DNA of 64,000 nt from an uncultured Lachnoanaerobaculum sp. (GTDB lineage: Bacteria > Bacillota > Clostridia > Lachnospirales > Lachnospiraceae). Position 1 is the stretch's first letter, and each line of letters starts with the position of its first letter. The translations under genes were made by a program, and so were the position numbers. Below, one piece after another: positions 1-64,000 of this stretch. The notes beneath the pieces are model-generated. The model had not been told where the DNA came from. It worked only from the letters and a program-made list of their open reading frames with translations, and made no database searches. The DNA is taken from NCBI GenBank assembly GCA_937925515.1, contig CALALP010000044.1, positions 5,184 to 69,183 on the forward strand, in the 5' to 3' direction.

Positions 1-315
1 GGTTGCCCATTTTGCCGCTGCTCCGACTCCTGTTGTAATACCTGATGTACCTAAGCTGTTCTCACATCTTTCGTACTCTTTTAGTATATTTAAGATACCA
101 TTTTCTAAATTTCCAAGGCTATTTAAATTTTTCTCTAAGCCTACAATAGAACTGTCAATAGCTCTATAAATTTGAGAAAAATGTCCCCCTCTCATACATC
201 TGTATGATTTTACACTTCTTAGCGAGGCAATAGTATTTGAAACATCTCTTTTATGTGCTTGATATGCACTTACTGCAAAGTCAGCTCCCTGCCAATTTAC
301 TTTGATAGAACTCAT
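1..315 (-). CDS. Partial ORF, 3' end off-window; begins MSSIKVNWQGADFAVSAYQAHKRDV. Helical hypothetical protein immediately downstream of the WXG100 array, possible T7SS substrate or effector N-terminus.
   Basis: ATG at 315 with GGGAGG about 10 nt upstream; reading frame stays open to position 1. Location downstream of the esx array in the same orientation. No recognisable catalytic motif. Confidence 0.35.
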   Translation of the reverse strand, partial: MSSIKVNWQGADFAVSAYQAHKRDVSNTIASLRSVKSYRCMRGGHFSQIYRAIDSSIVGLEKNLNSLGNLENGILNILKEYERCENSLGTSGITTGVGAAAKWAT

Positions 316-386
316 TAACCTTAACCTCCCTTATTTATATATGTCCCTATCTGCTCATCTAGCAAGGGTGAATAAGTGTTATTTCA

Positions 387-719
387 CTAAGCTATTACAT
401 CAGTCTGTAATGTAGCTGCTGTTTCTTGTGCTGTTCTTTCTGCCTCTTGATATGATTGTGCCATTGCCTGTAAATCAGTAGAATGTTCATTAATCATTCT
501 AACCATTTTATTAATACTTTCCTGAAGTCCCTTAGCTTTATTATAATATGCAGTTGCCGCCTCGCCTGCCCAAGAACCACTTAAGCCCTCAACTGTTGAA
601 AGCATGCTTGAAGTTAAATTTTGTACTGTTCCTGCTGTTGATGAAAAAGTTTGTGCTGTTGATATAAGTTTTTCAGGTGTTACTCTCAATGTCCCATTCA
701 TTTTTAATCTCCTTTTCAA
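387..719 (-). CDS. WXG100 family (EsxA/ESAT-6-like) T7SS secreted protein
   Basis: 110 aa, helical, central W-A-G motif (SGSWAGEAATAYY). Paralogous to the ORF at 1496..1804. Confidence 0.8.
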   Translation of the reverse strand: MKRRLKMNGTLRVTPEKLISTAQTFSSTAGTVQNLTSSMLSTVEGLSGSWAGEAATAYYNKAKGLQESINKMVRMINEHSTDLQAMAQSYQEAERTAQETAATLQTDVIA

Positions 720-740
720 ATTTATTATATTTAGTTTGCT

Positions 741-1043
741 TTACTTATATGATCTTGTTGATGCTGTACTTAAGTTTTTCTGCTCCATTGCCTCATACTT
801 TGCAGCATTACTTTCAAGTGCTTGGCAATACTTTTCTATAGTCTGAAAAAAATTCTCCATAGCGGCTTTATCTGAATTGTACGCATTATGGAAAGCCTCT
901 TTTGCCTCGCCGTCCCACATTCCTACAAGCTGTTGCTCACTGGAAGTTAAATCATCTATTGCTTTTTTAAACTGATTATTAAGTTGTCTAAGTTCATTTG
1001 CATTGTTTTTTAATTCTCCTGAAGTTACCTTAATTTCTGCCAT
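741..1043 (-). CDS. WXG100 family protein
   Basis: 100 aa, W-D-G motif (VGMWDGEAKEAFH). Paralog of the ORF at 1815..2138. Confidence 0.8.
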   Translation of the reverse strand: MAEIKVTSGELKNNANELRQLNNQFKKAIDDLTSSEQQLVGMWDGEAKEAFHNAYNSDKAAMENFFQTIEKYCQALESNAAKYEAMEQKNLSTASTRSYK

Positions 1044-1077
1044 TTTAAAATCCTCCTAAAATTTATTTATTGTTTTA

Positions 1078-1488
1078 TTACCAACTTTTGCTTGAACTTC
1101 CACCCGTTCCACCACCTGAACGAGGGGTTATATCCCTTGTTTTGCTTGTTGCAATAGTTTTTGATAGATTTGCTGTGGCTGAATTTCTTGCTCTTGCTAT
1201 CTCTATTGCCCTAAGCTCGGCTGCCTTTACACTTTCTGCAATAGTTCTAATTCCCTGTGCTATATTTCTAATCTTTTTTGCAGAGTCATAAATACTATTT
1301 TGTACAATCTCTACTTTACCAAGATAAGCACTTGAATTATCACTTTGCCAAGCAACTCTTAATCTACTTTTAGTATCTTCTATTTTATTTCTTGAAAGTA
1401 GTTCAACTTGCTTAGCTAGTGCATCAAGTCGTCTTGCCTGAGCCATTGCTTGATTATAATTAAAAAGTACCTCTCCTCTAGTCATCAA
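1078..1488 (-). CDS. Divergent WXG100-like / YukE-like small helical protein with Gly-rich C-terminal tail
   Basis: 136 aa; W-Q-S in place of WxG (LRVAWQSDNSSAYLG); sits between the two WXG pairs; tail GGGTGGSSSKSW. Confidence 0.45.
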   Translation of the reverse strand: MMTRGEVLFNYNQAMAQARRLDALAKQVELLSRNKIEDTKSRLRVAWQSDNSSAYLGKVEIVQNSIYDSAKKIRNIAQGIRTIAESVKAAELRAIEIARARNSATANLSKTIATSKTRDITPRSGGGTGGSSSKSW

Positions 1489-1495
1489 ACACCTC

Positions 1496-1804
1496 CTAAG
1501 CTATAATATCTGTATTTAACTCTTGGTTTTGTGCTGTCAAAGATTTTTCACCTTCCTCATATAAACCTGCCATTGTAAGTAAATCTGTCGGATGCTCGCT
1601 AAATCTTTTTATTACTGTAAGCATCTCTTCTTTTTTGCTCTCAAAGTCATTTCTACTTCGCTCTCCAACACTTCCAACCCAATAACCTGAACTTCTTTGC
1701 ACAATGTCTTGTATAGCATTAAAGTTTTTATCAAGCTCTTTTATTCCTGATTCTACCTCTGCTGCCTTTGTCTTTAATACCTCCGGTTTTACTCTAAGAT
1801 TCAT
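1496..1804 (-). CDS. WXG100 family protein
   Basis: 102 aa, W-V-G motif (SGYWVGSVGE). C-terminus LNTDIIA resembles the C-terminus of the ORF at 387..719. Confidence 0.8.
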   Translation of the reverse strand: MNLRVKPEVLKTKAAEVESGIKELDKNFNAIQDIVQRSSGYWVGSVGERSRNDFESKKEEMLTVIKRFSEHPTDLLTMAGLYEEGEKSLTAQNQELNTDIIA

Positions 1805-1814
1805 AGTATCTCCT

Positions 1815-2138
1815 TTACACTCTTATACTATTTACTATTGAACCGACACTATTTTCACATTTTTCATACTCTTTTTTTGAGTGTTCTAAATCTAGTATAA
1901 GCTTTTCTATCACTTCTGCCATACTCTGCAAAGTATTATAATCTGATTCAAACTGAGCTGCAAAAGCATCTTTTGCCTCGCCCTCCCACATTGAATTTAG
2001 AGCATTTATGTCATTCATCATATTATCTCCATTTTTTTTAAGTTTTAAATGCTCTGCTCTTAACCTTTCTATATCACTTTGCAATCTCATAGTATCAATT
2101 TCAAGCTTACTATGTCTTGCCACTCTCATCACCTCCAT
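1815..2138 (-). CDS. WXG100 family protein
   Basis: 107 aa, W-E-G motif (NSMWEGEAKDAFAAQF). Confidence 0.75.
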   Translation of the reverse strand: MEVMRVARHSKLEIDTMRLQSDIERLRAEHLKLKKNGDNMMNDINALNSMWEGEAKDAFAAQFESDYNTLQSMAEVIEKLILDLEHSKKEYEKCENSVGSIVNSIRV

Positions 2139-2496
2139 ATAATATTTTATTTATCTGTTTATTTACATTTGATAAATCAATATTTCCCGTGCTACCTACT
2201 TTATTTAGAAAACTAAATTCTTCTATTCCTTGCTCAAGATTAGATTCTGTATCTGAATAAAGTGCATTGATATTTTGTAATGATGCAGCTAAACATTTAA
2301 TATTAAACACCTGTATATTAAGTTCATCTGATACCTTTGATAAGGCACTGATATTTTCTTCAAATTCAGTTTGTTGCCTTAATCTATGTTTTACTTCTTC
2401 AATACTGGAAGTTACTTTTTTTAATTCACTTCCAAACTCTTTTACTTCCTCACTTAAGTACTCAAGTTTATTAATATTAACTCTTATCTTCACCAT
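2110..2496 (-). CDS. Hypothetical helical T7SS-associated protein
   Basis: 128 aa coiled-coil-like ORF between EsaB and the esx genes, overlapping the next gene by 29 nt. No motif recognised. Confidence 0.35.
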   Translation of the reverse strand: MVKIRVNINKLEYLSEEVKEFGSELKKVTSSIEEVKHRLRQQTEFEENISALSKVSDELNIQVFNIKCLAASLQNINALYSDTESNLEQGIEEFSFLNKVGSTGNIDLSNVNKQINKILYGGDESGKT

Positions 2497-2587
2497 ATCT
2501 CTCCTTGCTATGTCTGTATTATATCTAAACTAAATTATTATTGTTTAAATTCTGATAGAATACATGTTTTTAATGATGAAATGCATA

Positions 2588-2836
2588 TTAAACTAAAATA
2601 AGTTTTTCTCCTGTTCTAATTCTGTACTCTCTAAGACAAAAATCAGGGTTTAAATTAATTTTCTTATCTAATGAGCCGATAATCATAGATGATTTAGCAC
2701 CACTTAAATTTAAATGCTCTTTTTTGGCAATAAGCTCGGAAATCTCATTAATTAAAGCACTTATCTTAGTTTCCTCATCTAAATTAAAATTGTATTCCTT
2801 ATCTAATATAGGAACTGCTATATCAATATTTATCAT
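2588..2836 (-). CDS. esaB: EsaB/YukD ubiquitin-like T7SS protein
   Basis: 82 aa, size and position typical of EsaB/YukD; beta-grasp-like sequence ending ...YRIRTGEKLILV. Confidence 0.65.
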   Translation of the reverse strand: MINIDIAVPILDKEYNFNLDEETKISALINEISELIAKKEHLNLSGAKSSMIIGSLDKKINLNPDFCLREYRIRTGEKLILV

Positions 2837-2847
2837 TTTTTCTCCTT

Positions 2848-3483
2848 TTAACTCAAAAATATCTTTGGCAAAGCCTTGTAAGTATATAATGAAAGTTTTT
2901 CCCTGCCTAAAGTATCTTCTTGTATAAGTTTAAATGTATTTGACTTAAGTATCTTTATATAGCGATTTTCAAGTGGTTCATCTATGTCTAATTTTTCAAT
3001 TAAAAGTAGATTTTCCTTATTGGAAATGTTGTCAATAAGCATTTTTTCTATAAGTTTGACTTCCTCTTCATCTTCTGTAAAATTTTTAGGAAATAAACCA
3101 TTTTCAATGCTGTCTGTTAAAAAATATGTCTTTGTAGTTTCAGATAGTTTTATGGAAATGTTAAATTCATTTTCATACCTTTCTAACACTACTATTTTTT
3201 CCTCATTACAGTACAATATAGATTGTGGAAAATTGCCCAAGCAATCCGTAATTATAAAAATGTATTTAGCCTTAAGCATTTTATCTATAATCCTTAAAAT
3301 CTTTTCTGAAACTACTATTTTAGAGTCTTTTTGCTCTATAAAGCCTTTTTTATATAATGCCAATAATTTATTTATAATAGTTTCATCTGCTACATTTTTA
3401 TTATATTCAAAACCATAAATAGTTTTTACTCCTGAAATACTCAAAATACTTATAAATTCTATTTCATCAAATACATACTTCAT
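2848..3483 (-). CDS. Hypothetical soluble protein of T7SS locus
   Basis: 211 aa, no TM segment and no recognisable motif; start overlaps the stop of the upstream LytTR gene (ATGA). Confidence 0.3.
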   Translation of the reverse strand: MKYVFDEIEFISILSISGVKTIYGFEYNKNVADETIINKLLALYKKGFIEQKDSKIVVSEKILRIIDKMLKAKYIFIITDCLGNFPQSILYCNEEKIVVLERYENEFNISIKLSETTKTYFLTDSIENGLFPKNFTEDEEEVKLIEKMLIDNISNKENLLLIEKLDIDEPLENRYIKILKSNTFKLIQEDTLGREKLSLYTYKALPKIFLS

Positions 3484-4190
3484 AACTTACCCTTAAAAGC
3501 ATCTTTATAATTTCTTGAGAGAGGTACAGAAATCTCATTTCCCAAATATATACTTCCCTCTGATAATTTGAAACCTGTTATCTTTTTTCTATTAACTAAA
3601 TAAGCCCTATGTGTTCTTATAAAATAATCCGGCAAAGTTTTTTCTAAGTTGTCTATGGTATCATAAAAACTATGTTCAATACCGTCGATTATTAAATTGA
3701 TTTTCTTATTCTCTGCCACAAAATAATAGATTTTATTATATGGAATTATAAACTTTTCGCCCTCGCTACTTATAGTAATGGTAGCGTCTGTACCACTTTC
3801 TCTTGTTTCTAGGAAAGCATTAAAAAGTTCATCACATACTTCCTTAAGTTCTTTATTTGAATAAGGTCGTAGTAGCAACAAATCAGGTGATATCCCCGGT
3901 TTTAAATATTTTATTGGAGATACACTTTTTTCTGATAAAAGCACTAATAACGCAGCTCTTTCCCTCTTTCTTAGGAAAAGCAACTTATCCAAATCATTAC
4001 TATTTATTATTTCAAAATATATAATGTTTATAAGCATTTTATCTAAGTCTAAACTCTCCAAATTATTTCCATTAAAACATTTATAAAACTTCACACTATC
4101 ATCTGTTTTTCTTGCTACTTCGTACCTACAAGCTGTTTCAATATCTTTTTGCTCTGTTTTTACTTTATTATATGAAAAAATAAAAATCAT
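3480..4190 (-). CDS. LytTR-domain DNA-binding protein with a non-receiver N-terminal domain
   Basis: C-terminal ~100 aa match the LytTR signature (FIRTHRAYLVNRKKI ... ISVPLSRNYKDAF). The N-terminal 135 aa lack the REC D-D-K pattern. Confidence 0.75.
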   Translation of the reverse strand: MIFIFSYNKVKTEQKDIETACRYEVARKTDDSVKFYKCFNGNNLESLDLDKMLINIIYFEIINSNDLDKLLFLRKRERAALLVLLSEKSVSPIKYLKPGISPDLLLLRPYSNKELKEVCDELFNAFLETRESGTDATITISSEGEKFIIPYNKIYYFVAENKKINLIIDGIEHSFYDTIDNLEKTLPDYFIRTHRAYLVNRKKITGFKLSEGSIYLGNEISVPLSRNYKDAFKGKL

Positions 4191-4197
4191 TTTAAAA

Positions 4198-7100
4198 CTA
4201 TCCCCTATTATTTGGAACTACAATTTTTTCTAGCTTACTATTTGCATCTTCAGACGGTTTCACACCAATTCCTACATTCATAGCATTGTCCTGAAGTCTA
4301 AATGGAACATTTGCGTAACTAAAGAATCTTTGAGAAGTAAATCTTCCACCAAATCTTATGCCGACTGCATTATCCTTAAAACTTTGTATAAATTTATAAC
4401 CTGAAACCTCACTTATTTCATTATCATTTAATTCAATAAAGAAATAGAAATTATAGTGATAGCCCTTATCGCCAACCAATGTTTCAAGCACCTTTAATGC
4501 GTTAAATGCCTTAGACTCCCTATTATATATTTCCTCTAAAAAGCCTCTTATATTTGGAATGAATACTGCAATATTTTTATAACCTGACATTGCCTCAAAG
4601 AAATCTTCATTTTCCAAGTTCTTAGCCATACATTCTTTCTTAGTTACAGCTCTAATTCCTGCCTCCTTATGTAAGGTATCCTTGGTAAAGTCATAAATTT
4701 TTTCAGCACTGTCTATATAATTTGCTGATATATTTAATGCTGTATTCTTAAATTCCTCAGAACCAATCTCTATGATATTTACATCTGCTTTCTTATCTGC
4801 AAATACATGCATTAAATGCCTCATATAAGTTGACTTACCACTTTTTTTACTTCCACTTACTACATAAGTAAGTAGATTGGTAAGTTCTATAAATGAATAG
4901 CTTGCATTTTCAGCATCATAACCTGTTGCAATAGTTCTTGGATTATCTAAAAGTAATTTATAGCTTTCCTCTTTTATATAATCTTCCCAAGTAGGATTTT
5001 CAGGGATTACAGGAACTTTTCTTGCTCCAATTCCACTATCAATTTTATTAATCGCCTTAATTCTTTCTTTGATATTAGAGTTTCTTTCAAAACTTCCCTC
5101 GCCCTTGCAAGCAATAGCAGTCTGAAATTCTATAATCTTTCCTGCAAAATGTACAAGTCCTCTACCTGCAACAGCACTTTCAGGATATACAGGCGTTCTT
5201 ACAACTCTCATTACATCGCTATATTGATAAATGTCAGACATTTCAAGTGAAATAGTGGTTCTAAAATTATCTGCAAGTCGCATAGGAAGTTCAGCATTGG
5301 CAAAGCTTGCAGCAGTAACTACTAAGTAAATACCATAGGAAATGCCCTCTTTAGCAACTCTTTTAATTATATCCTCAAACTTTTCATCAGTCTTTTCTCT
5401 AAAACCTGCATAATTGTCAATGACTATAACTATTGCAGGTAACTTTCCTAGACCATGTTCTACATAATCCCTAAAATTACTTGATGCCAATATTTTCTTT
5501 CTATCAGCAATTATTGTATTTAGCATTGTAAAGAACTTAGCTATTTTATCAATGTCTTCTTCCTTATCAGTCATAATGCCACCGACTTGTTTAGCATTTT
5601 CAAATACTGTCAATGCTTTAGAACTAAAATCAATTATATAGAAATTTATCTCTTCAGAGGAGTATTTATTTATAAAGGCATATATGGCAGTTTGTAAAAA
5701 TGTTGACTTACCTGTTGCAACTGTTCCACATATTGCATGATGCCCACCATTTAAGAGGTCTAATCTAATACTCATCTGATTTTGATTTTCAGGGTCATCT
5801 CCCTTGCCTACCATTACAAAAAGACTAAATTCATTTTCTGCATTTTCAAGTCTTTGCTTAAGTTCTAAGTCTATATATCCGTCAAGTTCATTTAAAGTTA
5901 TAAAGGTCGGAAGTACAGGCAACCACAAATGTATATCTCTGATATAGCCATGTTTTTTAGCTACTGAAAGCAAGTATTCATTAATAGCCTCAAGTTGGCT
6001 CTTTACCTTCATTTCAGGTAACTTAATCTTATTTTTTAATGCTAATTCCATAATAAAATCATACTTATCTTTAGTAGTGTTACTAAGTTTATATTCTTTA
6101 AAAATTTGTGCAAAATCTCTAAGCCTTGAATCATTATAAGAATTTCTAGGATAATCATTTTTAACTTTTGTTATATGGCTATAAACATTATCCAAAAATT
6201 CCTCACTATAACTATATTCGGATATAGCATTAGCCTGTATTTTAAGTTTACTTAATGTATCTTCCATTGCTAAGCAAATCAAGTTTATCCAGTTTTTCTT
6301 TGCTTTTTCTTGATGTAATATCTTGGTATAATTTCCTACTAAATCTACCTTTGCAGTAGAATTTAGAAGTTGTGCTACTACAAACTTAGCATTTCCAATG
6401 CTTTCATCATAAGTTGCTCCTGAATAACCTGATTGAAAAAGTTCAAAAAGTTCATCATTTCCAACTTGCAAAAAGCCTCGTCCTGCTTGTGTAAGATATG
6501 CTGCATCAGGTCTATGTAACATATCCATAGAATCTTGTCTATCTTGAACTCTAAGACATAATCTGAATTTAGAGTTTGACCATATATTGTCATCTACTGT
6601 ACCTGCCGGCTTTTGAGTAGATAGTATTAGATGAACCCCAAGACTTCGACCCACCTGTGCAACTGAGATAAGTTCACGCATAAAGTCAGGTTCTTCTCTT
6701 TTTAGCTCTGCAAACTCATCTATAATTATAAATATATGAGGTATAGGCTCTTTAACATCTCCATTTTTATAAAGGGTAGTATAGGCATTAATGTTATTTA
6801 CACCACATTCAGTAAACATTCTCTGTCGTCTTTTATTTTCAGACTTAATTGAAATCATGGCACGCTTTACTTGGTTTCCTGAAAGGTTTGAAATAGAGCC
6901 TATCATGTGTGGTAATTTCTCAAAAAGATTTGCCATACCACCACCTTTATAGTCTATGATAAAGAAACCAATGTCATCAGGACTATAATTTATAGCAAGA
7001 GAAAGCATATAAGTCTGCAAAGTTTCAGATTTTCCCGAACCTGTTGTACCTGCTACTAAGCCATGTGGACCATGATACCTTTCATGTATATCGAGATAAC

Positions 7101-9195
7101 AAGGTGTGCCACCATTTTTAACACCTATCATAGCTTTCATAGAGGCGACAATATTGGAACGCCTCCACCTCTCCTCTGCCTTAAGTTCTTCAGGTCTTGC
7201 AATATCATACATATCAAAAAAGCTTATTGCATTTGGTATTTCTCCTCCACTTTCAGCCTCTCCAAGCTCAATGTTAGCTAGTTTAATTGCAAATTCCTGT
7301 AAACTGTCCTCAGAATTTTCATCAAACTGTATATTAATTTTTTCAATATTTTCATCTTTAGTAGAATACATTCCTGAAAAGTCGGCATTTTTCTCTATAA
7401 TAAACTCACAACTGTTAGGCACTTCCTTATATGAATCTACTGCTATAACTGTTGAAAAACCTAGTTCTGAGCTATTTTCAGAGATATATTTGGAAATGAG
7501 TTCGCCTGATAAAATTTCCTTATCCAAAATGAAAATCACATAATAAGGTCGTCTACTTGCTTTTTCTTCCTCACTTCTAGTCCTTATAGTTTGACCTAGT
7601 TGATAGAAAATCTCTCCTGCCCCTGCTTTATCACTTGCAAAATATCTAATCTTCTTATCTTCTGACCAAAGATGAGGTAAATGTTTTACGAAATTCCATT
7701 CTTTTTCATCTGAAAGTTTATTTTTATCATAAGCAAATACTAGCTTTAAATCTGTATAACTGTTACTGCCTGCAAGCTGAATGATTAGGTTTTTTATAAG
7801 ACTTTTCCAAGCACCACGCTCTCCTATACAAGCTACAAAGCCTTTTTCCTTTAAATCAACGCCCATAGGCACAAATTTCATCATTTTATATTGTTCTTTG
7901 ATAGCCTTTGGCTTATCTGCCATATCATCATCTATCATAGAAAACTTTTCTTTTTGTACTTCTATATTTACAGGAAATGGTTCATCTCCCATACCAAGCC
8001 TACAAAAAAGGACATCTTTTTGCCTAAAGTTTCTATTCCAAAGTTTTTCCTCTGAAGTATCATATCTAAGCACCATATCAGCAGACGGATATTTTTCACG
8101 CTGTATTCTTGTATACTCATTAAATAAGCTATCTATATAAAGCTGTTTCTTTTTAAGATAATCTCCGTACTTAGCTCTTCTCTTTTCCTCGTCTTGTTTA
8201 TCCTTTTCTTTGGCATACTTAAAATTACGCCTTGCCCAATAAGTGCCTATACCAGCTGAAACTACTGCTGTAATCATTCCTGTCATCATAAATAGACTTC
8301 CACCCATAGAAGAACTCATATTAGCAGCGGCTACAGTAACGCCTGTACCAAGTAACATAGGAAGTGCCATAGTTATAGACGGGCCTATTATATTAAAAAG
8401 CGGTGTTTCCTGTGTATCTTTTGGATTTGGTGGTGGGTCTATGGTAATAACTTCATCATCAAGCTTAGGGATAATTCTAGGGGCTCTATGAAACATTTCC
8501 TTTTTAATATTAGCTTTTTTATCCCCTGACGGCACAAGTGCCTTTAACTCACTACTACTAAGCTCAGAAAGTTTTACCTCTCCTTTTTCAAGAAAACTTA
8601 CTGCTAATATATCTCCAAGATAAACAATAGTTAAACCGAAAGTTCTTATTGTATCAGCAAAGTTAAGTTCAGCTGTTTTCTCAAGTTTAATGTCATTTAA
8701 GAAAACTCCTTGACTATGAACATTTATAGTAGCTGATTTTCCATTTTTTATTAGGTCAAATGCTGTTTTTAATAAACTTTCATTTACACTTTTTGATAGA
8801 GAAGTATTAGTGTAATGTATATTAAAGCTATTATCAGTTCCAACCTTAAGGTTACTTCCATTTTCAAAGGCATATTTTTTAAATATAGCAAACTCTTCTT
8901 TTCTACTTCCTACTACAAGTTTTATTTCCTCTCCATAAGAAGTTTTTATATTAATGCTACCATTTCCACCAAGATCAATATACTCTAAAACCTCGCTGCT
9001 TATTTTAAAGGAATTAACTCCCTTAGGTCTATAAAGCCTCCAAGTCCCCTCAATATTCTCACAATTTAAGATAAGAGATTTATATAAATGAAAATCTTTT
9101 TCATTTATAACTATATTTGTTTCAAGTCTGACATCTTCTTGGAGTAAAACCTCCTTAAATGCCCAAGTATTATAGATGTAGATGTATTTATTCAT
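4198..9195 (-). CDS. essC: EssC/YukB FtsK-SpoIIIE family T7SS ATPase
   Basis: 1665 aa; three P-loop ATPase domains (GTTGSGKSE, GTVATGKST, SGSKKSGKST); TM segments after the N-terminal domain; locus context. Confidence 0.9.
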   Translation of the reverse strand: MNKYIYIYNTWAFKEVLLQEDVRLETNIVINEKDFHLYKSLILNCENIEGTWRLYRPKGVNSFKISSEVLEYIDLGGNGSINIKTSYGEEIKLVVGSRKEEFAIFKKYAFENGSNLKVGTDNSFNIHYTNTSLSKSVNESLLKTAFDLIKNGKSATINVHSQGVFLNDIKLEKTAELNFADTIRTFGLTIVYLGDILAVSFLEKGEVKLSELSSSELKALVPSGDKKANIKKEMFHRAPRIIPKLDDEVITIDPPPNPKDTQETPLFNIIGPSITMALPMLLGTGVTVAAANMSSSMGGSLFMMTGMITAVVSAGIGTYWARRNFKYAKEKDKQDEEKRRAKYGDYLKKKQLYIDSLFNEYTRIQREKYPSADMVLRYDTSEEKLWNRNFRQKDVLFCRLGMGDEPFPVNIEVQKEKFSMIDDDMADKPKAIKEQYKMMKFVPMGVDLKEKGFVACIGERGAWKSLIKNLIIQLAGSNSYTDLKLVFAYDKNKLSDEKEWNFVKHLPHLWSEDKKIRYFASDKAGAGEIFYQLGQTIRTRSEEEKASRRPYYVIFILDKEILSGELISKYISENSSELGFSTVIAVDSYKEVPNSCEFIIEKNADFSGMYSTKDENIEKINIQFDENSEDSLQEFAIKLANIELGEAESGGEIPNAISFFDMYDIARPEELKAEERWRRSNIVASMKAMIGVKNGGTPCYLDIHERYHGPHGLVAGTTGSGKSETLQTYMLSLAINYSPDDIGFFIIDYKGGGMANLFEKLPHMIGSISNLSGNQVKRAMISIKSENKRRQRMFTECGVNNINAYTTLYKNGDVKEPIPHIFIIIDEFAELKREEPDFMRELISVAQVGRSLGVHLILSTQKPAGTVDDNIWSNSKFRLCLRVQDRQDSMDMLHRPDAAYLTQAGRGFLQVGNDELFELFQSGYSGATYDESIGNAKFVVAQLLNSTAKVDLVGNYTKILHQEKAKKNWINLICLAMEDTLSKLKIQANAISEYSYSEEFLDNVYSHITKVKNDYPRNSYNDSRLRDFAQIFKEYKLSNTTKDKYDFIMELALKNKIKLPEMKVKSQLEAINEYLLSVAKKHGYIRDIHLWLPVLPTFITLNELDGYIDLELKQRLENAENEFSLFVMVGKGDDPENQNQMSIRLDLLNGGHHAICGTVATGKSTFLQTAIYAFINKYSSEEINFYIIDFSSKALTVFENAKQVGGIMTDKEEDIDKIAKFFTMLNTIIADRKKILASSNFRDYVEHGLGKLPAIVIVIDNYAGFREKTDEKFEDIIKRVAKEGISYGIYLVVTAASFANAELPMRLADNFRTTISLEMSDIYQYSDVMRVVRTPVYPESAVAGRGLVHFAGKIIEFQTAIACKGEGSFERNSNIKERIKAINKIDSGIGARKVPVIPENPTWEDYIKEESYKLLLDNPRTIATGYDAENASYSFIELTNLLTYVVSGSKKSGKSTYMRHLMHVFADKKADVNIIEIGSEEFKNTALNISANYIDSAEKIYDFTKDTLHKEAGIRAVTKKECMAKNLENEDFFEAMSGYKNIAVFIPNIRGFLEEIYNRESKAFNALKVLETLVGDKGYHYNFYFFIELNDNEISEVSGYKFIQSFKDNAVGIRFGGRFTSQRFFSYANVPFRLQDNAMNVGIGVKPSEDANSKLEKIVVPNNRG

Positions 9196-9232
9196 ATTTT
9201 ACTCCGTTTGTATTTTTGCAAATGATAGTGCT

Positions 9233-10561
9233 TTACTTTTTCCTATAAGTCGTAGTACCACCTTTTTCTCCAGTATCAAAAGTAGCCTCTACTGTAAATA
9301 CTCCATTTGATATAGTGCCATTCCAAGTTATAGTTGAACCATTCTTTTTGATAGTTATTTGATTTCCTTTAACTTTCCATTTAAAAGGCTCTACATAATC
9401 TGAATATTTATTATATTCATGTCCTGTTCCGTCCTCTTTTAGTATTTTCCCCTTGCCTTCAATTTCCTTATCAATATTCCCCTCAGCATCAGTTGAATCT
9501 ATCAACTCATAATCCCCTGCAATATCCTCTATTGTAATTTCAGTTTCTTTACTTCTTTTACGCCTCCTTGTTTCCTCGGAATTATCAGAATCATCAGAAT
9601 TATCTGCAACATAATTATCACTATTATTTTTTATTCTATCTTTTGCTACAAAGACTAATGCAAAAATCAAAATTATACATATCGGAATTGAAACAAGCAA
9701 AGCCTTAGAACCTTTTTTATTTCCACTTGAAACCTTAATAGTACTACTTCTACCATTATCTTTTGTACCCTCAAGTGCATTCAACATTTTATCTGCACTC
9801 TGATACCTTTTTTGCTGACTTTGAGAAGTAGCCTCATCTACTATCCTTTCAAGAAATTGTGGAAGTTCCGGATTTATTTTCCTTATAGGTTTTATCTCAT
9901 AAGGTGGCTCAGAGGGATTCTTTCCTGTGAGCATATAGTACAGGATAGTACCTAAACTATATATATCAGATGTTGCATCTATCTTTACATCTATTGACTT
10001 TGATAAACGCTCAGGAGATATATAGCCTCTAATACCACTTCGCATTACATAATTTTGATAGTCATTATTATAACTATATACAGAGCCAAAACCTAAAAGC
10101 ACCACTCTACCGTCAAGCTGTACTATAATATTATCCGGAATAAGATTTTCACAATAATAAGGCTTTTCCTGATTATGTAGATATGAAAGCACTGAACAAA
10201 GTTGCTTAGTATAAGATACAGCATTTTCTGCTAATAAAGCACCATTTGCTTGAAGATATGTAGAAAGCTTATTTCCCTCTACATACTCCATTACAATATA
10301 CACAAAATCTCCCTCTTGAATCACTTCATAAAATATAGGAAGATTTCTATGCCTAAAATTTGCCAATTTCCTAATATCTTCAACAAAATAATTCCAAGTA
10401 ATCGGACTTCTGTCATTTAAGCTTTCTCTACCAATCTCTTTGATTGCAAGTTGCCTATTATTCATTTCATTAAAAGCAAGATATACAGTATTGCTACTGC
10501 TTTTATCAAGTTGCTTTAATATTCTATATCCACCATTTAATAAACTTCCCTCTTTTATCAT
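9233..10561 (-). CDS. essB: EssB/YukC T7SS membrane protein with pseudokinase N-domain
   Basis: 442 aa; N-terminal protein-kinase-like fold (YRILKQL...LAIKEI), a single central TM (LLVSIPICIILIFALVFVA), extracellular C-domain; immediately upstream of essC. Confidence 0.7.
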   Translation of the reverse strand: MIKEGSLLNGGYRILKQLDKSSSNTVYLAFNEMNNRQLAIKEIGRESLNDRSPITWNYFVEDIRKLANFRHRNLPIFYEVIQEGDFVYIVMEYVEGNKLSTYLQANGALLAENAVSYTKQLCSVLSYLHNQEKPYYCENLIPDNIIVQLDGRVVLLGFGSVYSYNNDYQNYVMRSGIRGYISPERLSKSIDVKIDATSDIYSLGTILYYMLTGKNPSEPPYEIKPIRKINPELPQFLERIVDEATSQSQQKRYQSADKMLNALEGTKDNGRSSTIKVSSGNKKGSKALLVSIPICIILIFALVFVAKDRIKNNSDNYVADNSDDSDNSEETRRRKRSKETEITIEDIAGDYELIDSTDAEGNIDKEIEGKGKILKEDGTGHEYNKYSDYVEPFKWKVKGNQITIKKNGSTITWNGTISNGVFTVEATFDTGEKGGTTTYRKK

Positions 10562-10581
10562 ATAAGCCCCCTATCTACTCC

Positions 10582-11052
10582 TTAATCAGTTACTCCATAT
10601 TTAGTAAATACTTCATCAAAAAGTGCTTTATTATCTATGTAAGTCTGATTATTTTCTATATTAGGAATATTCATCAAATCTTTTTTCATAATCTTAGCGT
10701 CCCATGAAAAATCCTTATCTCCAGAATAGTCTTTAAGTAGTTCGGCAAAAGGTACATAAGTACCTATATAGTTAGGAAAATCATATATATTTAGGGCATA
10801 TGTAGTTTCTGCCATTTCATAATCGCCAAACATTTTATAAATATTTGCACTTATGTTTTTGACTAAAAGCTCCCACATAATGTCATCTTTATTAGCATAA
10901 ATAATAGCTGTTTGTAACTCTTCATTTTCAACCTTTGTATCTTCTGAATTATTTTCAGTTTTACCATTACAACCAATTATCATAGATGCTGACAACCCTA
11001 TAACTGCTAATAAATAAAAACTTTTTTTGAAAAAACTATTATCCTTAACCAT
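10582..11052 (-). CDS. Lipoprotein of unknown function, first gene of T7SS operon
   Basis: Signal peptide with lipobox (LSASMIIGC-NGK). Confidence 0.5.
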   Translation of the reverse strand: MVKDNSFFKKSFYLLAVIGLSASMIIGCNGKTENNSEDTKVENEELQTAIIYANKDDIMWELLVKNISANIYKMFGDYEMAETTYALNIYDFPNYIGTYVPFAELLKDYSGDKDFSWDAKIMKKDLMNIPNIENNQTYIDNKALFDEVFTKYGVTD

Positions 11053-11392
11053 ACCCTTTCTCCTTTTTATTCAAAATTTATTTTAGTAAACTTATAAATT
11101 TCATAGTATTATAAATTACTTATAATTATACTTGTATTACCAACCTTTTTCAATACAATTCAACTATATTTTTTAAATAAAAACAATGATTTACTAGAAA
11201 AATAATACATTGCCAAAAAATATATAGAGCAATTATTGTAAAATTTTTAACTAATATCTATAAATTATCTTTGCTTAATTTTTATCTTAGATATAGCCTA
11301 ATTATAACAGTTTAAAGTTTTTTTCAATGTTTTGTTGATATAATGTAAGTTTTTTAGGACGAAATGCAGAGTTGGATATTGTATTTATTTTA

Positions 11393-11426
11393 TAAAATAA
11401 AAGAGCAACTTTTACACTGCTCTTTA
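11393..11426 (-). terminator. Putative rho-independent terminator after the TOPRIM-like gene
   Basis: 7-bp stem AAGAGCA/TGCTCTT with 10-nt loop; on the minus strand followed by TTATTTTAT. Confidence 0.35.
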
Positions 11427-11431
11427 ACTAA

Positions 11432-11953
11432 TTATTTTAATATCTTCTTTATGCCACTTTGTAAATCAGAAAAACTACTCTTAGGTTTGGTTATCCACAT
11501 TTTACTAATATCAAAATTAGTTCTAATTAGATGTTCTTTTAAATTTTTACATTTAATAAATTCGCTTTTAAAATCTTTAGGACTCTTACAATTAATCAAG
11601 CTTTCAATTTTATTACTAATATTACAACACCTACATAATTCATCTTCAAAATTATTTACTTGTGGTAGTATTATAACCTCTTTTATATAAGATTTTTTCT
11701 CTAAAAATTTAATATTACTATTTAGTATATCAGCACTACAAGTATCTGTATCAAACACTAAAACAATTATAGTATTCTTTTTCAAATTTATTAAATGGCT
11801 ATTTTTTAGTTGTTCTTGAACTACATTAAAACGCTTAATTTTACCTGCTTGTATTAAATCTAGTTCATTATGAAGAACCTTGATAAATATTTCCTCAGTT
11901 TTTCCCTCAACATAATATTCATAGATAACATTCTTTTTACTTACATTTCTCAT
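11432..11953 (-). CDS. Small TOPRIM-like protein (DUF4276/RloB-like), putative nuclease partner of the upstream ATPase
   Basis: About 173 aa; N-terminal VEGKTEE (conserved Glu), then LVFDTDT (DxD) about 50 residues later, the TOPRIM pattern. RBS AAGGAAG before the ATG at 11953; overlaps the ATPase stop by 17 nt. Confidence 0.6.
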   Translation of the reverse strand: MRNVSKKNVIYEYYVEGKTEEIFIKVLHNELDLIQAGKIKRFNVVQEQLKNSHLINLKKNTIIVLVFDTDTCSADILNSNIKFLEKKSYIKEVIILPQVNNFEDELCRCCNISNKIESLINCKSPKDFKSEFIKCKNLKEHLIRTNFDISKMWITKPKSSFSDLQSGIKKILK

Positions 11954-13049
11954 AATCAATATACTTCCTTATGTGTTCTACATTTGGAGAGTGTAAAAAA
12001 ACATCATTATCAATAGCATTCTTAAGTGAATCTGTTGATTTTTTTAACTTATCAGAGGCTGAAACACACCTAATTTTTACATCGCAACTGTCCTCTTCTT
12101 TTATCAAAAAAGTAAATGCATGTTTTGGTAAATTTATATTTGCAATGTCTAAATTATGAGTTGTTATAAATAACTGTTCATTGTATTGTAAATTAGCTAT
12201 CATAACATTTATTAATTCTCTTTCTATATCACTATGTACATACACAAACTTTTCATCTAAATAATAGAAACCATTTTTATGCTCAATAAGTGCAAATAAA
12301 AAGTTAGCAATATCTATACCGTCTTTTGTACCACTTGACAACATTCTTTCATCTAAAAGTCTTCCATTTTGAATATAAATTTTACTTTTACAAGTTTCTA
12401 TGGCATAGGTATCATTGTCATGGTCAATTTCTTTAATCCCAATAATTGAACTATCTAAGGTTTTTAGTACATCTTCTAATACTTTAAAATATTTGTCATC
12501 TGTATCTTCAATTTCTAAATCTTTTATATTATCTCTCTCCGGATAACTAAACCTCCAACCAAATCTATGTATATCTCTTAAATCGCTATTTGCACTAATG
12601 GATTCTATTCTTTTAGAACAAGTTTCATAACTATCATTCTTCCATATATTAATCATTTTTACTTCTAATTGTATATCATCTAAAGTATATCCAAACTCAT
12701 CATTAATAATTGGAATATTCACACTAACTCTAAAAAACTTTTCCTCATTAGTTGCAAAGTCAATAATAAAACTAGATTCATTTGATTTATCTATAATTAA
12801 ATCTACTAGTTTATCCACATTCCTTTTAGTAATAAAATTAAATATATTCATAAGGACTTTCCCTAGAGATGTCTTTCCGGTAGCATTTGTTCCAAATAAT
12901 ATATTAACCTTTTTGTATCTAAAATTTTCAAATCCTTTCAGATGTTCACCCTCAACCATACTATCCACTATTTTTCTTGGATAAGTAAAATTAATATGAA
13001 AATCATTGAATTGCAGTAAATTATTTACTTTTAAATCTAGCACTATCAT
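11937..13049 (-). CDS. AAA_21/ABC-like ATPase (RloA/AbiLi/OLD-N/AriA-like)
   Basis: Walker A GTNATGKTS, signature-like LSSGTKDGIDIANF, Walker B FYYLDE, H-loop ITTHN. Best start is ATG at 13049 (MIVLDLK) preceded by AGGAGG; the ORF-track start at 13112 lacks an RBS. Confidence 0.75.
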   Translation of the reverse strand: MIVLDLKVNNLLQFNDFHINFTYPRKIVDSMVEGEHLKGFENFRYKKVNILFGTNATGKTSLGKVLMNIFNFITKRNVDKLVDLIIDKSNESSFIIDFATNEEKFFRVSVNIPIINDEFGYTLDDIQLEVKMINIWKNDSYETCSKRIESISANSDLRDIHRFGWRFSYPERDNIKDLEIEDTDDKYFKVLEDVLKTLDSSIIGIKEIDHDNDTYAIETCKSKIYIQNGRLLDERMLSSGTKDGIDIANFLFALIEHKNGFYYLDEKFVYVHSDIERELINVMIANLQYNEQLFITTHNLDIANINLPKHAFTFLIKEEDSCDVKIRCVSASDKLKKSTDSLKNAIDNDVFLHSPNVEHIRKYIDYEKCK

Positions 13050-13186
13050 ATTATACCTCCTATGTATAAATTCCGATTTTGAGAAGTTATACATATTAAG
13101 TATAAAATACAATTATATTTTTTTCAATACTTTTATGGTATGGTATGTTTAAGAATATATAATTCTTTATCCTAGCAAACATAAAA

Positions 13187-13226
13187 AAAGAATGATTCAC
13201 ATATACATGAACCATTCTTTTAGTTT
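13187..13226 (-). terminator. Rho-independent terminator downstream of TasA-like gene
   Basis: Minus-strand reading: about 12-bp stem AAGAATGGTTCA/TGAATCATTCTT (one mismatch), loop TGTATATG, then TTTTTTTATG. Confidence 0.5.
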
Positions 13227-13314
13227 AACATTTACTTAATTCCAAAATCACTTATTGACCTTGACCGTCTTTAATCTTCCAATACTCTCGTATTAATTAA
13301 GGCTTAATAGGTTT

Positions 13315-14346
13315 TTATGGTTGTGGCTTTTGAGGTGTTTTTGCGTTTCCATTCTGCTTTTCAAGAATGTTTGGCTTAGCCTCTTTCTTTCCTATATTGA
13401 ACTGATCCCAGTTGAATTGAATGTCGATATGAGCGATTTGATTCTGAGAATCTGAATCACCTCTAGTTTCAATCATCTTGTCAGCTGTACCTGTTGTATA
13501 CTTACCGTCTAAATCAGGATCCATAGCTATACCAAGGTATAAGTCCATTCTACGGTTTGTCTCAGGGCTTGTATAGATTTCAGCATCCTTGATTGCATCC
13601 TTAATCTTCTTAGCATCTAAATTCTTGAGTGCTGATAATCTTAAGAAATCAACTCCACCTACTCTGAATACATCTTCTTGCTTAGCACCAAGGCTCTTAA
13701 CTAATGCAAATGCTGCATCCTCTCCTGTGATTCCGTCGCCTTCTTTATGAACATAGATAGCAACACCGAGTAACTTCTCAACTGTATCTGTGCTAAGTCC
13801 ACCATTAGCAGCCTTTGAACTTACAATGAACTTGATGTTGCTTAACTTAGCTGCAACAGTTCCAAGGCTTACGATGTCTGTACGGAATGCTTGTGCATAA
13901 CCAGGATAAATGTTGTTAATATCAACACCTATGTTGTGGCTACCGTTTGTATTTGTTGTAAGATAAGGTCCAACCTGTCTCTTGATAGGCTCAGCATCCT
14001 TAAGTTCAGCTGAGAAATCAATATTGTTGTATTTCTTAGCACGATCTTTGTATTGTTGAATAGAACCGTCCTTAGCAATCTTGTTATAATTGCTTGTTCC
14101 TCTTAAGAAGAAATCTGAAGGAACATAACCCTTATCGCCAACTCCGTCAACTATTGACCAACCGTGATTCTCATCACCATATTGTGCATAAAGACCTAAG
14201 TCTACGAACTGTACATCAAAATCTCCTGTGGTTGCCTTTGACTGGATATTAAGTGTCTTTGTCCATGCTGCATAACCTGTACCTGTTAATACCATTGCAA
14301 GTGCTAATGCACCAGCGATAATACTCTTCTTGCTTGCTTTTCTCAT
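13315..14346 (-). CDS. Secreted TasA/camelysin-like protein with SipW-cognate-type signal peptide
   Basis: 343 aa; N-terminus ...ALAMVLTGTGYAAWTKTL, compare B. subtilis TasA ...GGGTWAAFNDIKS. Confidence 0.55.
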   Translation of the reverse strand: MRKASKKSIIAGALALAMVLTGTGYAAWTKTLNIQSKATTGDFDVQFVDLGLYAQYGDENHGWSIVDGVGDKGYVPSDFFLRGTSNYNKIAKDGSIQQYKDRAKKYNNIDFSAELKDAEPIKRQVGPYLTTNTNGSHNIGVDINNIYPGYAQAFRTDIVSLGTVAAKLSNIKFIVSSKAANGGLSTDTVEKLLGVAIYVHKEGDGITGEDAAFALVKSLGAKQEDVFRVGGVDFLRLSALKNLDAKKIKDAIKDAEIYTSPETNRRMDLYLGIAMDPDLDGKYTTGTADKMIETRGDSDSQNQIAHIDIQFNWDQFNIGKKEAKPNILEKQNGNAKTPQKPQP

Positions 14347-14489
14347 TTTTTCTCCTATCCTTGATTAGTATAATACGAATCTAAGTTTTTTTATAATTTT
14401 TTTGCCAAATCGATTTGCTATAATTAATTTTACCATAAAACTAATAAATAACATTGTACTTTAGTATTATTTTCATATACTCCTTTAGT

Positions 14490-15866
14490 TTATCTTTTTT
14501 CTCTTGATACATAAACTATATCCTTTGCATAAAGATAGAAACTACCCTCCACAGGGAGTTCTTTTTCATCAAGGCTATATAAAACAGGTTGTCTTATTTC
14601 ATCGGCAATCATAAACAAATCCTCTATTTCAGCCACTTCCACTAAAGTTCTATCTTCAAAACTTGGTAGTACAACTACATTTACCATTCTACTCATATTC
14701 TTTTTAAGAGATTTCTTTAACTTAAGTTCATATTTTTCTTCTTCATTAGGTACTTTTGTAAATAATAAAATATATACTACTAAAGCTACTCCTATTATAA
14801 ATAATACTACTCCTGCAAAGAAAAATAGAGGGCTATTTTTAACTACTTCCTCAGTGGTTGTATTTACTTGTTCAACTTCATCTTTATCTTCAGGCTTTAA
14901 TATTGAATAATATGGGTTACTATCAAGTATATTCATAGTTACTTTTGATTCAAAACTTTTATCAGCAGGCGAAACTTCATCATTTACATGGATTGTACCT
15001 CCAAATACAAGGTAAAATTCCTTATCAGTAGCACCTCCAAGTATTTCCTCAGCCTTAGTAACTTCTTCTAAATATTGAGTGGGCTTAATTTCAATGTTTT
15101 CATCAACAACTACATTAGTATCAGAGTTTTTTGTTATATTTGAACTCTTAAGTCTAAATCTCTTTTCATATATTGGAGTTTTGCTTTCAGCATCTTTTTG
15201 AAATCCCTCAATAACAGCATCTATATAATAATCTCCACTAAAATTAAGTGTTTTACTTGTTTTAAGTTGTGAACTAAAGTTTACTGAAATAAAATCAGTA
15301 ATTTTCTTTGAATAAATCTTACCCTCATCGAGATACTCGTCTGATATTAATTCATTTCCCAAGAGTTTAACTTTATATTTGGAAGTATTTTTAAATGTGT
15401 ATGTATATAACAAGTTACTTTTTTCTTCTGTTTTAGACTTACTTCCAAAGTAAAAACATACTCCTGCAACTCCCATAAACAATACAACAGAAAAAATTAT
15501 GCCTAAAATCCTGGTAAGACTTGAAATTGCTTTTTTTTCAAAGTTAAATTTTTGACTTAACTTTTCTTTGTTTTCACTATCTGCATTATCTGCATTTTCT
15601 TTATCTATAATAGTTTCTTGTTTTGCAACATCTTCTTTATTTAAATCTTCTTTATTTAAGTCTTTTTCACCTGAAATAACATTTTCTTTATCTGAAACAA
15701 TGTTTTCTGCATCTGAGACAACATTTCCTTTATCTGAAATAATATCTTCTTGCTTATCTAAATTTTCCCCCTGACTTGTATCTTCAGGGTGTATTTTATC
15801 TGACTCTATTTTATCAACTGTATCTACATTTTTATTTTGTTTCTTCTTTTTTCCCATAATCCACAA
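14490..15866 (-). CDS. Membrane protein of the SipW/TasA-like locus, 2 TM segments with a large extracytoplasmic domain and a low-complexity acidic N-terminus
   Basis: 458 aa; TM segments near residues 118-140 and 345-368; N-terminus rich in D/K/E/N repeats; 35-nt overlap with the SipW gene. Confidence 0.4.
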   Translation of the reverse strand: MWIMGKKKKQNKNVDTVDKIESDKIHPEDTSQGENLDKQEDIISDKGNVVSDAENIVSDKENVISGEKDLNKEDLNKEDVAKQETIIDKENADNADSENKEKLSQKFNFEKKAISSLTRILGIIFSVVLFMGVAGVCFYFGSKSKTEEKSNLLYTYTFKNTSKYKVKLLGNELISDEYLDEGKIYSKKITDFISVNFSSQLKTSKTLNFSGDYYIDAVIEGFQKDAESKTPIYEKRFRLKSSNITKNSDTNVVVDENIEIKPTQYLEEVTKAEEILGGATDKEFYLVFGGTIHVNDEVSPADKSFESKVTMNILDSNPYYSILKPEDKDEVEQVNTTTEEVVKNSPLFFFAGVVLFIIGVALVVYILLFTKVPNEEEKYELKLKKSLKKNMSRMVNVVVLPSFEDRTLVEVAEIEDLFMIADEIRQPVLYSLDEKELPVEGSFYLYAKDIVYVSREKR

Positions 15867-17037
15867 CTCCTTCCGGTATGTCTGATTGTTTTTTTGTCAT
15901 CATAATAGGTATTCCTATCTTGGGTATTACTGCTATGTATTTTCCATTTACCTCTGAAATTTCAACTTCATCATCATCGATAGAAAAATTATTATCTCCT
16001 TTAGTTATAAATTTAATATTTCCTGCCTCATCTTTTTTAATATCCACTATTCTATGTGTTATAACAATGCTATCTCTATAAAAATTTATAACTGTTCCCT
16101 TAGTAAAGCTTTCTATTTCTTCCTGATTTTTAGGTTTTTGTATTAGAATGACATCTCCGGGCTTAATTTTAGGTAACATACTACCTGTAAGAATGACTGA
16201 CGGATAGATTGGGAATACTCCAACGCAAAACCACGAAAACATTATTGTACCAAAAAGTCCCACTACATATCCAACTGTAACCTTTTCATCTCTTACTCTT
16301 CTCGTTCCGTCTAAAACTTGTGAGGTTTCATACATAATCATTGTATAAATAGCAGGAAATACTATTCCTATTGCCGCCTCTGCAAGCCAATTCAAATCAG
16401 GTAAATATGGAAACATATGTATAAATAATTCTTTTACAAGTATATAAGAAATTGAAGAAATTGCTCCTCCATAATAGGATAAAGTAGTAAGCAGTATACT
16501 ATCCATAATTGCAGGAACTGCATATTGTGCTAGGTATATGACTATATCTTTCTTTTCCTTAGCTTGACTAATGTTTCTCAATGAAATATCAGATAATAAA
16601 ATCACTATAAAAACCACAAAAAAATACCATAGCTTTTTCTTTTTCCAACTTGCTGCTATGGCATATTCTCTTATTTTCTCCCTTGCTATAAGAATGGGAA
16701 TAATTGAAATAAAGGTGTTAAATAATCCCTCCAAAGATAAATCATAGGGCGAGAGTTTTATTTGTGATAAAATTGCACCTACAACATACTTTATTGCAAT
16801 AAAAATAAACGCTCCTGAGGCTGCTGAAAAAGCTATCCTTGAGTGCATTACCACCCTACCTGAAACATAAAGTTTAGGTAGGGTAATTAAAATGGCAAAT
16901 AATGTAATCCAATAAACCATTACTATATATGGATACTCTATGATAAACTTTGAAATGATTGGAATTTTAGATATACCAAACAAAATGACAAATATAAAGG
17001 CATATATAATATAATATTTATTTTTCTTATACTTCAT
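15832..17037 (-). CDS. sipW: SipW-type (archaeal/ER-type) signal peptidase I fused to an N-terminal polytopic membrane domain
   Basis: C-terminal 130 aa carry box B SVILTGSMLPKIKPGDVILIQK (catalytic Ser) and box D VITHRIVDI (His). The N-terminal ~270 aa contain ~8 predicted TM helices of unknown family. Confidence 0.7.
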   Translation of the reverse strand: MKYKKNKYYIIYAFIFVILFGISKIPIISKFIIEYPYIVMVYWITLFAILITLPKLYVSGRVVMHSRIAFSAASGAFIFIAIKYVVGAILSQIKLSPYDLSLEGLFNTFISIIPILIAREKIREYAIAASWKKKKLWYFFVVFIVILLSDISLRNISQAKEKKDIVIYLAQYAVPAIMDSILLTTLSYYGGAISSISYILVKELFIHMFPYLPDLNWLAEAAIGIVFPAIYTMIMYETSQVLDGTRRVRDEKVTVGYVVGLFGTIMFSWFCVGVFPIYPSVILTGSMLPKIKPGDVILIQKPKNQEEIESFTKGTVINFYRDSIVITHRIVDIKKDEAGNIKFITKGDNNFSIDDDEVEISEVNGKYIAVIPKIGIPIMMTKKQSDIPEGVVDYGKKEETK

Positions 17038-17041
17038 AGCA

Positions 17042-17389
17042 TTACTCTTTTGTTGTTTCTACTTCAATAGAACTTGTTTCAATAGAACTTGTTTCACTAG
17101 AGCTTATTTCACTAGAGCTTATTTCACTAGAGCTTATTTCACTAGAACTTATTTCACTAGAGCTTATTTCACTAGAACTTTCTTTATTAATACTTTCTTG
17201 TTCAATAACTTCAGTTGCTTGGCTCTCTGTTTCTTCCTCGCTTGTTTCTTCCTCTTCTTTAACAACTATATTATCCATAGTATATACAACAGGAACATTG
17301 ACTTTCATATCAAGCCTTTGATTCCAGTACGCATAAGAAATCCCTGTAATAGATAAAACAAAAACTAAAATTGCTACTGATAATCTCAT
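17042..17389 (-). CDS. Small secreted acidic protein with SipW-cognate-type signal peptide and tandem SSEIS repeats
   Basis: 115 aa; N-terminus LSITGISYAYWNQRL; Glu-rich centre; C-terminal (SSEIS)n encoded by the 15-bp tandem repeat. Confidence 0.5.
   Translation of the reverse strand: MRLSVAILVFVLSITGISYAYWNQRLDMKVNVPVVYTMDNIVVKEEEETSEEETESQATEVIEQESINKESSSEISSSEISSSEISSSEISSSEISSSETSSIETSSIEVETTKE
17066..17182. repeat. 15-bp tandem repeat, ~7.8 copies (AATAGAACTTGTTTC x2 then ACTAGAGCTTATTTC variants)
   Basis: Read directly from the sequence; in-frame within the CDS 17042..17389. Confidence 0.85.
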
Positions 17390-17397
17390 AGCTCCTC

Positions 17398-18126
17398 CTA
17401 TTTATTCTCATTTGATTTGTTTGACTGTTCTAAGTATAAATCAAGTTTACCTTTATAAGTTACCATTATTCCCTCTTGCTCAGAACTTAAATCTGAAACA
17501 ATGCTTAAATCTTCTATTTTATCCTCTAATTTAAGTTCCTTTGGAAAAGTTAAAACCTTTTCTTTGCTTTCATCTGTTAAACCAAGATAAATGTGTCCTA
17601 TATAGTCATCATTTTCCTTTGTTATACTTCTAAAAACATCAAATTTTATTTTTTCTTTAAATTCCTTTGGTGCATTTTCATATTCATAGACTGTTTCGCC
17701 TAAACTAAGATAAGTCTTTAAAGGTTCAAGTTCTAATGTTTTTTTGTCTTTTTTTGTAAAGTCTACATCATAAGCATAGATGTCCATAGGAGGCTTATTG
17801 CTCTTATTTTTTATAGGATATGATATTTTTATATATTTTCCCTCAATTAAAGGTTGTAGAGGCACTCCTGAATTAAAAGTTATGACAGCACTATTATCAT
17901 TATTTTCAAGTTCTGCTTTTAATTCAAAGCCCTGATATGAAGTATTGCTTTCATCAACTATTTCAGAGGTATAGCCCTCTTCCCCAAAACCAAACTTAAA
18001 AGTATCTGTACTTAACTTAGCTGAAACCTTTTGATCTCTTGACCATTTTGCATAACTTGAACCTGCAGCAAATAAGGTCATTACAATAACCAATGTTACT
18101 ATATACTTCAAAAATCCTTTTCTCAT
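17398..18126 (-). CDS. Secreted TasA-like protein with SipW-cognate-type signal peptide
   Basis: 242 aa; N-terminus LFAAGSSYAKWSRDQ. Confidence 0.5.
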   Translation of the reverse strand: MRKGFLKYIVTLVIVMTLFAAGSSYAKWSRDQKVSAKLSTDTFKFGFGEEGYTSEIVDESNTSYQGFELKAELENNDNSAVITFNSGVPLQPLIEGKYIKISYPIKNKSNKPPMDIYAYDVDFTKKDKKTLELEPLKTYLSLGETVYEYENAPKEFKEKIKFDVFRSITKENDDYIGHIYLGLTDESKEKVLTFPKELKLEDKIEDLSIVSDLSSEQEGIMVTYKGKLDLYLEQSNKSNENK

Positions 18127-18166
18127 TTTCCTACCTCTTTCTAATTATATTAAGTTAGTAAAACTA

Positions 18167-18790
18167 TTATCTTGTAATATTATACTTATCTGCAAATATA
18201 ACTGCATTTACTCTATTATTTAATGATAATTTGCCTAAGATATTGCTAATATGTTTTTTTACAGTTCCCTCTGAAATCATAAGATTTTCAGCAATCATCG
18301 CATTGGTATAGCCCTCTCTTAAAAGAGCTAAAACTTCTATTTCTCTTTCAGTTAAACTTTTAATAAGTTTCTCTTCCTCAGACATACTATTTACACTCTC
18401 TAAAAGACTTTGGGAATAAAATTTACCTCCTTTATCAACTACATTTAAACCATATACAAGTTCTTCTATAAAGGCATCCTTTAAAACGTAGGCATCTACT
18501 CCTAGTTCTCTTGCCCTTAAAAAATCACTCTTTTTAGAGGAACTTGTTATCATAAAAATTTTCATTTTGTGTTGAGCTTTTTTTATTTTCTCTAAAAAAT
18601 CAAATCCACTTTCATTGTTTAGATATAAGTCTAAAAAAGCCATTTCAATATCATTCTTTTTTGTCATCTCTAGTGCTTGTGCTACTGAACTTGTAACTAA
18701 TATGTCCATTTCAGGTCTACAACTTTTTAATATTGTAACAAGCCCTTGTGCCACAACCGGATGATCGTCCAAAATCAAGTTCATAACCAA
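18167..18790 (-). CDS. NarL/LuxR-family response regulator
   Basis: Receiver domain (LDDHP..D..L) plus C-terminal LuxR HTH (EREIEVLALLREGYTNAMIAENLMISEGTVKKHISNIL). Confidence 0.85.
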   Translation of the reverse strand: MVMNLILDDHPVVAQGLVTILKSCRPEMDILVTSSVAQALEMTKKNDIEMAFLDLYLNNESGFDFLEKIKKAQHKMKIFMITSSSKKSDFLRARELGVDAYVLKDAFIEELVYGLNVVDKGGKFYSQSLLESVNSMSEEEKLIKSLTEREIEVLALLREGYTNAMIAENLMISEGTVKKHISNILGKLSLNNRVNAVIFADKYNITR

Positions 18791-18799
18791 ATCTCCTTA

Positions 18800-20407
18800 T
18801 CACTCTTGGGGTAATGTCAGTCTTACTGCAACTCCTCCTGCTTTTATCGTTTCAATCAAAATACTGCCCTTTATAAGGTTAGCCATTCTTTTCATGTTTC
18901 TTAATCCATTACCACCTACTTTTTCTTTTTTATTTTTAAAGCCACAACCGTCATCAACAATATTGACCTTTACTTTCTTATCTTCACAAGAAATATAAAC
19001 ATCTATATTGTGTGCATTTCCATGACGTACAGCATTATTTATAGCCTCACAAACAACTCTATATATAACAATTTTCTTAGATGACTGAAGTAAATCTATG
19101 TCATCATCCATTTTAAAATTAATATTTACACTATTAAGCTTTGAAACTTCGCTTATATAAAGAGAAATTCTTTTTCTGAAAAACTCCTCACTTTCATCTT
19201 CAAATCTATTGCCATAGATTGTTTCCCTTAATTCAGTCATAGTAAGTTGAGTAGATTTATTTAGCTCCTTAATTTTACTTTTAATAGATTCATCTTCTAA
19301 GGACTCTAAATTTAATTCAAGACTTTTAAGACTGCAAGAAATACCGAAAAGCTTTTGTATTGTAGTATCATGAATTTCATCTGCAATCCTATTTTTCTCT
19401 TCACTACTGATATATTTTTCCATATGGTCATGCATATCCATATTTTTAAATATTATCTCAATAAGTCTTAAATAGAATTTTTCTTTTTCAGTGTATTCTT
19501 CCTCAATTTTCTTTCTTACAATTATTCCACATATTGAAACTTCATCTCCTATTGGAATAATTTCATAAATTTCAGAATCAATCCTCTTTACAATTTTTTC
19601 AAATTTACGACTATCTAAACAATATGCTGAAATGTATTGCACAAAATACGAAACTTTGTCAGACTCAATGTCAGAACTTGAAACTTCAACTATCGTACCC
19701 TCTACATCTAATTTCATTAATATAAGCCCCTTTGTAGCTATTGTCTTTTTTAAAATATCAGATAATAGGCTAACTATCTTCTCCGGGTCTTTCATTGCTA
19801 ATATATCAAATGTTTCATAAATATTAGACAACTGTAACAAGGCATATTCACTTCTTTCATTTTCATAACTTATTTTCTTATATAACTGTGAAAGTTCCTC
19901 TCTCTGCCCTCTAATTTTATCAAAATTAATTTTTAAGATAAAGAAACTTCCAAGAGTCATACCGACACCTGCAACTATGTTTAGCTTAAGCCTTAGTATT
20001 GTATCAAAATCTGATATACCTGACCATGCACAAAATAAACACCATGCACTTCCAAAAAATATAAAAGAGAAATCTTCCTTTCTGTTCATTACAACAAGCA
20101 AACAACAAACGTAATACCATAAATATGTACTTGAAAAACCACCACTGGTATATACAAATATACCATAGGCAAAAAGCTCAAATACAAGTGTAAGTCTTGT
20201 TAAAACAACCTGTTCCTCAAGAGCATCATACATATAATTTCCTAAAAAACAAGCTATACCCATACCTATTATTATTAGGAAATTTTGTATGGCTATTTGA
20301 GAATAAAAATCTTCTACCAAAATATACAGTATAGAAGTAAATATATAAACAGCTATTCTATAATTCTTACATAAATCAATAAAACTATCACTATCACTAA
20401 TTCTCAC
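18800..20407 (-). CDS. Membrane sensor histidine kinase (HisKA_3/NarL-partner type)
   Basis: N-terminal multi-TM sensor; H-box EIHDTTIQKLFG; HATPase_c (NNAVRHGNA ... DDGCGF ... GNGLRNM). Confidence 0.8.
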   Translation of the reverse strand: MRISDSDSFIDLCKNYRIAVYIFTSILYILVEDFYSQIAIQNFLIIIGMGIACFLGNYMYDALEEQVVLTRLTLVFELFAYGIFVYTSGGFSSTYLWYYVCCLLVVMNRKEDFSFIFFGSAWCLFCAWSGISDFDTILRLKLNIVAGVGMTLGSFFILKINFDKIRGQREELSQLYKKISYENERSEYALLQLSNIYETFDILAMKDPEKIVSLLSDILKKTIATKGLILMKLDVEGTIVEVSSSDIESDKVSYFVQYISAYCLDSRKFEKIVKRIDSEIYEIIPIGDEVSICGIIVRKKIEEEYTEKEKFYLRLIEIIFKNMDMHDHMEKYISSEEKNRIADEIHDTTIQKLFGISCSLKSLELNLESLEDESIKSKIKELNKSTQLTMTELRETIYGNRFEDESEEFFRKRISLYISEVSKLNSVNINFKMDDDIDLLQSSKKIVIYRVVCEAINNAVRHGNAHNIDVYISCEDKKVKVNIVDDGCGFKNKKEKVGGNGLRNMKRMANLIKGSILIETIKAGGVAVRLTLPQE

Positions 20408-20427
20408 TTCTCACTCCAAATGGTCAA

Positions 20428-21003
20428 TTATTTAATAACAATATAAGATTGTCCATCTCCTGTTACAATATCATGCTTGTCATGAACAATTTCTCCATTT
20501 TTTCCGGTTGCATAAATGATATTGCCCTCTGTGGTAATCCTTGCCTTACCTGTTACTTCTACAATCTTTGCTTTTCCTTTTATCTTTGAAATTAAAGTTT
20601 CATCTGAAATTTGTAATGATTGGTAGTTGTCCTTATCAGCTATTTTAATATTGGTAAAGTTTAGGCTATCATCTTGTGAATCATGTGCAAACTCTAAAAG
20701 TGCTAAAGTGTTAGCATAGGAAAAAATAAGTTCTGCTTTTCCGTCTTTAACGCTTGCTTTTTCTAAAATAACTCCCTCTGTTCCTGTCTTATTATTATAC
20801 TCATTTACTTCATTTTGAGCAAATTCCTTTAACCCTTCGGTTGTGTACTGTTCCTTATCTAATTCGCCTATTAAAGCACTTTTAAAAGTGCCGTCTTTTT
20901 TTATGTATAATCCACTTTCAACAGGATTAAACTTATGTGAAAATGCTCCACATGAAGTAAGAAATAAAATAGATGCTAATGCTAAAGTTAAAAATCTTTT
21001 CAT
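20428..21003 (-). CDS. Lipoprotein, unknown function
   Basis: Signal peptide plus lipobox LTSCGA. Confidence 0.5.
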   Translation of the reverse strand: MKRFLTLALASILFLTSCGAFSHKFNPVESGLYIKKDGTFKSALIGELDKEQYTTEGLKEFAQNEVNEYNNKTGTEGVILEKASVKDGKAELIFSYANTLALLEFAHDSQDDSLNFTNIKIADKDNYQSLQISDETLISKIKGKAKIVEVTGKARITTEGNIIYATGKNGEIVHDKHDIVTGDGQSYIVIK

Positions 21004-21100
21004 TATGTCCCCCTACAACTATTAGTGTTAAATTAGAACCAAGATTTTGATAGGCTTAAACAAAATAACTCAGTCTATTATATAATATACTAAATTATTT

Positions 21101-21751
21101 TCAAGTGCAAACAATATTTAAGATTTCCAAAGAATTAATTTGTTTCGTAACCCTATCTCTTAATAATTTATCAACAACTTCACTAAATTCGTCATTAATC
21201 TCTCTTTTTAAGCTAAATGTAAACAATTTCTCTACCGGAGTAGTAAGTACATAATTGATTGCAAATATTGTAGATTCGTTCATCTTTTCATTTTCTAGGT
21301 TTTCATAATCTCCATTTTCAGACATCATTCTAAGTTCAAAAATTCTTCGCACCAATTTATTTTCAAGAGAGGGCTTTAAAATTGCCAGTAAGGCACAGTA
21401 TAATAGTTTTAAAGTAGGAACATCAATTACATACTCTCTTGTATAATAATCTGTAAGTTCCAAAAAATATGCTCCATAACAAGTACTTTCCATGTCCTTT
21501 GTTATTTCCTCAAAATAATTAACTATAACAGCTGATTGTAGATTATAGGAGTTTCTATTTTCATAAATCTTAAATTTTCCATATAGAAACTCCCTTGAAA
21601 TTCCCATAAAACTACTGCCCTGCTTTCTTGCACCATTTACAAATACATAAATTTTACCTTTTTCCAATGTGAGTATTGTTATAAGTCGATCATATTCTGC
21701 CACTACCTTACTTTTTATAATCATTCCATTTACTTCTATAATTTTGCTCAC
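21101..21751 (-). CDS. recO: DNA repair protein RecO
   Basis: 216 aa directly downstream of era (conserved era-recO pair); RecO-like N-terminal OB region. Confidence 0.6.
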   Translation of the reverse strand: MSKIIEVNGMIIKSKVVAEYDRLITILTLEKGKIYVFVNGARKQGSSFMGISREFLYGKFKIYENRNSYNLQSAVIVNYFEEITKDMESTCYGAYFLELTDYYTREYVIDVPTLKLLYCALLAILKPSLENKLVRRIFELRMMSENGDYENLENEKMNESTIFAINYVLTTPVEKLFTFSLKREINDEFSEVVDKLLRDRVTKQINSLEILNIVCT

Positions 21752-21763
21752 ATCTACTCCTAA

Positions 21764-22687
21764 CTAATTCTCTCTATATCCAAAATTTTTCATTTGTATA
21801 TCTGAATCTCTCCAATCTTTCCTTACCTTAACCCAAAGTTTTAGATTTACCTTTGACTGCGTTAAATCTTCAATATCTTTTCTGGCAGCAGTACCTATTT
21901 TCTTTAACATACTGCCACCACTACCTATAATAATCTTTTTGTGTGCCTCTCTTTCACACACAATGTCTGCCTCTACATTTAAAACTGTATTTTTACCTTT
22001 TTTCATGCTAAGAACTTCAACTGCAATTCCATGTGGTATCTCATCTTTCATAAGTCTAAGTGCCTTTTCTCGTATAAGTTCGGCACAAATCTGCCTGACA
22101 GGCTGATCTGTAACTGTTTCCTCGTCATAATACAAAGGCCCTACATTCAAATGTTCAAATAAAACTTTTAAAAGTTCATCTAAGTTTTTATTATCCTTAG
22201 CACTTATAGGTACTATTGCCGCAAATTCCCTCAAAGAATTAAATTTTGCTATAATACTTAAAACTTCATCTTTATTTTTTAAAATATCCATTTTATTTAT
22301 AGCTAAAATTATAGGTTTTTTTATAGTTGCAAGCATTTCAAGTATATACTCCTCTTTTTCTCCGATGAAGTCATTTGCCTCTACAATCCAAAGTATAATG
22401 TCTACATCATTTAATGTATGCTTTACAACCCCTACCATATATTCGCCCAGCTTATTTTTTGCCTTATGAACCCCCGGAGTATCCAAAAATACAATCTGCC
22501 CTCTTTCATCTGTATATACAGTTTGTATCTTATTTCTTGTGGTTTGAGGTTTATTTGAAGTTATTGCAATTTTTTGCCCTATCAATGTATTCATTAAAGT
22601 AGATTTACCAACATTTGGCCTACCTACCAAAGCTACAAAACCTGATTTTTTATTTTCTGTTGTTTCCATTTCACTCCTATTATTCAT
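21764..22687 (-). CDS. era: GTPase Era
   Basis: G1 GRPNVGKST, G3 DTPG, NKMD, C-terminal KH domain. Confidence 0.9.
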   Translation of the reverse strand: MNNRSEMETTENKKSGFVALVGRPNVGKSTLMNTLIGQKIAITSNKPQTTRNKIQTVYTDERGQIVFLDTPGVHKAKNKLGEYMVGVVKHTLNDVDIILWIVEANDFIGEKEEYILEMLATIKKPIILAINKMDILKNKDEVLSIIAKFNSLREFAAIVPISAKDNKNLDELLKVLFEHLNVGPLYYDEETVTDQPVRQICAELIREKALRLMKDEIPHGIAVEVLSMKKGKNTVLNVEADIVCEREAHKKIIIGSGGSMLKKIGTAARKDIEDLTQSKVNLKLWVKVRKDWRDSDIQMKNFGYREN

Positions 22688-25616
22688 TATATAAAGACTC
22701 TACTTTAGTGTCATTTTCTACATCTTCTTGTATTTTCTTATCATTTCCTATAACTACTTTATAGATATCACTAAAGATTGAACTTACAAGTGAATATAAA
22801 TTTCTTATGTCCTCTGAAGTTGCATCTAAAATTTCATCTCTCTCTTTTTGAATTTCTTCATTTGAAATTTCACTCATGTATGCTAAAAATCCTCTACTTC
22901 CTTTCATTGACGGTGTAAGAGGTGTATCTAATTCACTAATTGCACCTATTATACTCTTAGTCATCTCTCTTTCATCTGCATCAAAGTTCTTTACATATTC
23001 AGGAATATTTTCATATGCCTTATATGTTTCTGATATATTAGGATCTCTGTATGAAGTAAAGCCTGAACCTCCACTTTTTGCAAATATTGCCGCACAACCA
23101 TAAGCATTTCCCTTAACTCTTATTAAATTCCATAAATAATCATAACTTAAAAGATTTTTAAGTATCCTAAGAACTCCTGTATACTTAAAGCCATGCTCCT
23201 TAAAATCTCCATATCTGGCAACATAATTTATTAAAGATGAACTTGTAAATGCCTCATTAATGCCGTTTACTTTCTCAAATACAAAGCCGTTTCCCCTAAT
23301 TGCAGTTTCAGGCATATCTGCTACAAAATCAGTTGCTGACTTTTCAAATAACTTAAAACCATTTTCATCACTTGTAACTGATAAAATTAAATTATCTGCT
23401 GTAAATATTTTTTTAGAAATATCATTTAATTTAAATAAAAGAGATTCTACTTCATTTTCAAAGTCCAAATATAATTTTTCTAAGAATTTATAAAAAGAAA
23501 TTCCTGAGGTAAGTTCTCTAAAATAAGACTCCTTAGCAGCAAATGAGGCGGCTCTTGTAAGTGCATTTATATGACCTGCTGAAAGCAAGCTATCTTTCAT
23601 TGTTGCCTTTGCCTCTCCTACAATTTCCTTAATTCTCTTTTTATCTTCAAACTTTGAAAAGTATAATATCTCCTTAATTATTTCAAATGCCTTTTTTGTG
23701 TTTTCATATAGTACCTTTATATTTGTTGAAAATGTATACTTTGTTTTGCTACTATCATTAGAATTTGAATAACAATCAAGTGAAAATGCAATTCCTCCAA
23801 GGTAGAGATTTGAGAGTGTTGAAAGACTTGAATAAGTATAATTTTTTGTATCCACTCTCTTAAACACCAATTTTAAAAAGTTTAAGTAAGGTAACTCCTC
23901 TTTTGTAAGTGTAGAAACATCAAATGAAAGTTTTATATAGCTTATTCCTGAAGTAAATGTATCTACATGTATGGTCTTTACATCTTTAATTTTCTTTTCA
24001 GTCCAAAATGGTAGATTTGCCTTTCTATCAATATCTTCTCGTTTTAATAAAGGAATTTTTTCTAAATCTTCTTTTGTACTTTTTTCATCTTGAAATTCTT
24101 CTAGCTCTACAGTGGCTTTAATAAATTCAGCTTTTTCCTCATCTGATAAACTGTTTTTCTTTTTCTCAAGTAAGTTCTTTAACTTATCATCTTCTTTTGC
24201 AGCAAGTCCCATTACAGGTTTTAATGTAATGACAGCCTCATGAGTATTATCCAAAAGATATTCATTTATCAATTCTTCAAAATAATTTGTATCTATTTTT
24301 TCTCTAAGTTCCTTATAAACATTTTCAAATCTTATATTCATACAAGGTTCTTCATCATAAAGCCAAGAATGAAATATATTCATTACATATATGAGTCCTC
24401 TTGGATAGCCTCCAAAGTCTGCCTCTCTTTCTCTAAACTCAGAAACATTTATAGCTGCTAAGAGTTCCTCTTTATTAAGACCATTGTTTGCAAGTTTCCT
24501 TAGAGTTCCCTTTATAACTGTCATAAACTCTGCTTTTTGCTCTACATTTGCATTTTTGGCTGTTACATTAAAACTTGGAAATTTAATTGAGTCATCAAAA
24601 TCTCCACTTATATCCTCTCCTATTCCTGCTGCAATCAACGCCTCTTTTATATATGCCCCTGTTTTACCTGTAAGGATATATTCAAGTATTTTCATTGCCT
24701 TATTTTTAATAGGGTCAAATGCACAATCAGTTAAAACGCTCCATGAAAGGTAGGAGGCATTTTCCTCGCTCTCCCCCTCTGAAATAGAATACTCATACTC
24801 AAAATTTCTAGTTTCTTTCCAAATTTTAATATCTTTAATTGTAGAATCTATTTCCAAATATTCAAATAATGATAAATATTCTCTGTCTATATATTCAAGT
24901 TTTTCATACATATCCATATCTCCATACAGATATATAAATGAATTTGTTGGATGATAATATTTTCTATGAAAATCAAGGAACTTCTCATAAGTTAGGCTTG
25001 GAATAACTTTCGGTTCTCCACCTGAATCTTCTCCATAAGAATGTCCCTCATATAATGCCTTATTTAAAACGCTGTCTAAAACACCGTCCCCTGAGGAATA
25101 AACACCTTTCATTTCATTGTACACTACTCCTGAATATGTAAGAGGAGATTTTTCATCTTTAAGTTCATAATGCCAGCCCTCTTGCAAAAAGAATTTTTCC
25201 TCTTTATAAATGTTTGGAAAAAATACTGCATCTAAGTATACGTCCATTAAGTTTTGAAAATCTTTATCATTGCAACTTGCCACAGGATAGATTGTTTTAT
25301 CAGGAAATGTTATCGCATTTAAAAAAGTATTTAAAGAACCTTTTACAAGCTCTATAAACGGATCTTTTACAGGGTACTTTCTTGAACCACATAAAACAGT
25401 GTGTTCTACTATATGTGCCGCTCCAGTTGAATCTAAACTTGGAGTTCTAAAACCTATTGTAAATACTTTATTATTATCTTCATTTGGTAAAACTAAAATT
25501 CTTGCCTTAGTCTTAGTATGCTCTAAGGTTATTACGTCTGAATTTATTTCATTTACAAATACCTTATCTAAGACTTTATATGCCTTTAAATCATCTAAAT
25601 TTTTTATTTTGTTCAT
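22680..25616 (-). CDS. M16 (insulinase/PreP-like, M16C) zinc metallopeptidase
   Basis: 978 aa; inverted zinc motif HIVEH near the N-terminus; size typical of M16C. Confidence 0.7.
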   Translation of the reverse strand: MNKIKNLDDLKAYKVLDKVFVNEINSDVITLEHTKTKARILVLPNEDNNKVFTIGFRTPSLDSTGAAHIVEHTVLCGSRKYPVKDPFIELVKGSLNTFLNAITFPDKTIYPVASCNDKDFQNLMDVYLDAVFFPNIYKEEKFFLQEGWHYELKDEKSPLTYSGVVYNEMKGVYSSGDGVLDSVLNKALYEGHSYGEDSGGEPKVIPSLTYEKFLDFHRKYYHPTNSFIYLYGDMDMYEKLEYIDREYLSLFEYLEIDSTIKDIKIWKETRNFEYEYSISEGESEENASYLSWSVLTDCAFDPIKNKAMKILEYILTGKTGAYIKEALIAAGIGEDISGDFDDSIKFPSFNVTAKNANVEQKAEFMTVIKGTLRKLANNGLNKEELLAAINVSEFREREADFGGYPRGLIYVMNIFHSWLYDEEPCMNIRFENVYKELREKIDTNYFEELINEYLLDNTHEAVITLKPVMGLAAKEDDKLKNLLEKKKNSLSDEEKAEFIKATVELEEFQDEKSTKEDLEKIPLLKREDIDRKANLPFWTEKKIKDVKTIHVDTFTSGISYIKLSFDVSTLTKEELPYLNFLKLVFKRVDTKNYTYSSLSTLSNLYLGGIAFSLDCYSNSNDSSKTKYTFSTNIKVLYENTKKAFEIIKEILYFSKFEDKKRIKEIVGEAKATMKDSLLSAGHINALTRAASFAAKESYFRELTSGISFYKFLEKLYLDFENEVESLLFKLNDISKKIFTADNLILSVTSDENGFKLFEKSATDFVADMPETAIRGNGFVFEKVNGINEAFTSSSLINYVARYGDFKEHGFKYTGVLRILKNLLSYDYLWNLIRVKGNAYGCAAIFAKSGGSGFTSYRDPNISETYKAYENIPEYVKNFDADEREMTKSIIGAISELDTPLTPSMKGSRGFLAYMSEISNEEIQKERDEILDATSEDIRNLYSLVSSIFSDIYKVVIGNDKKIQEDVENDTKVESLYNE

Positions 25617-26449
25617 TATAAATACCCCATAAATTTATCTTTTAATATCATAAATGTTTCTTTAAGTGTAAAATGTGGATATAGCCATATATCACTTCTC
25701 GAGGAAAATGTATCCCATTGTCTATATCTTTTTTTGTTAATAAATAATTTAACCCTACAAGCACTTATATCATTTGTAATAAGCCCTATGGCAAGTGGTT
25801 TTTCTTCTTCTGCTATATAAACAGGGCCTGCATTTATTGCCATAGCCTCTGAAAACTCCTTTCGCCTTTCTTTTACAACTCTTGCAATAAGTGCATTTGA
25901 ATAAATTATACTTTCTCTTGTGTTTTTTGATTGGATTTCTACCAAAATAAGGTCAGGGTCTACTCCCCTATCTACAAGATAACTTGCCATATATTCAGCA
26001 TAAGAAACATTACTTTCCTCTGCCTTTCCTCCTGATAAAACTATATTTGTTTCTGAATTTCCACTTACATAATCCATTACCTTATTAAGTATGTATTCAG
26101 TAGTTTTATCAAGATTTCTTTCATTAAAATCAGGCTCTAAAATAACTAAATAGTCTATATTTGGCTTAATATCTCTTTTTATACTCATAATAATTAAAGC
26201 ATTAATAAAGAAATATATAAAAATACCCACCGTGGTTACAGTGTACATACTCACTAATAACCACAATGGTACTTTCCTATTTTTATTATACTTTCTTTGA
26301 ATAAAACTTATAAGTAAAAAAAACAAAGAAAGAAAAAGCCACATTAAGTAATATATGTCAAAATCCTTATACATATTTAAAAATAGAAAATATATAAAAC
26401 AAATCGAAGAAAGTAAATCTGTAAAAAGTAACATCTTAAACTCCCACAA
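25616..26449 (-). CDS. Membrane protein with DUF218 (YdcF/ElyC-like) domain
   Basis: N-terminal TM segments plus C-terminal DUF218-like region (ILEPDF...LSGG). Confidence 0.45.
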   Translation of the reverse strand: MWEFKMLLFTDLLSSICFIYFLFLNMYKDFDIYYLMWLFLSLFFLLISFIQRKYNKNRKVPLWLLVSMYTVTTVGIFIYFFINALIIMSIKRDIKPNIDYLVILEPDFNERNLDKTTEYILNKVMDYVSGNSETNIVLSGGKAEESNVSYAEYMASYLVDRGVDPDLILVEIQSKNTRESIIYSNALIARVVKERRKEFSEAMAINAGPVYIAEEEKPLAIGLITNDISACRVKLFINKKRYRQWDTFSSRSDIWLYPHFTLKETFMILKDKFMGYL

Positions 26450-26452
26450 CTA

Positions 26453-27682
26453 CTAGGTTGCTTTTGCTCTTAGTATATCTCCCTTTGTAAACTTTGTATC
26501 TCCAAGGTCAATCCAAATCATCTGTCTTGAATGAGGTGCACTTTCAATAGCATTTCCGTCTATATCATACATTGCATTTACTTTCAAAGGAATATTTATT
26601 CCTCTTCTATCCATAAGTTCAACCTCATCTCCAACTGAAAACTTATTTTTTTGCTCTATAAGTACCTTGTTTTTTTCATCTATCTTTTCTACTCTACCTA
26701 TATATTTATAATTTGTTACATAAACATTATTATCATAAATTTGTGAATCACTTGTTGCCTTACCAAAGAAAAATCCTGTTGTAAATGCTCTCGTAGTACA
26801 TTTTCCAATCTCATTTTTATACCACTCTAAGTTTTCCTCATATAACTTTGGACTCTTTAAGTAATCATCTATTGCTTTTCTATAAGTTCTTGCAACAGTT
26901 GCAACATATAAAGAGGTCTTTGTTCTTCCCTCAATTTTAAAGCTGTCAATACCTGCATCAATAAGTGCCGGAATATGCTCTATCATACATAAATCTTTTG
27001 AATTAAATATATATGTACCTCGTTCATCTTCATAAATAGGCATATACTCTCCGGGGCGTTTTTCTTCCACTACTGAATATTTCCACCTGCAAGGGTTGGT
27101 ACATTCTCCTTGGTTTGCATCTCTTCCTGTCATAAAGTTACTTAAAAGACATCTACCTGAATATGCCATACACATTGAACCATGTATAAAAGTTTCTATC
27201 TCCATTTTTTCAGGAATGTTTTCTCTTATCCCCTTTATCTCCTCTAAAGACAATTCTCTTGCAGTTACAACTCTACTTGCTCCAAGATTCCACCAAAAAT
27301 TATAGGTCGCATAATTGGTATTATTTGCCTGTGTACTGATATGTAAATCAATCCCCTCAAGTTCCTCTTTTGCAAGCATAAAAAGTCCGGGGTCGGAAAT
27401 TATAACTGCATCAGGTTTTATTTTATTTAATTCCTTAAAATATTCTCTTGCCTCATTTAAATCCATGTTATGAGCTGTAATATTTGCAGTTACAAATACT
27501 TTCTTGCCCTTTTCATGTGCATATTCCAAGCCTTTTTTCATTTCATCAAGTGAGAAATTTTTAGCTTTTGCACGAAGTCCTAAAAACTCTCCTCCAATGT
27601 AGACTGCATCTGCACCATAGTCCACTGCTGTAATAAGAACCTCTAAACTTCCTGCCGGAATCAATAATTCAATTTCCCTCAA
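26453..27682 (-). CDS. Peptidase U32 family protein (YrrN/YrrO-like)
   Basis: U32 signature E..IHGSMCMAYSGRCLLS; synteny with the O-methyltransferase as in Bacillus yrrMNO. Confidence 0.8.
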   Translation of the reverse strand: MREIELLIPAGSLEVLITAVDYGADAVYIGGEFLGLRAKAKNFSLDEMKKGLEYAHEKGKKVFVTANITAHNMDLNEAREYFKELNKIKPDAVIISDPGLFMLAKEELEGIDLHISTQANNTNYATYNFWWNLGASRVVTARELSLEEIKGIRENIPEKMEIETFIHGSMCMAYSGRCLLSNFMTGRDANQGECTNPCRWKYSVVEEKRPGEYMPIYEDERGTYIFNSKDLCMIEHIPALIDAGIDSFKIEGRTKTSLYVATVARTYRKAIDDYLKSPKLYEENLEWYKNEIGKCTTRAFTTGFFFGKATSDSQIYDNNVYVTNYKYIGRVEKIDEKNKVLIEQKNKFSVGDEVELMDRRGINIPLKVNAMYDIDGNAIESAPHSRQMIWIDLGDTKFTKGDILRAKAT

Positions 27683-27684
27683 AC

Positions 27685-28335
27685 TTACCTCCTCATAGAT
27701 AGTGCAATTCCGTCGCCTACCGGTAAAATCGCACTTGATAATAAATCATTATGTGTAATTTCATATAAATATTTTCTCATACGAGAGTATATGCTCCTGT
27801 TTCTTCTAACTAGTGCATATTTTGAACCTGCTACATCTCCGTCTTGTAACACATTATCCGATAAAAGTAAAGCATTACATTCCATTAATTTTAATATATC
27901 AGGTAGCCAATTTATATATTGTGCTTTGGCTGCGTCCATAAAAATAAAATCAAATTTCTTATTTTCTAAAACAAGCCTCTTTAAAATAGAGGCGGCATCT
28001 CCCTCAAGTAAATTAATTCTTTTGTTTAATGCCGCCCTTTTAATGTTTTCTTTTGCAAGTAAAATTCTAGGCTTAAATTTCTCAATAGTTGTGATAAATG
28101 TATCACTAGCAGTGTTTTCTGCCATTAGTATAGTTGAATAAGCAACTGCTGTACCTACTTCTAATATATTCTTAGGCTTTTTCATTTCCAATATAAACTT
28201 TAAAAAGCTTTCAGTGCTACGTCTTATTATAGGTACATCACTATTAACTGCCTCTTCTCTTATATCTTCACATAAGTCAGAATTATACTTTATTAAAGAT
28301 TCAATATAGCTTTCTGCCTTTAAATCTGTAATCAT
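27685..28335 (-). CDS. Class I SAM-dependent O-methyltransferase (YrrM/TrmR-like)
   Basis: Motif I ILEVGTAVAYS; family-3 O-MT size; synteny. Confidence 0.75.
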   Translation of the reverse strand: MITDLKAESYIESLIKYNSDLCEDIREEAVNSDVPIIRRSTESFLKFILEMKKPKNILEVGTAVAYSTILMAENTASDTFITTIEKFKPRILLAKENIKRAALNKRINLLEGDAASILKRLVLENKKFDFIFMDAAKAQYINWLPDILKLMECNALLLSDNVLQDGDVAGSKYALVRRNRSIYSRMRKYLYEITHNDLLSSAILPVGDGIALSMRR

Positions 28336-28733
28336 TAGCTTTTATTTTTTCCACCTAATTTATCTTTTGTAGTACCTGCATTTAACATTTCCAAAATCTT
28401 TCTCGAAGTTTGTGAAGTGTTAAATTTATATATCCCCGGTTCTATCTTAAAACCAAATACTTTTGATTGAATAGTAAAACTAAATTCATTGTTTATAAGT
28501 CCTTTTTCTTTAAGGTACAAAGCAGTAGAGCGAGCATCCATTCCCTGTCCTATGTTTACTTCTATTTCTCTTCCAGGTGGTGAGTCAACAGCTGAAGAAT
28601 AAAAAATGCTATGCCCTAGTCCATAAGACCAAGTTATACATCTTAAGAATAATAATGTTATAACTATATATACAACAATCCTAATAGACATTCCAAATAT
28701 AGAACTGCCGATATTAGCTCTACTTTTATTCAT
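28335..28733 (-). CDS. MltG/YceG-like N-terminal fragment (TM plus first domain only), possibly truncated
   Basis: 132 aa with TM; the TALYLKEKGLI...F...FKIEPGIYKF resembles the MltG N-domain; occupies the yrrL position. Full MltG is ~340 aa. Confidence 0.35.
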   Translation of the reverse strand: MNKSRANIGSSIFGMSIRIVVYIVITLLFLRCITWSYGLGHSIFYSSAVDSPPGREIEVNIGQGMDARSTALYLKEKGLINNEFSFTIQSKVFGFKIEPGIYKFNTSQTSRKILEMLNAGTTKDKLGGKNKS

Positions 28734-28734
28734 C

Positions 28735-30816
28735 TTATACCTCCATTATTATTGGTAATATTACAGGGTTTCTCTTTGTTCTTTTCCATAAGAAATCACT
28801 TAAAGCATCTCTTACTATATTTTTAAGCTTTGCCCAATCAGTAATGCGTGAATCTAAACAGTCATATAATGCTGATGACACTACTGCCTTAGCCGCCTCC
28901 ATAAGTTCAGAAGACTCTCTTACATATACAAAACCTCTTGAAACTATATCAGGGCCTGATAGAACATTATTTGTTCCTCTTTCAAGACTCATTGCAATTA
29001 TAATAATTCCATTTTGTGAAAGATTTTGCCTATCTCTAAGCACAATATTTCCTACATCTCCTACTCCAAGACCGTCTACAAAGATAGTACCTGCCTCAAC
29101 TCTATCTACAACTTCAAATTTATTATCACTTACTTCAAGTACATCTCCTGATGAAAGCATTGCAATATTTTCTTTTGCAACTCCCATTGCCTCTGCAATA
29201 GACTTTTGAGCTCTTCTATGTCTGTATTCTCCATGTATTGGGAGTGAATACTTAGGCTTTAATAAACTATACATAAGCTTGATTTCTTCTTGACAAGCAT
29301 GTCCTGAAACATGAGTATCTTGCATAATAATCTCAGCACCTTTCATTGAAAGCTCATTTAAAACCTTTGCAACTGCTTTTTCATTTCCCGGAATAGGGGT
29401 AGAACTCATAATTACTACATCTTCAGGGGTAATGCTTACCTTTTTATGAATTGATGATGCCATTCTTGAAAGGGCGGCCATACTCTCTCCTTGACTTCCG
29501 GTAGTTATTATGACTGTTTTTTCAGGTGGATAGTTTTTAAGGCTATCAACATCAATAAGTGTTCCCTCAGGAATACTTAGATATCCAAGTTCTCCTGCAA
29601 CACCTATTACATTTACCATACTTCTTCCCTCTACCACAACTTTTCTACCAAACTTATGAGCAGAATTTATAATTTGTTGCACTCTGTCAACATTTGAGGC
29701 AAATGTTGCTACTAAAATTCTTGCATTTTGATGCTCTGAAAAAACAGTATCAAAAGTTTTTCCTACACTTCTTTCAGACATTGTAAAACCCGGTTTTGTA
29801 GCATTTGTAGACTCACAAAGCATAAGCATACAACCACTTTTACCTATTTCAGCCATTCTTTGCAAATCTGCACTTTCTCCAAATACAGGAGTATAATCAA
29901 TCTTAAAATCTCCTGTGTGGAAAATAGTTCCTGTCGGAGTAAATATTGCAAGTGCGGCGGCATCAGCAATGGAGTGATTAGTTTTTATGTATTCAATGTT
30001 CATTTCCCCAAATTTAAGAACATCTCCATACTTTACTACATTTAGCTTACTTGTTTTATCAATGCCATGCTCTTTAAGCTTTTTCTCAATAAGTGCAATA
30101 GTAAGCCTTGTTCCATATACAGGAATATTTAGCTGCTTTAAAATATAAGGAAGTGAACCTATATGGTCTTCATGTCCATGTGTTATTACAAATGCTTTTA
30201 CTTTTTCCCTATTATCTAAAAGATAAGTAATATTAGGAATAACAAGGTCAATTCCTAGCATATCATCACTTGGAAATGCAAGTCCACAATCAACTACTAT
30301 TATAGTATCGTCATACTCAAAAGCAGTTATATTCATTCCTATCTGCTCTAATCCTCCAAGGGGTATGATTCGTACAGGCTTTGTACTTAAATTTTTCTTT
30401 CTGGTAGTTTTCCTTACTACTGATTTTTGTGTACTTTTCTTTTCAACAGGCTTTGTTTCTTTAGTATTTAAAATGTTTGTAATTTGTTTTTCAAGGTTAA
30501 AATTTTCAGTTTTAGAGTTTTCAGTCTTAGGATTTTCAGTTTTAAAGTTTTCAGTTTTTACTCTTTTCTTTATTTCAGTTTTTTGAGTAGGCTTATTTTT
30601 TTCAACTTTAACAGTTTTTTTACTCTTAACTTCATTTTCAACTGTCTTTACATTTTTATTTTGCACTTTCTCATTTTGTAACTTTTCTTTATTAACTACT
30701 TTTTCACCCTTACCCTTTTTATTATAGTTATAGAGTTTTGAACCTGTAAGAGATTGGTTCAACTCCTTTATTTTTTGAATCGCTTTTAATGGATTCAATT
30801 CTGTATTATTACTCAT
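28735..30816 (-). CDS. rnj: Ribonuclease J with ~140-aa Lys-rich repetitive N-terminal extension
   Basis: Metallo-beta-lactamase motif HGHEDHIG, beta-CASP and C-terminal domain; N-terminal TENxKTEN repeats. Confidence 0.85.
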   Translation of the reverse strand: MSNNTELNPLKAIQKIKELNQSLTGSKLYNYNKKGKGEKVVNKEKLQNEKVQNKNVKTVENEVKSKKTVKVEKNKPTQKTEIKKRVKTENFKTENPKTENSKTENFNLEKQITNILNTKETKPVEKKSTQKSVVRKTTRKKNLSTKPVRIIPLGGLEQIGMNITAFEYDDTIIVVDCGLAFPSDDMLGIDLVIPNITYLLDNREKVKAFVITHGHEDHIGSLPYILKQLNIPVYGTRLTIALIEKKLKEHGIDKTSKLNVVKYGDVLKFGEMNIEYIKTNHSIADAAALAIFTPTGTIFHTGDFKIDYTPVFGESADLQRMAEIGKSGCMLMLCESTNATKPGFTMSERSVGKTFDTVFSEHQNARILVATFASNVDRVQQIINSAHKFGRKVVVEGRSMVNVIGVAGELGYLSIPEGTLIDVDSLKNYPPEKTVIITTGSQGESMAALSRMASSIHKKVSITPEDVVIMSSTPIPGNEKAVAKVLNELSMKGAEIIMQDTHVSGHACQEEIKLMYSLLKPKYSLPIHGEYRHRRAQKSIAEAMGVAKENIAMLSSGDVLEVSDNKFEVVDRVEAGTIFVDGLGVGDVGNIVLRDRQNLSQNGIIIIAMSLERGTNNVLSGPDIVSRGFVYVRESSELMEAAKAVVSSALYDCLDSRITDWAKLKNIVRDALSDFLWKRTKRNPVILPIIMEV

Positions 30817-30829
30817 TAACCCTCCTAAA

Positions 30830-31099
30830 TTATTCTATTATTATATCCGTATCTTCAAAAAGAACCTTGAATTTTTCAAGTACTTCATTAAGCTCTTCTT
30901 CATTTTCCACGATCATATATATTGACTCTATATCCTCATCTTTAGAGGTATCTTTTAATATTAAAAAACTTTCTTCATCGTCTACCTCAGTAACAAATAA
31001 ATACTTATTATTGTTAAGTTTAATTTCTTCTTCGACTATGAAGTCTACATTTTCCCCTGTTTCATCATCGATAAATGTAATCCTTTTATCCATACTCAT
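30830..31099 (-). CDS. DUF1292 (YrzB-like) small acidic protein
   Basis: 89 aa acidic; position next to ruvX as in B. subtilis yrzB. Confidence 0.5.
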   Translation of the reverse strand: MSMDKRITFIDDETGENVDFIVEEEIKLNNNKYLFVTEVDDEESFLILKDTSKDEDIESIYMIVENEEELNEVLEKFKVLFEDTDIIIE

Positions 31100-31566
31100 A
31101 TCCCTTTACTATCCATGTATTCTTTTAAAATGATAGAGGCCGCAACGCTATCAATAAACTTTTTTCTATCTTCTTTTTTTATAGAACTCATTGCTAAAAT
31201 CTCATTTGCCTCTATGGTTGTAAGTCTTTCATCCACATAAACTATCTCTAAACCTGTACGCCTTTGAAGTCCCTCTTTAAATATATCACATTTTTTTACT
31301 CTTTCGCCTATACTGCCATTCATATTGATTGGCCTGCCTAAAACTATGAGCTTTATATCATATTCCTTTATAAGTTCTTCAATTCTTGCATAAGTTTTGC
31401 GAAGTTTATTTTCACTTTTTCTTGTAATTGTTTCCTTTGGCTGTGCCGTAATTCCAAGTTTATCAATTATTGCAACTCCGACTGTTTTTGAGCCATAATC
31501 TAGTCCCATAATACACATTTTCATCTCCACAAAATCAAAAAACACAACAAAGACCAGCCGAACCAA
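31096..31566 (-). CDS. ruvX: Putative pre-16S rRNA nuclease RuvX/YqgF
   Basis: N-terminal GLDYGSKTVGVAI and RNase H-like fold. Confidence 0.8.
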   Translation of the reverse strand: MVRLVFVVFFDFVEMKMCIMGLDYGSKTVGVAIIDKLGITAQPKETITRKSENKLRKTYARIEELIKEYDIKLIVLGRPINMNGSIGERVKKCDIFKEGLQRRTGLEIVYVDERLTTIEANEILAMSSIKKEDRKKFIDSVAASIILKEYMDSKGI

Positions 31567-31649
31567 AATTGTCCAACTGATCTTGCTTTCTAAATCAGAG
31601 TATTAATTCAGCTCTTATATACCTTTGAACCAGACTCTCATTTACAGCC

Positions 31650-31946
31650 TTACTTTTCAAGTTTAGTATCAATATATACACTAAGTAATTCCTCTAAGAT
31701 TTCATCTCTATCAACTTTCATAATTAGACTTCTAGCACTCTTATGACTTGTTATATAAGTTGGATCACCTGATATAATATATCCAACTATTTGGTTTGTA
31801 GGATTGTATCCTTTTTCTGTAAGTGCCTCATATACTAATTTAAGTACATCACTTACATCCATTTTCTTATTTTGAACTGTCTTAAAAAATTGAGTGTTCT
31901 TCATATCTGCCATATTATTCACGTCCTTTACTTTATAGTAATCCAA
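31650..31946 (-). CDS. IreB family (UPF0297/YrzL) protein
   Basis: 98 aa; synteny upstream of ruvX; conserved GYIISGDPTYITSH region. Confidence 0.55.
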   Translation of the reverse strand: MDYYKVKDVNNMADMKNTQFFKTVQNKKMDVSDVLKLVYEALTEKGYNPTNQIVGYIISGDPTYITSHKSARSLIMKVDRDEILEELLSVYIDTKLEK

Positions 31947-32026
31947 ATTTTTTTGTGGATTACGCTCTCAAAAATCATTGTAAACTAAAACTAGATTTTG
32001 TGCAACAAAGTTATCTTACAATTTAT

Positions 32027-33391
32027 CTAAAAGTTTTCTAACAATAGTATATCTTTAGTTAGAAAATCCTTTATAATTCCTTTTACAACACTTCTTCTTT
32101 TTAAATTGGTATCTTCTATTGCCACTCTTATATACTCCTTAGTATAGCCTGACATATATTCTTTATTATTAATTTCTATCTTATCCTCAATTATAACTTC
32201 TACACTTCTTCCTATATTGAGTTTTCTAAAATTATAAGACATATTTTCTTCTAAAACAGCAAGTATTCCTGCTCTTTTTGACTTATCTTTTCTAGTAAGT
32301 GTATCTTTCATTAAGGCTGCCTTAGTTCCCTCTCTTAGTGAATATGGGAATATATGCATTTCATAAAATCCTATTTCCTTTAAGAAGTCATAAGTTTGCA
32401 AAAATTCCTCCTTAGTTTCCCCCGGAAAGCCTACTATTACATCTGTTGTAATTGCAGGATTATCAAAATATTCTCTTATAAGTCTAACACCCTCTCTATA
32501 CTGCTCTAAGTCATATCTTCTATTCATACGCTTTAGAGTTTCATCACAACCACTTTGTAAGCTTAGGTGAAAATGAGGGCAAAACTGAGGTATTTTCTTT
32601 AAGCCTTGTAAAAATTCTTCAGTTATTATTCGTGGCTCTAAGGAACTTAATCTTATTCTTTCAATATTTTCAACTTCTGAAATTGCCTTAGTTATTTTAA
32701 GCAAACTATTGATTTCTTCATCTTTTAAATCCACTCCATAAGAGGAAAGATGTATTCCTGTAAGAACTATTTCCTTATATCCGTTTAGAGTCATTTTTTT
32801 AATTTCTTCTAAAATGTCCTCTGCCTTTCTACTTCTTACCCTACCTCTTGTAAAAGGAATTATACAGTAAGTACAAAACTGATTACAGCCGTCTTGAATT
32901 TTTATAAACGCCCTTGTATGTTCGTCAGATTGGGAAATGTTTAAGTTTTCAAACTCTTTTGTCTTATTTATATCTATTATATAATCTTTCTTTTTTTCCT
33001 TAGTATTTATCATATAGGCAGGTATTGTTTCAGAATAAACATTTTTATCTGAAAAATAATCGCCTATTATTCTTACTATATCTTTTTTTAGATTATTACC
33101 AACAATTATATCTATATTTTCATCATCTCTGATTTTTTCAGCACTTGCTTGAGCATAGCAACCTGCTGCAACTACTACTGCATCAGGATTTTCACGCTTT
33201 GCTTTATGTAACATTTGTCTTGATTTCCTGTCAGCCATATTTGTTACCGAGCAGGTATTTACAATATATATATCAGCTTTTTGGTTAAAATCAACTACAT
33301 TATAGCCGGCATTTACCATAAGCTGTTGCATAGCCTCTGTTTCATAAGCATTAACTTTACACCCTAGTGTATGAAATGCAACTTTTCTCAT
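32027..33391 (-). CDS. mtaB: MiaB/RimO-family radical SAM methylthiotransferase, probable MtaB
   Basis: UPF0004 N-domain (HTLGCKVN), radical SAM CxxxCxxC (CNQFCTYC), TRAM C-terminus. Confidence 0.8.
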   Translation of the reverse strand: MRKVAFHTLGCKVNAYETEAMQQLMVNAGYNVVDFNQKADIYIVNTCSVTNMADRKSRQMLHKAKRENPDAVVVAAGCYAQASAEKIRDDENIDIIVGNNLKKDIVRIIGDYFSDKNVYSETIPAYMINTKEKKKDYIIDINKTKEFENLNISQSDEHTRAFIKIQDGCNQFCTYCIIPFTRGRVRSRKAEDILEEIKKMTLNGYKEIVLTGIHLSSYGVDLKDEEINSLLKITKAISEVENIERIRLSSLEPRIITEEFLQGLKKIPQFCPHFHLSLQSGCDETLKRMNRRYDLEQYREGVRLIREYFDNPAITTDVIVGFPGETKEEFLQTYDFLKEIGFYEMHIFPYSLREGTKAALMKDTLTRKDKSKRAGILAVLEENMSYNFRKLNIGRSVEVIIEDKIEINNKEYMSGYTKEYIRVAIEDTNLKRRSVVKGIIKDFLTKDILLLENF

Positions 33392-33409
33392 AGTTACTCC
33401 TTAAAACTA

Positions 33410-33445
33410 TTGACTTTATTTAAAATTATTTGTACGATATTAAGA
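33410..33445 (+). promoter_or_regulatory. Candidate sigma-A-like promoter for the Crh-like gene
   Basis: TTGACT - 17 nt - TACGAT (weak -10) with TG upstream; AGGAG RBS 8 nt before the ATG at 33477. Confidence 0.25.
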
Positions 33446-33476
33446 GCAAGAAAATTTTTACTTAAAGGAGATTATC

Positions 33477-33707
33477 ATGAAAACTATCAAGATTTCTTTA
33501 AATTCTATCGACAAGGTAAAGTCATTTGTAAATGAACTATCAAAATACGACGTTGATTTTGATCTTGTATCAGGTAGATATGTAATTGATGCCAAGTCAA
33601 TTATGGGTATTTTTAGCCTTGACTTATCTAAGCCTATTGATTTAAATATCCATGCTGAAAATGGAGTTGACGAAATCCTCAAGGCACTAGAGCCATACAC
33701 TGTATAG
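33477..33707 (+). CDS. HPr-like protein lacking His15 (Crh-like)
   Basis: 76 aa; HPr-fold match around Ser46 (AKSIMGIFSLDL); no His in the His15 region. Good RBS. The overlapping minus ORF 33458..33700 is less protein-like. Confidence 0.5.
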   Translation: MKTIKISLNSIDKVKSFVNELSKYDVDFDLVSGRYVIDAKSIMGIFSLDLSKPIDLNIHAENGVDEILKALEPYTV

Positions 33708-33721
33708 TATTAGTTTTAATT

Positions 33722-33881
33722 GGGGCTGTTACAAATTAATTTTCATTAGCAATGTTATTCTTTTTGTTTTCCATAGAGAAACAGTGAAAACGATATTTGC
33801 TAATTTAAATATTTTCTATTATATATCTTGTCCCCCGTAGGGGGACAAGATATATATGGATAACTATTTTGTAACAGCTCC
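33722..33881. repeat. About 160-bp intergenic element bounded by 14-bp inverted repeats, with an internal GC-rich palindrome
   Basis: Ends GGGGCTGTTACAAA ... TTTGTAACAGCTCC (13/14 complementary); internal palindrome CTTGTCCCCC-GTA-GGGGGACAAG at 33827..33849; a second GTTTTC...GAAAAC hairpin. Confidence 0.3.
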
Positions 33882-33887
33882 ATAAGT

Positions 33888-35081
33888 TTAATGTCTTTTT
33901 GCAGAACAAAGAACTCTATCCTTTGTTTTTATCGCCTTTTCTACCAAGTCATCTATCTTTTCTTGTAAATTCAATTCAGAATTTTTAATCTTATCAATAT
34001 TAGGCTTTGTAACAGGGTGTTTTGCCACAAATATTGTACAGCAATCTTCATAAGGTTCTATTGAAGTTTCAAATGAACCTATCTTTTCTGCAATATCTAT
34101 AATTTCTTGCTTGTCAAAGCCTATTAGTGGTCTAAATACAGGAAGATTACATACTTCATTGGTGGCGGCAAGTGAATGTACTGTTTGACTTGCAACCTGC
34201 CCTATACTCTCTCCTGTTATAAGTGCCAAGTCCTCATTTTCCACTGCAATTTTTTCAGCAATCTTCATCATATATCTTCTCATTATAATAGTCAATTCAT
34301 CATGAGGACAATTTTCATAAATATATAGCTGAATATCAGTAAAATTAACTATATGTAAATTTATAGGACCTGCATATCTTGCAACAATACTTGCTAAATC
34401 AAGCACTTTTTGCTTTGCTCTTTCAGAAGTATAAGGAGGTGCATGGAAATAAACTGCCTCAACCTTAACCCCTCTTTTTGCTACCATATAACCTGCCACA
34501 GGAGAGTCTATACCTCCTGAAAGTAGCAACATAGCCTTACCATTAGTCCCTACCGGCATTCCTCCCGGCCCTTTAATAGACTCTGAATAAATATTTATAT
34601 GATTTCTAATTTCAAGCTTTATAAGAACCTGTGGATTTCTGACATCAACTTTTAAATTATCACAATTTTCCAAAATCTCATGACCTAGTTCTGCACTTAT
34701 CTCCTCTGAGTTCATAGGATATTGTTTATCAATTCTCCTAGTTTGAACCTTAAAAGTATAATTTTTATCTTTGTAAATATCTTTTACATACTCTACTACA
34801 ACAGCTTTTAAGTTGTCAAAATCCTTATCCTCCACTTTAAGCATAGGACATATAGCAACAATTCCAAAAACTCTCGATAGAGTATCTACTGCTGCATTAT
34901 AGTCATAGTTTCCTGACATTTCCACATACACTCTACCTGCCTCTTTTGAAAGCTTAAATTCCCCCTCTACATGATTAAGGGCTATTCTCATTTGCTTTAA
35001 AAGTGCATCTTCAAACACATACTTATTTTTGCCCTTTACTCCAATTTCCCCATACTTTACCATTAATGTTTTATAATTCAT
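33888..35081 (-). CDS. thiI: tRNA 4-thiouridine synthase ThiI
   Basis: THUMP domain plus PP-loop LLSGGIDSPVAG. Confidence 0.85.
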   Translation of the reverse strand: MNYKTLMVKYGEIGVKGKNKYVFEDALLKQMRIALNHVEGEFKLSKEAGRVYVEMSGNYDYNAAVDTLSRVFGIVAICPMLKVEDKDFDNLKAVVVEYVKDIYKDKNYTFKVQTRRIDKQYPMNSEEISAELGHEILENCDNLKVDVRNPQVLIKLEIRNHINIYSESIKGPGGMPVGTNGKAMLLLSGGIDSPVAGYMVAKRGVKVEAVYFHAPPYTSERAKQKVLDLASIVARYAGPINLHIVNFTDIQLYIYENCPHDELTIIMRRYMMKIAEKIAVENEDLALITGESIGQVASQTVHSLAATNEVCNLPVFRPLIGFDKQEIIDIAEKIGSFETSIEPYEDCCTIFVAKHPVTKPNIDKIKNSELNLQEKIDDLVEKAIKTKDRVLCSAKRH

Positions 35082-35109
35082 TTTACCGTCCTAAATTTGT
35101 ATTTTTTTG

Positions 35110-36264
35110 TTATCTAGCCGTAAACTTCCTAAGCACTGGCACTACTTCTTTAAATACCTTTATAAATTCTTTTGCCTCTTCTAGGGTTGAGTAACTTGAT
35201 AAAGATATTCTTATAGTTGAATCCCATAAATTACTTGAAGTACCTATATTTCTTATAGTTGAGTGTGGGTTGACTTTCTTTGCTGAACAAGCTGAACCAC
35301 TTGAAACATAAATATCTCTTTCCTCTAAAGTGTGTAAAAGCACTTCACTCCTTACACCTGATACTGAACAACTTACTATATGAGGTGCTGAATCAGTATT
35401 CTTATATGAGTTAAGATATACCCCCTCTATACTTGAAAGTTCATCAATTAGGAAATTTTTTATTTCTATAAGCTTTTCTATTTTTTTATCAAAATCTTCA
35501 TAAGCCATTTTGCTTGCAAGACCTAAACCTGCAATACCATAAACATTTACTGTACCACTTCTCATTCCTTTTTGCTGATTGCCTCCAAAAGAAATAGGTT
35601 TAATGTTTACATTTTCATCTATAAATAAAAAACCTACTCCCTTTGGAGCATGGAATTTATGACCACTTACACTAAGAAGGTCAATTCCAAGTTGTTTTGG
35701 ATTTATTTTAATTTTTGCATAGGCTTGAACTGCGTCTACATGAAAAATAATCTCAGGATTTTTCTCTTTTATTATCTTAGAAACTTCATAAACAGGTTCT
35801 ATACTCCCTATTTCATTATTTACATACATAATTGAAACAAGTATTGTATCATCTCTTATGCTATCTTTTAATTCATCTAGTAAAATATGCCCTTTATTAT
35901 CTACACTAAGCTTAGTAACTTCAAAATCATTTTCTTTTAAAAATTCAGCTGTTCTATATACTGACGGATGTTCAATCCCTCCTATTATGACATGCTTACC
36001 TCTTCTCTTACTTGCAAGAGCAGTTCCTATAATTGCAAGATTATTTGATTCTGTACCTCCTGAAGTAAATACTATCTCTTTAGCTCTTACTTTTAATGTA
36101 TCTGCTATTTGTTCAGCAGCCTTTTTTACATACTTTTCAGCCTCAACTCCCATAGTGTGCATTGCTGAGGGATTAGCATAATCATCTCTCATAGTTTTAG
36201 CTACTAGCTCAATAACTTCTTCATGCACCTTAGTTGATGCTGAATTGTCAAAATAAATTCTCAT
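35110..36264 (-). CDS. Cysteine desulfurase (NifS/IscS family)
   Basis: PLP-lysine motif SGHKFHAPKGVG; active-site Cys near the C-terminus (SSGSACS); paired with thiI. Confidence 0.85.
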   Translation of the reverse strand: MRIYFDNSASTKVHEEVIELVAKTMRDDYANPSAMHTMGVEAEKYVKKAAEQIADTLKVRAKEIVFTSGGTESNNLAIIGTALASKRRGKHVIIGGIEHPSVYRTAEFLKENDFEVTKLSVDNKGHILLDELKDSIRDDTILVSIMYVNNEIGSIEPVYEVSKIIKEKNPEIIFHVDAVQAYAKIKINPKQLGIDLLSVSGHKFHAPKGVGFLFIDENVNIKPISFGGNQQKGMRSGTVNVYGIAGLGLASKMAYEDFDKKIEKLIEIKNFLIDELSSIEGVYLNSYKNTDSAPHIVSCSVSGVRSEVLLHTLEERDIYVSSGSACSAKKVNPHSTIRNIGTSSNLWDSTIRISLSSYSTLEEAKEFIKVFKEVVPVLRKFTAR

Positions 36265-36302
36265 AGTTATACCAATCTTTCTTATATCAATTTTTCTATA
36301 TA

Positions 36303-36782
36303 TTATTTATGATAAGGTTCATTATTCCTTATTTTATAACTTCTATATATTTGCTCAAGCAAAATAATCCGCATGAGTTGATGCGGAAATGTCATGTCTG
36401 AAAAGCTCAATCTTATATCTGCTCTTTTTAAAACCTTTTGAGATAAACCTAAAGAACCACCTATTACAAAGAATATATTTGATTTAGATTTTATTTCAAA
36501 TTCCTGCATTTTTTTTGCTAACTTTTCTGAACTTAGTTTTTCTCCTAATATATCGAGAGCTATTAAAAATGAGTCATCTTTTAATTTACTTAAAATTCTA
36601 TCTCCCTCAATTTCTTTAACTTTCAATATTGAATTATCCTGATTATTATTAGGAGTTTTCTCATCTTTTAACTCTATTATTTCACATTTACAGTATCCTG
36701 AGAGCCTTTTTATATATTCTGCAACTGCCTCTTTATAAAAAGACTCCTTGATACTGCCTATACAAATTATATGTAAATTCAT
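36303..36782 (-). CDS. rlmH: 23S rRNA (pseudouridine1915-N3)-methyltransferase RlmH
   Basis: 159 aa SPOUT protein; MNLHIICIGSIKE N-terminus typical of RlmH. Confidence 0.8.
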   Translation of the reverse strand: MNLHIICIGSIKESFYKEAVAEYIKRLSGYCKCEIIELKDEKTPNNNQDNSILKVKEIEGDRILSKLKDDSFLIALDILGEKLSSEKLAKKMQEFEIKSKSNIFFVIGGSLGLSQKVLKRADIRLSFSDMTFPHQLMRIILLEQIYRSYKIRNNEPYHK

Positions 36783-36791
36783 AAACTTTAG

Positions 36792-37496
36792 TTATTTAAC
36801 ATTGAAAAAATATCCAATCCCCCATTTAGTATGTACAAATTGCGGCTCACTTGGCTTAGGTTCTATTTTTTCCCTAAGTCGCCTTACATGAACATCAACT
36901 GTTCTGGCATCTCCACCGTCATTTGCCTTATTACCCCAAATTTCAGCTAAAAGTTTATCTCTACTAAATACCTTATTTGGATTAGTTGCAAGAAGTTCCA
37001 ATATATCAAATTCTTTTGCAGTTAGATTTATTTCTTTATCATTTATTGTAACTCTATGACTTTCCAAATCAAGCTTTAAACTTCCGGCAACAATTATATT
37101 TTCCTTATCTTCATCTTTCTTAGAGTTTTTATTTCGTCTAAAAATAGCCTTAATCCTTGCTTTTACCTCTAAGATATTAAAGGGCTTTGTAATGTAGTCA
37201 TCTGCACCATACTCAAGTCCTAAAATTTTATCTAAATCTCCACCTTTGGCAGTAAGCATAATTATAGGAACTTCTGAAAACTCTCTAATAGCCTGACAAA
37301 CTTCCATACCGTCAGCCTTTGGTAACATCACATCAAGTAAAACTATATCATAAGTATTATTCTTTGCAAGTTCAATAGCCTCTTCGCCGTCATAAGCACA
37401 ATCAACTTCCATTCCGTCTTGTTCAAGGCTAAAACGTATACCCTTAACTATTAACTTTTCATCATCTACAACTAATGCTCTTGCCATTTTTTCCAC
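36792..37496 (-). CDS. OmpR/PhoB-family response regulator (orphan)
   Basis: Receiver (VVDDE...LLDVMLPKADG) plus winged-helix C-terminus (VHVRRLREKIE...GIGY). No adjacent kinase. Confidence 0.85.
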   Translation of the reverse strand: MEKMARALVVDDEKLIVKGIRFSLEQDGMEVDCAYDGEEAIELAKNNTYDIVLLDVMLPKADGMEVCQAIREFSEVPIIMLTAKGGDLDKILGLEYGADDYITKPFNILEVKARIKAIFRRNKNSKKDEDKENIIVAGSLKLDLESHRVTINDKEINLTAKEFDILELLATNPNKVFSRDKLLAEIWGNKANDGGDARTVDVHVRRLREKIEPKPSEPQFVHTKWGIGYFFNVK

Positions 37497-37498
37497 CC

Positions 37499-38215
37499 CT
37501 AAACTGTTATATTATCTTTTATCTTTTCAAAGGCATTTTCTTTTATTCCCGGTACTTTTTTTATGTCCTCAATAGTACCAAACTTACCATTTGCCTTTCT
37601 AAAATCAATTATATCTTCTGCTCTTTTTTCACCTATTCCTTTTAAACTCATAAGTTCTTCTTTTGTGGCAGTATTTATATTAATTTTTCTATCTGTCTTT
37701 TTATCTTCATTAAGATTTTCATTAATTTTGGTTTCAAAACTTATACTACTTTCCTTTAAAGCCTCTAACTCTCCTTGATTTGGGATATATATTTTCTCGC
37801 CGTCTTCTATTTTTCTAGCTAGATTTATATAATCTTTTACTGCATCTTCCTTAAAACCACCTGCTTTTTCAATAGCTTGGTTCACTCTTTCCTCAGAGTT
37901 CATTTCATATACTCCCGGAGAATTTACTGCACCACAAACATACACATATATATTTTCCTTTGTTTGAGCTACACTTTGTGCATTTATGGTTTCTATTTTT
38001 TCAGTAGTATCTGATGTCTTTTCATCTTTTAAAGAACTTTTAGTACTTTCTAAGTTTCTTTCATTTTCTAAAGTATTTTCATTTTTTGAAATGATTTCAC
38101 TTTTACTACTAAATTTCTCACAACTATAAAGTATTCCTGCTACGATTATCAAAACTACTAAAAATGCTTTTTTAAGTATATTAAAATTAATTTTCATTCG
38201 GCTCCTTTCGGACAC
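37499..38215 (-). CDS. comEA: ComEA-like helix-hairpin-helix DNA-binding protein
   Basis: N-terminal TM; C-terminal HhH pair (INTATKEELMSLKGIGEKRAEDII). Confidence 0.75.
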   Translation of the reverse strand: MSERSRMKINFNILKKAFLVVLIIVAGILYSCEKFSSKSEIISKNENTLENERNLESTKSSLKDEKTSDTTEKIETINAQSVAQTKENIYVYVCGAVNSPGVYEMNSEERVNQAIEKAGGFKEDAVKDYINLARKIEDGEKIYIPNQGELEALKESSISFETKINENLNEDKKTDRKININTATKEELMSLKGIGEKRAEDIIDFRKANGKFGTIEDIKKVPGIKENAFEKIKDNITV

Positions 38216-38273
38216 CGTATAAGTCTATTAATATCATACTACAAATTTAATTCTAAAAACAAGTAGAAATTAT

Positions 38274-39155
38274 CTATATAAATATATTAATCATTCCAAG
38301 TATAAAACCTATCAATGCACCTAAGTTTACAATAGTATCAAGTTCTTTTTTCATAATTGACATTACAAGTATTTCAAGTTCATCAATTCCCATGTCATTT
38401 ATTTTACTTTCTACCATTCCATATACATCAATTCCCTCTAAGAACTTATCTACTCCTTGGTTTATGACTTCAGTATAAATATTTGAAATCATTTCTTCTA
38501 TTTTTTCACTACCTAAATCAGTTTTTGAAATAATATCCCAAATAGATTGTGCCTCAATATTAGAAATCTTTTTTTCGACTTCATTTTCAAACATAAGGGG
38601 TGCTTTTATATCTACAAATTTTTTAGTTTCTTCTTTTATAGGCACTGTTATAGTATTTAGAACTTTTTCAGTAAGAAATATCTTAAGCATACTATTTTCT
38701 GTCCTATTTCTGATAGCTTGCTTTGTTTCATCTGAAATTATTTCTTCAAGTTCTATACTTCTTAGTGAGTTCATAAGACTATTGGTGAGATGATTTTTTA
38801 CTCCAAGTCTTATATTCTCATATTCTTCTTCACTTTTTGATACTGAAAGAATATCTTCTTTTATTGTTTTATCGAGATAAACTTTAATTTCCTTAAGTAC
38901 TCTAGCTTTAGCCTCTTTGTCTAAAAGTCTTTCTGTAATGTCCTTTTTAGTAACAAGATTTTTTGAAACAGTTCTTGCAATGGCTCTTGCAAGCCTTGAC
39001 TTTCCCTTTGGAATTGCCCCCGGGGTAAATGGGAGTTTAAAACCAAAAATCCTTATTTCATTTTTAGGTAAAAAAAGCATTTTTACAGCTATAAGGTTTG
39101 TAAAATATCCTATAATTGCTCCTATAAGAGGAGCTGTAATGTATTCAAATTTCAT
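38274..39155 (-). CDS. DUF445/UPF0754-like membrane protein
   Basis: N-terminal TM (LIGAIIGYFTNLIAVKMLF), long helical middle, C-terminal TM. Confidence 0.4.
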   Translation of the reverse strand: MKFEYITAPLIGAIIGYFTNLIAVKMLFLPKNEIRIFGFKLPFTPGAIPKGKSRLARAIARTVSKNLVTKKDITERLLDKEAKARVLKEIKVYLDKTIKEDILSVSKSEEEYENIRLGVKNHLTNSLMNSLRSIELEEIISDETKQAIRNRTENSMLKIFLTEKVLNTITVPIKEETKKFVDIKAPLMFENEVEKKISNIEAQSIWDIISKTDLGSEKIEEMISNIYTEVINQGVDKFLEGIDVYGMVESKINDMGIDELEILVMSIMKKELDTIVNLGALIGFILGMINIFI

Positions 39156-39195
39156 TTATTATTCCTCATAAAGGTATTTAAAATTTAAAGCATAG

Positions 39196-39226
39196 GGTTA
39201 TCCTCGCCGTTGGCGAGGATAACCCC
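39196..39226. repeat. GC-rich palindrome, copy 1 of TCCTCGCCG-NN-GGCGAGGA family
   Basis: GGGTTATCCTCGCCG-TT-GGCGAGGATAACCC; perfect 14-bp stem; intergenic between the MarR and DUF445 genes. Confidence 0.7.
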
Positions 39227-39253
39227 ACAAAACATTTATATAAAACTAAAAAA

Positions 39254-39730
39254 TTACTCTACATCATTATTTTCCATATTTTTAATAACTTGATAAAGTA
39301 AGTTATAAAGTATATCCATTTGCTCTTTTTCTATTCCAAGGCATATAGACATCTTCTTAGGTATGGATAGGGCTTTATCTTTTAAGTCCTCTCCATCCTT
39401 AGTTATACTTACAATAAGTGTTCTTTCATCTTCCTTTGAACGTTCTCTTGTAATATAGCCTTTGCCCTCAAGTTTCTTTAAAACAGGAGTAAGTGTGCCT
39501 GAGTCAAGCATAAGCTCTTCTCCAAGTTCCTTTACATTTACCTTTTTCTTAAACCAAAGCACCATCATAGTGATATATTGAGTATAGGTTAAATCTATTT
39601 CATCTAAAAAAGGTTTATAACGTCTAACTATCTCTTTAGAACAGGCGTACAACGGAAAACATAGTTGGCTTTCAAGTCGTAACACGTCATATTTAGATTC
39701 TTCCTTTATTTCTTCCATTTTCCCCTCCAA
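39254..39730 (-). CDS. MarR-family transcriptional regulator (OhrR-like context)
   Basis: Winged HTH (VKELGEELMLDSGTLTPVLKKLEGKGYITRER); adjacent to gpx-trxB-trxA. Confidence 0.8.
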   Translation of the reverse strand: MEGKMEEIKEESKYDVLRLESQLCFPLYACSKEIVRRYKPFLDEIDLTYTQYITMMVLWFKKKVNVKELGEELMLDSGTLTPVLKKLEGKGYITRERSKEDERTLIVSITKDGEDLKDKALSIPKKMSICLGIEKEQMDILYNLLYQVIKNMENNDVE

Positions 39731-39741
39731 AGAGCAATTTA

Positions 39742-40302
39742 TTACAATAACTCATTTACTTTCTTTTCTATATTTTTTATATTTTCAGTTGGTTCAAATC
39801 TTTCTACAACATTTCCCTCTTTATCTATAAGGAACTTTGTAAAATTCCACCTAATATCTCTATTAGAATCAAATTTAGAATCAGAATCTTTTTTTGCAAG
39901 TTTTCCTAAAATTCCGTTTAATACAGAGGTTAAAGGGTGGCTTGGGTCAAAACCACCAAATCCCTTTTCATTAACCAAATACTTATATAAATCTATTGCA
40001 TTTTCTCCGTTTACCTCCACTTTATCAAACTGTGGAAATGTAACACCAAATCTTGTACTGCAAAACTGAGCTATTTCCTCACTACTTCCCGGAGCTTGAT
40101 TTCCAAATTGGTTACATGGAAAATCTAAAATCTCAAGTCCTTTAGAATTTAGCTTTTCATATAATGCCTGTAATTCCTCATATTGAGGAGTAAATCCACA
40201 TTCTGTAGCTGTATTTACAATAAGTAGTACCTTTCCTTTATACTTTGAAAGCTCTACTTCATTTTGTTTATTATCTTTTACTTTAAAGCTATAAATGCTC
40301 AT
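39742..40302 (-). CDS. Glutathione peroxidase family protein
   Basis: 186 aa; GPx family size and N-terminal region, with Cys in the peroxidatic position (NTATECGFTPQY). Confidence 0.85.
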   Translation of the reverse strand: MSIYSFKVKDNKQNEVELSKYKGKVLLIVNTATECGFTPQYEELQALYEKLNSKGLEILDFPCNQFGNQAPGSSEEIAQFCSTRFGVTFPQFDKVEVNGENAIDLYKYLVNEKGFGGFDPSHPLTSVLNGILGKLAKKDSDSKFDSNRDIRWNFTKFLIDKEGNVVERFEPTENIKNIEKKVNELL

Positions 40303-40367
40303 TTATTAATCTCCATTCTAAACATGAATTTATATATTACTATTAAATCTTAATTATTGCAATATTT

Positions 40368-41288
40368 TTATCCTATATAATCACATGCTGCAAGTGCAGC
40401 TACTGCACCATCAGAGGCGGCAGTTGCAAGTTGCCTTATCTTTTTAGTTCTACAATCTCCTGCAACAAATATTCCCTCATGATTTGTTTTACAATCCTCT
40501 CCTGCAACTATATAACCGGAAGAATCTAATTTAACTAAATGCTCAAAATCTTTATTTTCCGGTGTTTGACCTATGGCAACAAAAAGTCCTGATACATTAA
40601 GAATTCTTTTTTCCTTAGTGTTTTTATCTTCAACCTCTACACCGTCAAGTCCGTCCTCGCCTATAAGCCTACTTATAGTCGCATTAAGTACAAACTCTAC
40701 ATTTTCCTTTGAGCGAAGTATTTTTTCAAGTCTATCTTCTCCCCTAAACTGATCTCTTCTATGGATTATATAGACCTTTTTACAATAATTACTTAAAAAA
40801 ATCGCATCTTCAAGTGCAGTATTTCCACCTCCTGCAACTGCTACCTCTTGATTTTTATAAAATGCTCCGTCGCAAGTAGCACAATAAGATACACCTGCCC
40901 CTATCCATTCACTTTCATGTTCTATTCCAAGAGGTCTATTTTTAGCACCTGTTGCAAGAATAACAGCCTTACACTCATAACTTTGTTTATCTGTATGGAC
41001 AACTTTAAGCTCACCGACAGTTGAATTTTCAAGGGTTATTCCATTTACCTTTTCATATAAAACTTCTACTCCAAGTTCCTTAGCTTGTTCATATATTGCA
41101 TTTGCAAATTCATAACCTGAAATGTGTTTAATTCCCGGATAATTTTCAACTTCAGGAGTATTTACAATCTGTCCTCCATGTGTAAGTGCCTCTAAAACAA
41201 GAACTGTTTTACCTGCTCTTGCAGCATAAATTGCAGCTGAAAGTCCGGCAGTTCCTGCTCCTACTACAATTATATCTACACTTCTCAT
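40368..41288 (-). CDS. trxB: Thioredoxin-disulfide reductase
   Basis: FAD motif GAGTAGLSAA, redox CATCDG, NAD(P) motif GGGNTA. Confidence 0.85.
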   Translation of the reverse strand: MRSVDIIVVGAGTAGLSAAIYAARAGKTVLVLEALTHGGQIVNTPEVENYPGIKHISGYEFANAIYEQAKELGVEVLYEKVNGITLENSTVGELKVVHTDKQSYECKAVILATGAKNRPLGIEHESEWIGAGVSYCATCDGAFYKNQEVAVAGGGNTALEDAIFLSNYCKKVYIIHRRDQFRGEDRLEKILRSKENVEFVLNATISRLIGEDGLDGVEVEDKNTKEKRILNVSGLFVAIGQTPENKDFEHLVKLDSSGYIVAGEDCKTNHEGIFVAGDCRTKKIRQLATAASDGAVAALAACDYIG

Positions 41289-41297
41289 AAAATCTCC

Positions 41298-41609
41298 TTA
41301 CTCATTTACTAATCTAATTACTTCTTCCTTAGGTAACACACCTGTATGCTTATTTACTACTTCGCCGTTTTTAAATACCATAAGTGTAGGAATTGTTCTT
41401 ACCTTAAACTGATTTACAAGTTCAGGTTGTTCATCTGCATTTATCTTACCTACTTTAAAATCATGTTCTTCACTTGCTATTTCTTCAATAATAGGAAGTA
41501 ACATTCTACAAGGACCACACCAACTCGCCCAAAAGTCTACTAATACAGGCTTATCTGATTTTAATACTTCACTTTCAAAATTTTCTAATGTTATATTTAG
41601 TTCTGCCAT
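41298..41609 (-). CDS. trxA: Thioredoxin
   Basis: WCGPC active site; start moved to ATG 41609 (MAELN) preceded by AAGGAG. Confidence 0.85.
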   Translation of the reverse strand: MAELNITLENFESEVLKSDKPVLVDFWASWCGPCRMLLPIIEEIASEEHDFKVGKINADEQPELVNQFKVRTIPTLMVFKNGEVVNKHTGVLPKEEVIRLVNE

Positions 41610-41674
41610 TTCTTTTCTCCTTATCTTAACTCGTTTGACTACTGGATTAATTTTAAACAATTTAATTTTAAATG

Positions 41675-42391
41675 TCAAGAGGTAAAATCTTTTATAATTT
41701 CTCCTGCTATAATTAGACCTGCTACCGAGGGTACAAAAGATATAGAGCCCGGAGTTATTTTTCTGCTATTTGCATTTATTTTAGTACAATTATTATCTAT
41801 TGGTTTTATAGGTTTTTCCTTAGAATAAACCACTTTTAAATTTTTTATTCCATGCTTTTTCAGTTCATTTCTCATTACTCTTGCTAAAGGACATACACTT
41901 GTCTTATAAATATCACTTACTTCAAGCATAGTTGGGTCTAATTTATTACCTGCTCCCATTGCACTTATTATAGGGGTTTTAGATTCAAATGCCTGTAAAA
42001 CTAAAGATATTTTTCCTGTTACAGTATCTATGGCATCTACTACATAATCATATAAGGTAAAATCAAACTTACTTTTATTTTCCGGAAGATAAAAACATTT
42101 ATAAACTTTTACATTACAACTTGGATTAATATCTAAGACTCTTTCTTTCATAACTTCTACCTTTAATTTTCCAAGAGTACTGTTTAAGGCAACTATCTGC
42201 CTATTTAAGTTACTTTTGGCAACTACATCATTATCAATAAGATCAAGATTTCCTATGCCGCATCTTGCAAGTGCCTCAACTACAAAACCACCAACTCCAC
42301 CAATTCCAAATACTGCAACCCTTTTTTTAGCTAAGTTCTCTACATTTTCCTCTCCTAAAAGAAGTGCTGTTCGTATAAATTCTTCTTTCAT
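41675..42391 (-). CDS. tcdA: ThiF/MoeB-family E1-like protein, probable tRNA t6A dehydratase TcdA
   Basis: Rossmann motif GIGGVGG; ~240 aa, typical TcdA size. Confidence 0.65.
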   Translation of the reverse strand: MKEEFIRTALLLGEENVENLAKKRVAVFGIGGVGGFVVEALARCGIGNLDLIDNDVVAKSNLNRQIVALNSTLGKLKVEVMKERVLDINPSCNVKVYKCFYLPENKSKFDFTLYDYVVDAIDTVTGKISLVLQAFESKTPIISAMGAGNKLDPTMLEVSDIYKTSVCPLARVMRNELKKHGIKNLKVVYSKEKPIKPIDNNCTKINANSRKITPGSISFVPSVAGLIIAGEIIKDFTS

Positions 42392-43542
42392 TTTAACCCC
42401 TTTTTCCTAAATTCACTTCCAATATCAACTATAACCTTAATACTATATTTTAAACTGTCAAATATTCCATACTCATATAATCTTAATATAATCATTCCAA
42501 TAGGTATTGCTATTAGCATGCCTGTAAAGCCCTTTAATTTAAAACCTATAAATAAACTTAAAAGAGTTAAGATTCCGGGCATTCCCATATGCTCGCCCAT
42601 CATTTTAGGCTGAAAAATTTGTTTTAAAACCTGTGTTAAAAGATAGGTTATGATAAGCCCTACCCCTACAAAGTAATTTGAACCTATAAACTCCACTATT
42701 GCCCAAGGAATTAGAATAGTTCCTGCACCTACAACAGGTAAATAGTCAAATATTCCAATAAGTATTGCAAGTAAGATTGCCGACTTTATCTTTAAAATAA
42801 AAAAGCAAATTGCTATTATTACCATGACGGCTAAGGATATTTTTATCTGAACTAAAAAATACCCTACTAATATATTTTTAAAATCTTTTTTCATTCTCGA
42901 TACATACTTGGCTAAAAACTTAGGAGTAATTTTATTAAAAAAAATAGATACCCTTTCCTTTTCAACAATGAATATATAAGTTGCCACTATGGTTACAATG
43001 CTATAAACTAAAAGCTTAGGTATAAATGTAGCAATCTTTTTTGCTATCTCTAAAGTTGGAAATGCAAACTCTGAAATTATATTCTTAAACTGCTCAAATG
43101 AACTTGAAAGCATCTCTTTAAATTCATTTTTATGAATTATTGGGAAATGTTCAAGTAATAGCATTATCCTATTTTCCATAGCTTTTATGTCATTTTCCGA
43201 GCTTTTTATAATTTGAGGTAACGACTCAAAAAAGTTTAATGACAAAGAAACTATCAGAGATATTATAAGGTAAATGCATATAAATATTATTGCTAAAACA
43301 AAGACTGAGATAATAATTGAACTATGTTTTCTATGAATATTAATTTTTTTAGATAAGAAATTTACTAAAGGACTTGCAATCAATGAAATAATATACGCAA
43401 GAACAAATGGAAAAAAATAAACTATAACTTTTGGTACAAAAAATATACATATTGATATTCCTAATATGTATAATAAAATATTAAAAATAGCTGAACAAAG
43501 CCTATTTATCATCAAGCCTCCTATTGATTGGGGGTGTTGCAA
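42388..43542 (-). CDS. AI-2E/UPF0118 (PerM-like) family membrane transporter
   Basis: 384 aa with ~8 TM helices; AI-2E-like C-terminal region. Low certainty. Confidence 0.45.
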   Translation of the reverse strand: MQHPQSIGGLMINRLCSAIFNILLYILGISICIFFVPKVIVYFFPFVLAYIISLIASPLVNFLSKKINIHRKHSSIIISVFVLAIIFICIYLIISLIVSLSLNFFESLPQIIKSSENDIKAMENRIMLLLEHFPIIHKNEFKEMLSSSFEQFKNIISEFAFPTLEIAKKIATFIPKLLVYSIVTIVATYIFIVEKERVSIFFNKITPKFLAKYVSRMKKDFKNILVGYFLVQIKISLAVMVIIAICFFILKIKSAILLAILIGIFDYLPVVGAGTILIPWAIVEFIGSNYFVGVGLIITYLLTQVLKQIFQPKMMGEHMGMPGILTLLSLFIGFKLKGFTGMLIAIPIGMIILRLYEYGIFDSLKYSIKVIVDIGSEFRKKGLK

Positions 43543-43571
43543 AATAATTTTGCAACACCCTTAAATTACTA

Positions 43572-44759
43572 CTAATTAAACACTTCCTTAGCCACTTTCT
43601 CAAATGCAAGCAATGACCTCTTTATCATATCTTCACTTACACAATATGAAAGTCTAGCATATCCTGCACAAGCAAATGCAGAACCCGGAACAAGTAAAAT
43701 ATTATATTTCTTACATATCTCACAAAAACTCTTGTCATCATTATTAGGTGCTTTCACAAATAAGTAAAATGCTCCCTGTGGTTTAACTACATCAAATTTA
43801 AGTTCCTTTAAACCATTATATATAAGATTTCTATTTTTAGCATAAAACTCTACATTAACGTCCATATCAAAACACCTGGAAATCGCCCTTTGAATGAGTG
43901 AAGGAGCATTAACACTACCACAACATCTGTTTGCAATAGTTGCAGCAGAAACTATATCCTCACTTTCAGGAATATTGCCAGGCACAAGTAACCAACCGAT
44001 TCTTTCTCCTGCAAGCGAAAAAGATTTAGAATAAGAATAAACTACAACTGCATGCTTTATAAATGTCGGTACCCAAGGAACATAGGTATTATCATATACA
44101 AGTTCTCTATAAGGCTCATCAGATATAGTTAAAATTGTTGTTCCAAGCTCTTTCTCTTTTTGAGTAATTACCTCATCTATTCCCTTTAAAACCTCTTCAC
44201 TATAAACAACACCTGTCGGATTATGAGGGGTATTGATAATTATTGCCTTAGTTTTAGCATTTATAGTTTCTTTTAACTTTTCTAAATCAGGCATAAATGT
44301 CTTTGTATCAGCAGGAATTACTACAAGCTTTCCGTCATAATTAGATACATAATTTCCATATTCCACAAAGTAAGGTGCAAATGTAATCACTTCGTCATCT
44401 TTATCAATTATGGCTTTTAATAAAATGTTTATTGCCATTGCAGCACCTGAAGTCATAATTAAATTAGTTGCTTTATAATCAGTATTATATTTTTTATTAA
44501 GACTTTCTGCTAATTTTTCTCTTACATCTAAATAACCTGCATTTGTCATATAACCATGTACTAAAACAGGGTCTTCCTCTGATAGTACATCTACAATAGC
44601 CTTGTTGATAGCGGCAGGAGCCGGCATATTTGGATTACCAAGACTAAAATCAAACACATTTTTCCTTCCGTAAATCTTAGCTAGGCGATTTCCTTCTTCA
44701 AACATTTTTCTTATTACAGAATTATTACCTAGCATTGCTTTCATTTTCTTTGAAACCAT
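43572..44759 (-). CDS. Pyridoxal-phosphate-dependent aminotransferase, class I/II
   Basis: PLP-lysine region YSYSKSFSLAGERIGW; AAT-like length. Confidence 0.8.
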   Translation of the reverse strand: MVSKKMKAMLGNNSVIRKMFEEGNRLAKIYGRKNVFDFSLGNPNMPAPAAINKAIVDVLSEEDPVLVHGYMTNAGYLDVREKLAESLNKKYNTDYKATNLIMTSGAAMAINILLKAIIDKDDEVITFAPYFVEYGNYVSNYDGKLVVIPADTKTFMPDLEKLKETINAKTKAIIINTPHNPTGVVYSEEVLKGIDEVITQKEKELGTTILTISDEPYRELVYDNTYVPWVPTFIKHAVVVYSYSKSFSLAGERIGWLLVPGNIPESEDIVSAATIANRCCGSVNAPSLIQRAISRCFDMDVNVEFYAKNRNLIYNGLKELKFDVVKPQGAFYLFVKAPNNDDKSFCEICKKYNILLVPGSAFACAGYARLSYCVSEDMIKRSLLAFEKVAKEVFN

Positions 44760-46063
44760 TACAAATACCTCCCATAACTTTGATGTAATTTAACTTTATT
44801 TGTAAAAAAGTAAACCAAGGTGGTTACAACAAGATAAAACCATGTTGTAGGGTTTGAAAACCAAGTTGTAAAAAATGATAATGATAAATATAGTACCATT
44901 TGAGAATAAACTACAACTAAAATAGGATTAGTATATTCTTTTAATTCATTTTCCATAAGATATGAAATCAAACCTAAAACAGCTGAAAATACTGCAACTC
45001 CTATCACCCAGAAATCATAATACGCATCATAAAATAAAGTCAAGGTAGTAAGTTCAGTTTTTGTTACAAATATAGGATAATCCACTAGATTTGGATAGAC
45101 AAACTTCATACCTGATAATGCCCAAACCGGAAAAAGACCTTTCATTCCAAACGCAAACTTATTTAAGTTTACAACAAGGGCATTAAAATTATCATAATTA
45201 TTTGCTACATAGATATATGGCTGACCTACAAAAACAGGCAAGTTATACTTCATTTCAAAAATAGAATTTAAATATTCTATGCCATGACTTCGTGCCACAG
45301 TTAATATTAGATAAACAGGCAAAATACCTATACCTGCAAGGCATAAAACCCATTGACTTCTACCGCGATTAATAACTACATATGAAACTGTTGCAAGCAT
45401 TATTGATAAAATAAACTGAAATCTCGATACACATAATATCGGAATCATTAGTGATATAATATCCAAAATTAAAAACAAAATATATTCAGAATCAATTTCA
45501 TTTTTATAATAAAAGTATACTACTGATATTGCAGGCACTAAAACACATGCCACTGTAAAATAATGTACTCCGGTAATATGAAATGTAGAATATGCATGTG
45601 GTACACCTCTGATAAAAAGAGGCACAAACTTAAGTTTATATACTTCCACAAAAAATGCAATTAGTGAAACTGCTGTAATAGCTATTCCTGAAATCAAAAG
45701 TCTTTTTCTGTTTATTCTGACACCATTTCTCCTTATACTTTTTCTTTCAATTCTACCAAACTCAAATTGGCAAAACTCATAAACTCCCCAAAAAGCTGTA
45801 AAAGCAAGAAAAAATGAAATCCAAGTTGTAATTCTCCAATCTGTTTGAAGATTAGATAGTTTCATGCAAGAAATTCCTTGACCACCTACAAAGCTTAAAG
45901 TAAAAAGCCCTCTTAAGTTTATAAGCATACCTGTTCTTTTATATTCAGAAATAAATATTACTAAAGCCGCTCCTAGTAATACAGCCCCTGAGGCAATGTA
46001 TAAAGAAAACTTTGCCAAAACAAAACTTAATATATATGCAATAATATAAATGTAAATAAACAT
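44759..46063 (-). CDS. Polytopic membrane protein, unknown function
   Basis: 434 aa with more than 10 predicted TM helices; no recognised motif. Confidence 0.3.
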   Translation of the reverse strand: MFIYIYIIAYILSFVLAKFSLYIASGAVLLGAALVIFISEYKRTGMLINLRGLFTLSFVGGQGISCMKLSNLQTDWRITTWISFFLAFTAFWGVYEFCQFEFGRIERKSIRRNGVRINRKRLLISGIAITAVSLIAFFVEVYKLKFVPLFIRGVPHAYSTFHITGVHYFTVACVLVPAISVVYFYYKNEIDSEYILFLILDIISLMIPILCVSRFQFILSIMLATVSYVVINRGRSQWVLCLAGIGILPVYLILTVARSHGIEYLNSIFEMKYNLPVFVGQPYIYVANNYDNFNALVVNLNKFAFGMKGLFPVWALSGMKFVYPNLVDYPIFVTKTELTTLTLFYDAYYDFWVIGVAVFSAVLGLISYLMENELKEYTNPILVVVYSQMVLYLSLSFFTTWFSNPTTWFYLVVTTLVYFFTNKVKLHQSYGRYL

Positions 46064-46074
46064 ATCTCCTCCAG

Positions 46075-46341
46075 CTACACTTCCCCAAAGCCGCTTTCTA
46101 TAAGCTCAGTCAGCTCTTTAAGTGCCTCTTTTTCATCATCTCCAACACATACAAGTTCTATTTCATCGCCAAGCTTAACACAAGCTGACAAAACACTGAG
46201 AACACTTTTAGCATTATAAACTTTATTATTAAAATGAAGTTCTATCCTTGACTTAAACTCAATAGCAGTATTGCAAAATAGACCGGCAGGTCTTAGATGT
46301 AGGCCTGTACTATTTATCATTTTAATTTTCCTCTTTACCAT
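46075..46341 (-). CDS. ptsH: Phosphocarrier protein HPr
   Basis: His15 motif GLHLRPAG and Ser46 region KSVLSVLS. Confidence 0.85.
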   Translation of the reverse strand: MVKRKIKMINSTGLHLRPAGLFCNTAIEFKSRIELHFNNKVYNAKSVLSVLSACVKLGDEIELVCVGDDEKEALKELTELIESGFGEV

Positions 46342-46350
46342 ATATCCTCC

Positions 46351-47895
46351 CTAGTTTTGTTTAGTAGGTGCAAAACTTGAACTTTCAACTTGAGAAACAT
46401 TTGATTGACTTTGTGATTTGGTGTTCTCCGTTGAACTTTGCTGATTTACCTTTGATTCAGTGCTTTCTTTCTTTTCAGTACTCTCTTTTTTCTCAGTACT
46501 TTCTTTCTTTTCAGTACTTTCTTTTTTGGTTGAGTTTTCTGTTTCACTTTGTGTGTCTAAAGTGCTTTGCCTTGACTCACTAGGCTTACTTTCAGATTGC
46601 TTTGTTTCTTGAGTCCTACTTTCAGTTGTAGTTACTTCTTCTGAAACTGTAGTTGTATTTTCTATCTTTTCTTTTACAATTATATCAAATGGACTAATCA
46701 AAGATATTTTTACATTGTCTTTAGGGCTAAAAGTTATGCTTGCAGAGTTTGTGCCTTTTAGCATATTTGAAACATTTACTTTTGCCCCAATATTTCTGGA
46801 ATTAACTCCTGCAACACTTGATTTAAGCCCTGAAACTGTAACAACTATTAAATTAGTAGAAAATTCATAAGTATATTCAGGCTTTTGACCGACAAGGCTT
46901 ATATCTGAAATACTTACATTTAGATTTTGTCTAACCTCTTCTTCTAATCTTATGACTACATTTATAACTGATTCGCCATTTACCTGTATTCCCTCGGGCA
47001 AAAACTGATTTAAGTCAAGCTGAACTGTTTTACTTTCAGATAAGCCGTCTATATTTAACACATCAGCAGGAATATTTATTGAATCAATATTATCAATGCT
47101 ACTTCCCTCTCCATATACTGCCACTGACTTAACATCTGACTCTACACCTATAAACCTATATCCACTTGCAGGAGAACCACTTATATTATATTTAATTTCC
47201 AGGCTCTTTCCCTGAAGTACACTCACTGTATAAGCTACCTCATCTAAACTTGCTTGCACAATGTCTTTATTTATAGCTTTTTTATTTTTCTTTGCATCAT
47301 AAAAAATAATATCTGCTTGCCCCTCTATATTAGAACTTTTGCCGTCTATATTTACCTCTATACCTGCTGAAACTATATCCGAAATCGATGATTCAGGCCC
47401 TTTTAGTCTAACTTTTGACTGCTTGGTACTTATCTTACCTATTGTATATGTAGGTGCAAGCTCTCCCACTATCTTAGTTTCTATATCATATTCTTTTTCT
47501 GTTACATCTTCTACTTCTACATTCACTGAATTTGGAGAGGCAACTACCTCGCCTTGAATAAGTTCTTTATTATTTATTATTTCAAATTCTACCGGAACTA
47601 CACTTGTAAGCTCATAGATTTTCTTAAGATTAATCCAAACCTTAAAGTCCTCACTTGTAATCTTGCCATAATCAAGACTTCTTATAGGTACTTCCAAATA
47701 CATTGGTTCTGAATTTAATAATTTGTAGTACTTTGAGGCATTTTCAAGTATATCTGTATTAATAACTTCAGGTGTTACTTTAATTCTTTTTGTAGTAACA
47801 GGATTAACTATATTCATAACTGTAAGCCAAATTATAAATGAAACTATCAGAGAAAGAAACTTTAAGGGTAAATTATTCATCAATCTTTTTTTCAT
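46351..47895 (-). CDS. cdaR: YbbR-domain protein CdaR (regulator of CdaA) with repetitive S/T/E/K-rich C-terminal tail
   Basis: N-terminal TM, multiple YbbR-like beta domains, immediately downstream of cdaA; tail has TEKKES x4. Start placed at MKKRLMNN (47895) to avoid cdaA overlap. Confidence 0.7.
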   Translation of the reverse strand: MKKRLMNNLPLKFLSLIVSFIIWLTVMNIVNPVTTKRIKVTPEVINTDILENASKYYKLLNSEPMYLEVPIRSLDYGKITSEDFKVWINLKKIYELTSVVPVEFEIINNKELIQGEVVASPNSVNVEVEDVTEKEYDIETKIVGELAPTYTIGKISTKQSKVRLKGPESSISDIVSAGIEVNIDGKSSNIEGQADIIFYDAKKNKKAINKDIVQASLDEVAYTVSVLQGKSLEIKYNISGSPASGYRFIGVESDVKSVAVYGEGSSIDNIDSINIPADVLNIDGLSESKTVQLDLNQFLPEGIQVNGESVINVVIRLEEEVRQNLNVSISDISLVGQKPEYTYEFSTNLIVVTVSGLKSSVAGVNSRNIGAKVNVSNMLKGTNSASITFSPKDNVKISLISPFDIIVKEKIENTTTVSEEVTTTESRTQETKQSESKPSESRQSTLDTQSETENSTKKESTEKKESTEKKESTEKKESTESKVNQQSSTENTKSQSQSNVSQVESSSFAPTKQN

Positions 47896-48727
47896 TTTTC
47901 CCCTTTCCTTTCCACAATGAAAACCAATTTGTGCTAACGGGTTCTTGTACAAGTTTTGATAAAATCTCTCTCAAATCTTCCCTATTATTTATTTTCTTTA
48001 ATGCACCCCTACTGGCAACTGAAACATTACCTGTTTCCTCTGAAACTACTATTGTAAGTGAATCTGTAACTTCACTTATTCCAATAGCCGCTCTATGCCT
48101 TGTGCCTAGAGCCTTACTTATATGTGAATTATCTGAAAGTGGTAAATAACATGTAGCCGACACTATTTTATTACCCCTGACTATGACTGCTCCGTCATGT
48201 AAAGGGGTATTATGTTCAAATATATTTATAAGAAGTTGACTTGAAACTTTACCATTTATTTCTATACCTGTTTTAATGTAATCATCTAATATTTCACTGC
48301 CCTCAATAACAATCAATGCTCCTGTATTTGTTGAACTAAGTGCAAAACTTGCCTTTACAAGATTCTCAATAGACTCCATAGTAAGATTATCTGTTTCTTG
48401 AGAGGGCAAAATTTTCTTTAAAATGTTTCCACTTCCAAGTTGCTCTAAGGCTCTTCTTAATTCAGGTTGAAAAATAATTATAAATGCCACAAATGCAATA
48501 TTAGCAATCTTTGTTAATATCCACATAATGGTACTAAAATTAAATATCATTGCTAATACAGTAAATAATAAAATAGCAATCAAACCTCTAAGTATTACCC
48601 AAGCTCTGGAATTCATAATCCAAAGCAAAATTTCATAAACTATAAAACTTATAATTAAAATCTCTATAACATTGCCTATTTCCATTCTCGGCAATGATGA
48701 TACCCAAGAAGAAATTAAACTTGACAA
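47873..48727 (-). CDS. cdaA: Diadenylate cyclase CdaA
   Basis: Three N-terminal TM helices; DAC-domain motifs (LHDGAVIV, GTRHRAAIGISE). Confidence 0.85.
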   Translation of the reverse strand: MSSLISSWVSSLPRMEIGNVIEILIISFIVYEILLWIMNSRAWVILRGLIAILLFTVLAMIFNFSTIMWILTKIANIAFVAFIIIFQPELRRALEQLGSGNILKKILPSQETDNLTMESIENLVKASFALSSTNTGALIVIEGSEILDDYIKTGIEINGKVSSQLLINIFEHNTPLHDGAVIVRGNKIVSATCYLPLSDNSHISKALGTRHRAAIGISEVTDSLTIVVSEETGNVSVASRGALKKINNREDLREILSKLVQEPVSTNWFSLWKGKGKNEKKIDE

Positions 48728-48747
48728 TTATACACCACCTATTCTAA

Positions 48748-49728
48748 CTAACTTTTGCCTCTACTTCTCTTTTTTCTTTCTACTATATTTTCAGCCTCTT
48801 CATTATCCGATGTAAAGACTTTTATCTGCACATCAGGTGCTTTTACTGCTATCTTAGGAACTGCTTTTACATAATAATAGTAATCATCATCTTCAAACTG
48901 TGTATACTCAGTTCCTGAATAGTCCACTGAAAACACAAAAAATATGTACACAATAGTAATTAATCCTGATATAAACACTCCTACTAAAAGTTCCATAATA
49001 GGCATATTTACATCAAAAACATACTCCCCGATAAATATTGCTATAAAAAGACTTATTACTCCTGCTCCCACTGCAATATACCATGAATAGTCAATAGATA
49101 AATTATGTACAAAAAATACTACTAATAAAGTAATTGCAAATGCTATAACAAGTACTAACATGGTTTTATTTGAAAATGAGGCATTTATAATTTGAAAATA
49201 TTTTTGAGGAATCTCAAGCATATTCTTGGTGGTAATTGAATTTATATTTAAATGAATATATGATATTAAATAATAAATTATTACACCACAACTAAGAGGT
49301 ATTATAGAAATAATTCCACCACCAAGACCTAAAAGTAGTGGAACTACATAAGGTATTTTAAGATGAAAACAAATAGGAACTAAAACTAATATATAACTGT
49401 CCTTAGGTTGAAAACCATAATAAAGTAAAGCTATAATTACAATGATAGCAGCTATAAGTACAGCTACCTCTATTGAAACACTGGCTACATGAACTAACAT
49501 AAATAAAGCTAGTATTAAGGTCATTGCTGAATAGGGCAAGAATGCACATACAATACCTATTATAAAAGCAACTGCCGGAGTAGCCAACTCCTCCATATAT
49601 CCCAACTGTCCATTTAAAAACAAAGCTGCCATAAATGCAATAATAAACTTAACGGCTGAATTTATAAAAAACGCATATTTTCCATAAAATGAACGTAGAT
49701 TATCCTTTAATACAAACAGCTTAAGCAT
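48748..49728 (-). CDS. Polytopic membrane protein, unknown function, translationally coupled to upstream small membrane protein
   Basis: About 326 aa counted from MLKLFVL, 8-nt overlap with the stop of the ORF 49721..50152; multi-TM. Confidence 0.3.
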   Translation of the reverse strand: MLKLFVLKDNLRSFYGKYAFFINSAVKFIIAFMAALFLNGQLGYMEELATPAVAFIIGIVCAFLPYSAMTLILALFMLVHVASVSIEVAVLIAAIIVIIALLYYGFQPKDSYILVLVPICFHLKIPYVVPLLLGLGGGIISIIPLSCGVIIYYLISYIHLNINSITTKNMLEIPQKYFQIINASFSNKTMLVLVIAFAITLLVVFFVHNLSIDYSWYIAVGAGVISLFIAIFIGEYVFDVNMPIMELLVGVFISGLITIVYIFFVFSVDYSGTEYTQFEDDDYYYYVKAVPKIAVKAPDVQIKVFTSDNEEAENIVERKKRSRGKS

Positions 49729-50152
49729 TTTCCATTTCCTCCCTAGAAAGTTCCTTAGTCTTGTTTTGAAATTCATATCTTTTTTGAAGTCTACGAAGTT
49801 TTGAAACATAAATACCCTGTGCATCTTTTGATGCATCATATCTTCTATTCCAAATAATCCAAGTAATTATCTCATAAACAAAAAGACCTATTAAGTAATA
49901 AATCATATATTGCTTAAATACTTCTATAAAATCGGTTATTTTTACAACTCTTGCCATATCGCCCATAACATAAATCATATATAAAAGTATTGCAAGCGAA
50001 TATGCAACTGTATATTTAAAAACTCCAATAACCATATATTTTCCTATATAATCCCCTTTGAAATAATCTTCTGCATTTGAAACTTTCTTTTTCTGCTTTT
50101 TTTCATAGAAAGATATTTCAGTCATAAGTTTTATTTTATCTTCATTTAACAT
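49721..50152 (-). CDS. Small membrane protein, unknown function
   Basis: 143 aa with two TM helices and basic termini. Confidence 0.3.
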   Translation of the reverse strand: MLNEDKIKLMTEISFYEKKQKKKVSNAEDYFKGDYIGKYMVIGVFKYTVAYSLAILLYMIYVMGDMARVVKITDFIEVFKQYMIYYLIGLFVYEIITWIIWNRRYDASKDAQGIYVSKLRRLQKRYEFQNKTKELSREEMENA

Positions 50153-50293
50153 AAGTACCTCATCTTTTACGAACCTGATAATGACTTATTATATCATAAA
50201 GAAAAGTTCTATGCAATTTTCATAATAATTTTCTTTAAGCTAAAAAAAACAGCTACTCATTTTATAATGATTATTGCTGTTTTTTTTAATATT

Positions 50294-51511
50294 TTATTCA
50301 AATCTAAGTGCCTCAATAGGGTCTTTTGATGCAGCTTTTCTTGCAGGATATAATCCGAAAAACAATCCGACAAATGCTGAAAAGCTTACTGCTATAATGA
50401 CACTTTCAGGCTTTATAACTACTGCAGTCTTAGTAATAATACCGACTATACTTACAATAGTTATTGCTAAAAGAGTACCGATAAGTCCTCCAACTCCTGA
50501 AAGGGCGGCAGATTCTATAAGAAATTGTTGCAATATATCTCCGGTAGTTGCTCCAAGTGCCTTTCTAATTCCTATTTCTTTTGTTCTTTCAGTAACTGAA
50601 ACTAACATTATATTCATAATTCCAATTCCACCAACTACTAAAGAAATACCTGCGATTGAACCAAGCACCAGTGAAAGTGTTCTCAAAAGTCCGTCTAACT
50701 GTCTAAACTGATCTTGTGCAGTTTGGAAGAAATAATCATTTTCTCCTCTATTTTTAAGACGAAGTATATAAGTTTTAAGTTCACTTGCAAATGCCTGTAT
50801 TTGAGGTTCAGTCATTTTAGGATTTGCAAATAATCTAATCGCAGAAACCCCATTATGTGATGCCTTAAACAATGACAATGGAATATAAATTGTTCCTGTT
50901 TCTCCTGTTTGCCCCATAAGTGCCTTTTGTAATGGAGAAACATTCTCTTTGTAAATACCTACTATTGTAAATTCCTTACTTTCACCATTTAATACAGCTC
51001 TAAATGTTCTACCGACAGCATTTTCATTTCCAAAAAATTTCTTTGCATCTTCCTGTCTTAAAACTGCAACAGTTGAACTATTTTGTACATCAGCTTGTGA
51101 AAGAAATTTTCCATGTACCATACTTATTGTAGGCTGCAAACTTGCATATTTATAGTCTACTCCATTAAATAAAACTTTTTTTGTTTTAAGTGTAGTCTTC
51201 ATCTCCAGTGTAGCAGCATCTAAATAATCTACATAAGCTAACTTATTTGGAAACGCCTCATAAAGCTTTTCTACATCATCAGAAGTAAAAAGATCACTAT
51301 CTCTTGCTTCTTCCATAGCCATACTTACATACATCTGACTAAGACCAACACTTGAAAATAAGTCGGCAAACATCTTTCTAACACTATCTCCCAAAGCTGA
51401 AACCATTATTACAGCACCTATTCCAATGATGATACCAAGCATTGTAAGAAATGACCTCATCTTATTTGAGTAAAGTGAGGAAAGAGCCATTTTTATATTT
51501 TCGCCTATCAT
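50294..51511 (-). CDS. ABC transporter permease, MacB/FtsX-like
   Basis: N-terminal TM, large periplasmic domain, C-terminal FtsX 3-TM bundle; overlaps the ATPase gene by 4 nt. Confidence 0.8.
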   Translation of the reverse strand: MIGENIKMALSSLYSNKMRSFLTMLGIIIGIGAVIMVSALGDSVRKMFADLFSSVGLSQMYVSMAMEEARDSDLFTSDDVEKLYEAFPNKLAYVDYLDAATLEMKTTLKTKKVLFNGVDYKYASLQPTISMVHGKFLSQADVQNSSTVAVLRQEDAKKFFGNENAVGRTFRAVLNGESKEFTIVGIYKENVSPLQKALMGQTGETGTIYIPLSLFKASHNGVSAIRLFANPKMTEPQIQAFASELKTYILRLKNRGENDYFFQTAQDQFRQLDGLLRTLSLVLGSIAGISLVVGGIGIMNIMLVSVTERTKEIGIRKALGATTGDILQQFLIESAALSGVGGLIGTLLAITIVSIVGIITKTAVVIKPESVIIAVSFSAFVGLFFGLYPARKAASKDPIEALRFE

Positions 51512-52332
51512 AGACTACCTCCTATTGGTGTAGGATTTTCATTAATTTTATCTGAAATAAGCATTCCGTCACTAAAAGTTAATATTCTATGTGTGTATTC
51601 TGCTATATTATCTTCATGTGTAACCACTACAACCGTATTACCTTGTTGATTTAACTTTGCAAATAATTCCATAATATCTATTGAAGATTTTGAGTCCAAG
51701 TTTCCGGTAGGCTCATCGGCAAGTATTAGAGGTGGTCTATTGGTAAGTGCTCTTGCTATTGCCACTCTTTGCCTTTGACCTCCTGAAAGCTCATTTGGTT
51801 CATGTTCGGTCCTGGAAGATAAGCCAACCATTTCAAGTAATTCCAATGCTCTTTCTCTCCTTTTTGCAGGTGCAACCTTTGCATAAGTCATAGGAATTTC
51901 TACATTTCTTAATACACTCATTCTACTTATAAGATTAAATGACTGAAACACAAATCCTAATTTTTGATTACGAATTTTACTTAATTCATTATCACTCATC
52001 TGTGCAACATCAACTCCATCCAAATAATAACTTCCTAAGGTAGGTCTATCAAGACAACCTAAAATATTTAAAAGAGTAGATTTTCCTGAACCGGAGTGTC
52101 CCATTATAGCTACAAATTCTCCCTGTCTTATAGTAGCATTTATCTTATTTAGTCCAAGAACTTTTAATGCACCTGTATCATATATCTTAACTAGATTTTC
52201 AAGTCTTATAATTTCTTTTTTATCATCATTATTAATACTTCTATTTATGGGCTTTTCAAATTCTTTAGCTAAATTACCCTCTATATTTTCTATTAATTCA
52301 TTTTCTGTATTACTAATTTTCTCACTTGTCAT
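51508..52332 (-). CDS. ABC transporter ATP-binding protein (MacB/LolD-like)
   Basis: Walker A GHSGSGKST, signature LSGGQRQR, Walker B ILADEPT. Confidence 0.9.
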   Translation of the reverse strand: MTSEKISNTENELIENIEGNLAKEFEKPINRSINNDDKKEIIRLENLVKIYDTGALKVLGLNKINATIRQGEFVAIMGHSGSGKSTLLNILGCLDRPTLGSYYLDGVDVAQMSDNELSKIRNQKLGFVFQSFNLISRMSVLRNVEIPMTYAKVAPAKRRERALELLEMVGLSSRTEHEPNELSGGQRQRVAIARALTNRPPLILADEPTGNLDSKSSIDIMELFAKLNQQGNTVVVVTHEDNIAEYTHRILTFSDGMLISDKINENPTPIGGSL

Positions 52333-52340
52333 ATTACCAC

Positions 52341-53735
52341 CTATTTAACAGGAACAACAATAGCCTTGTCAGGAGAAACAACACTTTCAACTACTTCGTC
52401 TTCACTTACAGAAGTCATTACAGTTTGTCCCTCTGTCAAGCTGGAATCATAAGAAGTTACAAACTTAACATTAGACTCATCTATACCCTCAGGAATACTT
52501 TTTAACTGAGTCATTGTACTGTTTTCAATTCCTGTTTCTACCGGCTTTATAGTAACTTTCTCTGTTCCGTCAGGATTTTTAACAATAAATTGCATAATTC
52601 TATTACCTGTGCCGTCATCTCCTATTGCAGATAAAGGTACTAAGTAAGTATCTTTTGCACTGTTAATTAAAATATTTGCTTTTGCTGTAATTCCTGAAAT
52701 AAGTTTTGTATCCTTATCTAATATTTTTACCTTTACAGGAATAACTCTTTCTCCACTGCCACCCTCTTTATTTTGACCGGTAGGGCTTATTGATATAATT
52801 TCACCTTTTACAGACTTACCCTCTCCAAGTATATCAGCAGTTATTGTAACAGGTAAACCAACAGAAATCTTTCCTATATTAAACTCACTTACTAAAAGTT
52901 TCATTTGAAGTTCGTCTAAATTCTCAATAGTTATAAGTGGACTTTTATCTTCTACTGTATCAGCAAACTGTCCAACTTTAGTATTTACTCTTGTTACAGT
53001 ACCTGTAATTGGTGCTATAAGAGTTGTATTTTTCATCTGATCAGTTAAGCTGTCAACTTCTCTTTTTGAATTAGCTATATCAATGTCATAGCTTGAGTCT
53101 GCTGAAACTTTCCCATTTTTTACATTAAATGCAGATACTGCTATTTGTGCATTTTTTAATGTAGCCTGTGCCTGATCTAAATCAGTTTGAGGTGCAGCAC
53201 CATTTGCCACAAGTTCTGCAACACGATTATAATTCTTTTGTGCTGCCTCAAGTTCAGCCGCCGCCTTTGCATAAGAATTTCTATCATTCTTTATTTTCTC
53301 GGATTTTTGAGCAACCTTTAAATCATAGTTACCTTTAGCATTATCAATATTTTTTTGAATAGTTTCAGGATCTATCTTTGCAAGAACTGTTACACCTTTT
53401 TCAACCCTATCTCCCTCTTTTACAAGAAGTTCTGTAATTTTAGCATGTAGTCCTGATGTAATGTCTACACTGTCAGTTCCCTCAATAGGACCATTGACTG
53501 TAAGTGTTTCATCAATGTCGCCCTTAGTAATCTTTGATGCCTCCACCATTGGGGCTTTTGGACCTTTTGGCATTAAGAAATTTGAATAAGCAAAATACCC
53601 GGCAACTCCTAAAACTAAAACTCCAAGTATTATAAAGCCTTTCTTTTTTGATTTTTTCTTAGCAGGTTTTATAGACTGGGTAGAATTAAGCATAGAATTA
53701 ATTTGACTATCCAAATTTTTGTTATCGTTATTCAT
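52341..53735 (-). CDS. Efflux periplasmic adaptor (HlyD/MFP family)
   Basis: N-terminal TM, coiled-coil hairpin, beta-barrel domain; upstream of the MacB-like pair. Confidence 0.75.
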   Translation of the reverse strand: MNNDNKNLDSQINSMLNSTQSIKPAKKKSKKKGFIILGVLVLGVAGYFAYSNFLMPKGPKAPMVEASKITKGDIDETLTVNGPIEGTDSVDITSGLHAKITELLVKEGDRVEKGVTVLAKIDPETIQKNIDNAKGNYDLKVAQKSEKIKNDRNSYAKAAAELEAAQKNYNRVAELVANGAAPQTDLDQAQATLKNAQIAVSAFNVKNGKVSADSSYDIDIANSKREVDSLTDQMKNTTLIAPITGTVTRVNTKVGQFADTVEDKSPLITIENLDELQMKLLVSEFNIGKISVGLPVTITADILGEGKSVKGEIISISPTGQNKEGGSGERVIPVKVKILDKDTKLISGITAKANILINSAKDTYLVPLSAIGDDGTGNRIMQFIVKNPDGTEKVTIKPVETGIENSTMTQLKSIPEGIDESNVKFVTSYDSSLTEGQTVMTSVSEDEVVESVVSPDKAIVVPVK

Positions 53736-54028
53736 AAATGACCTCCATAATAAAGTGTTATCTCATACTTAAGTTATCTCAAATACGCAAATGTATCCTT
53801 TTTAACTTAACTTTTGTAAAATTCTAATTGTTTTCAGACTTAAGTTTTGAATCGAACACTATTTTCTTTTACGATAATACTACATGCTAAAACCAAACTC
53901 AATAAAATCTTTTCTAAAGAGTTTCTAAATGTAATATAGGTTAGAGCTAAAATGACTTTAGAAATAATTTTAGTTTTAATACTAATTGTGTTATACTGTT
54001 GAAAATGTTTGTTTTAGAAAGGCAAAAA

Positions 54029-54457
54029 ATGAAAATATTAATTATAAATGGAGCTAATCTAAATTTTTTAGGCTTGCGAGATACTTCTCAGTATGGTAAG
54101 AATACTTATACTGATTTAATAGATAGGTTAAGAGATTATTCTAAGAAAAGAAATTTTGAAATAGAGTTTTTTCAGAGTAATGCTGAGGGCGAGATTATAG
54201 ATAGACTTCAAAGGGCTTATTATGAAAATGTATCAGGGATAGTCATTAATCCGGCAGCATTTACACATTATTCCTATGCTATAAGAGATACCCTTGAAAT
54301 TTTAACTTGCAAAAAAGTAGAAGTTCATATTTCAAACATATACAAAAGAGAGAAATTTAGGCAAACTTCAGTAACTGCCCCTGTATGCGACGGTCAGATT
54401 TCAGGGCTTGGAATAAGGGGATATGAACTTGCAATAGAGTTTATATTAAGTTCTTAG
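54029..54457 (+). CDS. aroQ: Type II 3-dehydroquinate dehydratase
   Basis: MKILIINGANLNFLG...; start moved to 54029 (AGAAAGG RBS); ~143 aa. Confidence 0.85.
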   Translation: MKILIINGANLNFLGLRDTSQYGKNTYTDLIDRLRDYSKKRNFEIEFFQSNAEGEIIDRLQRAYYENVSGIVINPAAFTHYSYAIRDTLEILTCKKVEVHISNIYKREKFRQTSVTAPVCDGQISGLGIRGYELAIEFILSS

Positions 54458-54522
54458 GCTTTTTTTAATAGGTGTTGTAAATAGATTTCCAAATATAAAG
54501 TTACATATCACTATTTAATTAT

Positions 54523-54556
54523 GGGGTTTTCCTCGCCGTCGGCGAGTAAAACCCCC
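54523..54556. repeat. GC-rich palindrome, copy 2 of TCCTCGCCG-NN-GGCGAGGA family
   Basis: GGGGTTTTCCTCGCCG-TC-GGCGAGTAAAACCCC (one mismatch); between convergent genes. Confidence 0.7.
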
Positions 54557-54598
54557 TATAAAAAAGTCCTTAAATTAGCAAATATAATTTTCTCTGTT

Positions 54599-55465
54599 TC
54601 ATATACTTTCAAGAGCCTTATCTATAATCTTTTCTTTTCTGTTTTTAATCATAGTTTTTAAAAATGTTTTATGCAGTGAAGTTATATATGGCGTATTCTC
54701 GATTATCTCATCAACTTTCTTTAAATCAATTCTACTTCCTATTTTTTTTAAAGCCTCTAAACATTTCGGAATTTTTGTTGTAGTAAGAAACTTAAAGTAA
54801 TTAATTTTTTTATCATTTTCTTTTATTGCCGAATTTGGAAACACATATATACGCTCATCAATTTCCTTTTCAGAAGATAAAACTTTCTCCATTCCTTTTT
54901 CATCTAACTGAGGATACAAACAAGAACCACAATCGTATACAGGAGCTAATTTTACTTTTCCCTCATTCTCATTTACTAAAAAACCCCAATTTCCATTATG
55001 TCTATCAAAATTTCCAAGTAGACTATCTCCAATAAACATATCCCAAAAAAAAGTTTCTAATTTTTCCGGTGGTACTATTTGTTGTTCTGTTATTGTAGAA
55101 AGAATTTCCTCAAGCTCTGTACCATAGCCGTTCCTTGAGCTTTCTATAATTGTGTTTTTCAAAGAGGCAAAGTCTTTAAGTACGTATCCACCAACAGCAA
55201 AATCTTTGCAAGCAACTGCTATCTTATCACCATACACTCCTAATATTGTTTTTTGTGTTTCTATTCCTAGGCTACTGAAAATATTACAAGCAACATATTC
55301 ACTTATACAACTATTTGTATAGCTTAATATTTCATTTTTAATTGTCTTAGGTGGAAACTTTAACATATAATTTTCGCCATTATAAATAATTCCTATCTTA
55401 TTCCCATTTGCACCACCATATAAACGAAACTTATTTATTTTTAATTTTGTAAAATCAATATTCAT
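54599..55465 (-). CDS. Short HipA_C/CtkA-like serine/threonine kinase
   Basis: Catalytic-loop-like LLGNFDRHNGNWGF (D-x-H-x-x-N; compare HipA TDGHAKN) and Mg-binding-like KLAPVYDCGS (compare HipA LAPLYDIAS). 288 aa, lacks the HipA N-subdomain. Confidence 0.55.
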   Translation of the reverse strand: MNIDFTKLKINKFRLYGGANGNKIGIIYNGENYMLKFPPKTIKNEILSYTNSCISEYVACNIFSSLGIETQKTILGVYGDKIAVACKDFAVGGYVLKDFASLKNTIIESSRNGYGTELEEILSTITEQQIVPPEKLETFFWDMFIGDSLLGNFDRHNGNWGFLVNENEGKVKLAPVYDCGSCLYPQLDEKGMEKVLSSEKEIDERIYVFPNSAIKENDKKINYFKFLTTTKIPKCLEALKKIGSRIDLKKVDEIIENTPYITSLHKTFLKTMIKNRKEKIIDKALESI

Positions 55466-55472
55466 AGCCCAC

Positions 55473-55679
55473 CTATAACCCTAAATACTTACGTCTAAGG
55501 TACTTTGCCTGTTCCTCTGTTATCTCTTTGCCATACATTGCCGTGTTTATAGAACCGTAGACTTCGCCCCATAAACAATCAAGTACAGAGGAATTTTCCT
55601 TTTCTCCCTTTACATAAGCCTCTATATCATCTCGTAAAAATCTTGGTAAATCAATTTCCATTAATTCATCTTCACTCAT
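55473..55679 (-). CDS. Small helical protein upstream of the HipA-like kinase (candidate antitoxin/HipS-like partner)
   Basis: 68 aa from ATG 55679 (MSEDELMEIDLP...), with strong AAGGAGG RBS 8 nt upstream; 7 nt before the kinase gene. Confidence 0.35.
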   Translation of the reverse strand: MSEDELMEIDLPRFLRDDIEAYVKGEKENSSVLDCLWGEVYGSINTAMYGKEITEEQAKYLRRKYLGL

Positions 55680-55698
55680 AATCAAATCCCTCCTTAAC

Positions 55699-56739
55699 TT
55701 AGTAGTGCCATACATTTTGAGTATTTACTATTTTTTCAACTAACTTTTCTGCATTTTCACTTAAAAAATACTTATAAGTAGACTTTGGTACAAGTTTTTT
55801 CAATTTATCAAAATCCCTATTTTTTATACATTCCCTTGCAAAGGACGCACTTACCATAAAGCCCTCTACCTGCTTTCTAGGTATAATTTTACAATTTAAA
55901 TTTTCTGATATAACCTTATTGTAAATGTTGGTTACCTTACTAAACGGCTCATCTCCCAAGTATCTACATTCAATATTTAAATATTCACTCACTTTCTTAA
56001 AAATCTTAGTATCCAAAGCTGCCTGTGTATATATAACCTTTTCAGTGTCCTTTAGAAAATAACTCGGAAATGTAGCACTACTTACAATATAATTATCAGT
56101 ATCATGATAAATAATATTTTGTAAATGCCTTGTTCCCTCTATTACAAGCTTTTTTCTTACCTCAAAAGGAATAATACTTATATCTTCTTTCACAATAAAA
56201 AGATGTAATAAATCATTGTTTTGTATTGCCTGTTCCACTAAATACAAATGTCCCAAAGTAAATGGGTTTGCGTTCATTATTATAGCATTAGAATACTCAT
56301 CTTTTTTTATTTTTTTCTGCTCGTTTGTTTCTTGTTTTAACTTCTCAAGATAAGAACTAAAGCCATTTTTTTTATTTTCAAGAAAAACTAAATCATCTCC
56401 CACTCTAGCAATTTCATAAAAACCTAAGTCCTCAAAAAATTTAGAAGTGTTTACTTTTGTATATATAAATAAATGTAAATTGCCTCTATTAAACTGATAT
56501 TCTATAAGATGAGAAATCAACAAATTGAGTATGCCCTGTCCTTGATACTTACTGTCCACGGCAACACATCTAAGAGTGTTCCTAAAGCAACTCCCTGTTG
56601 CCATTATATTATAATCTTCATCACATACAGCACATATATAATCTAAATTGGAATCCCTTTCTAAGCCCTCTCTTTTTAATAACTCATCAACCTTTTTAAG
56701 TAATATTTTATCATTTAAACTTATTTCTGATATGAACAT
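55699..56739 (-). CDS. citC: [Citrate (pro-3S)-lyase] ligase CitC
   Basis: N-terminal GNAT-like domain plus C-terminal cytidylyltransferase-like domain with NANPFTLGHLYLVE (HxGH). Confidence 0.75.
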   Translation of the reverse strand: MFISEISLNDKILLKKVDELLKREGLERDSNLDYICAVCDEDYNIMATGSCFRNTLRCVAVDSKYQGQGILNLLISHLIEYQFNRGNLHLFIYTKVNTSKFFEDLGFYEIARVGDDLVFLENKKNGFSSYLEKLKQETNEQKKIKKDEYSNAIIMNANPFTLGHLYLVEQAIQNNDLLHLFIVKEDISIIPFEVRKKLVIEGTRHLQNIIYHDTDNYIVSSATFPSYFLKDTEKVIYTQAALDTKIFKKVSEYLNIECRYLGDEPFSKVTNIYNKVISENLNCKIIPRKQVEGFMVSASFARECIKNRDFDKLKKLVPKSTYKYFLSENAEKLVEKIVNTQNVWHY

Positions 56740-56757
56740 ATTCTCTCCACTAAGTTT

Positions 56758-58116
56758 TTAATCCTCTGAAATGAAATAAAGCATATAACACATTGCAAGT
56801 AAGTCGGCACTTCCCCCCGGAGAAAGCCCTCTATTAGTATATTCTATATCAAGTTCTTTTATAGTAGCCATACTTGGATATGGCTCTAGCTCAAGCATTT
56901 TTTTTAGCCTCTTTTTTTCATTAAGAAAGCTTTCATAATCACTTCTTTTTATCATATTTGTATCCATAGTGGCTGAAATGATATTGAGTAGTGCGATACA
57001 ACCTGCATCATTTAAAGACATTCCTCTTTTAATGCAACTTTCAAATTTAGGCATGCCATAATTTAAAACTGACAGATAGCCACCCTCTGCTTGCCCTCTT
57101 ACCCCACTTATACCATATTTTTTATATATTTTCTCTCCGAAAGTACCTTTTTTAACTTCATCACTTGAATTTTTAAGTTTATCTTCAAGTTCATTTTTCA
57201 CTATTCCCTTGGCTATTTTACTACATTCTTTTAATATAAGCTTAAAATCACTCCATTTTTCATATCCCAATCTACCACAAGCCCCACATAATAGACCAAG
57301 TGAAAAAATAGCTCCCTTATGTGTATTGACCCCTTTTGTGGCAGCAAACATTGTAAGCTCAGCCCTTTTTCCTAGTTTTTGAAGTTCTCTAAAAAACTCA
57401 TTATATTCCATATCTTTAAACTTAAGACTGAAACTTGCGGCTTCAAAAAAATAATTATATAATGACACTGAACTTGAAACAAATGTAAATATATCCATAT
57501 CACTATGACTTTTGCTGCTGTTTCTATCCACAAGCCCTACTTTAGGGGTGGCAAGTGCCTCAAATAGTAAAGCTCTTACTGCCTGACTTGCCAAATAATT
57601 AGCATCTATTTTTTGGAAACTTTCATTTAAAATTTGATTTGTTTTATCAACTAATTCAGACACACTATGTGTTCTTCTACCTGCACATTCCTTAGCGGCT
57701 CTATCACACATTAAACATTTTCTTAAGTGCTTTCTTTCAAGTTTATAGAAATGTGTATCTATCACATCAATATCATATAGTCTACTAAGTTCGTCATAGT
57801 CCTCTAGTTCTACACATATTTTTTTTATAATATTAGCGTCCTCATCTACAACAAAAAAAGCCTCATTTCCTGTAAAATCATTAGTAATTTCTTCATGTAA
57901 AATGTCTATCTTAGATATTTCCAACTTAAGCTTTAAAGTTTTAATGCCATGCTCAAAACCCCTTAAAATCAGTTTTGAGTTTTTTATCTCTCCTGCAATA
58001 TTCATTGTAAAGCTGATAAGTGGCTTATTATATTTACTTATAAGTTTACTTTGCTTTTCTACTCTTAAATCCCTAGCCCTCATCATATCTAATACACTAA
58101 CTTTCTTATTTTCCAT
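56758..58116 (-). CDS. citXG: Fused CitX (apo-citrate lyase phosphoribosyl-dephospho-CoA transferase) / CitG (triphosphoribosyl-dephospho-CoA synthase)
   Basis: 452 aa = CitX-size N-domain plus CitG-size C-domain; directly upstream of citC. Confidence 0.6.
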   Translation of the reverse strand: MENKKVSVLDMMRARDLRVEKQSKLISKYNKPLISFTMNIAGEIKNSKLILRGFEHGIKTLKLKLEISKIDILHEEITNDFTGNEAFFVVDEDANIIKKICVELEDYDELSRLYDIDVIDTHFYKLERKHLRKCLMCDRAAKECAGRRTHSVSELVDKTNQILNESFQKIDANYLASQAVRALLFEALATPKVGLVDRNSSKSHSDMDIFTFVSSSVSLYNYFFEAASFSLKFKDMEYNEFFRELQKLGKRAELTMFAATKGVNTHKGAIFSLGLLCGACGRLGYEKWSDFKLILKECSKIAKGIVKNELEDKLKNSSDEVKKGTFGEKIYKKYGISGVRGQAEGGYLSVLNYGMPKFESCIKRGMSLNDAGCIALLNIISATMDTNMIKRSDYESFLNEKKRLKKMLELEPYPSMATIKELDIEYTNRGLSPGGSADLLAMCYMLYFISED

Positions 58117-58225
58117 AATCTTTCCCTAAATGATTTGCTTAAGTTTTACTTACATAATTATTATACCATACCTTACATTATCTATGTTATAATAATTGAG
58201 CTATATCAATTCAATGGAGGACTAT

Positions 58226-59185
58226 ATGAAAAAATTTATAAATGTTTCAATACTGATAATAAGCTCTATTTTTATTTCACTATCAACCAACTTTATATCT
58301 AAGGCAAACAGCTGGAATAAAACTGATACCGGTTGGGAATTTATTTCAAATGGCGAAGTTCTTAAAAGCACTTGGTTAGCTGAAACTATTCCTGTTGGAA
58401 ATAAAAGAACTTGGTATTATCTTGATTCTAATGGAAAAATGGTAACAGGTTGGACTACTTCTGGTAATGGTTGGTACTATTTAGCACAAAACGGCGTAAT
58501 GCAAACAGGTTGGCTACAAGATAATAATAACTGGTATTTTTTAGATTCTTCAGGGAAAATGCAGGTAGGTTGGCTTTATTATAATGATAACTGGTACTTT
58601 TTAAATGCTTACGGACAAATGCTTACAGGCTGGGTGCTTGACAATGGAAAGTCCTACTATCTCGATAAAACTTCAGGCTATATGCTTACTTCTACTACAA
58701 CCCCTGACGGAAACCAAGTAGATGAAAATGGAGTTTACATTTCAAATTCAAATAGTTCAAACTCTAATAAAGTTAGTAACACTTCACAAGAAACATTTTC
58801 TTCACAAGCAGAAAATGAAGTCCTTAATCTGGTAAATATTGAAAGAGAAAAAAATGGACTTGCTCCTCTACACTTAAACCAAATCTTAGTAGACGGTGCT
58901 AAAATAAGGGCTAAAGAAATAGTAACATCTTTTAGTCATACAAGACCTGATGGCAGTAAACCTTACACCGTATTTCCGGGTGGAGATTTTGCAGCATACT
59001 TTAACCATGTTGGTGAAAATATTGCTTATGGTCAACTTGATGCAGCTGAAGTTATGGATGGTTGGATGAATTCCGAGGGGCATAGAGCAAATATCTTAAA
59101 TCCTAAATTTACAAGTATCGGTATTGGTTGTTATGAGTCAGGTGGTATATTATATTGGGTACAAATGTTTGGAAGGGAGTATTAA
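58226..59185 (+). CDS. Secreted cell-wall-binding-repeat protein with C-terminal CAP/SCP (YkwD-like) domain
   Basis: Signal peptide; about 6 choline-binding-type repeats (GW..NG.WYYL..NG.M.TGW); CAP motifs (HTRPDGS, GENIAYGQ, GHRANILNPKFTSIGIGCY). Start at 58226 with GGAGG RBS. Confidence 0.7.
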   Translation: MKKFINVSILIISSIFISLSTNFISKANSWNKTDTGWEFISNGEVLKSTWLAETIPVGNKRTWYYLDSNGKMVTGWTTSGNGWYYLAQNGVMQTGWLQDNNNWYFLDSSGKMQVGWLYYNDNWYFLNAYGQMLTGWVLDNGKSYYLDKTSGYMLTSTTTPDGNQVDENGVYISNSNSSNSNKVSNTSQETFSSQAENEVLNLVNIEREKNGLAPLHLNQILVDGAKIRAKEIVTSFSHTRPDGSKPYTVFPGGDFAAYFNHVGENIAYGQLDAAEVMDGWMNSEGHRANILNPKFTSIGIGCYESGGILYWVQMFGREY

Positions 59186-59186
59186 T

Positions 59187-59558
59187 ATGTTTACTTTTAA
59201 TCACTTTAATTTTAATGTTTTAAACCTTGAAAAAAGCCTTGAATTTTATGATAAGGCACTTAATCTTAAGCCAATAAGAACTAAAGAATCAAATGACGGT
59301 TCTTTCAAACTTGTCTATCTTTCTGATTCTAAAACCAACTTTACCTTGGAACTTACTTGGCTTAGAGATAGAAAAGAACCTTATAATCTCGGAGAATTGG
59401 AGTATCATCTGGCACTTGAGGCAGAAAATTATGATGAGGCACATAAAAAACATCTTGAAATGGGTGTGATATGTTATGAAAACCCAAGTATGGGAATTTA
59501 TTTTATAGCAGACCCTGACGGCTATTGGATTGAGATAATCCCTGCTAAAAATAGATAA
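59187..59558 (+). CDS. Glyoxalase/VOC family protein
   Basis: 124 aa from ATG 59187; MFTFNHFNFNVLNLEKSLEFY typical of glyoxalase I-like; E..H..L C-terminal metal ligands. Confidence 0.7.
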   Translation: MFTFNHFNFNVLNLEKSLEFYDKALNLKPIRTKESNDGSFKLVYLSDSKTNFTLELTWLRDRKEPYNLGELEYHLALEAENYDEAHKKHLEMGVICYENPSMGIYFIADPDGYWIEIIPAKNR

Positions 59559-59572
59559 TTACAGGAGAACTT

Positions 59573-60160
59573 ATGTTTAAAATAATTTTAGCCTCTGCCT
59601 CCCCAAGGCGTAAGGAATTACTTTCAAAAATCTATAAAGATTTTGAAATCATAGTTTCAGATAAAGAAACTTCTATCGATACCGATGAGCCGACAACATT
59701 TTGTGTAAGACAGGCAAAACAAAAAGGAGTAGACATTTACGAAAAAGCAATTAATCTATTCCCAAACACAAAACTTTTAGTCCTATCTTTTGATACAGTT
59801 GTATCTATTGATAACAAGATACTTGGAAAGCCCTTAGATAAAGCAGATGCCAAGAAAATGCTTGAAAAACTTTCAGGAAGAGAACATAAAGTCTATACAG
59901 GAGTCTGCATAGCTGCAAACCTTGAAAACTTTTATTTAAATACTTTTTTTGAGGAAACCAATGTAAGAGTAGCAAATTTATCTGATTCTGAAATAGAAAG
60001 TTATTTAAATACTGATGATTATAAAGACAAAGCAGGTTCTTATGGCATACAAGGCAGTTTTTCCAAATTTATAACAGGCATAGACGGCGACTTTTATAAT
60101 GTAATGGGACTTCCGATTGCCTCGCTGTATCAAAAGTTAAAGGAGTTAAAGTTGGAGTAA
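59573..60160 (+). CDS. maf: Maf-like nucleoside triphosphate pyrophosphatase
   Basis: ILASASPRRKELL N-terminal signature. Confidence 0.85.
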   Translation: MFKIILASASPRRKELLSKIYKDFEIIVSDKETSIDTDEPTTFCVRQAKQKGVDIYEKAINLFPNTKLLVLSFDTVVSIDNKILGKPLDKADAKKMLEKLSGREHKVYTGVCIAANLENFYLNTFFEETNVRVANLSDSEIESYLNTDDYKDKAGSYGIQGSFSKFITGIDGDFYNVMGLPIASLYQKLKELKLE

Positions 60161-60195
60161 AGTTTTTACTTAAAAAGGGGGTTATGGGGGGTTAT

Positions 60196-60230
60196 GGGGC
60201 ATTTCCTCGCCGACGGCGAGGAAATGCCCA
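60196..60230. repeat. GC-rich palindrome, copy 3 of TCCTCGCCG-NN-GGCGAGGA family, preceded by direct repeat GGGGTTATGG x2
   Basis: GGGGCATTTCCTCGCCG-AC-GGCGAGGAAATGCCCC; perfect 16-bp stem. Confidence 0.7.
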
Positions 60231-60250
60231 CTACTCCTACTCAATTATGA

Positions 60251-61122
60251 TTAAAAATTAGCAAAATTTTTATAATCATCTATAGTAATACTGTTTGTTT
60301 TAAATATCTTTTTTTCCATGCTTATTATGTAATTAAAACCTAATATTTTTTTAGCTTTTTCTAAGTCAATCCTAGATAGTACCTTTTTTGTGTAAGGTCT
60401 TTTTGAATTTATATTAGTTATAGATAACAAAAACCTTTTTATAACTTCACTATTCAATATAATAGTTGTTATCATTGCTTTTTTTTCGTCATTAAAACTT
60501 AAAAAATAACAAGTATCGTCTAACATAATAGGTTTATCTGATTTTAACATTATAAAAATAGCCTCTTTATAAAAGCCGGATATTGCAACTTTATATTTAC
60601 TAAAAGAATACTCTCCTATTCCAAATATTGAAAACTTAGGAGTATTTTTATATATAATACTCTTTCTTGATGATAGATTTTCTTCATAACTATTTAAATA
60701 ATTCCACAACCTTGGACTTTTAGACTTAATATACTCTGTATCCTCTCCTACCTTAGATTGTGTAATTATTACATATTTTCTTATTTCATTATTGCTTTTA
60801 TATTTTTTTATATCACTACTTTTTAGTAATGGATAAACTAATATATCTTCTATGTTTTGAAAGTCCTGTTTCCAAGGTATTAAAAATTTTCTCAAATACT
60901 TTTTTATGAGTTGGATTTATAAGTCTTGCAAATGCTGACAATGCAGTACTAACTTTTGACGCATCAAAGTCTTTGCCCATTTCAAGCCAAGTTGAAAAGA
61001 GATTTTCATAAGCTATAAAATATAAAGCCTAGTATATAATCCTTATATTCATTTGCCTCTATTTTAGAACGCATACTATTTGCAGATTCCCAAATCTTAG
61101 TTGCAAGCTGTTGTTTATTCAT
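60251..61122 (-). pseudogene. Remnant of an N6-adenine DNA methyltransferase (HsdM_N-like N-terminus, frameshifted, catalytic core missing, TaqI_C-like C-terminal TRD)
   Basis: ATG at 61122 gives MNKQQLATKIWESANSMRSKIEANEYKDYILGFIFYSL-stop (HsdM N-terminal signature); the +1 frame continues YENLFSTWLEMGKDFD... to a stop. ORF 60251..60895 (TTG start) carries YPLLKSSDIKKY, the TaqI_C-type TRD motif. Total span too short for an intact MTase. Confidence 0.5.
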
Positions 61123-61160
61123 CTATCTATCCTCTATTTTCTATAATATTTGTAACTTCC

Positions 61161-61784
61161 TTATTCTTCTGCCCTTAAATGTTTCTTTATTCTCTGAACT
61201 AACATATCGAGAGCAACTGCATTTTTCCCACCCTCAGGGATTATTATATCTGCTTTTCTTTTACTTGGTTCTACAAACTGCTCATGCATAGGCTTTACAG
61301 TCTGCAAATATTGATTTATAACACTTTCAAGTGTTCTTTCACGTTTTTTGACATCTCTTTTAATTCGTCTTAAAACTCTTACATCTGCGTCAGTATCTAC
61401 AAACACCTTAATATCCATTAAATCTCTAAGTTCCGGTTCTGAAAATATAAGTATTCCCTCTACTACAATAGCAGGGGCAGGTTTTACTAGAACAACTTTA
61501 TCTGAACGGCTATGTATAGTAAAGTCATAAACAGGCATTTCTATCGCCTTTCCCTCTTTAAGTTCTCTAAGGTGTTTACATAAAAGTTCAGACTCAAATG
61601 CATCCGGATGGTCATAGTTAAGCTTTTCTCTTTCAGAAAATTCTAAATCATCATTTGCCTTATAATAATTATCATGTCTTAAAATGCTGACCTCTTCTTC
61701 TCCAAATTTTTCCAAAAGTTTATTTGCCAGTGTACTTTTTCCACTTCCTGTACCACCTGCTATACCTATAACTATTGTATTCAT
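61161..61784 (-). CDS. udk: Uridine kinase
   Basis: P-loop IGIAGGTGSGKST; Udk length. Confidence 0.9.
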   Translation of the reverse strand: MNTIVIGIAGGTGSGKSTLANKLLEKFGEEEVSILRHDNYYKANDDLEFSEREKLNYDHPDAFESELLCKHLRELKEGKAIEMPVYDFTIHSRSDKVVLVKPAPAIVVEGILIFSEPELRDLMDIKVFVDTDADVRVLRRIKRDVKKRERTLESVINQYLQTVKPMHEQFVEPSKRKADIIIPEGGKNAVALDMLVQRIKKHLRAEE

Positions 61785-61799
61785 ACTTCACCTGCCTTA

Positions 61800-62246
61800 T
61801 TAATGTTTTTTAATCTTCTTTACTAATGTATCAAATGTCTTTTGAGGAATTTCAAATGAAAGTAAAATTGCTAAAACTATTGCTATGGCAATAAGAGTAG
61901 TCCCTCTACTAAAGGTGTTTATATCTGAGGCATCATTTCTCATATACGCATCAAATGTTTCATAGACTTTTACCCCCGGAACTAATGGAAATATTCCCGG
62001 AACTAAGAACATAGTTGCAGGACATCTAAATATAATTCCTGAAAATCTTGAGATACAGACTACTATAAATGCAGCTATAAATATTGCAACGCTTTCTTGA
62101 ATTGAAAAAAAATTAAATGCTATCAAATAAATAAGCCAACCTATTGCACCTACAAGACCACAAACAAAATATATTCTAGTTTGTACTTCATAAAGAATTG
62201 CAAATGCAAGTGTCCCCAAAAAGGCGGCTATAAATTGTGCTATCAT
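61800..62246 (-). CDS. ThrE_2/DUF3815 (YjjB-like) membrane protein
   Basis: 148 aa with 4-5 TM helices; typical DUF3815 architecture. No DUF1212 partner seen. Confidence 0.45.
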   Translation of the reverse strand: MIAQFIAAFLGTLAFAILYEVQTRIYFVCGLVGAIGWLIYLIAFNFFSIQESVAIFIAAFIVVCISRFSGIIFRCPATMFLVPGIFPLVPGVKVYETFDAYMRNDASDINTFSRGTTLIAIAIVLAILLSFEIPQKTFDTLVKKIKKH

Positions 62247-64000
62247 TTCTTTCCTCCCATAATTTCCTTTACAAAATCAGATAATTTATTTTTCTTGTGA
62301 AAGCTAGAATCCGAGCTATAAATATAGAGTCTATTTTTAGCCCTAGTCATTGCTACATAAAACATTCGTCTTTCCTCTTCCATATCCTCAATGGACGTTG
62401 CTTTTTTATGAGGTGTTATACCGTTGTTTGCCTCTATTATATAAACTATCTCATATTCCAAGCCTTTTGAGGAATGAAAGGTCATAAGTCTTACTCCCTC
62501 TGTTTCATTTTCCCTTTTATTTTTTCTTTTTTCCTCAAGCATTTTCTTATACTCTTCAATATGTACAAACCAACTATTTATATCATCAAAGTTAGATGCA
62601 CTTGTTTCAAGTTCGGTTAGTATATCAAATATATCATCAATTTCTATTGTCTGTTCCTTGCAAAATTCCTCTAAAAACTCATCATAGCCTAAGGTTTTTC
62701 TTATAAATCTAATTGCTGTTAAGGGTTTAAGTGTTGATATAATGTCCAATGCTCTCTCAAACTCCTTGATTCTTTCTATCATAAATGGCTTATCTTTGTA
62801 ATATTCATATAATGGCAAAAGACTTGAAACAAAATTCATTGCCTCTCTTTTTATATATCTATTTGGGCGATTTATAATTCTAAGTAAATCCTGTCTTTTT
62901 CCTATCCCTAAACTAAGTTTAAGATATGAAAGTATATCTTTTGAAACCCAATGAGTATATAAATTTGGCATATTGTCTTTTATTACAAAGGGTAAATTAT
63001 GTTGCATTAAAAATTCAACTAAAAGTCTTGGTTGAATATTTGTTCTATAAAGTATTGCTATTTCATTTAAGTTTACACCTAGTTTTATATAATTTTTTAT
63101 ATCATTTACAATGCTTTTATTTTCAGCAATGGCAGATTTAAAGCGAATTATGTCTACATTTTTACCTGTTCCCCTAAAAGCTTTGACTTCTTTTTCAAAC
63201 CTTGTTTTATTATGTAAAATAAGTTTTTTTGCAGCAGCGACTATTTGAATTGTAGACCTGAAATTAATGTCTAAAATCACAACGCTTGCCTTAGGATAAT
63301 CATTTTTAAAACCTAGCATTATCTCAGGCTTTGCCCCTCTAAATCTATAGATAGATTGGTCATCATCTCCGACAATAGTAAGGTTAGCGTCTTTACCTGC
63401 AATCATTTTAATAACTTCATATTGTAAAAAATTTATATCCTGAAATTCATCTACTAAAATATATCTATATTTATTTTCAAGTGCACATCTTATGTCCTCT
63501 CTTTGTGAAAGTAAATCATAAGTCATTATAAGCATGTCTTCAAAATCTATCTTTTTTAAAATACCAAGTTTTTTCTCATATTCTTCAAAAACCTGCCTAA
63601 AGCTATCAGCCGGACAGGTTTTTGAATAGTAATATGTTAAGTCAATTCTATCTTCTTTTACAAGTGCAATTTCAGATAAAATCTCATTTATAATGTTTGA
63701 GGTATCTTCTCCTTTTTTTATCAAATTTTTATCAAATATTATTTCCCTTATAATTTCAACTTTTTCGTCCTCAAGTGCAACTTGATTTACGCTATAGCCG
63801 TAGGCTTTCCTTATAATATTAAAGAAAACTGAGTGAAATGTTCCCCAAGTAACTCTTTTTCTTCCTGCTATATTTTCAAATCTCTCCTGCATTTGCAAGG
63901 CGGCCGCTTTTGAAAATGTAACTACAAGTATATTTTCAGGCAAGACATTCAGCTTTTCAATTAGATATTTTACTCTATTAGTTATTACAAATGTCTTACC
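62243..64000 (-). CDS. UvrD/PcrA-family ATP-dependent DNA helicase, 5' end off-window
   Basis: Reading frame continues past 64000 (GKTFVITNRVKYLIEK upstream of the first in-window Met); UvrD motifs TFSKAAALQMQER, DEFQD, VGDDDQSIYRFRGA, TFHSSKGLE, VAMTRAK. Confidence 0.8.
   Translation of the reverse strand, partial: GKTFVITNRVKYLIEKLNVLPENILVVTFSKAAALQMQERFENIAGRKRVTWGTFHSVFFNIIRKAYGYSVNQVALEDEKVEIIREIIFDKNLIKKGEDTSNIINEILSEIALVKEDRIDLTYYYSKTCPADSFRQVFEEYEKKLGILKKIDFEDMLIMTYDLLSQREDIRCALENKYRYILVDEFQDINFLQYEVIKMIAGKDANLTIVGDDDQSIYRFRGAKPEIMLGFKNDYPKASVVILDINFRSTIQIVAAAKKLILHNKTRFEKEVKAFRGTGKNVDIIRFKSAIAENKSIVNDIKNYIKLGVNLNEIAILYRTNIQPRLLVEFLMQHNLPFVIKDNMPNLYTHWVSKDILSYLKLSLGIGKRQDLLRIINRPNRYIKREAMNFVSSLLPLYEYYKDKPFMIERIKEFERALDIISTLKPLTAIRFIRKTLGYDEFLEEFCKEQTIEIDDIFDILTELETSASNFDDINSWFVHIEEYKKMLEEKRKNKRENETEGVRLMTFHSSKGLEYEIVYIIEANNGITPHKKATSIEDMEEERRMFYVAMTRAKNRLYIYSSDSSFHKKNKLSDFVKEIMGGKK

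Follow-up and report, generated by a model that had tools for sequence, protein, structure and literature searches.

A compact two-gene module from Lachnoanaerobaculum pairing an AbiLi-like ABC ATPase with a small predicted OLD-type TOPRIM nuclease

Conflict modules that combine an ABC ATPase with a TOPRIM protein include AbiL, PARIS, the OLD enzymes, HEC-01 and the NetFlax AAA:TOPRIM_OLD pairs. AbiL of Lactococcus lactis pND861, represented among the PADLOC models, is bicistronic, with an ABC ATPase gene followed by a gene for a separate OLD-type TOPRIM protein. PARIS supplies the mechanistic precedent for such modules, and its authors describe AbiL-type systems as structurally distinct (PMC10802264). 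Cleavage of tRNA is now reported for both AriB of PARIS and P2 Old. NetFlax pairs from Clostridium algidicarnis and from Streptococcus agalactiae 2603V/R have been validated as toxin and neutralizer (PMC10440598), and HEC-01, a PADLOC candidate composed of an ATPase and a TOPRIM protein, gave no protection in E. coli. Here we describe a gene pair found in a 64,000-nucleotide stretch of an uncultured Lachnoanaerobaculum sp. contig (hereafter the window) that is a compact, uncharacterized member of this group.

Two overlapping genes make up the pair, and both they and all features given below lie on the minus strand. A 370-amino-acid ABC ATPase of the Rad50/SMC/OLD clade, AbiLi-like in its closest matches, is encoded at 11937..13049 behind the ribosome-binding site AGGAGG, and a 173-amino-acid partner with a short helical tail, which we predict to be an OLD-type TOPRIM nuclease, is encoded at 11432..11953 behind AAGGAAG. 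Both open reading frames proposed by the sequence-only reading are present; taken from their ATG starts they span 13049..11937 and 11953..11432, and the 17-nucleotide overlap that it reported is borne out (11953..11937). We judge both genes to be genuine and exclude chance open reading frames, because the ATPase has more than 979 homologs, the small protein falls in a family of 948 clusters, and the motif residues of both are invariant. A promoter-like site (TTGAAA-17-TATACT, 10 of 12 positions matching) lies at 13099..13127, although this is a consensus match only, and such sites are no commoner in the region than in shuffled sequence. An intrinsic-terminator-like hairpin closes the operon at 11400..11425, and a terminator-like hairpin of the upstream 343-amino-acid gene, with a 16-pair stem followed by a T-run, occupies 13186..13221. 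With its own ribosome-binding sites, a promoter-like site and terminators on both sides, the cassette has the appearance of a self-contained two-gene unit. The hairpin at 13186..13221 forms its upstream boundary. The cassette sits in a GC dip (22-26%, against ∼31% for the window), and no Rfam RNA was found in or adjoining it. Two direct repeats flanking the cassette, D1 and D2, were considered as att sites and rejected, being weak AT-rich matches that overlap promoter-like TTGAAA boxes.

The ATPase contains Walker A, ABC signature, Walker B, D-loop and H-loop motifs in canonical order, and every motif that had been quoted for it is present in the translation: GTNATGKTS (K59), LSSGTK, YYLDE (D265/E266) and TTHN (H298). 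Across 37 homologs, the Walker A motif (G53-T60, GTNATGKT; 12870..12893) is invariant at G53, N55, A56, G58, K59 and T60, the signature motif (L237-T241, LSSGT; 12327..12341) at L237, S238, G240 and T241, and the H-loop (T296-N299, TTHN; 12153..12164) at T296, H298 and N299. The Walker B motif and D-loop histidine (FYYLDE with D265/E266, and His272; 12234..12269) are likewise invariant at F261, Y262, Y263, D265, E266 and H272. His272 lies 7 residues and H298 33 residues past the Walker B aspartate D265, which is the spacing found in P2 Old from D299 to H306 (+7) and H332 (+33). Homologs of the ATPase reach E-values of 1e-108 at ∼48% identity, and the Pfam AAA_21 model matches it above threshold (30.5 bits against a cut-off of 27). 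The predicted structure is an ABC head fold that has neither a long helical insert nor a long coiled coil. The best PADLOC model is AbiLi (PDLC02335), by far the best match of this protein in the defense library, with an E-value of 2.4e-20 for the window protein and 9.5e-23 to 1.4e-29 for homologs from phages and a plasmid. Weaker PADLOC matches were to AriA (3e-8, partial), PtuA, HEC-01A and mad8, while a profile search of PDB sequences with the ATPase returned no match.

The case for the small partner being a nuclease draws on its conserved residues and on where they fall in the predicted fold. AlphaFold2 models it confidently (pLDDT 92, pTM 0.87) as a four-stranded α/β fold with the order β1-α-β2-β3-α-β4-α. 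The motifs VEGKTEE (E16, E20) and LVFDTDT (D68 and D70, the first of these 52 residues past E16) that had suggested a TOPRIM protein are present, and in an alignment of 75 diverse family members E16, D68, D70, E103 and K129 are invariant, with E20, N101 and E105 each conserved in at least 90% of members, Q98 also near-invariant and R108 the majority residue. The model places E16, D68 and D70 where the strands formed by residues 10-15 and 61-68 end. The segment E16-G-K-T-E20 (11894..11908), at the C-terminal end of strand 1, would supply the TOPRIM glutamate for metal A and the +4 glutamate for metal B, roles that we assign by analogy with E400 and E404 of Bp OLD. The DxD motif D68-T-D70 (11744..11752) is at the C-terminal end of strand 3, and an acidic cluster just past strand 4 (N101-F-E103-D-E105; 11639..11653) contains candidate metal-B ligands. 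K129 (11567..11569), in the C-terminal helical region, is the candidate equivalent of K562 in Bp OLD or K550 in P2 Old. More generally, the invariant polar residues map to the C-terminal ends of the parallel strands and to the helices that follow them, and these secondary-structure positions suggest that the acidic residues cluster in space.

The same elements (E/E at +4, DxD, (S/T/D/N)xE and a basic residue) characterize the OLD nucleases, including the class 1 enzymes P2 and Ts, the class 2 enzymes Bp and Xcc, and GajA of class 4. Residues 397-402 of P2 Old read VEGKTE, identical to the motif of the window protein, and N101xE103 would correspond to the metal-B pairs T506xE508 of Bp OLD and D541xE543 of P2 Old. 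Aligned by sequence order and secondary structure with the published catalytic residue sets of Bp, Ts and P2 OLD, rather than by superposition, E16/E20, D68xD70, N101xE103 and K129 or R108 match the OLD two-metal nuclease site one-to-one.

Profile evidence for the TOPRIM assignment is less direct. No curated TOPRIM HMM matches the small protein at its gathering score: OLD-like_TOPRIM_1 scores 22.3 and DUF3226 17.3, each against a cut-off of 27, and OLD-like_TOPRIM_1, OLD-like_TOPRIM and DUF3226 are each matched by only 3 of the 75 members at an E-value of 0.01 or below. The weak matches that recur are nonetheless all of TOPRIM type (OLD-like_TOPRIM_1, OLD-like_TOPRIM, DUF3226, Toprim_2, AbiLii, HEC-01B and the C terminus of GajA). 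Among PADLOC models, AbiLii (PDLC02337) is the commonest match of the partner family, found for 14 of 75 members with a best E-value of 2.8e-5; for the window protein the match is at 4e-4 and 19 bits and covers positions 30-90 of the 170-position profile, about a third. The proposed TOPRIM identity holds as regards the Glu...DxD signature, invariant in all 75 members, whereas the HMM matches all fall below curated cut-offs. The further suggestion of a likeness to DUF4276 or RloB was not upheld, with RloB, DUF4276 and DUF4435 matching none of the 75 members. Structure-based and PDB-based searches added little: Foldseek returned nothing at an E-value of 1e-3 or below, fold searches do not separate the small protein from generic Rossmann-like folds, and a PDB profile search gave only a spurious Integrator match. 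The PDB sequence test is uninformative here because the TOPRIM region of P2 Old itself finds no OLD entry in the PDB, these domains being too divergent. Alignment with hhalign to P2 Old as a single sequence was nonsignificant for both halves, though the motifs align, and an attempted P2 Old TOPRIM profile yielded 4 homologs, with viral relatives only at 73% identity or above and no useful profile.

An alternative is that the small protein is no nuclease at all and serves instead as an adaptor of Rossmann-like, receiver-like or nucleotide-binding type, regulating the ATPase or regulated by it, its acidic residues binding metal or phosphate for signaling. We regard this as quite unlikely. The sheet of a receiver domain has five strands, and its residue pattern is D-D-T-K rather than ExxxE...DxD...NxE...K, while the motif set and strand order of the small protein match the OLD nucleases residue for residue. 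Its weak HMM matches spread over several TOPRIM families, with no receiver or PRTase family among them, and its obligate partner is an ATPase of the OLD/AbiLi clade. The earlier proposal of a stand-alone OLD/AbiL-type ABC ATPase accompanied by a separate, very small TOPRIM-type nuclease is supported by the AbiLi match, the recurrent weak matches to TOPRIM-type families, the residue set and the variable, mobile contexts described below.

The pair is widespread but sparse. Clustered at 50% identity, the family recovered by a profile of the small protein comprises 948 clusters, with lengths of 160–185 amino acids in nearly all of them, and it is already present in PHROGs as the unannotated entries 5836 and 10204. 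Of 80 genomic loci, 79 have the ATPase gene directly upstream of the small gene, and the remaining one is at a contig edge. A complete pair is present in 14 of 18 viral loci, with only degraded remnants of both genes in 2 more; such remnants occur in phage contigs. The two genes are almost never apart, and they are translationally coupled. The contexts in which they occur are unrelated to one another: the flanks contain 112 Pfam families among 136 proteins, with no conserved third gene and no conserved helicase among the neighbors. Recognizable defense or mobile genes are a minority of immediate neighbors in other genomes, a point against the defense reading, and no defense-island signature stood out among these heterogeneous neighbors. 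In the gut phage NatCom_17901 the pair is flanked by the portal and terminase genes and runs on the strand opposite to theirs, in the Acinetobacter prophage Ab105-3phi it adjoins the integrase, and it is carried by the mobilizable plasmid pYH12207-5, with further occurrences in a Tn916-like element and a polysaccharide gene cluster. In a GTDB scan, 183 of 185,579 species representatives were matched (∼0.1%), a patchy distribution. The clusters of the family come mostly from gut and oral Firmicutes, with others from Bacteroidaceae, Spirochaetes, Melainabacteria, Acinetobacter and phages. Judging by these occurrences, the pair travels among phages, prophages and plasmids as well as unrelated sites on chromosomes, and this fits the earlier designation of a candidate mobile defense pair, of which the mobile part is now documented by context and the defense part is a reading by analogy. 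In the window the pair is chromosomal, with no obvious mobile element around it.

An ABC ATPase coupled to a TOPRIM protein could also be a mobile accessory of DNA repair or recombination, as in RecF-RecR, or a counterpart of Rad50-Mre11. This is very improbable. The sequence-only reading had allowed that the pair might prove to occupy a fixed, universal housekeeping position, and it does not: the distribution is patchy (∼0.1% of species) across variable contexts, with phage and plasmid carriage and insertional inactivation in natural strains. RecF-RecR is universal, single-copy and housekeeping, and RecR carries a Cys4 zinc finger and a helix-hairpin-helix, both absent from the small protein, whose catalytic acidic residues are fully conserved, unlike those of the noncatalytic RecR. 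A search of NCBIfam matched neither RecF nor RecR nor any other repair family.

Within the source species the pair is otherwise fixed. All intact contigs of the same species carry it at one and the same place with 98.6-100% identity, and exact-sequence look-ups of two flanking genes always found them with the pair, so that no empty site was seen in the species. A metagenome scan with a flanking protein returned one short contig, and contigs break at position 11124 of the window. The GTDB scan found no species-level copy, the species representative either not having the pair or being absent from the collection. Two kinds of variation were observed. In 24 contigs of the species an insertion interrupts the ATPase gene, some strains carrying a foreign element at codon 34 (GGT; 12948..12950), with the nuclease gene intact downstream; neither the window nor IMG/VR contains the ends of this element, and no terminal inverted repeats were seen. 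In addition, some strain alleles repeat a 63-nucleotide segment of the small gene (L33-H53; 11795..11857) in tandem, as 2 or 3 copies, giving proteins of 194 and 215 amino acids. The locus varies in its contexts across genomes and in its insertion allele, with no variation in presence and absence seen within the species.

The insertion allele bears on whether the pair could be a pure addiction module that stabilizes carrier elements and has no role in phage defense, with the TOPRIM protein as toxin and the ATPase as antitoxin. Two Firmicutes AAA(D29):TOPRIM_OLD pairs act in this way as toxin and neutralizing antitoxin in E. coli, and no hits came from screening the tested AAA-neutralized pair or pairs with a collection of phages (PMC10440598); carriage by a plasmid, prophages and an integrative element, and the failure of HEC-01 to give defense, point the same way. 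Disruption of the ATPase at codon 34 is tolerated with the nuclease gene intact, however, which would be unexpected for a constitutively toxic partner unless the insertion is polar, and the window pair is chromosomal, on no obvious element. Moreover, toxin-antitoxin behavior overlaps with abortive-infection defense rather than excluding it, PARIS being both (PMC10802264). We consider a pure addiction role unlikely.

We favor instead, as the probable reading, that the pair is an autonomous conflict module that spreads horizontally and is of the "ABC ATPase plus TOPRIM nuclease" kind, a compact split OLD or AbiL-like system, and most likely one more phage-defense module of the known abortive-infection or toxin-antitoxin type. 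Its function in defense we infer from analogy with the characterized systems. By comparison with PARIS, P2 Old, Gabija and the NetFlax pairs, the ATPase would dimerize on ATP and hold or gate the nuclease. A phage-derived cue, whether a protein or an aberrant state of DNA or replication, would shift the state of the ATPase and so free or activate the TOPRIM effector, which would then cut nucleic acid (DNA nicking and tRNA cleavage are the candidate activities) and abort the infection. A phage-borne pair could act in this manner to exclude competing phages. We also put forward, more tentatively, the possibility that the partner represents a minimal two-metal nuclease of OLD type that stands alone at roughly half of AriB's size and defines a distinct unnamed defense family (PHROGs 5836 and 10204), with an ABC head lacking the coiled coil directly caging and releasing the effector, and with gut phages carrying the pair as a moron between packaging genes against competitors, possibly through tRNA cleavage.

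Confirmation of the assignment would extend the known ABC-ATPase/TOPRIM immune modules by a widespread family of ∼950 clusters (50% identity). As the nuclease half is not significant in Pfam or PADLOC, the pair would probably be missed by PADLOC and other HMM-based scans of its type. Its small size (370 plus 173 amino acids, with no coiled coil) could make it a convenient minimal system for the control of an OLD-type nuclease by an ABC head. The pair opens no new category of biology. The architecture had been thought to be without a name, and the family is indeed unannotated, but it is less exotic than that implied, with precedents in AbiL, PARIS, HEC-01 and the NetFlax AAA:TOPRIM_OLD pairs.

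Set against these precedents, the pair shares with AbiL the order of its two genes, although AbiLi is longer (∼450 amino acids, PMC13064643, compared to 370) and AbiLii is matched only marginally by the window partner; this comparison is with the PADLOC models, and tblastn of either protein against PLSDB found no lactococcal plasmid. In PARIS, AriA (53-55 kDa) has coiled-coil legs and forms a hexamer, whereas the window ATPase has no long helical insert, and PMC11464382 gives AriB as 35 kDa, in line with the ∼300 amino acids stated for it in the sequence-only reading and well above the 173 of the window partner; none of the 75 partner members matched AriB or DUF4435 models. Septu and Gabija have a PtuB HNH protein and a GajB helicase as partners, while the window partner is not HNH and no conserved third gene accompanies the pair. 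The OLD enzymes are single polypeptides of ∼520-740 amino acids with a dimerization insert, and here the two halves are separate genes totaling 543 amino acids; they are separate at 79 of 80 genomic loci as well. OLD classes 2 and 4 have a helicase partner, which the window family does not conserve, and the spacer from DxD to the following glutamate is 33 residues in the window protein (D70-E103) versus 51 in Bp and 86 in P2. Sequence comparison gave no statistically significant match to the OLD enzymes. The P2 old gene is, like some members of this family, prophage-borne. HEC-01A and HEC-01B match the two window proteins weakly (7e-5 and 1e-4), as they do the families of both, and the NetFlax AAA(D29):TOPRIM_OLD(D44/D60) pairs are also small two-gene modules of Firmicutes.

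Two minus-strand genes make up the cassette: an ATPase gene (13049..11937, 370 aa) with an ATG start preceded by AGGAGG, and a small partner gene (11953..11432, 173 aa) with an ATG start preceded by AAGGAAG. The sequence-only reading had proposed two open reading frames at 11432-13112; we recovered both, together with all of the motifs quoted for the two proteins and, on the reverse complement, the 17-nt overlap between the genes. On the same strand, the pair lies between the closing hairpin of the upstream gene (13221..13186, 16 bp plus a T-run) and a second terminator-like hairpin at its own end (11425..11400); terminator-like sites exceed the number in shuffled sequence (2 observed versus 0.3 expected). 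A TTGAAA-17-TATACT promoter-like site precedes the ATPase gene (13127..13099, minus strand), and sites of this type showed no enrichment over shuffled sequence. The pair has a GC content of 22 to 26%, versus ∼31% elsewhere; an Rfam search of the cassette found no family, and we saw no convincing repeats flanking it.

The ATPase passed the gathering score of Pfam AAA_21 (30.5 bits against 27), and by far its best PADLOC match was the AbiLi model PDLC02335 (2.4e-20), with AriA, PDC-M12A, HEC-01A/02A, PtuA, and mad8 far weaker. Across 37 homologues the Walker A (G53..K59 T60), signature (L237 S238 G240 T241), Walker B (D265 E266), and H-loop (T296 H298 N299) residues are invariant, as is H272. 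Counted from the Walker B aspartate, H272 and H298 lie at +7 and +33, the spacings of the D-loop His306 and H-loop His332 from D299 in P2 Old, and hhalign aligned the two proteins in the same register, with a score that was nonsignificant against this single-sequence target. The structure model contains no long coiled coil. The earlier description of this ATPase as OLD-like is thus fair for the clade as a whole; OLD is not specifically nearer to it than PtuA or Rad50.

The small partner is very probably a TOPRIM nuclease. Its AF2 model (pLDDT 92, pTM 0.87) has the order β1(10-15)-α-β2(37-41)-β3(61-68)-α-β4(90-98)-α followed by a short helical tail. Among 75 diverse family members, E16, D68, D70, N80, E103, K129, and W153 are invariant, and conservation is 90% or higher at Y13, G17, E20, G37, N43, Q98, N101, E105, and L142. 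In α/β folds of this type the active site lies at the C-terminal strand ends and the start of the following helices, and in the model all of the acidic residues fall at the C-terminal ends of parallel strands or the beginning of the next helices. These residues match the catalytic sets published for OLD enzymes: E16/E20 correspond to the glutamate and +4 acidic residue of Bp OLD (E400/E404), Ts OLD (E377/D381), and P2 Old (E398/E402); D68xD70 to the DxD motif (D455xD457, D431xD433, and D453xD455, respectively); N101xE103 to the (S/T/D/N)xE motif (T506xE508, S478xE480, and D541xE543); and the invariant K129 or the majority residue R108 to the basic residue (K562, R487, and K550). The VEGKTE stretch is identical to P2 Old residues 397-402. 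The recurrent weak matches of the family are all of TOPRIM type, both in Pfam (OLD-like_TOPRIM_1, OLD-like_TOPRIM, DUF3226, and Toprim_2) and in PADLOC (AbiLii, HEC-01B, and the GajA C terminus), and none reached a curated threshold. The TOPRIM assignment of the sequence-only reading is supported by an OLD-like residue set and subthreshold matches, while the RloB, DUF4276, and DUF4435 families that it named were never matched in HMM searches. A profile search of PDB sequences with the small partner was empty and Foldseek returned no significant match; the former says little, because the TOPRIM region of P2 Old also finds no OLD structure when searched against the PDB.

Within the species, the flanking genes led to contigs that all have the pair at one and the same site, with 98.6 to 100% nucleotide identity; no empty site was seen among them. 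A cluster look-up uncovered broken alleles, with a 42-aa ATPase stub on 24 metagenome contigs (L119 to L122) that end 23 to 137 nt beyond the junction, inside an inserted element. The matching right-hand junction comes from a different contig in that sample (L123), where gene calling gives a 351-aa protein with a foreign N terminus. The foreign DNA entered at ATPase codon 34 (window 12948-12950, GAGGGT^GAACAT) with GGT on both sides; we saw no terminal inverted repeats in it, and neither the window nor IMG/VR contains its ends. In two longer partner alleles, P0308 (194 aa) and P0302 (215 aa), a 63-nt segment flanked by a short TTTAATA microhomology (window 11795-11857, L33-H53, which in the predicted TOPRIM fold lies between strands 2 and 3) is present as two or three in-frame tandem copies. 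The disrupted ATPase and the tandem-copy alleles indicate that the module is dispensable and variable in nature, which fits an accessory conflict gene rather than a housekeeping gene.

At the downstream edge, two independent assemblies (L105 and L107) start exactly at intergenic position 11124 and a third (L108) at 11072; the shared start hints at an assembly-graph branch, i.e., strain variation at this edge, for which no alternative arm was recovered. The next gene (10582-11052) encodes 156 aa here and in some strains and 479 aa in most others, a difference due to a 965-bp indel with a junction near 10925-10928; the product has a lipoprotein-like N terminus and no Pfam family. A type VII secretion-like locus adjoins the pair (4198-10561 and downstream, also seen at L008 12759-20458), encoding a 1,665-aa EssC/FtsK-SpoIIIE ATPase, a LytTR protein, and two WXG100 proteins, with a 442-aa Ser/Thr kinase immediately adjacent; no connection between the pair and this locus is evident. 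The upstream operon (13315-17037) encodes a 343-aa secreted protein and a 401-aa multipass membrane protein, neither with a Pfam match on record, and a 458-aa DUF5305 protein; by eye, these products resemble a TasA/camelysin-like protein and a signal-peptidase-like C terminus, as in a TasA/SipW-type fiber operon. All large open reading frames in 4198-17037 are on the minus strand, and nearly all 1-kb bins of the window have a negative GC skew, summing to -15 over the 64 kb; the whole stretch seems to belong to a single replichore and to be read against the leading strand.

A profile search with the partner gave 948 clusters at 50% identity (685 at E ≤ 1e-10), with lengths of 160 to 185 aa in nearly all of the best 150, and the ATPase search gave >979 proteins. 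Matches occur in 183 of 185,579 GTDB species representatives, in lineages including Lachnospiraceae, Oscillospiraceae/Acutalibacteraceae, Erysipelotrichales, Sphaerochaeta, Bacteroidaceae, and Gastranaerophilales/Melainabacteria. In 79 of 80 retained loci the gene directly upstream of the partner encodes the ATPase, the exception being at a contig edge. No third gene recurs among the 136 nearest flanking proteins, which span 112 Pfam families and include some HTH regulators, HicB and HEPN toxin-antitoxin parts, integrases, recombinases, transposases, and scattered PADLOC defense matches. The context is mobile and variable: the pair occurs within a cluster of polysaccharide genes, beside a Tn916-like element that carries a resolvase and an integrase, on the mobilizable Acinetobacter plasmid pYH12207-5, adjoining the integrase of the Acinetobacter prophage Ab105-3phi, and in the human-gut phage NatCom_17901 (PV036423, L101 5001-6600), on the opposite strand between the portal and large-terminase genes. 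This phage belongs to the Heliusvirales, and the pair there is a moron at an unusual place for cargo. The plasmid, prophage, and phage partners are homologues (hhalign E values of 1.6e-46, 1e-15, and 1.7e-14), and their ATPases match AbiLi at 1e-23 to 1e-29. IMG/VR holds 18 loci, comprising 14 complete pairs, 1 cut by a contig end, and 3 degraded remnants: a 91-aa C-terminal partner fragment adjoining an SNF2-like helicase (phage contig L135, 6211-6486) and short fragments of both genes on phage contigs L136 and L137. Besides spreading, then, the module has also decayed. Both proteins are already in PHROGs (phrog_5836 and phrog_10204), with function unknown there.

The analysis shows what the two domains are, that their catalytic residues are conserved, that the genes are translationally coupled and strictly co-occur, and that the module is mobile and dispensable. 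A mechanism is inferred from PARIS, P2 Old, and the NetFlax pairs. An ATPase dimer would restrain the nuclease and sense an infection cue, an ATP-dependent rearrangement would then free or activate the TOPRIM effector, and cleavage of DNA or tRNA could abort infection. In PARIS, AriB is sequestered by AriA and released when a phage protein binds (PMC10802264); killing by P2 Old requires both activities; and in NetFlax AAA:TOPRIM_OLD pairs the ATPase neutralizes the toxin (PMC10440598). That strains tolerate a disrupted ATPase gene with an intact nuclease gene downstream is mild evidence that the partner is not constitutively toxic, though polarity of the insertion would account for this just as well. 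Published results for the closest relatives point in different directions: Fusobacterium nucleatum AbiLii is toxic and is not neutralized by the AbiLi of the same system, lactococcal AbiLii is nontoxic in Escherichia coli, and HEC-01 did not protect E. coli.

A stand-alone ABC ATPase with a stand-alone OLD-type TOPRIM protein is a well-known kind of module, and by analogy the family may work like AbiL, RloAB, PARIS, HEC-01, and the NetFlax pairs (D29:D44/D60/M70, with validated examples from Streptococcus agalactiae and Clostridium algidicarnis). AbiL is the closest system on the ATPase side; the partner matches the AbiLii model marginally or not at all, and the definitions of PARIS, fused OLD, Gabija, and Septu do not encompass the pair. 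This architecture is less unusual than the sequence-only reading implied, and the pair is, as had been noted for the partner, smaller than characterized examples. The pair deserves annotation and offers a tidy minimal model, though it would not surprise a specialist; we file it as an uncharacterized addition to that known kind.

Follow-up and report, generated by a model that had tools for sequence, protein, structure and literature searches.

A conserved seven-gene cassette of low-GC Clostridia, probably encoding a TasA-superfamily extracellular fibre system with its own signal peptidase

TasA-type fibres form the protein scaffold of Bacillus biofilms, and the TasA superfamily has lately been extended to archaea and to Clostridium perfringens. 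In the C. perfringens operon sipW-bsaABCRSD, the source of the matrix fibre protein BsaA, the two-component system BsaRS is needed for expression of sipW-bsaA. The haloarchaeal tafi locus encodes the subunits TafA/C/E, the peptidase TafD and the DUF5305 protein TafG (PMC11821415, PMC12337348), and the AbpX loci of bacteria and archaea carry a ten-helix signal peptidase I (SPase I), a DUF5305 protein, minor or tip subunits and, often, histidine kinases (bioRxiv 10.64898/2026.01.04.697558). DUF5305 proteins pair with such peptidases in archaea and bacteria, are sometimes fused to them, and have been proposed in all three of these reports to act as signal-peptidase accessories.

The window analysed here, a 64-kb stretch of DNA, contains seven co-oriented genes at 13315-20407 on the minus strand, with all the originally predicted ORFs present where they had been placed. 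We believe that these genes probably constitute a self-contained system for building extracellular fibres of the TasA superfamily, a function that we infer from computation. The kind of system is known; this version is an uncharacterised variant of the TasA-superfamily fibre systems that have a dedicated peptidase. The features of the cassette are as follows.

18800..20407, minus strand: sensor histidine kinase, 535 aa (Pfam HisKA_3 and HATPase_c)
18167..18790, minus strand: NarL/LuxR-type response regulator, 207 aa (Pfam Response_reg and GerE)
17398..18126, minus strand: 242-aa exported protein (signal peptide, Y-A-x-W module)
17042..17389, minus strand: 115-aa exported protein (signal peptide, Y-A-x-W module, acidic tail)
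17063..17180, minus strand: 15-bp tandem repeat, 7.9 copies (Tandem Repeats Finder score 180)
15832..17037, minus strand: polytopic ER/archaeal-type signal peptidase I, 401 aa (TIGR02228)
14490..15866, minus strand: DUF5305 membrane protein, 458 aa from TTG (PF17231)
14347..14489, minus strand: 143-bp AT-rich spacer before the 343-aa gene (from the sequence)
13315..14346, minus strand: 343-aa exported protein (signal peptide, Y-A-x-W module, TasA-like fold)
13186..13221, minus strand: terminator-like hairpin, 16-bp stem then T-run, about 95 nt past the stop codon of the 343-aa gene

The cassette is genuine and widely conserved in low-GC Clostridia. Complete with kinase and regulator, it occurs with conserved order in 48 of the 75 related loci, in Lachnospiraceae, Peptostreptococcaceae, Filifactoraceae, Oscillospiraceae and other groups; among the human oral and gut Clostridia concerned are Filifactor alocis, Peptoanaerobacter stomatis, Lachnoanaerobaculum, Oribacterium, Stomatobaculum and Johnsonella. 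The best species-representative genome match has 65% identity, and proteins of identical sequence were found only in metagenome contigs. The spacer at 14347..14489 is the sole sizeable intergenic gap within the cassette and ends with an AGGAGA ribosome-binding site, and the hairpin at 13186..13221 is the likely end of the transcription unit. A promoter scan of this AT-rich DNA gave 50 sites where shuffles predicted 44, no better than background; a search of the whole window against Rfam gave no match, and thus no riboswitch near the locus.

The three exported proteins are Sec-type precursors that share an N-terminal module, in which a signal peptide and G-x-x-Y-A are followed by x-W-(T/S/N)-x-x-L-x-hydrophobic. 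Cleavage is predicted between GTGYA and AWTK (343 aa), between GISYA and YWNQ (115 aa) and between GSSYA and KWSR (242 aa). These motifs read as originally predicted, and a scan of every window ORF of at least 50 aa for [YWF][AGS]x[WF][TSNK] after a hydrophobic stretch yielded only these three genes on the coding strand. Orthologs keep the pattern G-x-x-Y-A-x-W (75 of them for the 343-aa protein, 40 for the 242-aa protein); the N-terminal modules of these two families are homologous (hhalign probability 98.4%), and the conserved amphipathic strand reaches about 12-20 residues past the predicted cleavage site. Since the motif is conserved in orthologs and the gene order in 48 of the 75 loci, a chance origin can be set aside. 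Mature position 2 is W in all three proteins; this had been taken as a W-for-F departure from the canonical signal, but AbpX too has W at this position. Of 75 orthologs, 72 have D at mature position 4, where the window's three proteins have K, Q and R.

The model TIGR04088 ('SipW-dependent signal peptide'; 34 positions, cutoff 19 bits) matches none of the window's three N-termini even at E <= 10, while three orthologs score at or above its cutoff (P0024, 20.4 bits; P0047, 19.8; P0009, 19.0) and a fourth just below it (P0057, 17.9). The names given by NCBI to orthologs of the 343-aa protein accord with this description. The predicted sites (G/S-Y-A) also obey the ordinary -3/-1 rule and are therefore compatible, on sequence grounds, with cleavage by the housekeeping SPase I.

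In the predicted structure of the 343-aa protein, a jelly-roll core like that of TasA is accompanied by additional helical insertions. The TasA fibre is its top structural match by two methods, and its fold matches are led by fibre-formers (TasA, the thread subunit and AbpA); it has the jelly-roll core by which the TasA superfamily is recognised structurally. Cleavage is predicted after TGYA, and we read the AWTKTLNIQSKATT segment that follows as a donor strand. The amphipathic strand W28-T40 stays outside the monomer fold, with pLDDT below 50 for residues 1-39. The mature form, of about 317 aa, has a pI of 5.9 and 13% D/E, and is our candidate for the major fibre subunit.

In family searches none of the window's own three proteins reaches a threshold for TasA, camelysin, TIGR04088 or BsaA, or matches PF12389 (Peptidase_M73) at the Pfam gathering score. 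Peptidase_M73 does match the N-terminus of 23 of 51 orthologs of the 343-aa protein (E <= 1), three of which, individually checked, lie above the gathering threshold over residues 2-47 only. The M73 protease label is itself, according to the literature, a likely misidentification, and a camelysin-type metalloprotease role was rejected, the HExxH motif being absent. The top NCBIfam match of the 343-aa N-terminus is the BsaA family (TIGR04090), at a sub-threshold 14.7 bits against a cutoff of 60 and over 43 N-terminal positions only. N33 lies in the donor strand of the 343-aa family and E59 is invariant; no invariant Lys was found in the family alignment, so that an N-E-K isopeptide triad like that of BsaA is not established. 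Against the PDB, the sole matches of the 343-aa profile are both AbpX and both below significance (9sj2_C, E 0.04; 9rhp_A, E 0.5). WtdtlnvttkattGdldv is aligned to AbpX mature residues 2-21 and YPGyaqaf..nvGdiaakl to YPGAEVNV..NVGTIPA, the two motif matches being collinear (E 0.04, not significant). AbpX is absent from the Foldseek PDB matches listed. The core of the original prediction, a TasA-like secreted-fibre locus with a dedicated ER-type signal peptidase, three cognate substrates and its own two-component system, is supported by the fold of the 343-aa protein, by the TIGR04088 and Peptidase_M73 matches of its orthologs and by synteny, but not by the scores of the window's own proteins.

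In the 242-aa protein the predicted cut after SSYA is followed by the KWSRDQKVSAKL segment, again read as a donor strand. Its core is a compact, apparently complete β-sandwich that resembles viral receptor-binding heads and is not TasA-like. We regard the 242-aa protein as a candidate tip or minor subunit; its family was found by a full HMMER search, a word-indexed search having returned the query alone. The 115-aa protein, with a predicted cut after ISYA, comprises an amphipathic strand of about 23 residues (YWNQRLDMKVNVPVVYTMDNIVV) and an acidic Ser/Glu repeat tail. It has no evident globular domain, a mature pI of 4.05, and no Pfam or NCBIfam family above threshold. Equivalent small ORFs are found in about 40 of 56 loci, with the consensus YWTDKLxxKxxxxxxYxxxIxV and tails of about 27% D/E, and some 40 such proteins begin Y-W after the cut. 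With little beyond its donor-strand-like segment, it is a candidate cap or nucleator.

Might these proteins be secreted without polymerising? A dedicated peptidase could process three soluble adhesins, lectins or wall-associated proteins, with the module as a recognition and cleavage signal only. Such a role would suit the 242-aa protein, whose β-sandwich is complete and of a non-TasA, receptor-binding type, and the position-4 acidic residue tied to AbpX assembly is missing from all three proteins of the window. The conserved strand, however, extends far beyond the needs of a peptidase, the 343-aa fold matches fibre-formers first, and a strand with a disordered tail, as in the 115-aa protein, would be an odd stand-alone adhesin. 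We consider it unlikely that the three proteins are non-polymerising.

The peptidase is of the ER/archaeal type with SGSM-like and HR boxes, as had been recognised. It matches TIGR02228 at 62.0 bits (cutoff 51.85) over residues 278-384, which places it in that family, and 37 homologs all have S286 (LTGSM), H328 (THR) and D348 (GDNN), giving SGSM-, HR- and GDN-type boxes of the Ser/His(/Asp) kind instead of a Ser/Lys dyad. Its topology had been missed: hydropathy indicates about nine helices before the catalytic domain and one after. The membrane domain contains polar residues invariant in the same 37 homologs (P97-Y98-D99, E120, R123, P210, P213 and W217), and residues 1-255 have no Pfam match even at E <= 10. 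Homologs number 756, those listed ranging from about 300 to 435 aa and mostly 390-430.

The 458-aa protein, which had been assigned a TapA-like position, proves instead to be a DUF5305 membrane protein (PF17231, E 2.2e-25). It has an acidic low-complexity N-terminus and two hydrophobic segments (about 118-140 and 347-370), in the layout cytoplasmic N-terminus, helix 1, extracellular domain, helix 2 and cytoplasmic C-terminal domain. Its gene probably starts at the ATG at 15857 (455 aa) rather than the TTG at 15866. In most of the 61 loci with both genes it directly follows the peptidase gene, and in the window the two overlap. As a two-helix DUF5305 protein with no Y-A-x-W module it was rejected as a TapA analogue; by inference only, the 115- and 242-aa proteins are better candidates for the TapA role.

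These findings bear on whether the cassette is a divergent ortholog of Bacillus tapA-sipW-tasA, with the 458-aa protein as the TapA anchor or nucleator. The two share the logic of an ER-type peptidase acting on a TasA-fold substrate, and the fact that some orthologs of the 343-aa protein match Peptidase_M73 at the N-terminus could be read in the same way. SipW, though, is a two-helix peptidase, whereas the polytopic window enzyme, at 401 aa, has about ten hydrophobic segments; it reaches only 62 bits against the cutoff of 190 for the Bacillus SipW equivalog NF046067 and is on that account not a SipW ortholog. The 458-aa protein belongs to DUF5305 and no TapA is present; the 343-aa sequence fails PF12389, similarity to Peptidase_M73 being limited to residues 2-47 of some orthologs; and, unlike the B. 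subtilis operon, the cassette includes a two-component system as its regulator. Orthology is thus highly improbable, largely refuted by the domain searches, the SipW score and hydropathy. The earlier view that the gene content differs from that of tapA-sipW-tasA stands.

A dedicated NarL-type two-component system had also been predicted, and the domains agree: the kinase matches HisKA_3 (E 2.5e-10) and HATPase_c (E 4.5e-10) and the regulator Response_reg (E 1.4e-20) and GerE (E 1.2e-19), the combination of HisKA_3/HATPase_c kinase and REC/GerE regulator that defines a NarL/LuxR system. BLAST finds kinase orthologs in 48 loci (median identity 36%), and the regulator is syntenic across related loci (median 51%). 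The first 165 or so residues of the kinase are hydrophobic and seem to cross the membrane several times with short connecting loops; a cytoplasmic linker leads from there to HisKA_3 and HATPase_c. The N-terminal 336 aa of the kinase have no Pfam match even at E <= 10. Neither protein reaches an NCBIfam equivalog cutoff (NarL, LiaS, DegU and others), the regulator being NarL-like.

Among NCBIfam models the kinase comes closest to LiaS (E 3e-26, though far short of the cutoff) and its sensor looks intramembrane, as might be expected if the locus were a LiaS/LiaR-type cell-envelope stress module whose small secreted proteins are unrelated cargo or stress effectors. Every such match nevertheless falls far under the equivalog cutoff, LiaF/LiaI-type genes are absent, and in 48 loci the two proteins are found together with the peptidase, DUF5305 and the TasA-like set, an in-operon arrangement like that known for BsaRS. 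We give a stress module very little credence.

How, then, does the cassette compare with the described fibre systems? It has the dedicated peptidase of about ten helices and the adjacent DUF5305 gene that define an AbpX-type locus. It also resembles AbpX loci in its histidine kinase, often nearby in those loci, and in its putative subunits, one major and several minor or at the tip, whose N-terminal donor strands have an aromatic second residue. In contrast, mature AbpX has 163 aa, a pI of about 4 and 15% D/E, and lacks the extra helical insertions of the larger and less acidic 343-aa protein. The window's proteins lack the position-4 acid, and the 343-aa protein the low pI, among the features by which the AbpX protein family is recognised. 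The cassette has no gene for an LPXTG or SLH cell-wall anchor, and it adds a small protein in which a donor-strand-like segment is joined to an acidic tail. Several observations count against a fibre: the acid at position 4, which in AbpX is tied to calcium-mediated assembly, is replaced in all three proteins, their TasA-type and BsaA scores are sub-threshold, the AbpX match is at E 0.04, the cleavage sites fit ordinary SPase I and the cassette has no wall anchor.

The haloarchaeal tafi locus shares the pair of signal peptidase and DUF5305, a transcription regulator, and major, adapter and tip subunits assembled by strand donation, as the window proteins would be; its subunits, however, are Tat-exported and of DUF1102-like families, and TafD has four helices. 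The C. perfringens operon is likewise clostridial and combines a SipW-type peptidase with a two-component system and several secreted proteins, TasA-like or accessory. BsaA, however, has a mass of about 23 kDa, the genes are ordered differently and the accessory genes are not the same, C. perfringens having the vWA protein BsaC and the window cassette DUF5305.

For the probable fibre system, we envisage that the peptidase, with DUF5305 as accessory, would cut after the Ala of Y-A, freeing an amphipathic strand at the new N-terminus whose second residue is Trp. Head-to-tail polymerisation of the 343-aa protein would follow, the strand of each subunit entering the groove of the next, as in TasA, BsaA, AbpX and tafi. 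At the fibre end with an empty groove, the 242-aa protein may serve as tip or adhesin and the 115-aa protein as cap or nucleator. The operon would be turned on by its NarL-type regulator and intramembrane-type HisKA_3 kinase, which are likened by role to BsaS/BsaR of C. perfringens. A more elaborate version seems to us doubtful: that the polytopic peptidase domain (PYD, E120, R123, P-x-x-P-x-x-x-W) and DUF5305 form an assembly platform coupling cleavage to polymerisation, that the 115-aa protein is a new kind of cap or nucleator, and that loss of the position-4 acid reflects calcium-independent assembly.

Biofilm and co-aggregation matter in periodontal disease, and we know of no work on the matrix proteins of these oral and gut Clostridia. 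The cassette would give many of them a fibre system that is related to the known ones but built to a different architecture. Being compact, with seven genes and its own regulator, it should suit heterologous reconstitution, and it offers a route to the roles of the ten-helix peptidase and DUF5305, so far literature proposals.

Finally, the 15-bp repeat at 17063..17180 encodes the SSEIS repeats of the 115-aa protein, and in other metagenome contigs with an identical 343-aa protein the repeat-containing product is 100, 105, 110 or 115 aa long.

Seven ORFs in the same orientation, comprising a two-component system, a signal peptidase with a membrane partner and three exported proteins, form what is putatively a TasA-type fibre cassette on the minus strand of the window (13315-20407). 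The intergenic gaps are tiny or negative, the exception being a 143-bp spacer ahead of the gene for the 343-aa protein. The features are as follows.

18800-20407, minus strand: HisKA_3/HATPase_c kinase with a hydrophobic N-terminal sensor, 535 aa (Pfam/NCBIfam)
18167-18790, minus strand: REC-GerE regulator, 207 aa (Pfam/NCBIfam)
17398-18126, minus strand: signal-peptide protein, 242 aa
17042-17389, minus strand: signal-peptide protein, 115 aa
17063-17180, within the 115-aa gene: 15-bp tandem repeat, 7.9 copies, encoding the SSEIS units of a Ser/Glu tail
15832-17037, minus strand: signal peptidase, 401 aa (TIGR02228, 62 bits; cutoff 51.85)
14490-15866, minus strand: two-helix membrane protein, DUF5305, 458 aa (E 2e-25)
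13315-14346, minus strand: signal-peptide protein, 343 aa
13221-13186, minus strand: terminator-like hairpin, 3' of the last cassette gene (343 aa)

The domain searches bear out the HisKA_3 kinase and LuxR-type regulator of the original prediction, and find no Pfam or NCBIfam family for the 343-, 242- and 115-aa proteins, none of which carries an LPXTG motif; SLH domains and HExxH motifs were likewise not found. The motif said to follow the hydrophobic stretch in these three proteins is real. Their N-termini read LTGTGYA/AWTK (343 aa), ITGISYA/YWNQ (115 aa) and AAGSSYA/KWSR (242 aa), where the slash marks the predicted cut, and a window-wide scan of the coding strand finds the motif behind a hydrophobic stretch in these genes only. 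Among orthologs it is kept as G-T-G-Y-A-Y-W-T-D-x-L for the 343-aa protein (75 sequences) and as G-x-x-Y-A-x-W for the 242-aa protein (40 sequences), and Y-W-(T/K)-D-x-L directly follows the cut in some 40 small, 115-aa-type proteins. Conservation continues for a further 12-20 residues beyond the presumed cut, through a strand of alternating hydrophobic and polar residues and then a T-T-G-x-F-x-V-x-F strand. According to a profile-profile comparison, homology between the 343- and 242-aa families covers their first 60-69 residues (probability 98.4%, E 6e-15) and does not extend into the remainder. Since the predicted cleavage sites of all three proteins also satisfy the ordinary -3/-1 rule, it is linkage, rather than sequence, that points to dedicated processing.

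Orthologs of the 343-aa protein reach the TIGR04088 cutoff, but the window's own N-terminus does not; similarly, 23 of the 51 orthologs have a Peptidase_M73 match in Pfam (over residues 2-47 only in the members checked individually), but the window's own protein gives no PF12389 hit, and by its own score the system is not a member of that family. Nor does it belong to TIGR04090, or the peptidase to the SipW equivalog. When the 343-aa family profile is compared with all PDB chains, AbpX is the sole match, at E values of 0.04 and 0.5, which are not significant. The alignment places the N-terminal strand on AbpX mature residues 2-21 and pairs a YPG...NVG motif further along, and is suggestive of kinship, although membership of the AbpX protein family is not demonstrable; what is common to the two is the locus architecture of bacterial AbpX. 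The mature 343-aa protein (pI 5.9) is less acidic than AbpX.

This architectural likeness concerns the peptidase and its partner. Hydropathy indicates about nine hydrophobic segments ahead of the peptidase catalytic domain and one behind it, and the 458-aa protein, originally placed in a TapA-like position, is not a TapA counterpart but a DUF5305 protein, a putative signal-peptidase accessory. Both features agree with the description of bacterial and archaeal AbpX loci, in which the linked SPase I has ten membrane helices and DUF5305 is a putative accessory, at times fused to SPase I (preprint of January 2026, bioRxiv 10.64898/2026.01.04.697558); the tafi papers propose the same relation between TafD and TafG (PMC11821415, PMC12337348). 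A search with the peptidase returned 756 homologs, those listed being of ∼300-435 aa, mostly 390-430, and most covering 85-100% of the query. Across 37 homologs S286, H328 and D348 are invariant, as are the polar residues P97-Y98-D99, E120, R123, P210, P213 and W217 within the membrane domain (residues 1-255), which no Pfam family covers. These invariant polar residues suggest that the polytopic domain does more than anchor the enzyme. In the N-terminal part of the DUF5305 gene, 21/42-bp repeats (15671-15751) encode an acidic, low-complexity cytoplasmic extension of ∼110 aa, which is lacking in most orthologs; depending on the strain, the product is 455 to 460 aa long.

We infer a mode of working like that of TasA, BsaA, AbpX and tafi fibres. 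Once exported by Sec, the substrates would be cut behind Y-A by their dedicated peptidase, acting together with DUF5305, exposing a new N-terminus of the form x-W-(T/S/N), through which the 343-aa protein, the candidate major subunit, could polymerise by donor-strand complementation. The other two, the 242-aa protein with its strand and self-contained sandwich and the 115-aa protein with its strand and acidic tail, would be strand donors only, and would thus sit at the groove-exposed fibre end, as tip, cap or nucleator. Expression of the cassette would be under the control of the two-component system, a parallel to C. perfringens, where sipW-bsaA transcription requires BsaS/BsaR.

The window's clade stands apart at mature position 4 by lacking an acidic residue. 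In 72 of the 75 orthologs of the 343-aa protein, and likewise in most orthologs of the small one, this residue is D, whereas the window's 343-, 115- and 242-aa proteins have K, Q and R. Within the window's subclade, position +4 of the 343-aa protein is K or N in place of the near-universal D, and position +1 is A, not Y; the nearest relatives share the position-4 change, with N in the 343-aa protein and Q in the small protein. Because this residue contributes to calcium binding at the strand-groove interface of AbpX (bioRxiv 10.64898/2026.01.04.697558), one may speculate that fibre assembly in this clade is calcium-independent.

Past its cut, the 115-aa protein comprises ∼23 residues of strand followed by the Ser/Glu-rich tail (mature pI 4.05). 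In other metagenome contigs with an identical 343-aa protein the product is 100, 105, 110 or 115 aa long, a copy-number polymorphism between strains. In five loci from Stomatobaculum and two Lachnospiraceae MAGs (L009, L012, L013, L060, L061), the 242-type gene is longer (∼305-370 aa) and is followed by the peptidase with no 115-type ORF in between, perhaps as the outcome of fusion or loss.

Scanning one genome per species yielded 75 loci. The full order of kinase, regulator, 242-type, (small protein), peptidase, DUF5305 and 343-type is present in 48 (45 scored as full, plus L067, L070 and L072), and the peptidase/DUF5305/343 core in 14 more, where contigs are cut short or the kinase is too diverged to detect; eight contigs are too short for judgement. 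The other five (L025, L048, L051, L058, L075) are stand-alone 343-aa paralogs lacking the peptidase cassette, in genomes that also have a full cassette at another site; the hosts include Lachnoanaerobaculum saburreum, Filifactor alocis, Filifactor villosus and a Syntrophomonadaceae MAG. Hosts comprise Lachnospiraceae (Lachnoanaerobaculum, Oribacterium, Stomatobaculum, Johnsonella), Peptostreptococcaceae, Filifactoraceae, Oscillospiraceae, Syntrophomonadaceae and Tissierellia. The cassette is widespread in human-associated Clostridia. Median identities to the window are as follows: regulator 51%, 343-aa protein 49%, peptidase 39%, kinase 36%, DUF5305 30%, 242-aa protein 26.5%. The general design has been described before, and NCBI already labels several 343-aa orthologs 'SipW-dependent-type signal peptide-containing protein'; distinctive here are the larger candidate major subunit, from an uncharacterised family, the fibre-head-like minor subunit, and the conserved small protein combining a donor-strand-like segment with an acidic tail.

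GC skew is strongly negative over all 64 kb, nearly all long ORFs lie on the minus strand, and no Rfam family is found anywhere in the window. Directly downstream of the cassette terminator (11432-13112, minus strand), two overlapping genes encode an AbiEii-like AAA_21 ATPase of 391 aa and an OLD-like TOPRIM protein of 175 aa; they look like a split OLD-family, defence-type pair, and occur in all four same-species contigs examined. Further along (4198-10570, minus strand) lie genes for a Ser/Thr protein kinase of 445 aa and for a protein of 1666 aa that contains FtsK/SpoIIIE ATPase domains and is possibly a type VII secretion ATPase resembling EssC. The species is missing from the one-genome-per-species collection, where its best match has 65% identity, and recurs in human metagenome assemblies, one of them HMP-labelled.
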